Of a stretch of 64,000 nt of DNA, positions 1 through 64,000 are shown in pieces. The notes under the pieces were generated by a model that saw only the letters and a list, made by a program, of their open reading frames with translations, was not told where the DNA came from and did no database searches. The position numbers were made by a program, and so were the translations under genes. Source of the stretch: Lingula anatina (lineage: Eukaryota; Animalia; Brachiopoda); NCBI GenBank assembly GCA_051362555.1, contig CM120641.1, positions 29,084,401-29,148,400 on the forward strand, in the 5' to 3' direction. How positions within the stretch are numbered: position 1 is the stretch's first letter; every line of letters starts with the position of its first letter.

Positions 1-1852
1 GTTGCCAATATATCTCTTTCCGTGGGGCGTTTGAGTGGAGGCAGACAGTGTGTGGGCATGAGAAATGGTATGAAATTGCACAGGTTTACAGCCTCTGCAC
101 CCGCATGTAATGTAAACATACTCGCCACAGCCTGTAGCCACTCACAATGTTTTAAAAATCGCACAAAAAATTGCATACAATATCATTGCATAGCTTCCTT
201 GGAAAATGTAATCTTCAAGTTGGCTTAGTTATCCACCAAGCTTTCACCTGACCTTGAGGCGTATTACACCAAAAAAGAAATGCTCACAAAAAAGAAATGT
301 ACACCCAAAAGGATTTAAAATCAAGACTTAATGTTAAAAGAATTGGAAATGAAATATTTAAAAAAATTAACTTGTACAGACATAATATCGGGATGTAGAG
401 TTCACTGAGTGAGCTCAAATTGCAGGACAAACCAAACCTTGCTTGTTTGATGTTCATCTTGGTTACATTGTGAAAGGCCAAGATGGTCAAGTGTAATGGA
501 CCATTAATGCTCATTTTGTGGGGAGGAAACAAGTCCCTTAAAATGGCAAAATGGACTTAATGCCTCTTAACTACACGGTTATAATGTTCAAACAACTCTC
601 ATTTTGTACAGATCTTCAATGATCAATATTTTGGATTTAACATAAAAGTTTTCATAGAATGTTATGATTTATTAACCGTATTAATGCCAGATTGAGGTTG
701 CATAGATAAATTGGAACGATGTTTCTTTACATTATGGTTACATTACGTATATACAGAGCCTGCAACCCTGAAAAGCTTTTTTTTCTCATCATTTTAAATT
801 ACACTGGCACCCTACAGTTATCATAGTATATTGCATGTGTAGTTTTGGATTTGAATTGTAGATTTGTGTAAATCATCCGTGGCTGTGCATGGGACACTGA
901 TAAATCTGAAAAAATTTTCTGTCTTAGGCAAAATTGAAAAACTGACATTTTACTTTGTACACCATACTATACTGACTTGAGGCTAGTGAGTATGTGTGGC
1001 CTTATATTGTAAGTTTATTTCTTTCTATTTGTTATTATATTAAGATATTTGTTGTACATTAATTTTCCATGAAATAATTTCACTTGATAGTTCATTTTTT
1101 TAAAATGTGCAATAGTTGTAAATGCTTGTTTGTGTACTATTCATTTTTTTTACAGTGCCACTTTATTTATAGAATTTATGCACTCTGGTTTGGCCATACC
1201 TTTCTCTTTTCTTCCCTGTGTTATCTGCTTTTGGCAAATAAATACAAACGTCATGCAAACTGAACAACACCTTCAAAGCCCTAATTCTACATAATTGTTG
1301 TAGTCTGAAATTGATAACAATAACAAGCCTAATCTTTTCCCAGTTCTTGATTTGAGACAAGGTAGGAGAGGGCAGAGATGTCAGATAAAAGATTATATTT
1401 AGATATTTCAGCAGTTATGGTAATTTCATCCAGACAGGTGTTTGGATTTGGCATAGACCACAATTATTCCTATTTGAAGTGTTATGTTTTTGCTTGAAGA
1501 AAAATCATCATGATATCTCTTCAAGTATGCATGTTATTATGGTTGCCAGTTTTAATGCGCTGTAACCTACATCATAGCCCATAGGGTTGTGATAGAACAG
1601 GTGTCATTTTGCTCCGATAACAAGAGTGAGGACTTTTTCTCGGTGTTCATGTTGTATAGGGCTCACAAGCGGGTTGTCTTTGAACAACATGAACACATTC
1701 TAATTTGATAGCTAAGTGATGCATATGTTGATATTGCACTTCATGTCACACAGTTTATCAGCCACTTAACCTCTTTCTATTTTTAAGTAAAAATTTTAAT
1801 CAAAATCACTTCAGTGGCACATCCATTGGTATGTCATGTTGCTTTTGTCATA

Positions 1853-2067
1853 CACCCCATTTCCATAGATTAGATCGACCTACTTTAGATCGACCTAACT
1901 CCCTGGGGGTTCACACTAAATAGCTGTCAGCCGGGCGGACACGAAAGTTAATTACCCCCTAAAAGCTTGTAGTAGGCGGGACGGACATTTAAGTCGGATT
2001 ATCTGAAAGTAATCTAGTGAGACTCCCCGCCGGGATAGATCGATCTAAAATCTATGGGAATAGAGCC
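1853..2067. mobile_element. MITE, PIF/Harbinger (Tourist)-like
   Basis: Imperfect TIR ttccatagatt-agatcgacct / agatcgatctaaaatctatgggaa; TTA on the right flank; shares motifs with other copies in the window. Confidence 0.6.
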
Positions 2068-2718
2068 TTAGTTGCAGTGTACAGCTATTCGAACAGTTAC
2101 TAGCTAGGGATGTAGAAAATCAAAATTGATAAAGAAGAATAAAAGTTGCATTCTGAGGTTGAGTAAAAAGAGAATAGGAATGAAGGAAAAACGAAAGAGA
2201 AGCTGCCTATGACCCCATCTGTGAAGCTTAAGGAGGGTTAATAACAAAGATTGTACTTAAGAGATATAATCTAAAATGGATGGAAGATTGCTGTGCAGTT
2301 TGAAAATTTTTGACTCAGATACACCTGTTTTTGCTGTGCCGAAGATGAATTCAGTTTATCACCTCTTTGCCATATTTGATTGTTGGATAGTTGGGCTATT
2401 TTGAGTTTTAAAGACAGTGTTTCATTGGTTCACCTTAAATTCTTAGTGATGTCTACTACATAAACATTGGCAGGCAGTCCACGCTGAAAGAGTATATGAA
2501 CAAACTCCCAGGCACAGAGAGTCACAAATGTAAGGACATGACCATGTTCTAGATTGTTTTGATAAAAAGTTTTTTCAACATAAAAATGATATTTATTTGC
2601 ACAGCTACCGCGGTATAAGTTAGATTGTACATGCACTATAAGAAAGTGATAGATGTTACTGAAACATATTACGACATTGTTCCCTAAAAACAAAAGAATT
2701 CAATGACTAAAATATTAA

Positions 2719-2975
2719 GAGACCATTCCCAGAGACTATCATACTAACTTTCGGTCGAACTATCTCCAAGGGGATTCTCGCTTAATTGCAATTAACTTAA
2801 GCGTTTTAGATGTCTCTCATGTCTACTGAAGCTGATAGGGGGTAAGTAACTATCGGTTAGCAGCTTAAGCGGGCATGCCAGACATCTTAACCCCTTAAGC
2901 TGAAAACAATTTAGTGAGAAACCCCGTGGAGATGGACTGTTCCTGTTAGATCGATCTAGAGATGGGAACCCAGTC
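2719..2975. mobile_element. MITE, PIF/Harbinger-like
   Basis: TAA/TTA flanks; internally collinear with 17721-17955. Confidence 0.7.
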
Positions 2976-3289
2976 TTAGTCAATCAACTTCTTTGAAATA
3001 GTTCAATGCAATTATGTGCTGAAAAATTTTTTTTTGGGGGGGGGGGGGCATGAAACTACTTCTTGGCATTTCAAGTAGATATTTGACACACCAACTCACT
3101 TCAAATGCATCTCAATTTTTTTTGCTACAGAAATCAACCAGATGTCACCACATAATTTCAAATAGTGTAACTTAGAAAAATACCTCAAGTCTATGTCTAT
3201 TTGCTTTCTATGCTGTATGTAGGTGCAGTTTAAAGCTCTTTTATGGCTGATCGATTGATTAATTCCGTTCATCCCTTGGCATGTCCACT

Positions 3290-6223
3290 TTATTTGAGTC
3301 ATAAAAAAAAACTAATAGTACTGGTTTATATTTGTTACTGGGCATCAATGCCCCATCACTGCTCAGTTCATATGTACCTTTAAAATTTAATCCATGCATC
3401 TCTCATAAGAAAAAACAACAATATTTATAACTGCAAAAAATCTACCTTTATTTTCTTGCCAAGACAGCAATAAATTAAAAAACCCTTGCTGCTTTAAACC
3501 CAATTCTTTCCATCCATCTTTTTCAATGCAGCTGCATTACATTAAAAACACAGGGTGTTTGGGAATGACAAGACACCAAATAAAGCAAACTCAAGCTACA
3601 GCAAAATCAAGTCACAGTACATACATCCATAAGAGCTCTTAAAAAATTCAAGGAAATATAGCTACAAGATATTTCAATGAAGTTAGGATTAGAAATATAT
3701 CTTTCACATTGGAAATCAATTACAATAGTGCCACTGAGGTTATACAATATGTTTGATTTTTTTTATAAATGTGATGACCAAGTATACTTGCATGATTGAG
3801 ACTTGGGGAGTCACCACTGTGTTGAGTGCAGCACTATACCAGATAGAACTACACAGAGTCCCAATACAACTCTTATAAAAACCTTTCATACAGTGATTAT
3901 TTCCCCACAATATCAAAATTTTACAACTCTACTTTCAAGAGATTCTATTACTTTCACTTCAAAGTGTCTACCCATACTACTATTGGCGACTATGGCAATA
4001 CTTAACGACAACTGTGTACAATAGTGAGTCAAACTTATCAATTTTGTTAGGGAGTAAAAAAATAATTAAAAAAAAATTATCAAGGTTTCTATGCTACAGG
4101 CAAACTAGCAACATCAAATGTATAGCTATTGTAGTATTATGTTCACTTGTGCAACTTTCACTTGCCACCAACTTATTCTTTGGTCTCAAGTGAGCACTCT
4201 GTGTGGATGCTGCCTAGAGCGTGGAGATCATCCTTTTGCAAAATAGTGTCATCTAGTGAAAGGTCAAGATAAAAGCACAAAACTTTATCCAATAGCTCAA
4301 TAAAATCAGTACTAGATTTGCAAAATATTTTAAGCGGAATCTTTTGTCAACTATAATTCTGAAGAAAAAAAAACTTGAGGGTGATCTGAATTACACAGAA
4401 GTGCATTACAACATGATAACCTGGACGCTTTCAATATTTTTAATGATAAAATGAGTCCGTTGCTCTGTAAACCTTATTGAGGAATCTAATGACTTATGTT
4501 ACACTGAATGATGGGATTGTGACTGAAAATAATTCACATTTGACATTTAAAAACTCATTTTAAAAAGACAATGACAGATGCAAAGCTTTGTATCATGCAA
4601 GGGATGTGACAATCTAAAAGCAACAAAAATCTCTACCCTGACACATAATGCATTTCCAGACACCAAGAAAAAGAAAATAGATTGATCTCTGTCAAAATAA
4701 CACATAATCCAGTTTGTACCCTCTAAGGGTTGGTGGCTTACTATTTCTGTGGGATTTGACAGATTTTCAAAACTTATTTGAAAAGATCCAAGTATACAGA
4801 AATATGATGCTAGACCAAAATTTCGAAGAAAGGGAATCCGTCACAGCTTGTAAAAAGAACGCTTAGTGCCTCAATTTATCCAAAATAAAACATGGAATGA
4901 ATATTTATCAACCTGCCCACTAATTTTCCAATGATCATAATCATTTGGGTTGATCCACATTTAATTTTGCCCACGTCCTTTACCATTTCTTAGCCCCTGT
5001 ATTGATATATACAATTGAGAATAATCATTTTAAACTGCCAGACTATTCAACTGCCACAGAATAGTGGTCAAAAAGAAATAGATATTTTGGCATTATTAAA
5101 TTACAACAAAAAAATCATTGAAATCATTATTCTTAAAAGATTTATTTGTGCTTTGCTATCAGGCAGAATTAGGGGTTTCCTCTAAAAAATAACAGATAAG
5201 AACACCTTTCCACATCATTTACATGCCCTTGAGGATAAACAATTGCTAAATTAACAATATCATTATCTGTGAATTCATTCTAGTTCTGTGGAATAAACAA
5301 GATACAACCAAGACCACATAGCCATCCAAATTATTCCTACATGATAGATGGTATTACAAAAACGGTCTCCTTTTTATCGGAATAAACTAGTACAAAAAGG
5401 CAGTTTGTCTCTGCTTTTATCATGCAATATTTAACATGCACATCGAGTCCATATAGATAAAATATTGACAGCACCCTCATATTGCTTCAGTACATTCAGA
5501 GCTGCATGTCTGGACTGGGACTGCAAGTGACCTGAGTATCTTGTTCACCATATATCTGTGCTTTCTATTATACAAAGAATCACCCACAAGGTGGTGCTTT
5601 TAATGCTTACGTTTTTGTTTTAGTCTTGACAACATTTGTTTGTTTGGGGAGAGTCCAGTGCACTAGACTTCATAACTCAAACAGACTTTTTTTTATCTGC
5701 AGTTGACATTCATTACAAAATCCAGTAATACAAAGAAGTTATTTAGAAAGTTTTGCTGCCAATTTTACAAGATCTTAATGTGTTGAAGGAGCTCATAATA
5801 CCTCATGAGAAACCTGTATTTCATCCCATGATGCTCTTATTTCCCTTTTTGAAACTTATATTAAAATCACCTGTCATTCAAATTATAATTCTTATTATCA
5901 CCACCTATATACAGACTGCAGCACAGTGCAATCCCACTCAGAGGAAAACTAATTACAATCCACAGAGAAGAAAAAATAATATTTTTCTCCAATATGTACA
6001 AAACTGCAGATCTATTTTACAAACAATTCTTCTTCCAAATGGTAAGTGGACAGAACACATAAATGTGCATCTCTGAGGTACGATAAGAACAGCATGTAAT
6101 CTATTACCATTAATCAAGACTGGCACTTCCAACTCCCCAATTCTAAAACCCCAACCTCCTCCTTTGACTTTGATTCCGCGGGAGAGCAACCGATTCCAAA
6201 ACCGATCCACGAGCCTCTTTCCG
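3290..6223 (-). other. CNOT6: Probable CNOT6 3' UTR (distal end uncertain)
   Basis: Follows the stop codon and is U-rich on the minus strand; candidate AATAAA at plus-strand 5141-5146, 3447-3452 and 3289-3294. Confidence 0.5.
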
Positions 6224-6482
6224 CTATCTCCGCACTATGTGCATGCTGTTGGAGCCAGAGGAGTTCACGCTCCCTCTCACACTGCTGTTGTTTCCTGTCT
6301 GAGATACAGGCAGTTCAAATTCGCACAATAGTGCAAAGTGATCTGAAGGGATGTGCGGATGTGGACAGCCGTGGACTTTGTTCTCCTGGAACCACTCTGT
6401 GTCATATGGACCCAATACCCCTAGAGGTGACATCAGATCCCGGGAATAGTAGATGTAGTCTATGATGCCTTTGAAGTCGTAT
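6224..6482 (-). CDS. CNOT6: CNOT6 coding exon 10 (last): YDFKGIIDYIYYS...PSDHFALLCEFELP...stop
   Basis: Acceptor tacAG at 6484-6483; catalytic IDY and PSDH motifs; TAG stop at 6226-6224. Confidence 0.96.
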
Positions 6483-6963
6483 CTGTAGTCAATAGAACAT
6501 GTACAAGTTAAACTACGAAAACAATTTTTTTTTTCAATTTCAGTGATGAAACTGTGGCTCACTTACTCACAGATCGCACAATATAAATAGTAAATTTTTT
6601 TATGAAAAATAACAGAAATTTGTGAAATTGTGAACTAGAGCCATACAGTATACTTATAGAACAATAGTTATTGTGTTAAGACGTTTTCTGTAGACTAATA
6701 TTGACTTTCCTTGGTTCATAATATCTCAGAAGACTGTGTGAATATGAATTCTAATCAATAGTAGACAATCTAACAGAAAAGAAATATCATTCATTCATTA
6801 CCAAGACAGTTGGCAGGACAGAGGCATGTTTTTGGCTTCTTGAGGTAAGAAATTGTAATAAAACAGTCTGCTGGATTAGTACTTAGTTATTTTGTCAAAT
6901 CTTCACTGGCAATGCAACTTCAGAAGTAAAAATTTAGAAAATGTGTTCCAAGAGACCCCTTAC

Positions 6964-7141
6964 GTGTAGTTTGTATACTGCATGACATCCTCTGAGTAGG
7001 CCTGTGACAGTTTAAAACTATGTGTATAGATGTCCTTGGACTCCCCACACTGGAATTTCTGAAGGCAGGTCTCGTAGCCTTTGTCTTTCATATCAAGGTG
7101 AGTAGTGGACACCATCCCTGTATTCAAGTACTCCACCACAC
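6964..7141 (-). CDS. CNOT6: CNOT6 coding exon 9: GVVEYLNTG...MQYTNYT
   Basis: ttccAG acceptor and AC|GTAAGG donor; typical CCR4 sequence. Confidence 0.95.
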
Positions 7142-7245
7142 CTGGAAAACACAACGTGAAAAAGGTTATAGTAACTACTCCATTACATCAAGTGATAATA
7201 TTAATGAGTTAAACTGCCTTAAACAAAGGTTTGTAACTCGCACCC

Positions 7246-7585
7246 TAAATATATATGCTGGTCCTAGATTTCACATGGCTTTCTTTAGAAACTGCTGTCA
7301 AAATCAATTTGATTACTAAAAAAACACAAAACTTTTTTCATTCAAAGTTCTAGTCAGCTTAAAATAATTCTTTATAACTTCCACTGTCAAGTAATTTCAG
7401 TGTGATTTTTTTTTTTTTTTTTTTTTAGAGAATAGTATTTTTTATACACAGAAACTAAATTATATGCTGGTCCCACATTTTGTAAGGATCTCTTCAAGAA
7501 TTGTTAGCAAATGCAATTTATTTAGTAAAAGAAATAACAACACATCAATCATTCAAGTTTCAACTCGGTCTAAAATAATTCTTAA
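7246..7585. repeat. Diverged direct repeat (~210 bp period) in a CNOT6 intron
   Basis: tatatgctggtcc, tcattcaa and taaaataattctt occur twice in the same order. Confidence 0.6.
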
Positions 7586-8932
7586 AAGGGGGAAATGAAT
7601 TTTCCAGATAAATGATGCAACAAAAAAGTAATCACATCCTCCTCCACTGAACTTTTAACGCAGTATTTCAACCTTTCAAGTCAGCCATGACAATTCTATT
7701 ACCCCCACCCCACCTCTGCATTTTTTTAGGTTTTGCATTATACATTTGATGAGATTTTACTAGAATTCAGTTTTTTAGATTTCATTTTATTCTCAGAGGC
7801 ACTAATAAATAATTAAGTGAAACAAAAATGTTCCCGCTTGAAGTCTTGATGAATTTTTCATCTGAGTAATAGAGGCTACAATCAAATACTTATATTTCAC
7901 AGTGGAAATGTCTCTTGGTGATATATAATGCCTTATTATATAAATGAGGCTTGTACGTAACTCACTTTGCCACAATAAAAATGCAGATTAAATAGCAGCC
8001 AAGCATTCCTAATTTGTTTTTGCCAGATTGTATTCAACTTGATAAATAGCCCTGAATTATCAACTTTTCAAAACAAAGAATCGTGTGCCCTCCTACCTTG
8101 TTGATAATCATTTTATTTTCATACTGAAAGGTATTCATATTAAAAAAAAACAAACAAACATATTTTCAGAAAATGTGACCAGTTAAGCCGGTTAAACAAT
8201 ACCTAGCAGGTGTATAAATGCAGAAAAAAAAAAAAGATTTCAGAAGAGTAAAACTCGTCATTTATCAAGAGCCTAATAAGTTGTCCCCCAATTTGTAGTA
8301 CTGTAGTAGTGGCCAGTAGGAGATATCTCTGTCTGTATACCCCACTATATCATCATGACAGTCACATTATGCACCATAAGCCACCATCTTTTGTGGTCGT
8401 ATTTCCTTAAATTCCACATCCATTTGCCAGACTCCCCCTGTCAAGCTTATAATGGTAAAGGTATTATTCATCTTGACTGCCTTCACACTTTCTACCATCT
8501 GGACAAATTTCAACATGATTATGATATGTTGGGCAAAAATTAGTCTGCTCCTGTAATATTTCAAGCTTAAAATGGAAATGTACCGTCTTTATGGGACGAA
8601 TGGGGCATCAGTTATGCAAACAAGATTCATTTCCTACCACAGTCTGCATCAAATGAAACGATGAAATCCCCAAGTACTTTCAGCTAGCCCTGTCATGATT
8701 ACTAAGATTATGACCCACATTTATCCATAATTAGAAAAAAATTATTATTATTATTATTTTTGGGGGGGTGCAGTGATGTTTTAAAACATCAAAAAGTCAA
8801 TCATGATATAAAGCCCTAGATGAAGGGTCAAAATGTTTCAATGGGTCAAAAGGTTAAGAGAAAAGAAAAGAAAAAACATGTTTAGTCTCTTTATAACCTT
8901 AATTAACTTTTTTATTAAAAAATTCACCGTAC

Positions 8933-9160
8933 CTGAACTGGGTAAACTGTTAAAATCCCCGCATAAAATCAATGGAATGGAATTGACTTCTGTGGCACCA
9001 CTGGAGCCCGGACGGAAGCTGACGGTTGTCTCCTTGACGATATTCTTGAGCTCCCACATCAGCATCATTGTCTGGATGAGCTTGACGTCACTAAATTCTG
9101 GGTCCCAGTGTATGTGTGCTGTGGCCACTAAAATAGGCTGCCGTACTTCTGACGGGAGAC
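8933..9160 (-). CDS. CNOT6: CNOT6 coding exon 8: LPSEVRQPILVATAHIHWDPEFSDVK...LCGDFNSLPSS
   Basis: ttacAG acceptor and G|GTACGG donor; HWDP and GDFNS motifs. Confidence 0.95.
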
Positions 9161-9334
9161 CTGTAAGAAACACGAGATATTTGTAGAGGCTAGGATAAAC
9201 TTTGGTATCAACCATCATCATCATCAATTTCAAACAAACAGATTCTGTGTATCAACACAATCTGTTAGAACTGGAGCACCATCACATCCAGCATATTTTG
9301 AAGATATTTTCATTTCTGCAAATAATTCAGCAGT

Positions 9335-9365
<31 letters not shown>

Positions 9366-10930
9366 TTCAAAAGATTGAAAATTTGTTGATTAAAAGGAGA
9401 TGTCTGTAAGCAAAATAATTCCTTGGTATCTTAAGTAGAAAACTTTTGTCTGATCTATAATGTCAGATTTCTATCCTTGACATTATTAATGGGTCTCCTG
9501 CACAAATTACGCAAGTTAAGTCAGCAACCCTACAGAGAAATAATCAAAAGAGTTTTGAGTCAAAAGGTTAATTCTGTCTTTGTTTCCAAGTGGGTGTGGC
9601 TTACAATCAATCCTCTTCCTAAGCTCTGATCACTGGCAGGAGCAGCACAGCAGGACTGGCACAGGAGGGGAAATCAACTGTTACATAATTTTTTTTTCAT
9701 TAATATAATAGTTTTGATGATGATGATGATGATGACAAAGATGATGGACCTTTATGTTCCATAATTCTTGAAATTAACAGCTGAACATTTTTCTGAAAAC
9801 TGCAGCAACTTAACTCAACCCACTCCCCTTCACAATCTATCTCAAAAAGCTTTCAAAGTGGTGGTCATTTTCTGAAAGTGTGGCCAACTAATCCTAGAGT
9901 TAATTATCACACAGTTTTGTTTTCAGCGAAGAAAAGCTTTCTCAGAATCACACCAACTATTGCCCTCTATACAATTTCCTGTGCAAAGTTGGTTCAGGGA
10001 ACACCTAGAGTACAGGACATTTCCACATCACTACTCTGTTCATGAGCACTCAAACATATTTTAACTCAATTTAACTTCTGTCACTAGGTCAAATGACTTC
10101 ACATGAAATGCACTAAACTTTTTAATTAATTAACTCTAAGATCCAATTTCCTAAAACATAAATAACAGAATGGTGCACAGATACATAGGTTAGGGCAAAT
10201 ATGATCAAGTAAAATAATCAATGAACAAATGGACTTTCCTCTTTAATTTCCTTTGGGTTTAATCAGAACCTTTAAGCTCAGCTTCACTCTGTTGACCTTT
10301 ATGCAGTGGCTACTTACATGCTTATGCTAAGAACTGATGTCAAGCAGAGACAACTGATGGCTTAATGAAGGATATCTAGTGACATTCTAGACATCATATC
10401 AATACAGGCCAAGTGAATCAACATTCATTTGGGTTCTCCTGAGATCCATTTCCACCCCCAACTCAAATGAGGATTTATTGTCAACCTCCATGGCACTGCA
10501 TACTTTTCATGTTGAATATGTAAGAAGTATAGACATGTACAAACAAATGTGGTCACTAGTTAAACTAAGACCCTAACATTTCTATGTATTTGAAAGCTAA
10601 GTCATTTTGTCATATCTGGAAAAACAGCATCTTGATTTTTGATGTCATTTATAGATGCTTCATGACATTTATCTCATTTATTTCTTTTATTCCTTTTCTC
10701 TCTCTCTCTCTTTTGGGTGTTCTTCAGTCATGCTAAAATGCATATAAAAAGAACAGTCTCGAGTTTCTATCTTTTTAAAGGATAATATGGTGCCGAAATA
10801 TGGAGCCACTCCGAATCAAACTATGACAATAGCTCATGACAGAAACTAATTGTTTATTCATCTTCTGTATATTAGCTGAATGTATTCTTCTTCTTCTTCT
10901 TCTTCTTATAATTATTATTATGGTACCTAC

Positions 10931-11082
10931 CATTCTCAAAGACTCCCTCCTTGGTTTCTAGCAGGGCAGCTAAACCAATGTTGTCTTTGGTCATTACTCG
11001 GTTCAACATGTCATCGGAACCTTCTGCATTAGCCATAGCCAGCTGGTTGAACTCAATCAAGTATTCTTTACTGAGACCAAAT
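10931..11082 (-). CDS. CNOT6: CNOT6 coding exon 7: FGLSKEYLIEFNQLAMANAEGSDDMLNRVMTKDNIG...
   Basis: ttgcAG acceptor and G|GTAGGT donor; conserved EFNQLAMAN and NRVMTKDNIG. Confidence 0.95.
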
Positions 11083-12992
11083 CTGCAAAGAAATATCATA
11101 GTAATTAATATTTAATTAAAATAAATAAATAAACTAAAAGTACATAAAAAAAAAGCATTACATAATCATGCTTTACCTAAGGCATTCCATTGAAATGTAG
11201 TCGGTGTGTAGATGGATGTAGAAATGATTTTTTAGTTGTTCCTGAAAATATTTGCTTAATTATCTTTTTACTGTATATTAGTTGCCATATTTTCCTGTGG
11301 ATATGCATCTGTCACAACCCTGCACAAAATACACTGTTACCCAGCAGAAGAAAATTGTATGAAAAATTTTGAACCAATGTCAAGTTTTCCCCAAAAGTTT
11401 CCCCAATGGTCACGACTCATTAACTTATCTATGTCAGAGAATCCTAACTTCACAAAGTGTCTTTATAACACAATTCCGTGTTCTGATTAAAAAAAATCTA
11501 TGCATCTCATAACATGCTTCACTAAAATACAGGTTAGACAATGTCCCAGTTCAATCTACCTCATTGTACTTCAAGTTCATTCAACCTGCTTCTCATTCAC
11601 AACACAACATACTGAGAACCAGTGTCTCCAATCCAGGATTCATTTTCAGCATAAAATAAAGATAAGCACACACATACTTTTGCACGCTTACAATAAAATA
11701 ATAGGATTAAAATTCCTTATACACAATTATATAACCATGTATCTTCAATCAAATAACAAGCCTAATGCAGAAAGTGTATAAACACCATTTGCTACAAGCA
11801 AAAACTTCAGTCCATCAAAGACTTGAACCTTCTCAAATTCCTTCAGTTTTGTTCACAATTTTGTTTGAACTATCATAAATTGCCCAGAGTATAGGTTCCA
11901 TCCAGTGTTATTATTCAAATGTCATTTCTAGTACACCCAATGCATGAACCCTATAAAATGCCCCCAGATTATAAGCAAGAGGCAATACTGATCAATAACT
12001 TGAAGCTTCTCAATTTTGTTCAGTTTTGTTTACACTTGTGTGCAGACTATCAAATTTAAGTACTATCATTACATCATAAGAGTATACCAATTCTGGAGAG
12101 CAGATTGCCAAATTTTTACATTTTTTTTCTTTCTCTTGATGCATTTGGTCCAAAGCAATTTATCCATAGACAATCACTGATAAAATTATATAAAAAAAAA
12201 AGATAAGTAACTTATTTTTACTTGTCAAAACCTCCGAGACTATTTTTTCCATTAGACAACAGCTTTTAAAAAAATCGACAGATCAATGCATTTGGATGAT
12301 GAGTAAGTTCTAGAATAACTGTAAAAACATGCTGAAAGATTTCCAGGGCTACTATTCTGTAATCCAAGAGTATTATCTCGGATTTGTGACAGAAGATTAC
12401 AAGATGCAATATCCTGTGGATGATATCAATTTTGATCCAACTGTCATGAATGATCTACAAAATACCAGTATCAAATCAACAACAAGGGCAAATAAGCCTT
12501 CAATTTCTCCAACCTAAAAATCTAAAATTCAAAATCTTCAAATCTATTTTGCACTAATATGGGTCAGTCAATACTGGAGGAATGCATAATTTTTTGTATA
12601 TTAACCATACCAGCATTGACCAGCAGTACTGGAAACTACCTTTAAAATAGACACAATGCACAAGTAACATATCCTACATACATGCTGCCAAATAGGTGCG
12701 TATATGCAAGCAATTAATGTTGCGTTGGAGAGGGGGGGGGGGCTACTATTGCTCTTACACTCCAATTGTGACAAATTCACTTCAAAGGAGTTGAAAAAAA
12801 AAATGAAACTGGCAATTAAGTTCATATCTAGGGAGTTACATGACATTTTGATCTTATATCAGAACAAAAAAGCTGGTGACAAATGAGTGCCTTGCGTTTC
12901 CTCTGCACAATGAAGGAGGTATCTTGATGTATCCGGAGACAATAAAGACACTCAAAACCAACCAAAACCAGCTTTACCATACTGCCACTTAC

Positions 12993-13147
12993 TTCGAGGT
13001 ACGATAAAAAATGGCACAGCCGTCTACATGCTTCCTGTCTTGTTCGCTCATTGTCCTTGCCCGTGACTTTGGCGAAAAGATGCCATCATAACCATCTTGC
13101 TTCAGCTCAGGAAGAAAATAGTTGTAGAATTGGTCCGTCTCTACTTC
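12993..13147 (-). CDS. CNOT6: CNOT6 coding exon 6: EVETDQFYNYFLPELKQDGYDGIFSPKSRARTMSEQDRKHVDGCAIFYRTS
   Basis: Read manually (absent from the ORF track); ttttAG acceptor and AA|GTAAGT donor. Confidence 0.95.
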
Positions 13148-13372
13148 CTAAAAGTAAAAACATATCTTCAGTTATTCTTTCAGCTGAAACACTTTTTCAC
13201 AAAATATAATTTTGTGTTAATACTATCTTTTTTCATGTAAAATCTGATATCTGATTATTTTAAATTACTAAAATTTTGCAATTCATATAGGAGAAAATTT
13301 GTAAATGTATATTTTTCAGTATGACAAAAAAATGTGGAAAACAATTTTACCAGCATTAAGCATTTGAATTAC

Positions 13373-13530
13373 CTGTAGACTGATAATATCTGCATTGTAA
13401 TGGCGAATCTCTTCCAGTATTCCCTTTTTCCTGTATTCCCAGTTTAGTGCCCATGTTGGGCAGTAACCATAAAGCTGGCGTGTTGCATACTTGTCACAGA
13501 GAACATTGTAACACATTACAGTAAAAATGG
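13373..13530 (-). CDS. CNOT6: CNOT6 coding exon 5: IFTVMCYNVLCDKYATRQLYGYCP...ADIISLQ
   Basis: ttcAG acceptor and CAG|GTAATT donor; start of the EEP domain. Confidence 0.96.
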
Positions 13531-13708
13531 CTGAAAAAGATGAGAAAAGAAAGGGTTAAGTTTCCTTCATTACCTTGCAGACGGTTTACACTGATTCAAC
13601 TCTAAAGACAACAGACAGTATTGACACGTATGTTTCCCAGAAAATGATACATATTAAACTGGGTGTTCCAAAACTGATACTGTTTAAAGTCCTTTTCGCA
13701 GAGTTTGA

Positions 13709-13777
<69 letters not shown>
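13709..13777. repeat. Compound (CT)n(CA)n microsatellite
   Basis: Directly visible. Confidence 0.95.
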
Positions 13778-13780
<3 letters not shown>

Positions 13781-15966
13781 CAGAAGCAGATCACACAAGA
13801 ACCTCATATTGCCCTAGATATCTATATTGGGCTCTGATTTATAATTTACATTAATATCATGTTAAAAATAGTCTAGAAGAGAATACAATCACACTTCTTT
13901 TCATGTGTTATGCTGACTGCATAAAAGCCCTGGTTAACAGACATGAGCATTATTACAAAAGAGCATTTATTTTCTTGTCAAAATAGGTTTTGTTAAAACT
14001 GTAATAAATAGTAGGCTTAAAAACTCTACATTTCTGCTCTATTTCAAACTAATGTTATTTGATAAATAAAATATATAAAAATAATGAGGTAATCACAAAA
14101 GGTTGCTTGGGTGTATTATATGTTGCCAATGCCATATTGACGTCTGACAGACTGTTTATTTGAGCAATTGCTCCATGGAGAACGAAACACTGCTCTTCCC
14201 TTCCATGTTTCATCTAGTATTGATTGTGAACATTGTGTTGACAGTCTCCATTTTCTCAGTAATGACACATTTAATTGCAAGTTATTGCATTCTGAAAAGG
14301 TCACCTTATAATGAAAGACTCTGTTAAAGGACCCAAGTCTTGCAAAAGAAGTGACGGATATCACCACCTTTATCTTGTAGGAGCTACACAGTCAAAAAAG
14401 AACAAAAAAACTGTCACCATTATGCTAATGGTCTGACATAAATGTGTCCCCTCTGCAATACATATGTACTGGCAATATGCTTGCATGAGGGGTCACATTC
14501 TGCTGAGGGGAGACAGCATTCATATTTCACAACCAAGGGATAATTATGATTGGGATGAATGACAAGGAAACTAAAAAGCAAAAACAAGGAAGCTGGTGGC
14601 TCAAATTGTCAGTCATCTGCAATTAGAGCTACTGACACCTTTGTTTGACATTAATATACTGCTGGTTTTATGCATGTACTAGTAAATGTAAGAAAGGATA
14701 AAAAAAAAGTCAGGAGAAGATGACATGCAGCCTCCATTAAACTAAATCCACTTCCACTCTCAGTAATATTGTAAAAAAAAAAACTATCCTATATGTAAAT
14801 ATCTAGAAATACTTTAAATAATTTTAAATCAAATGAGCCCTATAACTAGCATCTTATGTTGCATTTTTTGTCAATTTGTGATAGCTTTACTAAGTTCTTA
14901 CCAGTGTAAGTCATCAGAAAAACAAAGGCTGAGCTATCAGAATTTTGGTCTAGTTTTAAGATTATTTTTCCATTATCTCTAAATATGGTTTACGGAGTAG
15001 TTAAATTTAATAAAGATCAGTGTTTCACGAGCTACTTAGCACTTTCCCAGTAAGCTCAAAATTTAAAGGCACAGGCTGGCCTTGTGTTCGTCATCATCAT
15101 CACGACTTAATTCCAATTGCCAGTAGTGGGGTTAATTTTGACACCCTAATGGCTATGGTTATAAATCTTAATCAAAGTCAGCTAAGCTAGAACATGCTAA
15201 GTTAGGCTGCTTTTACTTAACTGGAGATTTACCTTTATTCTTGGACACTTCTTCTTTTTAAAGTTATATATGAAGCAAGTGTAGTTTCCCTGTAACACAT
15301 ATGCACCACTCCTACTCCTCCTAGTTTCTCATACAACTCAAATAAATTCATGGCCAGAGAATAAATCAAATAAATCACATGGAAAGGAAAATTATTGGTG
15401 TAAAAATGCATCTTGCTCATATTTCTGGTCTTAAACTTGACCTTTTTATACAACCCTCCAGTTTGTTAAAGTTCATCAAATGACGTAGTAATATATGTCA
15501 TAAAACTGCTGCTCGTGCAATAGTATAAAATTTTTTAAATAGGGTCTGACAAAAGCAACTGAGGGTCATATAAAGCACCTAAAGAAAGAAAAAATTTCAA
15601 ATATCATCTTTGACTTCATATGTAACCTTTAGAGAGATTAGTTAGGAGATAAACAATGCAAAACTTCTTTGAAATTCCTAGAATAAGCATAAAAATATCA
15701 CATTACCCTAAATCCTCTCCATCAACCCCAATGGAGCATTCAGAACAAGGGACTAACTAGTATGGCAACCCACTCAAAAGCTTGCCATCTAATCCGCTAA
15801 CAGACACTGAATAGCTTCCTCGTAGGGAAGTATTCAAGTGGGTCGGCCATATTTGGTCTGTGGACTTCTTAGTCCGTTGTTGTGAATGCGGCCTTTAAAG
15901 TCACCAAAAACAGTCACTGACAAAACTGCGTAACTAATCAATCAACTGATACGATAACCATCTTAC

Positions 15967-16035
15967 CAGTTGGTTTGTTCCTCTCTGGATGTGCTAGTGG
16001 AATCCATGGACGCTGTGGTGGCTGGGTGGCAGTGA
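15967..16035 (-). CDS. CNOT6: CNOT6 coding exon 4 (linker): FTATQPPQRPWIPLAHPERNKPT
   Basis: Read manually; ttctAG acceptor and G|GTAAGA donor; phase 1-1; conserved PP.RPW linker. Confidence 0.93.
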
Positions 16036-17720
16036 CTAGAAAGACAAAACATTTCAACATTTATGAAACACATAGCATAATGTTTCAACTAAGTCACATT
16101 CTTATAAATTTATTGCACAATAGCACAACGCAATGTTATTTAACAATATAGAAATTTGAAAAGTTTGATGAAATAGCATATTATTTCAAGGTAAATAACA
16201 TGAAAAAATATATATATTGAAACTCATTAACTAAATCTAATTATGAACAGAAAAACGCTTTTGGGCATCCACTCTCACAACTTCAGGCACACCAGTTACG
16301 ATAAATACTTGTACATGAACAGCCCTTGTACATCAACAGCAATATCAATAGGCAATAACCCAGTGATACTTTAAGAGTTAAAATTACTTCAAGTAAGAAG
16401 CAAAAGAGAAGATCTGATGTCCCTCTCTCACATTTCATCTTTTCCTATGTCTCAATGTACATACACTAAATATTGTCCTTAAATGTTATATCTTATTCCC
16501 TTGCTTTAAATAACAAAATATGCCATGTTTCTTTAAGTTAAGCCATTTCAACAAAAACCAACAAATAAAAACCCAAGCCAATGAATACTTCATTATTACA
16601 GTGTGCCTGTGTGTGTGTGTGGTAGGAGTAAACTGATGAGGGTGTAGTTCTGTTCTTTAAATCTTGATGCCTGGGTCAATGCACCATAACTGTATCTCCT
16701 AACCAGATATTTGTGAAATTAACCATACAATACATGTAGGTCTGTTAAGGTCAGAAACCATACCAAATAACCCACTATTCTTTTTCCCCATGACCCTATG
16801 ATACAAGGCACTTCCTATGCCTAGGAAAGGTTTCCTGGAAAATCATTGTTATCTTCAAGAAGTCATTAAATCTAATCAATATATCTCACCCCAAATGATG
16901 TATGATTTCCCAGCTTTCTTCACTTGTTTCTAAGAATGTCAAGCAGATCCTATTCATATTTACCCAACCAATGCATAACTCTTCCATTGTGATAGTCAAT
17001 CTATGTTGTTTCTCTATTACAATTTTCAAAACTGTTCTAGATAATACTAAGACTGAAGTGTTTAGCATCTTGTTGGTTATCAAATGAATATTTCAGCAAT
17101 ATAGCGACAGCAAGCCCAGCTTAGCAAGCACTACAGTTCCCACACTGATCTGAGCCCATTACTCCTAAATCAATGTTACAGTTCAGTGACTCTTTATTCA
17201 CCCGTTTTACGATATTCCCTTCTCTCTCTTTTTTGAAAGTTTTTCTTTTTTAATTCTTTTCCTTCCATGTATTTTAAAACTCTATACCATTCTAAAAAGA
17301 TTTATGAATTTTATGGCAATCCACACTGATCCAACATGGCATAATCCTGATTACCAACAGTTATCTGGGGTCACACCAGTCACTCTCAGACAGAGAGGAC
17401 ATGGGTCAAGATAGGTACTTTGTTGTGGACAAAAAGTAAACTAAGCATGGGCCTAAATATACATTTTGCTCTTAATTAAAAGCTTATTTGTCAGCACTGT
17501 AGTACAATGCTTTTTTTTTCACTTTTTAAAATAATATCTTTGCAAATATCTTTAAAAAACTTGAGCAGACCACAGAATAGCCATAAAACAGTATCCCTTA
17601 CAAAGCATTACAAGCCATGATTCAATTTAATATATAATCTTGCATTTTAGCTCAATCTTAACCAAACTTCTTCTGCAATGTGTGTACACAAAGTTCTGAA
17701 ACTTATCAAGTTACCTACAT

Positions 17721-17955
17721 CATTACCCAAGGATCGATCTGTCTCTGAGGGGATTCTTGCTAAATTGCAATTAACTTAAGCGGCTTAGATGTCCGTTACC
17801 CCTACTGAGGCTGCTAGGGGTAATTAATTATCATTTAGCAGCTTCAGTAGGCGTGCCAGACATAAAAGCCTCTTAGGCTGAAAGCAACATTTAGCAAGAA
17901 ACCCCTCGAAGATGGATCATTCCTGTTAGATCAATCTAGATATGGAGACCCAATC
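17721..17955. mobile_element. MITE copy, same family as 2719-2975
   Basis: Shared blocks aattgcaattaacttaagcg, gccagacat and ttcctgttagatc. Confidence 0.72.
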
Positions 17956-20900
17956 AAACTAACAAGGCATTATTAACCTATCATTTTAAACTTAAATACT
18001 TGGTGGTGTAAGTGCTACAATGGACATTACACTCATAGTGTACGTGAACTGAAATGAAGGGTCTAACACTGAGTCCAACAGCATTCCTGCCTGGATCAAC
18101 ATACCTTTGAGGACACATTTGTTTACAAAACTGGTCTCAGGACATGTCTTTTTTTATCTGACCTTATTACACCTGCATTCTAATCTGACATACTCCACAG
18201 AACATCTATTCATTTCAGTTCAGCCCCAGCCTTCGATCCATTTCAGCTTGCACTACCAATTTTTATGCTGCAACATCTGATGATAATCAAAAAAAGTTTT
18301 TTGGATGACCAGGGTGGGAAAGGGGGGTGGGGGCAATAAGATAAGGCAAAATGTTTTACCACTATCACATAAGCCACAATGGCTGCCACATTTTTGCCAT
18401 GAAATTTGGAAGGACACTTCAGTTGACTAACTATCTTGTGATGGCGTAAATTGGCCTGGAAATCGGCCTAGATGCCTGGTTATTGCTTCCAGGTCATTGG
18501 CATCAGGTTTCCTAGAACTGAGCTACCAACAGGTTATCATGTGACATTTCAAAACTCAAAAACAATCTTTTTTTTTTTTTTTTTTTTGCAACAGGTATAC
18601 CTCAGTAATCATCCAAAAACTTTCTGGATTTTTGGGGTACACCCACATCATTAAATACAGTAATATGATGCCAATGCAGCTATCACCAAAGATGTTTAAC
18701 CTCAAAATTACATACACTCAATTTCTCAATTTCAAACAGCTGCAGTAAGAAGCTGTGACAAACACATATTACCATCAAGTCATCTAAGAACAGTGGTATC
18801 TGATTACAGTCATGCACGTCAAATTATCTCCACTTCTGAGAAATTTATCAAGCAATTCCATAAGTCAGGAATATAGAGAAACCTCAAGAACAAGTAAATA
18901 TGCTTGCAAATTCTGCAATCACTGCTAAACTTTTCTTTAATTCTAATTCATTACTGTCACAACAAAAGAACACAGTTTACCAGTATCAAATTGTGGTGAT
19001 CAGGGATGAATATAAAGCAACGTAGTGCATATATGAAGTTTGTTCTTCAAACTACCCAGTTGCAGTTTACAATCATATTAAGGCATCTTTATACACATTT
19101 TTTGCTAGAATTTGAAGTTAAGGGTCACTCTTGCAATGATGATTGAAATGGAGGCCATTTCTAAGGTACTATGTATGGCTGTATTGAACAGCGGTTGTCA
19201 TTTTGGACCCAAATTGTAGTGCAATGGTCATTTTGGATTACTGTGAAACAGACATTACATTTTTTGGTTTTTCAGGTCAACTTACATCAAGGACTCCAAA
19301 AACTGCAATTACTGAAACCCTCCAATCTGAACTAAAGGAAAGTTTTGGCACTTCCTTCCTGACTCTATCCTAGCAGTTCAATTGTTACATCCAGAATGTA
19401 CCATATCATACCATGATTCAATATTCCTGTCATTCACGTCATTACATCCAAGTAAAACAAAAATTAACAAAACAATAAAGAATTTAAATTAACATATTCC
19501 TGTCATCTTTCATTGATCTGCATCAAACATATTTGATTTACTTACATATTTTGTGCAATTTGTTCTGCTACATTAACTCAGAGCACAATGTGCTTACAGT
19601 TACACAATTGACAACACTGATAACTGGGATGGTTGTGCCACCATCAACACATCCAAGTCTAAAAATCACCTTTTAACTCTGATGGGCATCTTGTAGGTCA
19701 AATTTGAGGTTGCCATTGGGACATGGGCTACGGCAATGACTTGAAAACTTTTAAAACAGCATCCAACATTCATGGAGGCCGAATTTTAAGGATAAAGAAA
19801 CTTTATTTCTGAAATAAAGGTACTTGGGGAAACAACGTGTCAACAGCACCAAGACCATGATAAGCATATCAAAAGCCCCACCTTTTATAATTATGTGTTA
19901 CGTCATTCTAACTAATTTGACTTAATTTCATTCATCAGTTCCCAACTTACGTTCAATAGGGTGACTCCCGTTTTCGCCCACGTCCGCACACATAATTATA
20001 AAACTTAGCAAATAATTTTATTCCATAAGTCTTGGTTATAACACTGGTCAGTGGAGAATGGTGGAGATGGGAGAAGGTGAACTAAGGGTAATGGCTTTGC
20101 TTACAGACTAATTAATGTTCAAGAAAAGGGACTTGCCCAGTGAAGAGATTCCCTAAAACACTTCTTTTCTATCACATTCAAACCAGGCAAAAATGCTATC
20201 AATTCTTAAGTGCTGGCTTTTAAGTCTAACGACATTACCTTATCTCCCAGCAAAACATCTCTCTCTTCCAGGTCTTAAACTATGTCATAGAAAAGTGAAG
20301 GAAAAAGGCTGCAGCAACCAGTTCATACATAACTGAACATCAATTATCCACAACCTCATCTCTATTTTTAAAAATAATAATACAATCATTATTCAAAGAA
20401 AGAGAAGGAGAGACCATTGCCTTACTGAATGAACATACAATCAATAATGTCATTTAAATAATATTCTCTCATAAACAAGTTAAGGTGTTGTACCTGGATG
20501 ATAAAACTGATGACATTACTCATGCAAAGGGGAGCTACAGTGCCAACAGAACTTATGTTTTTTTGTTTTTTTTTAATGTTTCTAATTTTTGACTAAAATC
20601 ATTCATCTGAAGTGCCCTATGTTTAACAAAATGGAATGAAACTGCAAACAAAAACAAAACCTGCAATTTCTTTAAGAAGGTTTTAAAAATGTTTTTTATT
20701 TTGTCCATGAAAAAGACTACCTCCTAGCTCCCATTAACATGAGTGATACAGATGACTTTTCTTTACTCAAATCTGTGCCAGTTGACGATGGCAGAGACCA
20801 GCTCCAATCTAGACGAAAAAAAAACGTGTACTTCAATCAGCTTAAATCAAACACTGAAGGGATAAAACCTACGGACCTTGTGGAATGAGAGGTTGTCACG

Positions 20901-21978
20901 GGTTCATGTCCTGAGGAGTTATGGACAATGTAACAAGGTATCAGTAACAGCTTCCATCATGCACTTGTATGTATGCCAGTGGACTCTTTGGTTAACTGAC
21001 AGTTGATGCAACTCGGGTATGACTTAATCAGTGACAACAAACATTTTTTTTGTTCGCCTGCAGATATTACAAAAAACAAAATAATATTTTGTCCTAGCAA
21101 AACAAAACATATCTCATTTGTAGGTGACACAGTGAGGGTGATTAAAATGCACCGCCGTATGGCCACGCATTCTTGCATGTGCCTGTGCATGTCCTACTTA
21201 GCCAAGCATACCCTTAAACACTCATTATTAATACATTAAAGATACCACTGTCAGATCATATTAAATTACTTTTAGCAATGAAGAAAATAAAATAAACAAG
21301 GTTATGGTAATTTCTCAGTGAATTCACACAAACACCAAAAACCGTATTTCTCACCTATGATTTGCGTACATTTTAACGATTTTGCTCCAAAAGCGAGCAG
21401 TTAGTTTTGATACTTTTTTTTTTTTTCATGAGTATAACTTTGAAATTTGTTAGTAATGACGGTGCCTCCATCGTCATATGTGAACCATGCTCCAACGAGC
21501 ACCCTCTGTCATTAACACTAATAGCCAAAACAACAACAGGTAGTAATATTGCTGGCAAGCACTTCAGTGACAACAAGTGCCTTTGCACGAGAAGGTCTAG
21601 ATTGCAATCTACCATGCAATAGTAGTGCCATCTTTGAACTGAAATATCACTCCCATCTTTTATCTGACAATTCTAAACACATTTACCTTGAAAATGAGAA
21701 TCATGTTAAGATAAGATTACCCGCAGTGGCAGTTGATATCCACCGGTATTACTGCGTAAGTTTTTTTTTTTTTTTTTTTTTTTTATGTCACATTTGATGG
21801 CAAATTGCAGAGGATATGTAACATTTGGAATAAAATACGCCAGTCTCACAGTGTAACTAAGATTTTTCTGTAACTGCCCTTTCACCAAAACTGCCATGGT
21901 GCCCGAGATGGGAAAGGTGGAGGGAATGCTGTCACTCTCTATGTATGCACCTACTTTGAACAAGAGAGAGTCGACTTG

Positions 21979-24900
21979 TAGTCCAAGAAATTGGTGCAGA
22001 AAAAAGGGTGAATTGTGCGTTTTTTACCTACAAGCATGAAATTTGCCACAGTTGTAGATAATGGAATTCTAAGCTTTTTTGGATATATGGGCATGTCTGA
22101 AAATTCCAGTATGGCCGCCAAATCCAATATGGCCGCCACAAATACTCTTTTAAATTAAAACATCTAATATATAGTCCTAAAATGGTTTAGAATATCATTT
22201 TATAGCTGGAAAATATCATGCTATGAATGAATTATCAATATCCGCTTCTACAGGTGTTTAGAATTCCAAAATGGCCTCCAAAAGTAAAATAAGCAGTTTA
22301 CTTACGCAAAATATGCAGCAGTTTTGTAAAATCATCAAGCACTTACAATTACAAGCATAAAAATTGGGACAGTTATGTAGAACATGATTCTAAGCAACGT
22401 TGGATATAGGGGCATGTCTGAAAATTCCAATATGGCAGCCAATTTCAATATTGCCCCCAAAATACCCTTTCAAGGTGAAAGTTATTTGTATAGTCTTTTA
22501 TAAAAATATCATTTAATGGTTAGAAAATACCATTGTATGTATGAAGTATCAGTATCTGCCACTTAAGGTTTTAAAATTCCAAAATGGCCTCCAAAAGTCA
22601 GCAGACCACAACTATTGAATTGTATTCACTCGTAAATAGGCATGTGGGCTTTGCAAACTACCTGTATAATCACCATATTCCTACCTGTGCAGGAGCTATT
22701 CTACAGAGTTTTTTAAAAACCATCAAGCATGATACATTTATTATGTACTGAAAACAGTCCTTCTTTTGATAAACCAACATAAGTAGTTTGACTTTTTGCT
22801 CTGGATTCTCATTTAGATCAATTCCCAGTTAGCAATCTTCTTATATGGCACTCATGAATGACTCCCCCTTTCTAAGAAAAAAAGTATCGTGCAAAATCCA
22901 TAAAATGTGAAAGAAACACCAGAATAACTTAGCCTTAAAGAGGCAAATATAAAAAAATTGGGGTGTACCAATTTTGTCTGTTGGTTATGATTCTTCAGCT
23001 AGATCAGTGCATGGCGCTTCATCAAATGCTCATAAATATAACAAAAATGACAGCTAATCAAACATACAGGTCTCAACAATTTGGTGTTTTTCATTGGTAA
23101 AGTACTAAAAGCGGGGCACATTTGCACTCGATAATGTTATGATGTTATCTTGTGCTTCAAAAGTAAATTAGAAAAGCTTCTTATTTAAAAAATTGGCTTT
23201 AGTACATTCGCAGTAATGGCTACCGAGAATTTAGTGAAAATTTATGAGCAAAGAAATACCTGTACCCCAAACAGAGGGCAGGTGTTGATACGTGCTGTAT
23301 CCAAGAGTTGCATTGCAGACTTCACACTTCGTGCACTAAAAAAGAAGCACTGATAGGCGCCAAACTTTGGTTTTCATTTGATCATTTGGCAACTTGTTAC
23401 AAACTTATACTTTCAAAAAACTGAACATGAAAATAAAAGAATTAAAATCCTCCAGATAGTTAATACATACAAAACTTCAAAAAACGATGTATTCTGAGGA
23501 TTACACCAAGAAATTAGTGCAATATGGACTTTGAAAGGTAAAAATTCATGAGATTTCAGGCATCATTGTCTCTGTGGGACAATCCAGAATGAAGCCATGA
23601 GGAGAATTCACTTACCCAGCTTACAAAATCTACCAGGTAGCTCCTACCACATCTGTTTGTAGTTATGTGTGCAGTTGCTAACTGTGGTGAGGGGAGTCAG
23701 AAGCATTGGAAGACAATGCTAGGCTAGGGTTCACACTAGTAACCTACATCTACTAATATGCCCTTCCACACTTTCATGTTCCTATGGACCCTCATGCATG
23801 TAAACTGATGCTTTCTGGTGTTAAAAACGACCAATGCCTCTTTGTATTTTGTTGGGGGAAGTTGATTACATGTAGAAGCTTTAGCTTTAAGGAAATACTG
23901 GGAAAGCTGAGGGAAACACAACTACTAGTAAAGCTAGGCACACATTAATGAATGAAAATTATTTAACCAAATACGTAGAAATTTCGGTGTAGCTAGCTGT
24001 TATCCTCTGTTGAGATATTGTCCATTTACTAAAGTAAAAGGTTGACCGCCCATAAAATGTGCAACACTTACTTGATAAAATAACTTTCGTTAATTTGAAA
24101 CTTATTTGTGAAAATACCTTGACATTTTCGTATCCTTGACATTTATAGAATTGCTGCATGTGGTGTCACAACTAGACCAAAAGGAGTCCTGTTCCATTTT
24201 TTATGGTCATTTGGGTCTAAATGTAACTAAAGGAGCGAAAAACCAAAAAAGAGTAAAGACTGTTGTCAGTCAGATTATATAGTAGTCTTTTTTTACTTTA
24301 AAAGGGTTTTAGTGGCCATATTAGAATCTTCAGACATGTCCCTATATAACAAATTGCTTAGAATCCTGTTCTGTACAATTGAGCCAATTTTCATGCTTGT
24401 AGTTTTAAGTGCATGATGAATTCACCATACTGCTGCTGTGAGTGGCCTGTTTTTCTTATTTTTGGAGGCCATTTTGGATTTCTATACACTTAAAGAATCA
24501 AATATTGATACTTCATGCATACCATAGTCTTGTCTAACCATAAAATGTTATCTTAAGTTATTATAGGATTATATATACTTGAAGTTTTAATTTGAACGGG
24601 TATTTGTGTCGGCTATATTGGATTTGGGGGCCATATATGGAAATTTTTAGACATGCTCATACATCCAAAAGTGCTTGGAACCCTGTTTTACAACTGTACC
24701 AAATGCCATGCTTGTAGTTTTTGATGAATTAACCACTCTGCTGGATATCTTGGATTAGTAGAGTGCTTTTTACTATTGGCGGCCATTTTGGATTTAATAC
24801 ACCTAAAAAAGCAAATATTGATTCTGAATTCATACCGTGGTGTTTTTTAACCTTTGTATGATATTTACGCCCTTAAAAGACTATATACTTGAAGTTTTAA

Positions 24901-25366
24901 TTAGAAGCCGTATTTTTGGAGGCCATCTTGGATTTGAAGGCCATTTTTAAATTTTCGGATATGCCCATACATCCAAACTTGCTCAGAATTTCATTTTCCA
25001 CAAACCTGCCAAATTTTATGCTTGTAGTTTTAAGTGCTTGATGAATTCCCCATTCAAATGGATATCTTGAATAAATGGTCTGCTTTTTTTACTTTTGGCA
25101 GCCATTTTGGATTTAATACACCTGAAGGATTCATACCATGGTGTTTTCTAACCTTTATATGATATTTTAAGTCATTAGAAGACTATGTGCTTGAAGTTTT
25201 AATTTGAAAAGGTATTTTGGTGGCCATATTGGATTTGACGGCCATTTTGGAATTTTCAGACATGCCCATATATCCAAATTTGCTTAGAATTTTATTGTCC
25301 ATGAGTGTGCCAAATTTCATGCTTGTAGGTAAAAAATGCACAATTTTTCACCAATTTCCTGGACTA
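21979..25366. mobile_element. 3.4-kb non-autonomous DNA transposon with long repeat-built inverted arms, Academ-like
   Basis: TIR TAGTCCAAGAAATTGGTG / CACCAATTTCCTGGACTA; 3-bp TSD TTG (21976-78 and 25367-69); ~300-bp subterminal units repeated in both arms. Confidence 0.8.
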
Positions 25367-26563
25367 TTGGTGGGAATAACAGTGTGGGAGTGCTTCTTGG
25401 CATACGATAACAGTATAGCCACACCTGCATTACCAGAATTTCTAAAGAAAACAGTCTCCCTTGATGAAGAACAGCATTTTTGGTTGATATTTTCCAGTTT
25501 TAGAACAAATGTTGGCATGAACTCTTTTGCAAATAAAAACACTCACACTATAGTGTGTGTATATAATATCTATGTAACATCAGGAACTGAACATGTATAT
25601 ATTTCTCATACAATGAAATCTGCATTAGCTTTGAAAACATGGAATTTCTCTAAAAAATTATCATTTTGAAAATATTTTGAATCATTGGGTTGAAACAATG
25701 GGTTCAAAATTTTTTTAAATACAAAATTGAAATCAGCATACATTAATTTTTCTTCACAGAATAAGCATGACCAATTTTGGCATTTGCACTACAAACCCAT
25801 CGGCATTTTAAAGATTTCCTCTTCATGTTGAGAAGAACTGACTGACCCCTACAGTGCAAATACCCATCCTTAAAAGGTTAACTGCACTCTCTCAAAACCA
25901 CTTAGTCAATGCTGAAGCCTACATAAAGTATTCAAATTGGAAGGGATCTTCTTTAAAGTAGCCATGTTGTAAACTGGTCTAAGCTCAGCCATCATATATC
26001 TTTCTAGAGCCCAATCCTTATTATGATGATATGCAAACAAAGCAGAAAAGATCTTTTTCAGAAATGAGAAACAGCTTATACAACACCCAAATACCAAAAG
26101 AAAGATAAAAAAATGGACAGTTCTTATCATTTGAAGGGATTTTGATATTTCAGGTTCATGACCATTTTCTTTTGATAAACAAACATGAAACAACCAAAAT
26201 AACTCAACTGTACAGGAACAATGAATTTCACCTTTGACTTTTATTACTTTCTCTTGTCATTTATTCAATAAACTCCTATCATTTTAGAGTTCCATACAAA
26301 TTTTCCCAGCTAATAAAATCATTCCCTACACTGAGCAGCCATCTTAGTAAAAAGTGCATTTTTGTTTGATGAAAATGATAAAGTCCAATTTATATACACT
26401 GAGCAAATATATAAATGTGAATTTTTATTTTACATGTAATGGGTGATGCAATGAGCTGAAGTTAATCTGTAGCATGCCAAACAACAGAATTCACTTAAGT
26501 TTGTATGATTTAATATGCACATGTGTAACCCATAATGCTGATAACATTTTAAAATTTCTTATG

Positions 26564-26565
<2 letters not shown>

Positions 26566-26635
<70 letters not shown>
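26566..26635. repeat. (GT)n microsatellite
   Basis: Directly visible. Confidence 0.95.
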
Positions 26636-26637
<2 letters not shown>

Positions 26638-27366
26638 AAGCAGAAACTTGTCATTATCAAAGGTGGTGTATAATGCAACTGAAAAATATCACCAAAATCA
26701 TAAATAATGTTAAAGTACACTTCTCACTTATGATATTTAGTCCATGTGGACCATTGAGAACAATGTGTCTCATGTCAGCAGGCAAGCTGTTTTGTGCCCT
26801 GTGCATATATTTACATTACCAACAACAACGTATACACGCAACCAATTATAATTTTATCTTTTGCAAATAACACACGCATAATTGTTTTAGCAGTCTGCAA
26901 CAATTAGCATATGTCTCAAGCTTGCCTGCCAATCTAAAGAGACACCAGGGCAAATATAAAAAGTTGAAATCTCATTTAACAGTAGCACACTTATAGAAAA
27001 TGACTGCTTTTATGGCTAGTAGCCTAAAAGTCAAAGGCACAGACTGTTTCAGTCCTAATGTGTTCGTGCTGATAATATAAATTAATTATAAGGCATTATA
27101 ATTATAATAACAGGTGAGAAAGTCAGAGTGGTAATTATTTACTTTCAAATTATGTTCTGAGCCAGCTGGACTTAGATAACAAGCTGATTACAATTAGCTT
27201 TCATTTTATGTAATTACCAGTCACAGGGGGTATACAGTGCGTCAGGTACACCAGTGACTACTACCCTCTTCTACAAGCTCATTAGGGTACTTGATATCAA
27301 TGATAATCATCTGAGACATCTGTAGGTCTCTACAGCAAGGAGGACAGAAGTGTTTAGGCTATCTTA

Positions 27367-27633
27367 CAGCGCATTCAGATAAACCCATCGTGCTAGCTGA
27401 ATCGGTCCAACTCTGCGGGAGATTCTCCTTAGATGGAATCAGTATGATGGGCGTAAGTGTTTGACATTCCTCATCGAGCAGCTAAGGGTAATTAAGCTGA
27501 GCGCACATAAAAGTTAATTACCTAAAAGAGGCATGTCAGACTTTTAAGGTTATTACACAGATTGCAATTAAACGAGAATCCCTGCAGAGTTAGATCAACC
27601 CAGATGGTATGATGTCTGAATCTGAATGTGGTC
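27367..27633. mobile_element. MITE, PIF/Harbinger-like
   Basis: TTA on both flanks; TIR core cattcagat/atctgaatg; internal inverted repeat aactctgc...gcagagtt. Confidence 0.72.
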
Positions 27634-29370
27634 TTAGAGGCTTTTCATTACCAGTCACACAGGTTATAGTGTGACTGGTTCAATCCAATCACCAAAAGTT
27701 GAAGACACCCCCCCCTCCCCCAGTGTTTTCCTTGATCAAAATCTATACCTTTCTGGCCATTGGGCAAATTAAATTGGCTGCTTATTAACAAATTTTGGCA
27801 TGACTACAAACAGTAGCCCTGGATCCAGGTTTGTTGAAGAGAAAAAAAAAAATGTTGTAGCAATCCTTTCAAGCTGAAAAAAAGCCCTTAACACCTGGAC
27901 CAATTTTTTTAAAAGGGGCAAAAAGCCATGTCTTAAAGCTATAATACCAGGAAATAAAATATATTTGATGCTTAACTGTGATTTGTTTAACAAAACTATG
28001 TCAACATAAATGCAAAACACATCAGAAAATACCTTTGAGTCTAATCTCTGGAGTCTGGGGAGGGGGGGGGGGAGGGGGGTCAAACACAGCATATCAAATG
28101 TTACTAAACACTCATTAATTAAAAATCATACAATGCAATTAAAATGTAGATCAACAAATTCTTATTAGGATATGTTTATGCCAGTGGGATAAAAATTAAT
28201 TTTCATTAATAAACAGACAAATAGTCATTTTCTGAAACTGTATCATTCTAATACCTAATCAAATTCATCTTTATTTAAGCATCTGATAAGGGTTAACTAA
28301 ATACACTTTTCCTATGTACCACTGGACATCCCTTAGGCTAATGATACCTTAATTATATTTTAACAAGGCCAACAGATGTGCTCCAGTTAAAGAGTCAAAG
28401 ATGTCACCAGAAGATAAAACTGAATAAAAAAAGGAAGTATCACAGATTCATTAGTTGAATCAGGTTGAAAAAAAAAGTTTAATGTATATCTTTTATTTTC
28501 ACACAAACAATTCAGCTAAAAAGTGCAATTTTTTGTTAAGTAATGCTCTTACTTTGAAATAAATAAATAAATGAATAAATAAAAATAAATGTCCTTCTGC
28601 ACATGAAGAAAAAAACACTGTAACAATTCTCCTTACAGCATTTGTTATATGATTCAGCATTCTATATGCCAACTATCTAGAATGGCCATCATGCTAAAAG
28701 CAAATGCTCTAAGGCAAAGAGGGACAGTACAGAGTAGTTTAAAGGAACAAACTATTATGAGACTCACAGCCTTGACATAATTTATGCAAAACTTTCACAA
28801 TATGCCTCATAGTATGAAAATGGAAACAATGGTACCATGAGACATGAATGATATTCAGATTCAGCTGATGTAAATTAACATTGTAAATGCAAAAGTCCCA
28901 AAGGCTTTGTTTGAGGTAGCACTTGACAAAAAGTGGATTTAGTTAAGCCCCTATCTGATGCTGTCATACAAAGAGAAATTATATGGAGACAACAATTCTT
29001 GTCTGACCAGAATCAACAGATACAACCGTCATAGTGCATTTGACACTGTCTTTCAACTGCATTTAACTTAATAAAGCTAACATCAATCTTTTGAACACCT
29101 TCAAGGATTTCATCCTGTTGTCACCAGTTACAAGGCTTTGAAAGCTGCCAACTTAACTAGTCAATGGCCTGGGCAAAAAAAAAGACTGCAGATAAAAGCA
29201 TGACATACCTTGCCAGTACCAGGAAATTCTGCCTAAAGGAAACAAACACCACACTGTTGTGACACACACTTGAAAACACGAGGAAATTCTATACTTGTCC
29301 CAGGTTACACAATGGCTGCATCCAGAAACATTTCAACTTTTAGGCTCCAAGTGAAATAAGTTGCATTTAA

Positions 29371-29687
29371 CAGGCCTACCCAACTACCAGACTCGGCACC
29401 GAATGATCCAGAATTCACCGGTAAATTGGACCACACTACCCGTTTTCAAGGTGTGTATCAGTACGCATTTCACAGTATCAGACGCGACACCGCTCTTGCC
29501 TAGTATGCGATGTGATAGTGACGATTCTGAGCGGGGTTGAAAAGCATTGCATCACCACTCAAAATTTGCTCAGGGTATGATACTGTGTAATGCGATCTGA
29601 CACACACCTTGAAAACGGGTAGTGTGGTCTGATCTACCGGTGAATTCAGGATCATTCGGTGCCGAGTCTGGTAGTTGGGTAGGCCTG
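29371..29687. mobile_element. Palindromic MITE with ~110-bp TIRs and 6-bp TSD ATTTAA
   Basis: CAGGCCTACCCAACTACCAGACTCGGCACCGAATGATCC... and its reverse complement; ATTTAA at 29365-70 and 29688-93. Confidence 0.88.
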
Positions 29688-30487
29688 ATTTAAGCATCTT
29701 GTTCATACTTCAATTAACCTGCACGACTGCTCATTGTGATGACCAAGAAACTCTGGCATTACAAAGCCTGAGAGTGCTAGTTAGTATGAAACTGGATTAA
29801 CTCGAAAGGTGCTGGGCACTACTAGTGATAACCAAAGGGACTTCACAAAGAGGACTAACTAATTAATTAAAATGTGACTAACTTCAGAGTATCATTTGGC
29901 ATCAACAGTCGACCACACTGCTTGATATAGGATAGCTAAAGGAGATCTGTAGATATTATAGTGTGAGGGAACTCTCAGATTCTACATCAACTGTCCATAC
30001 AAACGTGCCATTCACTTTATAAATATTCTTCATGTAGATGACACAAGTTCCCTGGTCAGGGGTTTGTTCTTTACACAATTTTATTGCTAGGAATTTTATG
30101 TCTCTGACCTTCAGACCAAAGTTTTTTTTTTCTCAAATGTACAAAATTATAGGTACAAAAGGTTATCTTATGCACTAAACCACCTTGGTTACCACTTCTT
30201 ATAGAAACATTCAACATTATCAGTTGCACATCCATAAATAAAAGACACATAAAGATGTCCTATTAAAGGAATAAATCACAGCATGCAATGGTCTCCTCTA
30301 TTTCAGTAGCATTCCATGGTCCATTTATGATGTGGCACCAGCTGCATGGATAGAATAGTAAACGGAAAAATAGCATGAATCTCACCAGTGACTTATTCAA
30401 TAAAAAAGAATGCACAAACCGTGTCAAATAAACACAGAATGCTCCACAAAGGATTAAAAGTACATATACCAGAGTGACATTTACTAA

Positions 30488-30725
30488 GGCCTTGTTCCCA
30501 CTGAAACTATCTGTCTAGATTTATCCAACTCTGCAGGGACTCTTGCTGAATTCAATCAGAATTATAGACTAACAAGTCTGATGAATACAGAAACGCTGGA
30601 CATTATAGGAATACATTGGTCACAAGAAGACGATTCTTTATCTGCTAATTGGATTATATTTAGCAAGAGTCCCTGCTGAGTTGGTTCAACCTACGCAGAC
30701 CAATAGATTCATTGGGAATGAACCC
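30488..30725. mobile_element. MITE, PIF/Harbinger-like, decayed
   Basis: ccaactctgcagggactcttgct / agcaagagtccctgctgagttgg inverted pair; ttccca/tgggaa near the termini. Confidence 0.65.
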
Positions 30726-31771
30726 GCAAACAACAAAGGAGATCAGATAATCTCACTGTAATCAGGCCAACTAAAGAAAGAAACTGAGCAGATTTCTTTG
30801 TCTGCTGAAGTCCAGTGCAGGTGTGACTCACACTTAAAAATAAGCTATCTATAAATTAGAGGTCAGGTGACAAACAGGAGGTTTTTTTCATGTCTTTTTT
30901 TTTTTTCGCATGCTTTTACTATATTAAACCTAAATCTCACACACACACATGTGCGCATGTACATATACACACACAAACGCACACACTAAATCACCTTTAA
31001 ACTTGACGTGTGATTTCTTCATGAACAACACATTTAAATTTTGTGTAGAACAATCAAGGAATAAGCATTTCAAAACTGTAATATAAATGCAAATTGCACT
31101 AGAACTGTTCTCACTAGTCTTTGTTTCAAACTAACACTCAAATTGCAGCTGGCAATTCATTTATCAACAGACAGTGCATAAAAGGAGCTGCAATTATACA
31201 TGCAACATTGCACGCGCATGCACACAGACACAGACACACACACACACAAAGTAATTGTAAAGCATAAATTAAGATTATTTAATACATTCACATATAAATA
31301 AAACATTACTTAGTAAGAAGATTTTTTTTTTAATTTATCTTGTGTGATAACTCTGCAATAAAACCCTGGAGTTATGGTGTGCATTGACATATATGCTCAG
31401 ATAGCAGTGCATGAAAATAAAATCTGCCATATCTATGTATCAAATGCCCCTGAGCTCCAATCTTTACCCAAATTATAGACTACAGCAAGCAAAGGTTACT
31501 TATTTTGTGTGTTGTTATGCATGCAAGTACAACATTAATTTTTTTTTAATCTGAAAATTTAAGCATTTAAAAGTGAGGTCAGAAAGAAAAATGAATATTG
31601 AAGGTCTCTACCACAAGATTTTATGTTCCACTTGCACATGCAGGTACTTTCCTCTTAAAGCAATTACTAATTACAGATGCATGCTCAAGGGGGGGGGGGG
31701 GGGGGGGGGGGGGGGGGAGGTTTGACATACAAGTACATGTATAACATACAAGTATGTATGTAACGTGTAAG

Positions 31772-31924
31772 CAGTGTTAGAAATTAAGGCTGGACCGTCT
31801 GCCCGGGGCTGACAAATTTCAGAACGGGCTGAGAAGTTTTCCCTGGCGGTCATTCAGTCCAGCTACTTTTCAAGATGGCTGGACTTTCGGTCCAGAAACT
31901 AATTTTCCTAATAGGCAAACACTG
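31772..31924. mobile_element. 153-bp hAT-like MITE
   Basis: CAGTGTT...AACACTG termini; 8-bp TSD cgtgtaag / cctgtaag (one mismatch). Confidence 0.7.
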
Positions 31925-34900
31925 CCTGTAAGTGTATATACTTAAACCCAACCTCCATACACAATGCAGTATATGGGCCTGAATCCAAGTAGGGTGATAA
32001 ATATATTACTACTATTTCCAAAAAATCAATAAAATTTGGCTGGAAGATGTTGAATCTCAAGTTTTCCATATACAAGTACTAGTAAGCAAGGCTGGCAGCC
32101 AATGGGACCCGCCTCAGATAGCCCCAAGTCTTGTGACTTACAATGAAATAAAGTGAGGTTGTGCTGGATTTGGAGGAGAGAGGGGTCAGAAATAATGACA
32201 CACTAGTGAATTCAGCTTGAGGACAAATAAAAAGCTCAGATTTTATCTACAAATTTTACCTACAAATTTCAAGTTCTGCCAAATAATCTTGTTCTGCACA
32301 AGAGTACCGTGTACTGGGTTTTACAAGTGTATTGCTTTTTAAGACATTTCTGTTGCACAGAGTTTTACCCTAAGGCTAACTGCTAATAAAAAGCCCCACC
32401 AAAAGCAGATTCTTGTACATTTTCTAGTCTCAAATAATGTCAACCAGTGCCAACACCCTTGTTTAAGGATATCTCAGATGATTTCCATTCATGTAGAGAA
32501 GATTCCTACATTATTAACGTATCAATACACCCAGACACTTTTCAACAGAAAATGTGAGATTTTTTTTTCAAAGAATCCACGTGCTTCCCAAAACTGATTC
32601 AAAATCATTGGCAATTAATCTAACCCTGGCCTTATACTTGGGCAGTTATGGCTTAAATGCCACATTTTTAATGGAAAGGCATTTTATGGTCTGTGAATTT
32701 TAGAATGCTATTGCTTATACTGAGATCAGATGTTCACTTGCATTAACTAATCAGAAAAGAGCACACCTTGAAGATAAATGCTGGAAACATTCTTTCACAT
32801 GCAATTACATAGTTCTCATAATCATTCGCTCATTTTGTGCATGTGTCATTTTAGTTAATAGGTAAAGAAAAGCCCCAAAAGACATGCAAGAATTTTCTTT
32901 AAACAAATAAGAATGACATGGCATGTCAGAGCTTGTAAAATTTTACATTTTCTGAAATAAACTCTATGACAACTGATTATAAATCTCTTATCTGGTTCAA
33001 CAGAGCAGCAAAAAATGACGGAACCTGGTAAAGATGGCTCCATCTCCAAATCCCACTTGCTAAATTGACAAAATTACAAAATGACAGGGGTGATAAACAG
33101 GTTCTGGTTTTAAAGAAACATATAAAAAATAAATACATAAATAGTGAAAAAAGATACTTTGTCAGCTTTTATTCACTGCCACACCAAACTTGTTTGTCTG
33201 CCATTATTTCTGACCCCAGTATCTTCCAAATACGTCAAAACTTGCTAGATTTTACGCTTTATTGTTTGACTTTGGGCTATCTGGGCAGATGCCCATTGTG
33301 ATGACAGTCTGCTGAAGCAGTTTATTATTGATTAATACATCACAATTAGAATGGAATAGTGTTTGAAGGCAATTAAACTTGTTTCAAAACATTTCTAAAT
33401 TCAAACTGTCGTGAACAATGCTTCTAGTCCCTGGTTGTGTCAACTGAGCATTTCTGGGAATGAATGCCAATTTTGTGAAAATAGCAATGACACACAAAAT
33501 TGATTTTTCCTTTGAGATGATGTGAAAATGAAATGCGTGATTGATAATACGTGCAAAGCATAAATCAAAACAAAACAAACTGCAAGTTTCCCAATTCTTT
33601 CATGTTTGCACACAAAGCCTTCACCAGTGACTGGAGTAGTACTTAAATGAATACATGGAACACATTACTTATGCTTTCTTTCCCACTTATATTCTTAGAA
33701 AGAAAAATACCAACAAGACAATGTAATACATCATCAGCACATCAGTTTACCCGATAGGTAAAACACCATAGTGGTAGAATAAACAGAGCCAACCTGATGA
33801 AAAATAAATACCTGACCATTCAAAAAGTCAATTTTCCCCCCTGTACATTGTTTCAACCTGTTACCGTGATAGAAATGTCACATACAAAAGATGTGGGAAA
33901 AAAATGAAATCCAATATTTTTTTAGCAATGACACAATGGAGGTTCACTTTCTATTTGTTGCAAAAGGCTGCTAAAATGAGCATTCTGACTTTAATTAACA
34001 CATATCAACAGAACTAAATTTATGATACCAAGATGTTCCTGTCCTGCATGTCAACTCCATTAGCAATCACAACCGGTGTGTATCACACCGTAAGAGGACA
34101 ATCTCACACAGACACAAGCCAAAGAAATATAAGTTATAACCAGAGTACGACACTTTGCTGTCTTAAATAGATCGATTTCACAGGACCAGAGCCAAAATTG
34201 AACCAAGGAAATGCCCCACAGTCCCCATTACTGTCACCAATCACTTTATAGCCCATGATTCAGGTTTCAAGGCCACTCATTCACTCCCTGCTATCTCAAG
34301 GTACCACTTCTTGTCTAATGTCTACCGGAAGAGTAGTAAATCTTCAACATAAGATCAACACTCCTTTGAGATACATAGGTCTAAGGTTCAAACTGATGTA
34401 CCTACATTCTAAGAGCATATATATATAGGTCTGTTCATGAGACTTATAAATGGACTGTAAGCAGACTATGTAATACTGCATCCTTTGAAGTAACCAGACT
34501 GTATGTGACACAGGGTCTTACTTTTTTATCCGAAATGAATCAATCACACTGCCTAATGAATCATGAATCTAATGAGTTTTATTACTAGTAAGTGCACATG
34601 TTAATTGACCCCCTGCTCCAAAATCCTTTCCTACACTTACTCACCCACTAGTACAGAAATGGTCATCAGGTGCTATTAGGAACAGCTAATAAAAACAACT
34701 GGAATCCATCTGGCATCATCCCCCCCCCCCCCCCCCCTCGGCATCCTACACACCTCAGTGAACCAAATACCTTACATAAAAGATAAAAACTAATAATCAA
34801 ATCAATTCACTGTGATAACATAGGCAACATAGCTGTCTTAGCCACATTATCTCTCTTGAAAACTAAAATGTCTTTTGATATTTGGTAAGCTAAAGAACTG

Positions 34901-35963
34901 ATTGTAAGCTAAGTGATTGTATTCTTGCACAGCCAAGGAGACCAATCCTCACTTGACATTGCAAAAATAATATCTTAATGAACAGATCATCTCATTTACA
35001 GACAAACTTCTAATATTATGTACAACAAAGTAGAGTTTGCTGTTATTTCCAGTTACTTATTTTGCTAAAAAGCTAAATAAAGATGGACCCCCTTTTATTA
35101 AAGCTACAAACAGATATATGCAGTTGCATTCTTCACCATTCCAAATATTGTTCACAAAAGGCAGAGGAAACCCTTATCATGGCAAAGATATCTCATACAG
35201 ACACAGATGTGCTAAAAGTCTATCATGACATTTTATCATGTAAGTAATCATTAACGAAAGCTATATTTATACAGATATATATATATTTTTTGTACCCCTG
35301 ATGAGCCTTCAGGGGCAACAACTGTTGGGAAAAAGACAGTAAATAATGTAGGGAGTTATCATTCTATTGATAACTTTATCTTTTAGCTTCCCGAAAAGAG
35401 GAGAGCACTGTGACCATGGGGAAGTTAATATGAAATTTGCATTCAAATTTATATAATCCAGTGACTGCGTTTGGCCTACATTTTGAAACAAACATACCTT
35501 TGAATACCTCTGCAATATTTAACATACAAGCTTTGCAGTTGGTATTACCCCCTCAATGCTTTACCCTCAGTAATTTTTTTAGTTAGAGAATAGTTCTATT
35601 TGGAATAATTTTTGTGCTATTTCTTTATCCACCATTATCAGAGAATCACTCTATAAGCAATATTTCAATGAACATACAATTTACACCTACAGGGTATGCA
35701 GCTATATGACATTGATATATTTGAGGCTATATTTTACAGCTGTTAAACAAATGATTTTTCAAAATGCATTTAAAACCGAGGAAACACTTCAATAACACAA
35801 TCCAACAAAATCAATCCCAGAAATACATTGGATTTAACCACTTAATGATTTCATAACTAGATGAACTGTGAGGTATAAATATTCAACCCGTAATAAATTT
35901 AACTTAAAAGTAATAAATAAACACAGACTGCTGGTGGAAAAAAGAATATCCAAGCAAACTTAC

Positions 35964-37653
35964 ATTTTGGCAACTCAGCTGGTGGGATCATGTGCTCCTT
36001 GGGGATGGATTCAAGGTCCTGCTCCATAAAATAGTAGGACTGGGGTATGTGCCAGTGTACAGGTGGGATGTAAGGCCCAGGGGCATACAAGGAGGGGCAC
36101 TCCATAGCAGGGTAGTACCAGTACCCATTGTAGAAAAAACTGTGTAGGTGCCCTGTGCTGGGAGTATTATTATGATAGTACACTGTGATGGAAACATCCG
36201 ACTCTGTGAGATCCATGTATACCCCTTCCACTGGGAGGAAATCTTGAGCGTTCTGCCTTTTAGTCTTGTTCTTTCGCTTTCTTCGTTGTCGTTTGGAGGA
36301 TGTGGAGGATGAACATGAAGATGGGGATGAGTGGGTGTTGGGCAGGTTCAAGAGTGAGAGATACCAATCCCTGTTGTTGTTGTTGTAATTATTACTGCTG
36401 TATTTCAAGGAATCAACATCAATATAGTCATCCACTTTCTCTTCCTCAGAGTCAGAAGTGTCTAAATTTCTGGGAACATACACCTCTTTGGTTTTCTTCT
36501 TACTACCAGGCTCTTCTGTGTGGGTTGTCTTCGATGTTTCCTTAGTTGCAACAGTCTCCTCCTGCAGGTCTGCTTCTGCTCTGATGATGCTCCTTCCCTG
36601 AAGATAGGTTGCATCTGGGATGTATGCCACTGCCCCTGGGTATGCTGACAAGGCAGCCCCAGGGTAATACCACCCCGCTGCGGCAACACACTCAGGGCAC
36701 TCGTGGTGGAAACAGCCAAACTTGGTCAAAGGAAACCCTGTTGTATATGCTGCAAGTTTCTCCACCTCTGCTCTGCTGAGAACTCCAGCTCCCCCTTCCT
36801 CTGCGAAGGAGTCCTGAGAAATGCTGTCTGAATCATCGGAGAAAGTCTCAGATGTAGAGACAATGGAGGAATTCTCAGAGTCATCTGTGGTGGTGCTAAG
36901 TGTCTCAGAGGCTGACGAGACTTCTGAGTTGAGATTATTACATATCAGACTCACATTTGAAGATTTAATAATACTCTCCCATTTCACATGTTCGAGATCA
37001 TAGGCATGATCTGCAGGGTGGTGTGCCCCATGCATGCTGCTGCCTGGATTTGAGATCATATTATTCAGGAGTACCTGAGGCATGTAGTTTTTACAGCCCC
37101 AGTAGCCCTCCCCACCCCAGTGATACCCAGGGTGGAGGTTGTATGGAGCCAGGGGACGGTCCTTCTTGTGAACCTTCTCTATTGCTGAGAGGAATGCATT
37201 GAAATTCTTACTGTTTTTGGCCTTAAGGCTTACTACAGCCGAGCTCCCTCCACTGCTGCTACTTCCACTGTGATTTCTGTATCGCTGATTGTGGTGATGC
37301 TGATGATATCGATGATGATGGTGATGGTGTTTTGAATATGACACCATTTCTGCGTTGTTATCCTCCTCTGATGCCTTCAACAAATCTTTCATTTTATCGC
37401 CACCCTTGAAGGCTTCAGACAGTTTGATAATGATTGGGGAACCAGATTTGTTCTTTACCTCTTTAGCCCAGCTACTCTCTCCCTTTTTCTTTTTCTTTGG
37501 TCGGGAACAAAATCTCTCTCGTTTACAGTCCTCGCAACTGTCACTCATAGACATTCCTTCCATACGCTGGTGAAACATGTCTCTGCTGACCACATCTAAA
37601 GTGCTCGTAAGTGACACACAAGTTGCCACCTTCTTACGCCCTTTTTTACCCAT
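35964..37653 (-). CDS. Putative alternative first coding exon of CNOT6 (563 codons + 1 nt), novel low-complexity N-terminus
   Basis: 584-codon ORF with raised GC inside a CNOT6 intron on the same strand; T|GTAAGT donor at 35963-35958 in phase 1, matching the exon at 16035. Confidence 0.8.
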
Positions 37654-38469
37654 CTTAATATCTGTTCAGTGGAGCGGATTTCTCCTCTACACGTTCCTTC
37701 TTCAATATATATATATATGTGTGTGTGTGTGTATAAATGTAAATTCCTCCCCCTTTTCTTGGCCTATTACCAATGATACAGTATCTGTGTTTTATTGTTC
37801 CTCTGACCTTTTATTTCCCATTAGAATTCTCTTCCACTGTGAAATCTGATCCTCTCTTGTCTTATTAAACCTAGGTGATATGTTTACTCTCTCTAAACTG
37901 CAATCATCCTGTCTTAGATTTGTGACTGTAAATCCTCTGCTTCAATCGAATCACGCTTGTCTTACTTACTATAATTCTCTGCAGAAATTGTGCCAACTCC
38001 GTTTATCATTGTGGCATCACAGTGGTGCATTATTCATGATACTTCTCGTTAATCTCAGCTTTCCTGTTCTATTCTACTATGCTTTCATGAAGTCTCCTTT
38101 AAGAAATGGATATCCAATGTTTGATCATAATGGTAGTTACGTCCTTTATGTCTTCTTTCCTTTATATCACATAAAGAATGTCATCTATAGCAAGCCAATC
38201 AAGCTATATTACCTGGACATGAATAATTTAAACTGGATTGCAGGTGATATATATATATAATAGAAACATCCTTCAATGAGCAACATACCACCGATTTGTT
38301 GTACGCTGTACTGTGATCCTTTTGTGCTGTTCACAATGTTAAACCATGGATTGATGACCAGCCACTGTCAACAAAAACCCCAAGTCATGTTTTATCCACG
38401 CAGGTAAAGACTTAAAGCCTGACCACTATATAGCTGTTGTTGTGTTATGCTCAGTCAAACTACTAGTAC

Positions 38470-38530
38470 TATACTAGCTCCACATGGCCAGCAGCCCAAC
38501 TATTTATACCTGTGACGTCATGACCTTAGC
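38470..38530 (-). promoter_or_regulatory. Candidate internal core promoter: CRE TGACGTCA (38513-38520) + TATAAATA (38508-38501) + Inr-like CTAGT (~38475)
   Basis: Minus strand reads AGGTCA-TGACGTCA-CAGG-TATAAATA, oriented toward the 37653 ORF. Confidence 0.6.
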
Positions 38531-41098
38531 TGTGCCTGTCACACACCACTGCCTCTCCTTTAGCTACCAGTTCATGTGTACAAGGCTCCCACTGTCCGTG
38601 GCCCTTTTAGTCTTTAACTGTTTGATAATAACCCTGTCACGGTCACAAAGAATGAGTAAACTCAAAGTTATCTCACCCACCACAAAGCATGGGTGAGTTA
38701 AGGTCTATCTGCAAACAAAGGGGAAGAACCGCCTCTTTTGATTCCTAGGTTTAACAGGAAGTTTCCATCTTCCTCAGTTTAGTCTTAAAACCACAACAGG
38801 AAGAAATCTTTCCTCCGAGTTAAGACTTTCACAATTTATCTGCTTCTTAAACCTCTCCTCTACAATGGCTGAACTCTCCTCATTCCTAGTATTTTGTGAA
38901 TATTGAACATCTCTGCACAGCCATATCTACCTGAGTCAAGGTCTCTCTCTCTCTGCCTTTGTCCTTCTATATATAATATATATCCCTCCTCTGTCTTAAA
39001 GCATGGTTCAGGTTACCTGAGAGTGTCTCTTCCTTGAGGCATGCGCCAGTCTCTAACCAACAATGCCTTTGTCCCTGGTATGTATAACCTCTGCAGGTGA
39101 TATAGTAAAGAACTATCTTCAATCCGACCAATCAGAAAAGGTCTCCTTGCAGCGGCTATCTGCCACACGGCTAGCAGTGGAGGGGGAGGTGGCACACAAT
39201 ATACACATGCCCTCTGTCCACTAGAACCGTTGACCAATATCTCACCCGACCATCAGAGGCTAGTCTATAATCACTGACCTTTAATAAGGAGGTATTATCA
39301 CAGAGCTGGTAACAATGGTCAGGCTACATAACTATCCTCCATAGTTTCTGGCTGCCTGGCAGTGCTCAAGCTAGCTGGCCTCGATGCTTGATATTGATTT
39401 TTTTATCCCTTTCCTCCAAGTAGAGACTGGGTGATAAATTAGTTATTCAATGAGCTGAATAAAGATTCCCAGAACCTTTCTAGGATAGTACTTTTTTTTT
39501 CCTTTTCTATGTATATAATTTTTTTTTGATTTATTTTTTTATCTTTAAAAAATCTAATTAAGAGAAGATTAAGTGAACCATCAGTACAGTAACAGTCAAA
39601 CAAATGTATATCTATATCTGATCCTGGTTTTAGAATGCACAGTCAGACTCCTCTTACGCACAAGTTACACGTAAAACAGAACCAACAAATCCAATCCTGA
39701 TATTAACCTTCCCATTCCAACTGCAATAAATGAATCATCATCACATTACAGGATCTAACCTGAAATTCCTCCAGTAAATAAATATTCCAGGAAGGCAGCC
39801 GTTTAAGGAGAAAATGCTTCCTCTTTCTCTTGATGCTTATTCAGGTTTGGTTTGCCACTGCACCCTAAAAGCTAGTCTGGGCCGTGTGCTTGCAATAGCC
39901 TCCTTTGCTCTGTGTGGGAGACCTAAGCACCTGTTTCACCTGACAGTAACACTTCCAAGTCACCCTAGGGAGCAGATGACTGTGTAATACGGTATATATA
40001 CAATATACTAACTTATCAGGATGGATCAGCGCTGGGCATCTCTGTAGGGACACTACTTCACCTCCAAATAGATGCTCATCAATGACTGTTGAGCAGCAAA
40101 CATACAACACCCCTGAGGAAAGCTGGTCCACCTGTTGTAATTATCTTGTCAAGGCGAGCACTGTTTGCCCTATATGATGAATCTCTGCCTTTTATTTTAG
40201 ATCAAAATTCTTTAGAATTTTTGTCAGTGATACTGGAGGATAAAAATAAACTTCAATTTTAAGTTTACAGTTAAGTTCAAAATCTATAAAAGACATAGAA
40301 AATGATATAATACCACATTTCTATTCTACTGAACATATTAAATTGGTATTGGTCTACAAGTACTTTTTTTCAAGTTAAGGAGTATTTGCTTGCACTAGAT
40401 GTACAGTAAAATGTCAGAATAATATTGTCTACATTCTTTCATTCACATGATTGGTAGTGCAAAAGATAGACAGAAAAGGTGAGGGCAAAGATTCAACACC
40501 TGGCCTCACAATTCTCTTCAGCAAATAAACCATATTATCATCAAGTTGCATAGGCAAGCATACCCCACCTGTCTGGCAGGTTGAACAAAACATTTTTCAT
40601 TTTGACTAGCCGAACTCAAGCTTCAATGGTCATGAATGCTGAACTTCTCATTATCTTTCAACTTAACAACCCCCCAAATCTATCCAGGCCTTTGTTGAGG
40701 ATGGCTTTTGTTGTCTGGTCTTTTGTTCAGCAGGGCCCTTGGTAAAATCCTACTTACAAACCTACCTGATAATATTTAATTTGTAATTTGTTTTTGACGA
40801 GTTGGCATTCATTTTCTGTACACTAACAAAGCCAATTAATAGACAAAGAACAAGCGACTTGGACCTAAATATTATTATGTAATCCCTTCTTTCTCCAACA
40901 AATGAGGAAAGGTACAAGTTGTTTACAATATGAACTACAGTAATTACTGAAAAACATTCCACTCATTCTAATGGCTTATTTTAATGATTTATTACAGTAA
41001 CTTTATCTACTTACTCAAAAAAGACATGAGCTAAATTACTTATTTTCCTTAAATTTTAGCTATCTATTTTTACAGGATTATGATTATTGCCAAAACAA

Positions 41099-41100
<2 letters not shown>

Positions 41101-41170
<70 letters not shown>
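41101..41170. repeat. (AT)n microsatellite
   Basis: Directly visible. Confidence 0.95.
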
Positions 41171-41174
<4 letters not shown>

Positions 41175-41677
41175 AATACTTTTGTTCAAATCTAGTGAGT
41201 ATTACTAAGTACCATATAAAAAGGCAGAGTAAATTTGATGGATATCCTTTTGTAGGCCAAGTTGATAAAAGAACAATGGCAAGCAGCTGATTGTATATTC
41301 TCATTGTCCTTGGGTGTACAACATGAAAAATAAGATTATCATATCAAAAACAATTCCAGTTGTAACTGCTTTAGTTTACATGAATTGTTTCATTTAGATA
41401 CCCCAACATATCTCGATAAACAGTGATATATTGGCAAAACAAATAAAATTATAAAAGATATCCTTTGGTCAGGTACATTCACATTTATATTAAGTTAAAT
41501 ACCAAACTTGGCTTAAATGTGACAAAAAATATACAAATTATGGCGCTGTGATATCCCCAACTCAAGCCATCTGCTTTTCGGAAAAAAATGCCAAACCTCA
41601 AGTTATATCTTCTTAAAATCTGTATCTCATTACTTTTGCTTTAATGTAATAGGCATACATACATACATACATACATA

Positions 41678-43155
41678 CGGTAATTCTCCAATCTATACGA
41701 ACGCCGCAATAATTACGAACGAAACGTTTTTTCTCTGAATCTGAATTTTTGTCTCCGTTCTGTACGAACGATCGCTAAACTCACTTTGGGCACAATTTAA
41801 ATTTTCCGAACGCAAGAAAGTGTGCCCGATTGAAACTCGCCCCATGATTCGTCAAAGCGAGTTTTCAGACCACCGTTCCAAACAAAGGAACTGCCACTTG
41901 ACAGGAGAGATTGTTATCATGTATTTGTGCTGTTTTTGAATGAGACGATAGGAGGACTCAACCTGCCCGCCGGCAGCTACAGGCCAGTAGTTTTAAAACC
42001 CTATTGTTATTGAGAAATTATTGACAGCATCAGTACGCATAAATTACTTACTGTTTATTATCATTTCTTAACTTCTGCCGGCTGACTGGATCATCAACAT
42101 CCACCATCAGTGTTTCACCGATAACTGGTTTCTAGTAAAATCTATAAACTTGAAACCCACGCACAACAGAAGAGTATGAGAAATTCATTGTCAATGATCG
42201 AGTTTTTCATTTGTTTTTGGTAGTCATCAGGAAATTATTTTTTTAAGAGGATTTCTGTCTTGTATTGTATTTATTTTTCTAATTTGAGTTGTGATAAAGT
42301 TAATGTACTTTTTTTGTTTGTTTGTTTGTTTTTCCTTGTTAAAGACTTTGTCTCATGAACAACTGTTAGGTAAACCTTACTGATATTAGTGATTGTGAAA
42401 AATAAAGGTGCCGTATGACCTTATACAAATTTGCCTGCAGTTTTCTGTATTTTTTCTAATTAAGTTTACATTGATTGCGTGCAAATTAATATGCTGTAAA
42501 AGACTTTCATAAATAGACTTGAATTGAGCTGATGTTATTTTTTATATCAAGTATAATCTCTATTAACGTCAGTGATATCTACTGTGAGGAGTTTCAAGAA
42601 TTTTGTTTTGGCGGGAGAAATTTATGTAGGCCTAATGGGGGGGGGGTGACATTATTAATATTGCAAATTTTCTATATGTGAAATCATATTAAAAGTAAAC
42701 ACGCAATAAATAAAATATGCAACTGGATACGAAAATATTCTTGTCTGTTTTTAACAGAAGTTGGGAAAAACGATGTTGTCCTGTCTTGGTAAAACATAAC
42801 AGGGAAAAACGATGTTGTCTTGTCTTGGGAGAAATGTACCTCTTTAGTATGAAGAAATTGTTTTTTAACTTGAATTCCCGACTTTTGTTTAGTTTGATTT
42901 AATTCATTGCAATATCGCAAGAATAATTTGTTTGTGCTTTTAGCTGATCACAGTGATTTAATCTGAAAGTAATGCTTACATTTAGCAATGTAGGTAAGTG
43001 GAGATAACTTCAGGTACAGCCGTATTCCATCCGTATTTCAATGGATACGAACGCATGGCAATTTTTAGCAGACTGAATTTCAAGCCTTACGAACAAAATG
43101 ATTATCTTCCAAAAATAATTAATTTAAATCGTTCGTATAGATTGGAGAATTACCG
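41678..43155. mobile_element. 1.48-kb non-autonomous Tc1/mariner-pogo-like element inserted in a (TACA)n microsatellite
   Basis: Perfect 26-bp TIR CGGTAATTCTCCAATCTATACGAACG; TA flanks; (CATA)n on both sides. Confidence 0.88.
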
Positions 43156-44244
43156 TACATACATACATACATACATACAAAGACCAACCATTTACATTGA
43201 ATCAGACCTTTAAAAAGAAAAAAAAATGCTGCTACTAATCTATCTGCTTCTACAAATACAAATTAAAAGAAGGCAAAAGAGTGCTACAGAGGCTCCATCT
43301 ATGTATTGAACAAAGCATTAATCTCTTAGTGCAACTGAAGGCTGACCAAAGACAAAGCACAGAAAGTGCCATGCAGGATCATGTGACCCATGGTCTAATA
43401 TCACGCCTCCTTCCAACCAGGCAGCCATTACAATGGGTATGTGTATGATGTCCCCTTGCCACGCAATGTAAGTGCAGCATAATATGTAATATTTTGGAAA
43501 TAAATCATGTCCCACTTTAAGTACTGCCTTTCTCAGCTGACAATTTATTCATGAAAGCTTTTATGCCAAGCCACAATCAAGCCCCTTTATGATGCCATTA
43601 AAAAAGAAAATCAATTAATGTAACCACATTTTCTAGACTTGCATATTAAAAATGATACCCATCAGTTACATATCACTAGAACACATCAAGGAAGGAAATA
43701 GGTGCTAAAATTTTGCTATAAAAACCACAAAAAAATAATAAAAGAAGAAGTGTAGGACAACTGCTATACATAATGAACATGCATGCATGATCACATAACA
43801 TCAACAAACAAACTTATAACTAGCCTCTTTCAAAAACCAATGTTAAATAGTGCATGTGATTTTTTCTGTATTTAATAGTATTTACCAAAATCAGGCTTTA
43901 CTTAGAACTATAATTGGGTGCTTGGCTGTGTAAAGGGTTGACAACCAGCAAAACATGCTAACAAATTTGATAAAAATATAGCATTGAAGGTTGAGAATGA
44001 AATGGCAGCTTTCCATCACCATTTTAAACTACACTTTGGACAGGATTTAGTTAATGTGTGCTCTGCACACTACCACACATAGGTGTAGCCTTTTTCAGGG
44101 AAAAGGCAGAATAAACATGTAAAATACTGAAAATTAGACCATGGTGGAAGTGAAAAACAAAAGACTCAGACGTGGTGTAACTCGCATAACCGCACGTCTC
44201 GCATGAATGCGTTATAACCCGTTAATAGACCCGTGGTCTAAATA

Positions 44245-44337
44245 AGATAGAGCCCTCGTCAGCGAGGGTTATGTGACATCCACTCGTGCTACGCACTCGT
44301 GTATGCCACATAACCCTCGCTGACTCGGGCTCTATCT
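44245..44337. repeat. Strong hairpin, likely the terminus of a non-autonomous DNA element
   Basis: AGATAGAGCCC..TCAGCGAGGGTTATGTG / CACATAACCCTCGCTGA..GGGCTCTATCT; loop holds two CACTCGTG copies. Confidence 0.75.
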
Positions 44338-46490
44338 ATTACTAAAACAATTTTGCACCTGAAAACAGATTAACTGACATAGCCTTGCCCATCAGAAACA
44401 ATGTTTTCAGCATCAATTATGTAAGCTAGACTAATAATTTCCAGGTAACCAAATATTTCCAAAGTATGCCTGTACTAGTAACTTTTTAGGCAGAGTGCTA
44501 TTGTATATTTTTATGAATGTATCGACAAAGCTAAATCTTACATCAAATATTAAAGTTTCATGATAAAACAGATATGATATTAATATTCTCTGAGCTCCCC
44601 CCCCCCCCTCACCCCCACCCACAATCAAGCACACACACACTCATGCTTTTTAAAAATTCTCTACCCTTTTATGGCCAAGGATAAGCTGTTCTGGCCAATT
44701 TCCAGCATTAACCTGTTGACGTAGCATCTGCCAAATTCCAATCTCAAGCACTACAGCAAAAAGGCACTCCCTAAAAGAAAACTGCTTAATGTGTAAATTA
44801 ACCCCAATTTTTGTAAACCACAAAAACAAAATGAACATAATGTTTTTTTTTTTTTCATTTTCCTAAATCTTGACAAAAAAAAAATCAATTGGTAACTCAT
44901 AAAATTGATCAGTTATATAAATCTAGTAAAATGTAGGTACAAACTGTAAAAATATAAATAAAAAATTCACTCAATGTAACTTATGTTCACAATAGATTGT
45001 GCATTTAATCTTGTTTTTGTGCTCCAATGATTATAATCATACCTTGCAGTTTCAAAATATTCTATTTTAACAATTTTTTTTCTTTGTAATAGCAGTCATT
45101 TAGCTGACAAAAACTCCAAAATGTGCAAAATGCCCTTCTACAATGGTGATAAGATAAAGTGGTTTACTGGTACTTTACTTGATTTCATTTTTATCTAAAA
45201 CTTATCTAGGACAGTTCAATGACCTGAGGATTTGAGGATTTGAAGATGATAGCTAAGGTTAAATTTAAGTCTCTCAACTGTGAAAGAGAGTTCAACTAAC
45301 TCAAAATCAAGTTTAAAGAAGTTATTTTTGTTCTTATTTCAGTTCATTCTCTGTTTACATCTGTTTAAGACTGGTGAGGCATTCAAACTAATCATGTGAT
45401 ATTTTGGATAAAGCCTGAGAGGGGGTTTACATTTATCAGAATGACCACCCTTAAGGAGAAAAGGTAATGACTAACAGGTATTTAAAAAATACAACAGAAA
45501 AACACTCAAAATGACAAGATTTTGTTATCATTGGTCAGCAGGGCACCGTGACTTTCCAACTTTAGGAAAGTATATCATGATGCCACTGACAGATGAAAGC
45601 TATGATCCCCTAGAAAATTAGTTTAGGGATATAACTAATATTCTACTCATTTTTTAGGGAATACAATGGAAGGATTTTCTGCAGTATTTATAAGCCAAAA
45701 AAAAGTCTGCCAAAGCAACATATGAACAAACTTCCATTAAAGTGATAAAATGAAGTGTCAAAATCTGTTTGGATCCCACCATTAGAAACTCCAAAAAACA
45801 GAACCTTCAATACATTTGGTCAATAAATGGCGAGAATGACCATTTGGCCAAGAAATAAATTTAACCTACACTGGGATATTGTCATTTATAAGTCAAAAAT
45901 TAGCATTGACCCTGGAACAAAATTTTAATTCATTATCAATGAGAAGTCAGGATCCCCATTAACCCTTGCAAAAAGTTAATGACACAGGGATTTAGCATGC
46001 AGTGTTAGAAAAACATGAAAACACTATCTTTTTTTTTTAGCTGTTATTGGATCAGTAAAATGACCACACAAATGACTATTAAAATACAACAATATAACAA
46101 TACAGAATAAATTTAAATATTTGATCTTTCAACTTTTTAATATCTTCTATGTCTTATTTATCTCACTTGGGAAACAGTACATGTGGCTACTTCATGTTAA
46201 GTGGCAGTTTATGAACCATCTGTAATCACTGATACATTTGATATGTATAAACAAAGAGACATTGAGAAATCTATTTAAATTACAGATAAGATTTGCAGAA
46301 TCACACTCACACCAATGACATCAATTTAAAAGTAGATAACTAGTTAAGATATAAGGGAAAAAAAAGAAGCTACAGTAAGATGTTATCCTGTAAATAAACA
46401 AGGGCTCATTCTCAGTAAAGCTGTCGTTCCAAACAGATCGATCCAACTCCACGGGAAATCTTGCTGAATGCACTTTGATATACAGACTGA

Positions 46491-46713
46491 GTCTCTGTTC
46501 ACATGAAAAATCTATTTTCTAAAAATCTATTTTCTATTCGCGGTATCTTTTGATCACTCCGAGCACAGCTGAGAATTAATTACAGATTTGGAAGTAACTT
46601 GCTTGTGCTGCCAGTAATTACGCCGCGGGGTATTCAGGGCACAGACCGTGATCACAAGATACTGCGAATAGAAAATAATTTTTAGAAAATAGATTTTTCA
46701 TGTGAACGAAGCC
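46491..46713. mobile_element. Palindromic MITE (Harbinger-like), adjacent to a truncated MITE end at ~46402-46470
   Basis: GTTCACATGAAAAATCTATTTTCTAAAAA and its reverse complement; TGA/TAA flanks. Confidence 0.8.
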
Positions 46714-47010
46714 TAACACACCTCCCCTTCAGACTTGTTTCCAACGTACCCATATTACAATCACCAGCTTTTCTGTATTGTACTCAATGCCTGAAGGAGG
46801 TGTGGTTATTTGTCAATCTTATTGCATTCACTGTTTCACTGAAAATGAGTTCAAAGGATCTATTTTATGTTAAAAGTTACACAGCATCAAACAATAAATT
46901 GTATGAATCCCTCCAATAAGTTTGAGTATAATAAGTCATGTGGTTACCCACATATTATATTACTCAGTAATGATGATAGGACACAATTTTTTTTTTTTTT
47001 TTTTTTTTTG

Positions 47011-47540
47011 CAATTTTGATGCAATATGCTGCATATCATAATCACAACCCATTTTGAAATGTGTACTAATGTTACTGTGGATGTTCAGAAAATGTTATTA
47101 TAAATCCACACAAACATACACATACAAACACACAAATCATAATTTGAAGAAAAACAAACCCAATAAAGCTGCTTAAATGTATTTTGGAGCTTTGAATCAC
47201 TCCAGTAACTGAAGATATTAATAAGTAACAGAGTTAACTATTTATTGTGTTAAGGATGACATAGGGCAAAATTAGTTTTGGGTTAATTTTGATGCAACAC
47301 TGCATAATGATTAACAGCAAAATCACCACCCAAATTTTAACCATGTACTACTGTTGCTGTGGACATTCAGAAAATGTTAATAGCACAGGGCTTTAGGCCC
47401 ATGGGAGTTTAAAGTCATACCTCAAAATGCCATTGTGTGAAAAATGAAAAAATCGTAAAAAATCTACATAAAAAATGGCCCAATAAGGCTGTAATTCAAG
47501 CTTAAACTGTATTTCGGTACTATGAATCACTCCAGTCCTT
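47011..47540. repeat. Diverged tandem duplication (two units of roughly 270-320 bp)
   Basis: Blocks aattttgatgcaa, tgtacta, ttcagaaaatgtta and tgaatcactccagt each occur twice in the same order. Confidence 0.7.
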
Positions 47541-50500
47541 GCCTTAACATTGAAAAGACACTGCAAAGGTGACAGAGGGCATTGGCGGTGACTGCTACAT
47601 GTCCAGACACACAGTGTCTGTCCAAAAAATAAGTGTCTTCTCCATCATTTTAAAGTCATTTAACATGTCCACAAAATGTGGTTGAGATATAGGCAAATAT
47701 AATGCTGCACTTCACTGTGCTATAAAACATGTTATTATATTCTGGGAGAAGAGGTTTAAAAGTGCCCCGTCAACCACAGTTATGGGGAACTAAGTACAAC
47801 CACAAGCTATAGTTAACATGAGATGAAAAAGAAAGCACTAATAAAATGGCTTAAGTGTTCACCAAAATGTCAAATGACTTCTTTCAAAACTTCCACAGAT
47901 TTTCAAAACTCATTCTCATCAAAGAGTGTACATCTGAAACTGGTGGAAAATAGCATTTGACGTTTTTTTAGTTTTTATCTTACTCAGAGTTATAAATACT
48001 TAACTCATCTAATAGGGACATCATCTAAGTAACTTCAATCTACCTAATATTGAAACCCAGCCAGCTGAGTAGACAATGAGACCATAATAAAAAAGATATA
48101 TGTAAATTTTTGGCAATGAGTGGCCAACTTTCTCAAACTCATCCTTTCTCTTAAATACCCATCTAGAAAAATTAATTTTGCAGAACCTCATAAACACACA
48201 AAAAAAATTTCACAGAGCAACAGGTATTTTATTTCATTTTACGATTATTTTTTTTCTTACTGAACCACAATACATACTAAACACCATTTATCCCCGTATA
48301 GACATACAGTTTTGGATCACCCATGTTTGGATCTCTTTCAAACCACTCTTTAAGTCCTTCAGTGGCAGGTCTTATGAACAAAATTGCCATTTATGACTTC
48401 TATCCACCACATTGTGATTGCAGTCACCAAATCAATGACTTAAACCTCGATTTCATAGTAAAATAATTATCACAAACACTGCATTTTTAACAGCAATTAT
48501 TGTTTATGAGGCCTTAATGGGAATCAAATTAAATAGCAATAAGTCTTGTGACATGGCAAAAAAGTTATGCAAGATTTTTCAGGATTTGGTTGAGAAATAG
48601 GATAAGAAATAATAGACTACTAGAGAGTGCAGTACAACAATGTATAAAAGCTTTGGATTTATCCAAGGATATCAGTCGTTTTCTGAAGTTTGTCACATAA
48701 CATTCTTTTACATATCAGCACAAATTCACCATGTTTTGTGAGTCACTAATTACTTGCTTTCTAGGAATACATTCCCAAAGCACAGAATTTCACACTTATC
48801 TCTGATAAGTCACCCTTGTGTGGACTTTTCATATTTTCTAGTCTTGTATGAAACAGAGCCAAAAGTTGTACTCTAGCCTAGAATCTTTTCCATTCACCCT
48901 TACCAAATTTTCACAGGGAATTTGAGAAACAGCAGTTATCTTTGAGTATAATTTTTTTTTGGTATTTCCTGAAACAGCTGTCCTTCTAAGTAACATAATA
49001 AAGGAGACTAGCCATCCATTCTTTGCCTATATTTACAAATGTCAAAGGCATCCCTATTACCAGTGGTTGACTGGGAATTATATTTATACCAAAATCCAGT
49101 TACTGTAAAATGCCCTTCATGTTTTTCTTGCTGTGTAAACTAGGGTTTATTGCATCTCTTCAGTTATTACACTTGGTGTTGTCAACATCTTCTTATTTAT
49201 TAAAGCTACCAATAATGTTTTGCCTGCTGAGTTTAAACCCAAGCACTTCACTACTTCAACAATTAAGTTTTTACGACCAGGTACTATGAACCTCACTCCT
49301 AAAAAGAGACATTAAAGGGTCTTCAGAAACAAAATAACAATTTAAGCAGGCTAGAAAATAATTCAACACTATTTTTTTCTTTTAAAAATGCAATACCAAA
49401 GTTTACTGATCTTTTACATGTGGTAACATAAAAATGCTTGCCTTTCAATCTGCTCTTCCATTTAGTGAAGAACACAAACTTTACCCTCATAATAGCTAAA
49501 ATACCACTGGTTGTTGCTAGTTAAATTTCCTTAACAGACATGCAATACAAATGCAAGTAACTTTTCTGACTTGTAGAGACATTTACTACATTTCACTTCT
49601 GCCCTGGCAAAGCAAGTCTACAAATATCAATGTAATGCATGTCAATTATGTCTCCAGTTAACAATTATCAGCACAACAAAACCAACTGCTTTAAGGACAA
49701 TTTATTTTGCAGTAATGTTTCTGACCTGAAAGTTTTGTCTCGTGAAAATTATCTACAGGGCATACTCATATAATTTTCAGTCAAATAAATAAAGTTTAAA
49801 CTTTAAAATTACAAAAATTAAAAAATCTCTCAAATTTAAATGTCAAAATAATCATAATCAAAACAAAGTTAAATCAAATTCTTCAAAAAAAAAAAAAAAA
49901 ATCATTTTGACATAGTATGACCAAAACAAGGCATTTTCTTCATGAGTTGAACTGGGACTTGGGGTTAAACATTGTGTACATCTCATTCATTGGTACAAAT
50001 TTCTGTGTCAGGTAAAATCAACCTGTAAACAACAATATCATCCAAGGACATGGTCACATTAGGACAAAAGCTAGGTCAGTAACTATTAATAAGGTCTTTA
50101 TTACTGACTTTCTGTTTCTACTGACACCATGTAAAGATACATGAAAAACCTATGGCGACCTGGAGACTCATTACAATTTAAAGAAGAATTATAACATTGT
50201 TTTCAAGATAAAGTCTGAATGGATAATATTAAAGCTGACCTTTACTCTGTACTCTATATTTATTATCTTAATATTTAGCTGTTTATTTTTCTCTTATTAT
50301 ATTGTGTAAACATTTCTTAAATTGTTATTTTGTTAAGTATATTGAGGATTTTAATGGCCTTAACTTTAATTATAATAATTTTTATCTTAAACATGAAACC
50401 GAGTCATGCATTCAAAAATTAAAGAATGCGTTCAATATTTCAAGTTTTCCTAAATGCCACAAGAAATTTCAACACAAAGGTTAAAGTCATCTGCCATTAA

Positions 50501-52659
50501 CATAAAATATCAGCACACCACACCATAACACAATATGACAGTTTACTTTCAGTAACACAGTGAAGGGTTCAACTGTACTTTTCTGTTTAAGCACCTTTTG
50601 AGTAAAGAAAAGAGTCATGTCCCCCAAGCATAAGGATAAGCCAAGTTTTTGCCACAAATAAAAATAATGAATAGGATGAAAATTGTTCCTATCACTCTTA
50701 TCCTACGTTCATCTGATTTTTGAAACTGTGTAGTGAGATTTATTACATTCGTGTTGGTCCTCTTGTTCTTTAACTTTAAACCTTTTTTCCACTTATAGTA
50801 TCATCAAATTAAGTAAACGAACCAGTACAGGAAAACCTTTTCAAAGCAGGTTCCAGACCATTACCAATATGTCCATTTCCATTTTGTTAAATATCAAACA
50901 TCTGTCTCAAATCTTAAGCCACAATGGATGTGACATTGTGTTAGACTACTAGTATGTTACAGCATTATAAACTACAGTTACGATAATGGCTTCATCATTC
51001 CAACTGGGAAAATTGTGAATTTTACCGATACTGTATTTTTTTAAGTAATAAATTCTTAAAATTAGAACATGTTAATGAAATAAATTCTCTCTGACTTATG
51101 ACACATATGATATTGACAAACGTTTTTTAATAATATAAGTATACATATTGTAAGTGCATGCAGTGATTGGACATAGTGGTCTGAAGCCAGAAGTGAGTAG
51201 TATTCACTTGACATAACATGTGAGTGTGCTAGCAGCACAAAATTGAGGTGTATACAGTTCATAATGCTTTCTAAAATTTAAGCAGTTTTCTTATTTACTG
51301 TACATTAATGTCAATCTATTTATTTATTTTCTAGATTTGTACGTGGTTACTCTTTACAAAGGTCAAAGCATCAATACTAAGGATTTGAGCAAATCAGAAA
51401 TTTGTGTTTTCAACAGAGGTTATAGTCAATAAAGGACAGCATTTTTTTATGAGTTACAAACTGAGATGTCTTCACATATGATTAATGAAGCTACTGTCCA
51501 CTCATACCAACATAGCAAGGTCATCAATCAGCCATGTCAGCTATAGACTTGGGAGCATTATCAAAGGGGCATTCAACTTTTCCTGGTCGCAAACAGAAGT
51601 TTCATTTATAAAAAAAAAAACACACAATAACCTCATTTATATATCACTGTCCTTCATACAATGCACTAGGTTTTGACACATGAAAAAGAGAGAGGACTAT
51701 CATATGACAAGTTTGCAATTGCTGTTTGGTCTGCTAAAACAAAATGTAGGGTGAGTAGGTTAATTCACTGCTAAGTTCACAATCCATCTCCCAGCAAATT
51801 AGAATACCATGCACCACGCAAGTAAAACAACAAGTAAAACAATATGTTTTTTATGTTCAGGTTCTAACCCTCAGGAAATTGCTGGAAAATCAGTACTCAA
51901 ATCCTTGCATAAGTCTTTAAATAAGTCCTTGCTACTTCATACATTTGCATTCATTCGGAAATCACTCAACTGAAGTTCATATATGACACTTAAAACATGT
52001 TCCCGTAAAAACTTAAAAATTTCATCACTTAAAAAAAAATAATTAACATTGTAAACTGCTTGAATCCAACATGGCCATTTGACAACATTTTCAAAGTTAT
52101 AAAAATTACGTCAGCAGAGAATCGTCTTCCAACAAAATTTTTAAAACTTATTAAATTTTCAAGTTTTTACCGTATAAAGATCTACATGATTATGTCTCTC
52201 TGCTGTCCATGCCCTCAAAACATCACACATAATTTGAACATTTTACCAAGGGCTTTGTGTTATAAGATCAGAAAACCAAACACTAGTTTCATGAGCAAAC
52301 AACTGTGTCATCTTAGCAGGTAAGGACAAAGGCAGTAAACCATGTTTTCTTATATTTTAACCTATGCTCATGCCACTCATACTCTTAAGAAGCATTTTTC
52401 TTTCTCACTCTCTAAAAACCAAAACATTTCATTTTGATTTTTAACTAATAAAGTTGACAAATGGATCTCATCACAAAAAGCAGTGCAAATTTACATCTCA
52501 TGTAGGTCTAAACATAGAAAATACCATTTTTGCATAATGTATTTTAGGGGGTGGGGTGAGATTAAATCACCCAAATCTTGAATGCCTGGTTGTAACAAGA
52601 TCCATCTGAAAACCAAACCACTGTGTACTCACAATGCAAGGTGTCCGACCTGTACTCAC

Positions 52660-52758
52660 AATGTAAATTATCCAGCATATATGCGAGTAACTTATGTGTT
52701 CCATTGGCCTCATTATACAGATTAAGAATATCTGGACTGAGGGGGTTCCCTTTTAAAC
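52660..52758 (-). CDS. CNOT6: CNOT6 coding exon 3: GLKGNPLSPDILNLYNEANGTHKLLAYMLDNLH
   Basis: Read manually; ttccAG acceptor and T|GTGAGT donor; LRR C-cap GLKGNPL. Confidence 0.94.
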
Positions 52759-54136
52759 CTGGAAAGAAAATTGTATAAATTTTTTCTCAGGCTGAATAAT
52801 GGGTACAAAAAGTCAATAGGAAGACACTTAAAACTGAATGTGCTGAGACCAGAAAGGAGAAAATTTTCTAATTCAGAAAATAAAAAGTTAGCAATCTTTG
52901 ATAAATGCGACATATGCCAGTGAAGGTGTGTAAGATCGCAACAATTGTCAGATTTACGTCATCATGCCTGCAGTTATGGTGAACAATGCTGGGGTCCAGT
53001 ACAAAATTTCCAAAACCAATGAAAATGTTCTAAATGTGTTAGGTGAGACCAAGGCATGGCTGTTCTAAAACACAATCACAACTGACTTTCCCACTGGTCT
53101 CAACTGGAACATTATCACAGATGTCAGTGTGACAGTGCCTCAACAATTAAAATATAAGGTGTAATGTCCATGAGGCTTTATAGAAAAAGAGACATCTGAT
53201 AAAAAAATGATTTAATATATTATAATGATAAACAGTAAATCCTTTAATATTTTATCATAGAATATTTTTTCATAGAAAACACAAGATGAAAATAACACAA
53301 TGCACCGTTTTTCCCTAAGTAATGCAAATAAAGGTGTGTGAAGTGATCTATGGTTTCCTTTGGTAGTATACTTAAAAACCTAAATCAACTGGTATATTCA
53401 TTAATCATTTACAAACATCAGCTGGGGCATTTTTATCAACATACTTGTCTTATCTCTTCTTATCTAAAAGTTTTAAATTTAATAAGTACTACAAGGGTGT
53501 CAGGTTATCTTAGGATGTAATCTAAATCAATTAACACATTAAAAGAAACATTGAGATTGTTGACCTGGAGCATATTGAACTTAAGAGCTGAAGCCCAAAG
53601 TTTGGTCTTAACTTTCAGACCAAAAATTTAGTTTTTTTCAGTTAAGATAAATAGTAGCCTACTTAAACAGTATATGAATCTGAAATATCAAATTCTTTTT
53701 GACCTTATACTGATCTTTCTTGGGTCAAATAGCCTAGAATTCTTATATGGAAGCTAAGATTGAATTCTGTGCTCAAATTCTTTTGTGAAACCATTTTGTG
53801 AACTGCTAGTACTTTAATAACACACACACGTACTTAATACCTGTATCTGTTTTAAATCTAAAGTGTACTAAGTTGTTCAACGTAACGAAGTGAGGTGCCA
53901 GTGCAGGAATGTGGGCTCACGTGTTACTCATTTATAATCTTATCAAAAAAATTCTCATTGCTGCTGGAGTACTTCCCACTATTGGTGGTGACTGCTTGCA
54001 GTTGTCTATATTGTTTTTTTAGTAACAATTAAGTTATTTTTAACACTTCGTCAAGGTCTGAAATTGGAAAAGCTTCCTTCACTAACAAGGGAGAGATTGT
54101 AGATAATTTTTATTGTTTTTTTTTTCGACAACTCAC

Positions 54137-54400
54137 CTAGGGTTTGCAACTGGAATAGTTTCCCTAACTCGTAGGGGAGTGATCTTAGATAATTGTTATT
54201 CAACAGCAGTTCCCTGAGTGTTATCATGTCCCCCAACTCAGCAGGTAGACTCCGTAGCTTGTTGGCTGACAGGTCCAGGTAGACTAAGTTCTGTAGCCTG
54301 CAGATGTCTGCTGGGAGTCGTGTCAGGTTGTTGTCATTCAGGTACAGAGATGTCAGGTGCTCTAGCTGCCATAACTGTGGGCTGAGATTACGAATGGTCC
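54137..54400 (-). CDS. CNOT6: CNOT6 coding exon 2: leucine-rich repeats (TIRNLSPQLWQLEHLTSLYLNDN...LFQLQTL)
   Basis: LxxLxLxxNxL repeats; ctAG acceptor and G|GTGAGT donor. Confidence 0.96.
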
Positions 54401-55375
54401 CTAGAATTTTTTTTTTTTTTTTTTTAATTATCATGTTTGAATAATATTTTTCTCAAATTTTTTGTATCAACATACATTTTCTATTTTTCACAAAAGAAAA
54501 TTACAAAGAGTAACTTAAAATTACTAGAAAAACACTCAGAGTGTGCAGACCTCCGCCAAGGAAACTGAATTCTCATTATAATTAATAAATCATTAATCAA
54601 ATCATAGAGTCGATTTAAGTGTATAAATATAATACAGTCATCTGAGCAATATACGAAGAATATCTTTATTAGGATATACATGGTCGCAGGGCTTGCACAG
54701 CGCTTCTTGGGGAAACTTATAAAAAGTACAGATAACTAACACCAAATGTGCCTAGAAACACTACTGAGAAAGAAATTTATATATAAAAACTAAAAAACAG
54801 CATTAACATATCCATTTTCTATGGTAGTTATTATACCTTTTCAATTCAATGTGACAAGGGATACTTCTTACGGTCCAAATGTGACTGTAAAATTTGACTG
54901 GTCCAAATTGACACTCTGATGCAAGAGGTCAGGTCACATTTTTGTCAAGGTGTAAATAGTACACAATTTGTAGAGCTCTGACAAAGAACTTGTGCAGCTT
55001 CAATGCAGAGCCCATTTCAATGGAAATTGTTATTACCATCAAATCTAATCGTTTGTTCCTTAGCTCATTTTGACCAATTCTGAAAATTTTATCAAAAAAC
55101 GCTTCCAGAACTTTTTCTTTGCCAAAAGACAAACAAACAAAATAATTGGAATGAAAACAAAACCTCCTAGCTAAAGGTAATAAAAGCAAATTTAAAAAAT
55201 AGAGAATATACATACAATAAAGCATTTGTGTAGCAGTTGCAATCAGTTTTTTTTACAATGGAAGAAACTGCTGCAATCAGTTATTTGATTCAGTGCCTCG
55301 AGAGGAGTATGTGAATCATGATGTGAGCGTTTTAGCAATGTTCACAGCATGGCTGTCACAAATCTATTCATTTAC

Positions 55376-55487
55376 CTGTAATTTCTAGCTCATACCACTG
55401 GGACTTTTTTCCTGCTACAACGTCTTCCATTGACATGATTGTGTGTGTCCTACGAGGGTTTGGCGACTCATATTTTTCTTTTGGCAT
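55376..55487 (-). CDS. CNOT6: CNOT6 coding exon 1: MPKEKYESPNPRRTHTIMSMEDVVAGKKSQWYELEIT (exon begins at 55498)
   Basis: Read manually; matches the conserved animal CNOT6 N-terminus; G|GTAAAT donor. Confidence 0.95.
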
Positions 55488-55937
55488 GTTGGTGAGGTCT
55501 AAAACAATAAAGTTAGCGAATGATACAAAATGAACTGTGAAATAAAATATAAATAAAGCAGATGGCTAAATGAAACACTTGATGCTGTCCATCATTTCTG
55601 TCTACTGACTTAATTTTTCATATAACTTTCACTAATTACCTGAATAATTTATAAACTGAAGTTGCTTCCACCCACAATAATTCTTTAACCCATGTTCCAT
55701 ATCTAACCAATGTATTTACTATAACTCAAACTGGAATTATCCCATACCACAGTAATAGTTAAATCCCATCTTTCTGTAGCAAATATTTTACCAATTATAT
55801 CATCAAGTATTTAATTCTATAATACACAGATATTATCATATCCTCTTATAAATAACATGTAAAAAGAGAAATTCCAGTATCTTTACAAGCTATCTTCTTT
55901 ACAGGAGGAGGGATAAAACTAAAATTTGCCTGAATTA

Positions 55938-56647
55938 CTCTGAAGTGCCAAATAATAGTTCCTACGGTACCGGAATAACTTTACCCCCCCCGGAAAACTT
56001 TCCAAAATTAATAATAGTGCCTAGCAGAAGAATTGTGCCCCTCATATTGCAATCTGGAAAAATTATGTTTTGACTATTAAACATAACAAAAACACAATAT
56101 CTAGACAAATTTACCTTTGATTTTATACACGTAGTTTAACATATTTTAACCATTTAGAGTAATCTCAGTCCACATTTTGCCGATTTAACTGTTTTTAAGG
56201 TCAAACCATTTTCATTTGGGTCTTAAAAATGCAATAAAATATCAAAATTGAATTTAAAAACACGTTTTGTGCCAATGGCAGGTCCTAGTAGTGTACTATC
56301 GGTGGCAAGTTGACATACTTTTTTGCAACGCACATGTAACTACAGAGGCGTGACAGAGACTCTTGGCGGCATGGGTTGAAGAGCTACTTTTATTTACCAT
56401 AAAACAAATTTGAGAGTAGTGCTTGCGACAAGTCATTAATGAAAATTAACTTGTCCTATGAAACGATCATTAACATTTCCAAAATGTTCAACAGCATTTC
56501 CAACTGGCACAATACTGCCAAATAATCGTGCCGTGTGGATAATGTGTGGAAAATTATTAATCGTGCCGGGGAAAATAAGATCATGCCAGGTGGAAAATTT
56601 CTGAAAAAAAAAAAATTGTGCCAGCACTATTATTTGGCACTTCAGAG
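55938..56647. mobile_element. 710-bp Tc1/mariner-like non-autonomous element
   Basis: TIR CTCTGAAGTGCCAAATAATAGT / ACTATTATTTGGCACTTCAGAG; TA on both flanks. Confidence 0.85.
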
Positions 56648-56732
56648 TACATATTTCTATGCATGATATTAGAAACTCATTACTTATCATAGGGTTTGAC
56701 ATTAACTTTTATGACCACCTGTCTTTTAGACA

Positions 56733-56856
56733 GGTTTGGTGACTCATATTTTTCTTTTGGCATGTTGGTGAGGCCTAAAACAATAAAGTTAGCCAATGAT
56801 ACAAAATGAATTGTGAAATAAAATATAAATAAAGCAGATGGCTAAACGAAACACTT
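56733..56856 (-). repeat. 124-bp duplicate of 55457-55580 (acceptor, ATG and first 10 codons of CNOT6)
   Basis: Ungapped near-identical alignment by eye with about 5 substitutions. Confidence 0.92.
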
Positions 56857-57994
56857 CTTTCATAAATTTGACCTGTCTGAACACAAATCTTACCTGTCCA
56901 AATTAACCAATAGTTTTTCCATTCATACCAGTGAACTTTGTAAATTAATATGTGTAATCAAGAATGAATTAATAACCAATACGAAACGGGCTCAGAAAAA
57001 GTGCCTTGTAGTTGATTTATTCTGAGATGAACAGTTCATTTTGCATATCTATAAACTTCTGATGATTTAATTTTCTAAAGAAATGTGATTTAACATAGTT
57101 TCAATCATATATCCATATGAAACAGACCTTAAAAACAGCTCTAAGCACAACTTGTAACTTTCTGAAAAGTGCACTGGAACCATGCAGAGACCTTGCAAGC
57201 TATAAATATGATCAAATCAGCTTGCAACATGACATCTCTTGATCGATGATATTATGAACATGTGCTTTAAAGTGAACCAGTGTCTATTTTTGCACCTGTT
57301 AGTGGTTGACCCTATTCATATATAAACAAAAGGCAGCTCAAGGAGACGTTAGCGCAAAAAGAATTTTTCAAGATTTTTTTGTTCCCAAATACTCATAAAA
57401 CAATTAACATGACCCGTCCATTGGACAGCCCACCCTGCAACTTCACCTTTCTGAAATGAATTTTAACCTGTCTTGGACAGAACCCAGTGTCAAGGCCTGG
57501 ATCATATTACTTATCCTGGATCATAAGTAACCACACACTATTTAAAAGTTGTTGCAGAAACCTTAAATAGGTATAATACACATACAGTTATATCCACGGG
57601 AAACGATTTTCAAATCTTCATATATTTCCCTTTTGTGCTCTGCAAAGAACACAGAACTTATCATGATTTATATTATAATTCATAAAATAAATAATATAAA
57701 CAAGTGTAACCTTGACCTACCAACAGTAGAACCGCACAAGATAAAGGTGTTATGTCAAATCTAACACAGTAATGAGCAACCTGGGTATTTAACATTACAA
57801 ATGAAAAGTTTACGACGGTCTTATGCACACACACCATAAATGCACACAACATTTGTAGAGCAACATCTTGAGCTTCATTGGCAACTTGCATCTGAACAAA
57901 GATTTCGTCCCATACGTAGTGCTAATGCAACAAAATTGTATCCTTAAATCCTGACAACATGTGTAACAGTTGAAAAAGTAATCATAAAGCTTAC

Positions 57995-58100
57995 CTTCAT
58001 CTATAAAACTGTATAGTTTTGGACAACCAGAAGCCAGATATTATTGTATAATACTGAGGGGAATTTTACTAATGCATCAGAGAGAAACAAATATGGCTGC
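57995..58100 (-). other. CNOT6: Probable non-coding first exon of CNOT6 (5' end approximate)
   Basis: AAG|GTAAGC donor at 57994; TATAAATA at 58130-58123 and CCAAT at 58148-58144 upstream on the minus strand. Confidence 0.55.
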
Positions 58101-58337
58101 CAACTTCGGGGTTATCCTGTGCTATTTATAACAAAGCTTTTCCATTGGTTAATTTGATGAAATTGCCCATGAGAAATAAAACAAGAAACTCTTATTATTT
58201 GATTGTTCATCATGTTCAATATATTTTATTTGAACATTGAGAATGTAGCATTTTTTAAATAAGATATTCACACATCAGATGTTTTAATAAGGATACGAGG
58301 TCAGCCGAAGAATGCCGATCTTTTCACCTGAAACAAC
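58090..58337. promoter_or_regulatory. Bidirectional promoter region between CNOT6 and MRPL1
   Basis: Head-to-head genes about 340 bp apart (donor to ATG); minus-strand TATA and CCAAT; YY1-like ATATGGCTG near 58091. Confidence 0.6.
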
Positions 58338-58365
58338 ATGTCTGCCCCCATGGCTTCAAGGATTG
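58338..58365 (+). CDS. MRPL1: MRPL1 exon 1 (MSAPMASRI)
   Basis: aacATG context and G|GTGAGT donor; phase fits exon 2. Confidence 0.8.
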
Positions 58366-58478
58366 GTGAGTGTAAATTTCTTGTTTGCTCCGAGCATATC
58401 GTTACATTTAACTGACATCTTCACTGTTGTGATATATGTGCAACTATGGTGTCATTTGCTTTTTTTTTACATATTCAG

Positions 58479-58668
58479 GGAAGTACCTCATCTTGTCCAG
58501 GCAATTTATAAACAGAGGGCATGTTCTCAGCAGCAATGCTCAAATAATCCCAGTGCGGTTTAAGACTAAACAAGACAAAGGGAAAGACAAAGGCGGGGAG
58601 AAAAGTAGATGGATGATACGGCAAGAGGAAAGGAGGAAAAAACTGAAGGCAGAAAAGAAAAAAGAGAA
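58479..58668 (+). CDS. MRPL1: MRPL1 exon 2 (mitochondrial presequence-like and basic region)
   Basis: ttcAG acceptor and AA|GTAGGC donor; in frame. Confidence 0.82.
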
Positions 58669-58899
58669 GTAGGCTCATTAAGTTACATCATGTACTAAAT
58701 AGGTCATTGTTCTTACTAATTTAATAATAACACACACTGGTATTTGATTCCAACTCTTCTTTTTTGTGAAAAATTAAAAAATAGAAAAATTATTTATGAA
58801 TAAAATTTAATTGTAAGTAAATTCCATTAAAGCATGCACACACTCACACTCTGCTACTGGTATGCTAAGTTTCAAATAAGATAATAATTTTCATTTCAG

Positions 58900-59170
58900 G
58901 TCAGAATCTACCTTAAAATTTGGTGCTTTGGAATGCCCTTACCCTAATGAAATGTATAAGAAAAGAATACCTGTCGATCCTGTCTGGTCGCCACGTCACT
59001 ATCCAGTGCAGTTCAGCACACATAGTGTAGAAAAAAGCTTAGAAATGCACAGGGAACTGGCAGATCCTTCCATGATGGATGACATGAATAAATATGTTTA
59101 CCTGGAGTTGAGATTTGATACGGAAATTACAAAAGAAGTCATGGTAAAAGGTGGAAAAAAAGAAACTAAG
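58900..59170 (+). CDS. MRPL1: MRPL1 exon 3 (...PVDPVWSPRHYP...MHRELADPSM...YVYLELRFD...)
   Basis: ttcAG acceptor and AAG|GTTAGT donor; resembles the N-terminal part of mitochondrial uL1. Confidence 0.88.
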
Positions 59171-59398
59171 GTTAGTTTGTGGGGTAAAGAAAATGGCCTT
59201 TTGTGTTGTTTTTGTATTTTAAATTTTATTTTGATAAACGAAAACATACAGACAGTTTTGATTTAATTACCATCATTGTAAGTAAACCATGTTTCAACAG
59301 CTCAACTGATATTATAAAACAGTGTATAGAGAACACCTCATAATTCATGACTTCATAATTGACATAAATTAAAGCAAGAAAAATATTCTTCATCTCAG

Positions 59399-59488
59399 GT
59401 ATCCTATCTTGAAAGCATAAGTGATTACTTGAAATTCCCTCACATGTTTGAAACAAAAGAGAAGCGGCGAGTAATGGTTTTTTGCAAG
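59399..59488 (+). CDS. MRPL1: MRPL1 exon 4 (VSYLESISDYLKFPHMFETKEKRRVMVFCK)
   Basis: Read manually; uL1 'LPH...KV.VF' motif; phase 0-0. Confidence 0.85.
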
Positions 59489-59778
59489 GTAAAACAATAT
59501 GTCAGTAACATGAAACTGCTGTTATGTTTGATGAAATGAAGGTGTCACCAGTTGCCTGAAGGGAAGACTGAAGATGTTTCATTTTAAATGATTATCCTAA
59601 TAATGGGTGCTGCTTCGTTAAAAAACTTTTTGTCATATGCTATGAATAAAAATATAAAGCAGCAATCAATCAATTTCAAGTAAACATCACATTTCTTATT
59701 TGTGGTACTGTTTGTGCAGTTGTACAATTATTTTCTCATCCAAAACAAATCCTTTTATCGCAATGGAAATATTTACAG

Positions 59779-59847
59779 CCTGAAGAAGTAGAGCTGGCCC
59801 TGAGCAATGGAGCAGAGATTGCTGGTGGAAAAGAATTAGCAGATCAG
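59779..59847 (+). CDS. MRPL1: MRPL1 exon 5 (PEEVELALSNGAEIAGGKELADQ)
   Basis: Read manually; uL1 signature GA..AGG..L. Confidence 0.88.
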
Positions 59848-60176
59848 GTCAGTGTCTCTCTCTTCTCTCCCCGTACAATTTAATGGTGTTCTATACAGAA
59901 TTTGCCTTCATGTGGCATTCTTTACTGAATTTTCCTGGCAATATTATTCTACTCATTACAACTACCTGTTCCTGCTTCACCTATTCCTGTATTTCGACGT
60001 TTTAGTTATTTTTTAATTTTATGATTTAGTTGTAGATAAACATAGAAAATATGATTTAGAGAATTTTTTTAAAATGCAAACTGATACAGTGTACTTTTGA
60101 TCATTATATCGTGCTTTCTTTTCAGAATAGATTTTCATGTTAATGGCATTATGTTTTATTTTTGTGATGCCTATAG

Positions 60177-60297
60177 GTGGACAATAATGAAATTGACTGG
60201 AAGAACATGGATGTCATTCTGGGCACAGTGGATGCTTTGCCAGACATACTATCTGTCAGGAAGAAGATTAAAAATAAGTTGCCTACTCAGAAAAGTG
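60177..60297 (+). CDS. MRPL1: MRPL1 exon 6 (VDNNEIDWKNMDVILGT...KKIKNKLPTQKS)
   Basis: atAG acceptor and G|GTATGT donor. Confidence 0.88.
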
Positions 60298-60786
60298 GTA
60301 TGTTGCCTGATCTCACAGCATATATAGGTTATATTGTATATGATGAGATAGTATATTACTAATTGCTGACTAAAAGTGAGGAGGAAGTACATTCTAGAAT
60401 TTATGTTATCCATATTTATTATTTACTAAATTATAAACATCACAGCTCAGTTTTATTCCACATGCCCGTGATCATATAGATGCCATGGCAAATAGCCACT
60501 TACAATGAAAAAAACCTCAAGGAAAATCAGAATTTTATTGCACTACACTCGGTTATAACATTTACCTATTCCAAAGTGACAACACCTGATTATATATAAG
60601 GGGGGGGGGGGGGGGGGGGGGGGAGCTATTAGGCCAAAGAATTCACATTCTATTTATTTTTGATCTATCAAAATATTTATGTGAATGCACCAGTGTTTTA
60701 TTATGTATTTCATTTTACAGAACATGTTTTCTTAACTCAAACTCAGTTTTCTTAACTCAAACTCAGTTTTATTGTACTTTTTTTAG

Positions 60787-60899
60787 GGACTCTGGGTGTG
60801 GACTTGGTTGAAATGTTGAAAAAACATACTGATGGAATTGGAATGACATCTTTTCCAGTTAAAGCCAATATTTCCATTATGAAGGTCAAGGTTGGAACA
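60787..60899 (+). CDS. MRPL1: MRPL1 exon 7 (GTLGVDLVEMLKKHTDG...KVKVGT)
   Basis: Read manually; ttttAG acceptor and ACA|GTAAGT donor. Confidence 0.88.
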
Positions 60900-61243
60900 G
60901 TAAGTTGTTTCTAAAGAAGCGAATATAGGTGTTACAGGTTAAAGAGTTAAATGATATAAACATTTTACAGAACTTCAATGTAAATTTGTTTACAGAGTGT
61001 AAAAAGTGCATATATAAAGGTCTTTTTAATGCTGATATTTTATTTTTATTCTCTGTAATGGATTTAGACATTTGACAACACCTAAAGTCTGTAATATGGT
61101 CTTACAAAAAGACAAACATTTGAAGTGAACCATTTGCTTCTATTGGGCTGCCATATATATGTGTGTGTGTGTGGTCATGTGATTCATACATTCAAAAGAA
61201 ATGGGACACAGAAATAGCATTGCCATTTTCTTTCATTTTCCAG

Positions 61244-61322
61244 CTTGATATGCCTGATAAAGAAATTATAGCAAATATGGATGTGGTTGTCAAATCAGTT
61301 ATGCAGCAAAGAAGCAACATGG
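61244..61322 (+). CDS. MRPL1: MRPL1 exon 8 (LDMPDKEIIANMDVVVKSVMQQRSNM)
   Basis: ttccAG acceptor and G|GTAATT donor; uL1 'LDM....I..N' motif. Confidence 0.9.
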
Positions 61323-61784
61323 GTAATTTTGTCAAATTTAATTTGATGTATTAAAGTAGTCTAGTAGGCACCCCTTTGTCTCCTGTACACAACTCTGGAC
61401 ATTTTTTAGCTCGTGAAGCTTTAAATTAATAAACTGTCAAGTTTTTAAACAGGTTAAAACGTGATATTTAATGTTACTGATTAGAAAATCTTTTTGACAA
61501 GGCTACGTGTGGAAAATGAAGCAAGGGCATGGCAAAAGACTATAGCCCGTTTGCATAAAAATTTATATTTACATTTTAGTGGCAGTTGCAACCTGCAATA
61601 GCCTTACTGTGGCATTTTACTTTAGTATTGAGATCTAAACCAATATAACATCTAAAGCATGTGTGGAGGTCAAATCAGTAACAGAAAAGTATTGCAATTT
61701 GACTTTTTATGGAAGTTATAATGAAATATGTTATTGCCATGGCTGTTGTCAGTCCCATTAAATTCATTGCAATTTTATTTTCAG

Positions 61785-62026
61785 GTCCTATTACCAAACC
61801 TTTTATATTCAAGGCATTAACCAAAACTGAACCTGGAGAAAACATAATCATAGACATAGACAGATTTCTGCCAAAGAAAAAGGAGAAAACTAAAGTTACG
61901 AAAACCAGTTCACAACATGCCGAGGCAGTTAGTATGGATACAGAACAAGGTGAAGCTCCTGTGACCATTTCTGGCACAGAGCCTTCTCTGAACATTGAAC
62001 AAAATTTTCAGGCTTTGAGCACATGA
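61785..62026 (+). CDS. MRPL1: MRPL1 exon 9 (last); total CDS 1203 nt / 400 aa
   Basis: ttcAG acceptor; PFIFKA...EPGENIIIDIDRFLP; TGA stop; AATAAA at 62776 and 62979. Confidence 0.88.
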
Positions 62027-63716
62027 CCAGACAGAGCTAAGAATGGGGTACAATTAGAAGAATTTGGTATATGTAACACATGCAGCATCATAATTCAGAA
62101 CTATTGAGAATGCAATTCAACATTATTTTCCCCATTTCATTACGTCACAGATAACCTATAAAAATAATATTTGAACATTTTGTATTGGGCAACATTGAAG
62201 GAATTCTCATGTAAATTCTCAAGTGTAAAATCAAGTGAGATTTTGCAGGAATTGGAGTAGAGCTGGGTCAGAAATACGTAAGTGGCCGACTAGCAAAAGC
62301 AGAGCAGCAACAAATAGTTTAAAAGATGACAGAATTCCTCCATGAATAATTTTCTGTTCATTTTTGCTGAATTGCACTACTGTAGAAATACGTACATCAT
62401 ATTTTGCATCACTCTTGTATTGCTTTTTAAGACAATATTCCTAGCACATCCAAGTTTCCACCTTGGGGCCTGGAAAGTTAGCCCCACGTTTTGTGGATTC
62501 TCGGATGACATTACGTACCACAGTGTGCCATTTTTAAGGCTGATGATGCTCATTTCTAAAAAAAAAGGAGCTACTGCACTTCCATTTGAACCAAATTGGC
62601 TTGAGGAGACTGTGCACAAGTTTCACTGAGAGAAGATGATGTTCCTGTCAAGTAGAAACAATACTGAAGGACCCAGGTTTCCTGCCATGGGTCATGTTGT
62701 GTCAGTACCCCAGTTCAGTTGTGGCCTTGGTTTCACATACATGTTCAAGAGATTGTTTGCAAGATTAAAAATGTAAATAAAAAATCAGTTTTGTGGTACA
62801 TGCCAATTATTTTTCTGTTGATATAAAAAGTTGTAAATATTACGTGTAGAAATGTGAGATTTCAATGTGCAGGGCAATATTTTTCATGTTTGAAAGCATA
62901 TTGTAGTATTTACAAAATTTCAAAGATGGTTTTTATTGCGTCTAAAAACTATTTGCGGCTTGTTATCATGTCCAAGTAAATAAACCTCTGTAAATCAGAT
63001 ATACTCTATTTCTTTAAATGATTACAATGAAGTCAACTTGTAGAGTATCTCAAAAATTTTATTGAGTTTAATGATACTGCAACAGAAAAGGATGATTACT
63101 AACAAATGATAGCTGTGTAAGTGTTGAGGAAATAGAAGGCAAAAAAGTTCAAAAGTGCTACTAATTCAACCCAATTATGATAATGTTACAAGTAAAAATC
63201 CTGGCTTTTTCCTAAAAAGTTCATTAATAACCAGATGAAAAGGCTTTATGGTCTAGCTGCTCAAAAGGGCTTTAGTCATAATTCTTTACATGTACATAAC
63301 TACAGAAAATATATATATATATATAGGGTAATGTCAGAAAAATTCTTAAATTCACAGCACAAATAAAAGCACAAACAGTACTACGCTATTGCCAGTCTAT
63401 ATCAACAAGCACTATATTAATAAATATGGATGACTTGATACCACTTGGTGTTATTGTAATATATTAATTTTCTTTTATAATTATTCATGACTTCTTGATC
63501 CAGCTTATAATTTACCATGTGTGCTTTGCAGCAACAATTCATTTCTTGCAGCTGTGAAGAAACTACAAATCCACTAGAATATTGCATTGTGTAGAAAGTC
63601 GAGTAACCTTTAAATAGTAAGAGCTCCCAACAGGGATGCATAAACCTCCCTCATGTTATAACATAGTGTTTGCTCAGAATAAATTGTCCGTTGACTCTTG
63701 TTCATCTGGAAGCATG

Positions 63717-63836
63717 TTATGCAAAAGTAATTCCAGCTTCCTGGTATGTTTTGAAGATTTTTTCCACAGAGACTATGAAAGCAGCAGTACGGAGGTCAAT
63801 TCCAAGATTAAACTTCATGGCTGCCCGCATTATATT
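63717..63836 (-). CDS. GLUD1: Glutamate dehydrogenase, last coding exon ([39 protein letters not shown]); upstream exons lie beyond the window
   Basis: Read manually; ttccAG acceptor; closely matches the animal GDH C-terminus (IMRTAMKYNLGLDLRTAAY...EAGVTFT). Confidence 0.93.
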
Positions 63837-64000
63837 CTGGAAGAAGCACAATATATATTATATTTTATAACAAAATCTTTTCAGGCAGGCAATCATAAAT
63901 TAAAGAAATGGTAATAAATGGAACAATAAATATCATGCCATGATTAAGGGTGTTAAATGTGAACAGTAAAAGAGTTACCTCTCAGAAATACTAAGAAAAG

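Follow-up and report, generated by a model that had tools for sequence, protein, structure and literature searches.

The CNOT6/CCR4 locus of the brachiopod Lingula anatina gives rise to an LRR-less isoform, in which a 1,690-nt alternative first coding exon, located in the intron that separates the LRR exons from the nuclease exons, is spliced directly to the latter. The existence of this isoform as mRNA is virtually certain, with RNA reads crossing the new junction in all of the aligned runs.

An alternative first coding exon within CNOT6

The window analyzed, a 64,000-nt stretch of genomic DNA, carries CNOT6/CCR4 on the minus strand. The canonical N-terminal exons (55487-55376, 54400-54137, and 52758-52660) are LRR-bearing, presenting Pfam LRR_14, LRR_8, LRR_1, and LRR_4 matches above cut-off across 52660..55487, and the last of them is separated by a 36,624-nt intron (16036-52659) from a 69-nt linker exon (16035-15967), followed by six EEP nuclease exons (13530-13373, 13147-12993, 11082-10931, 9160-8933, 7141-6964, and 6482-6224) recognized by PF03372 and CNOT6L/CNOT6 structures. 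By model, this LRR route translates to a 557-aa form with the final stop only. Within the intron and on the same strand lies a 584-codon ORF (37653-35902), the longest in the window, which spans 588 aa from stop to stop; the runner-up reaches 153 aa, and the longest stop-free frame ranged from 122 to 177 aa across 20 resampled windows. The ORF presents a T|GTAAGT donor after position 35964, and the last LRR exon a T|GTGAGT donor after 52660, both in phase 1 and with the codon split after T. GT-AG dinucleotides were found at every exon border of both routes, and joining the ORF route by coordinates (1690+1199 nt) resulted in 962 aa with no internal stop. The new exon consists of positions 35964..37653 (minus strand; 1690 nt, 563 codons plus 1 nt), as delimited by the ORF, the RNA, and a RefSeq model, while the GTAAGT donor and the intronic read-through tail (35899..35963, minus strand) fall outside the spliced mRNA, as indicated by RNA depth and by the GC content of the 21-codon ORF tail (0.29, versus 0.47 in the exon). 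The preliminary description of this DNA had proposed all of this layout, namely the longest ORF inside the 36.6-kb intron, the donor phase and split base shared with the LRR exon, the in-frame join to an intact EEP domain, and the AT-rich last 21 codons, and its coordinates and arithmetic proved to be right.

Other features were observed in the window. A 124-nt segment (56733-56856) is a copy, 96% identical, of 55457-55580 and duplicates part of the first coding exon, including the CNOT6 start codon and first codons. A multi-exon gene at ~58900-61320 (plus strand) is placed head-to-head with CNOT6; one piece of it had no Pfam match, and we take it to resemble mitochondrial ribosomal protein L1. 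A tandem repeat of ~300 nt (24305-25366 and 21979-22598), with inverted copies 2 kb away, and palindromic elements (29355-29703, 46497-46707, and 17730-17955) are likely non-autonomous transposon remnants.

The transcription of the new exon was assessed with four of nine RNA runs bearing the same label, which were aligned to 35300-37700 using 6-30% of each run. The ORF was covered in all four, by 330, 44, 83, and 70 reads (~15, 3, 4, and 4 reads per kb per million). Read ends breaking at 35964 were observed in every run (25, 7, 7, and 7 reads, 46 in total, with an agreement of 0.99-1.0), and their overhangs presented a single consensus identical to positions 16006-16035, which defines the junction 35964 to 16035 anticipated from the sequence. 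The linker exon (15967..16035, minus strand) thereby provides the acceptor for the new exon by reads, and for the LRR exon by model. In X1 and X4, the two runs that look stranded, every first mate was on the plus strand, which corresponds to minus-strand RNA under the usual library type. An older 1036-aa model with two additional small exons (20711-20806 and 16765-16836, minus strand) was unsupported in these runs, since the 46 junction reads pass directly to 16035. Moreover, an independent nested gene ending just after 35899 was not seen, as RNA depth beyond the 35964 donor was 0 in three of the four runs, reaching at most 2 in run X9, and no poly(A) hexamer was found in the 500 nt after 35899.

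As the exon sits downstream of the LRR exons and upstream of those for the nuclease, and the reads were aligned only up to 37700, it might be an internal cassette that brings LRR, module, and nuclease together in one protein. Such a reading is very improbable. An in-frame TGA (37666..37668, minus strand) is placed five codons (15 nt) upstream of the ATG, read coverage was unbroken through both up to 37700, and no further loose read ends were detected in 35965-37700 at a threshold of 3 reads in the four runs. Therefore, the exon is the first coding exon, and a fusion behind the LRR does not occur at a detectable level. Likewise, none of the LRR-bearing proteins among the best 120 nuclease matches was matched by the profile of the new N-terminus. 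The exon has its own start codon and is joined to shared downstream exons, as expected of an alternative first exon, and the earlier designation as a first exon holds in the coding sense.

This exon is under purifying selection as protein. Among 41 variants found in the reads, 40 were listed and 38 of these were coding, comprising 31 synonymous and 7 non-synonymous changes against an expected synonymous share of 0.21-0.28. The resulting pN/pS of 0.06-0.09 (p<1e-11) reflects differences between individuals or populations rather than a between-species dN/dS. The three listed indels, of 9, 3, and 6 nt, were all multiples of three.

A candidate promoter was found ~850 nt upstream of the ATG (38501..38520, minus strand), consisting of what we take to be a perfect CRE (TGACGTCA) with a TATA box 4 nt on. 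This was the only such pair in the window, and when the 1.5 kb upstream were resampled 5000 times in a post hoc test, the pair arose twice. The LRR-less isoform would be transcribed from this promoter of its own, which is possibly cAMP-responsive. Arguing against a start at this position, the leader would span ~830 nt and carry 15 upstream ATGs. A leader intron is possible, given a donor-like site at 37969.

Distribution of the module and orthology of the nuclease

The isoform had been described beforehand as hidden, which is overstated, since automated RefSeq/GenBank models of it exist for many species. In L. anatina itself, XP_013381924.1 and XP_013381925.1 (LOC106152755) represent the same predicted protein, an "uncharacterized" product of 960 aa with PF03372 only, and the joined 962-aa model was 99.8% identical to XP_013381924.1, the alignment having no mismatches and a single gap of 2 residues within a His run. 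Mollusc counterparts are recorded as "uncharacterized isoform X1". All of these models were generated automatically, under the names "uncharacterized" or "poly(A)-specific ribonuclease", and neither a family nor a mechanism nor a paper was found in connection with them. A literature search by title and abstract start, with subscription journals outside its coverage, returned no article on an LRR-less CCR4 isoform, and the passages available from PMC4033318, PMC3870282, PMC8216464, PMC3057700, and PMC7105381 do not mention one; those of PMC4033318 note that subunit sizes vary through splicing. Thus, the isoform is known as an automated annotation, and no description of it was found.

The 563-aa N-terminal module encoded by the exon defines a family of its own. 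A profile search recovered 63 clusters at 50% identity among 1.84 billion representatives, and after two further searches 91 of 103 well-covered module proteins were non-redundant at 90%. Twenty-four full models consist of module, linker, and EEP domain without LRR, and they belong to 22 named species (the brachiopod, a chiton, 12 bivalves, 7 gastropods, and the annelid Paralvinella) and 2 other records. Most of the 24 join at the aligned exon-end motif, that of Paralvinella having a longer end. Judging from these homologs, which outside Lingula are known from gene models or contig ORFs alone, the LRR-less CCR4 isoform with this module is anciently conserved in brachiopod, molluscs, and annelid, and these animals likely produce such a second CCR4 form. 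No module was found outside Lophotrochozoa among the species-named matches. No Pfam family at E<0.01 occurred in more than 1 of 42 module members, with no MYND or LRR family among them, and a PDB sequence search returned nothing under E 0.26.

These data also bear on the reading of the ORF as a nested gene in its own right, a remnant of a transposon or virus, or an ORF arisen by chance, which is largely refuted and hardly credible by now. Stand-alone ORFs make up the majority of homologs in the collections, as in Owenia and Batillaria, where the module occurs as a lone ORF, and the depth past the donor in run X9 would fit such a gene. However, the stand-alone homologs end as an unspliced exon would: among 84 single-ORF homologs scored, 62 had the exon-end motif, and in 60 of these 62 it was followed by C-K or C-E, the outcome expected, as judged from the proteins, if the frame ran on through a T|GTAAG or T|GTGAG donor, and the tails beyond are unconserved. 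The junction reads in all four runs and the lack of a poly(A) hexamer after the stop argue against it as well. Furthermore, no transposase, RT, gag, or viral family was matched in Pfam, nor was there any match in PHROGs, which covers prokaryotic viruses only, so that the match to a transposon or viral protein that would have refuted the earlier reading was not found.

Regarding the nuclease, the EEP domain of the isoform matched PF03372, and its best PDB matches were CNOT6L/CNOT6 (E 3e-155), far ahead of PDE12 (2e-32), Angel (2e-22), and Nocturnin (6e-21). Five catalytic motifs, scanned with the patterns YNVL, LQEV, GDFNS, IDYI, and SDHF that we take to represent them, were kept in all 24 models with module and EEP, and the isoform also aligns to 3ngn. 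The new exon joins immediately ahead of the PPQRPW linker, the site at which the nuclease construct that was crystallised aligns. The isoform has the orthologous EEP domain and the catalytic motifs of CCR4/CNOT6 and lacks the N-terminal LRR.

Among the best 120 nuclease matches, 26 were without LRR domains, of which 18 carried this module, 7 another N-terminus, and 1 was partial. A nuclease tree was built from 53 chosen rows (24 module, 7 other, and 22 LRR; one row was dropped as it failed the motif match), and in it module and LRR forms paired by taxon with starred support, as in Gigantopelta X1/X2, Mytilus, scallops, and unionids, which is what a single gene with two alternative N-termini would predict. 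In Gigantopelta, the module form X1 and the LRR form X2 carry consecutive accessions and have their last 401 residues in common. Together with the junction reads and the homologous models, this tree upheld the proposal that one locus yields an LRR-less CCR4 with a swapped N-terminus.

The module-bearing nucleases of Lymnaea, Biomphalaria, and Bulinus were placed on a branch of length 1.3 (support 100/100), and these pulmonates, whose LRR gene was absent among the matches listed, may thus have a paralog dedicated to the LRR-less form; one further record was likewise on a very long branch. LRR-less CCR4 models with the same junction and a different conserved start were also observed in chelicerates (scorpion, ticks, and mite), a cladoceran, and one further record, their start motifs being G.CLI, W.G.P, QG.PL, and LPR..KPRKRR (LPRV/ILKPRKRR-type). 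Homology of this arthropod N-terminus to the module was rejected (hhalign probability 0.9%, no profile match). The CCR4 models of Drosophila gunungcola and Penaeus have yet other starts.

Anatomy of the N-terminal module

The module consists of short conserved blocks in a fixed order: helix and CxxC, PIVIxL, KNFNAFLSAIEKVH, LNN, ICNDL, an acidic Ser tract, helix and CPEC, DLT..V.YH, a Pro/Tyr tract, and the exon-end motif. The first four inter-block intervals have medians of 30, 65, 66, and 77 residues, with long outliers. On the minus strand of the window, motif 1 (aa 20-47; 37513..37596) comprises a helix, the first CxxC, whose C..C was kept in 91 of 91 members, and a basic cluster. Motif 3 (aa 149-165; 37159..37209) is the KNFNAFLSAIEKVH helix and the top-conserved block, and motif 6 (aa 291-329; 36667..36783) presents a helix and TG.P followed by CPEC; like motif 1, both were delimited by alignment and AlphaFold. 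By alignment, motif 5 (aa 233-241; 36931..36957) comprises ICND/NL followed by a Ser/Asp/Glu tract, motif 7 (aa 476-494; 36172..36228) reads V.xDLT.xDV.xxV.YH, and the exon-end motif (aa 537-563; 35965..36045) lies after the Pro/Tyr-rich tract and adjoins the donor.

AlphaFold predictions with 42 or 91 sequences gave a low-confidence module with a few helices and a well-folded nuclease. The module alone had a pTM of 0.24, with helix 151-164 at pLDDT ~82, and in a full-length homolog the module was mostly below pLDDT 50. As both runs were of low confidence, no fold or binding surface was identified in the module. Short conserved blocks in fixed order are the pattern expected of a disordered region with motifs that fold on a partner, and the new N-terminus is probably disordered. 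Basic clusters, with 4-6 K/R in 7 residues, occurred in 24 of 24 models, a count made without background control. A PAM2-like string, scanned with a pattern that we assume to be representative, was rejected as the family function, being present in only 4 of 24 models with a poor fit.

Proposed function of the isoform and its alternatives

The 1,690-nt exon is transcribed and joined to the CNOT6 nuclease exons instead of the LRR exons, and the mRNA encodes a CCR4 of 962 aa that retains the catalytic motifs intact but not the CAF1-binding repeat. In the proposed mechanism, the protein is predicted to be made and active, deadenylating RNA outside CCR4-NOT, and the conserved short motifs of the new N-terminus would steer the enzyme: the helical motifs and the two CxxC pairs may fold upon binding RNA, an RNA-binding protein, or zinc as partner, and thereby determine where the enzyme acts and on which substrate. 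The most likely product is an active deadenylase that has no LRR through which to enter CCR4-NOT and is positioned by motifs of its own, with a probability that we put slightly above even.

Work on known enzymes speaks for this free enzyme. Deletion of the LRR in human Ccr4b abolished CAF1, CNOT1, and CNOT3 binding and left activity in place (passages of PMC3057700), and the isolated nuclease domain of CCR4a was active and flexibly tethered, making no specific contacts with the remaining complex (passages of PMC8216464). On the other hand, the yeast LRR was critical for activity (as cited in PMC3057700), a basic patch of the human LRR assists RNA binding (PMC8216464, in part), and fly Nocturnin was reported to co-precipitate with CCR4-NOT despite having no LRR, a report flagged as needing confirmation (excerpts of PMC4033318). 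The low confidence of the module in both AlphaFold runs also weighs against the free enzyme.

The main rival holds that the module is a replacement adaptor, which reattaches the nuclease to CAF1 or to one of the NOT subunits via a short helix or zinc-binding motif, creating a variant CCR4-NOT; we consider it a minority possibility, though a substantial one. Its precedent is plant CCR4, which lacks the LRR and binds CAF1 via a zf-MYND-like domain (excerpts of PMC7105381), and the module too has conserved cysteines, in two CxxC pairs, besides the KNFNAFLSAIEKVH helix. The same precedent qualifies the preliminary description, which had inferred a complex-independent nuclease with a swapped targeting module. 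In addition, fly CCR4 levels drop upon POP2/CAF1 depletion (PMC4033318, in part). Against this adaptor, the 42 members contained neither a MYND nor an LRR Pfam family, the PDB search was negative at the above E-value, and the module, of ~500 aa, is mostly low-complexity with no compact domain.

Rather less probable still is that the module mainly gates or relocates the enzyme, by autoinhibition, Ser/Asp/Glu phosphorylation, nuclear import through the basic clusters, or condensate entry through the Pro/Tyr tract, or that mRNA poly(A) is not what the free enzyme acts on. The basic clusters would fit import, and human Ccr4b without its LRR becomes cytoplasmic and excluded from the nucleus (passages of PMC3057700), so that with an import signal its location would differ. 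For another substrate, a plant member of the CCR4 family without LRR is reported to be an NADP(H) phosphatase (PMC12557515). However, changed chemistry is unlikely, since the nuclease is identical in sequence to that of the LRR form in most species, and adding the nuclease did not raise the AlphaFold confidence of the module, which is weak evidence against gating, the two runs having different first sequences.

The isoform differs from the closest known enzymes. It shares gene and EEP domain with CNOT6/CNOT6L (CCR4a/b; PDB 7ax1, 3ngn, and 7voi), the locus also encoding the 557-aa LRR form, but its LRR is swapped, via an alternative first coding exon, for a 563-aa module without known family. 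Nocturnin, Angel, and PDE12 are likewise CCR4-type EEP enzymes without LRR, and in reviews the LRR is the defining feature of animal CCR4, LRR-less EEP enzymes being assigned to genes of their own (passages of PMC4033318 and PMC3870282). Those three are separate genes with distant nucleases of their own EEP sub-lineages, whereas here a true CCR4 nuclease, common to the LRR form, sheds the LRR by exon choice. Plant CCR4a/b (zf-MYND-like and EEP) likewise combine a non-LRR, cysteine-containing N-terminus with CCR4; however, plant CCR4 is a constitutive gene product (PMC7105381, in part), while the Lingula form is one of two isoforms, with no MYND-type match in 42 members of its family.

A broader evolutionary scenario can be offered tentatively, at less than even probability. 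A complex-free second CCR4 may have been kept in Lophotrochozoa since before the split of brachiopods, molluscs, and annelids, with an internal promoter inducible through CRE/TATA and disordered, cysteine-bearing motifs; arthropods would have converged on it via an unrelated exon at the same junction, and pulmonates would have made a dedicated, fast-evolving gene of it.

What is new here is an unnamed protein module of at least 91 members, which 24 models carry at the same junction, fused to a CCR4 nuclease that is intact. A conserved and expressed LRR-less CCR4 would be the natural counterpart of the engineered delta-LRR enzyme, and knock-downs targeting the nuclease exons would strike two differently wired enzymes. 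The isoform makes complex-independent roles of CCR4 in animals directly testable.
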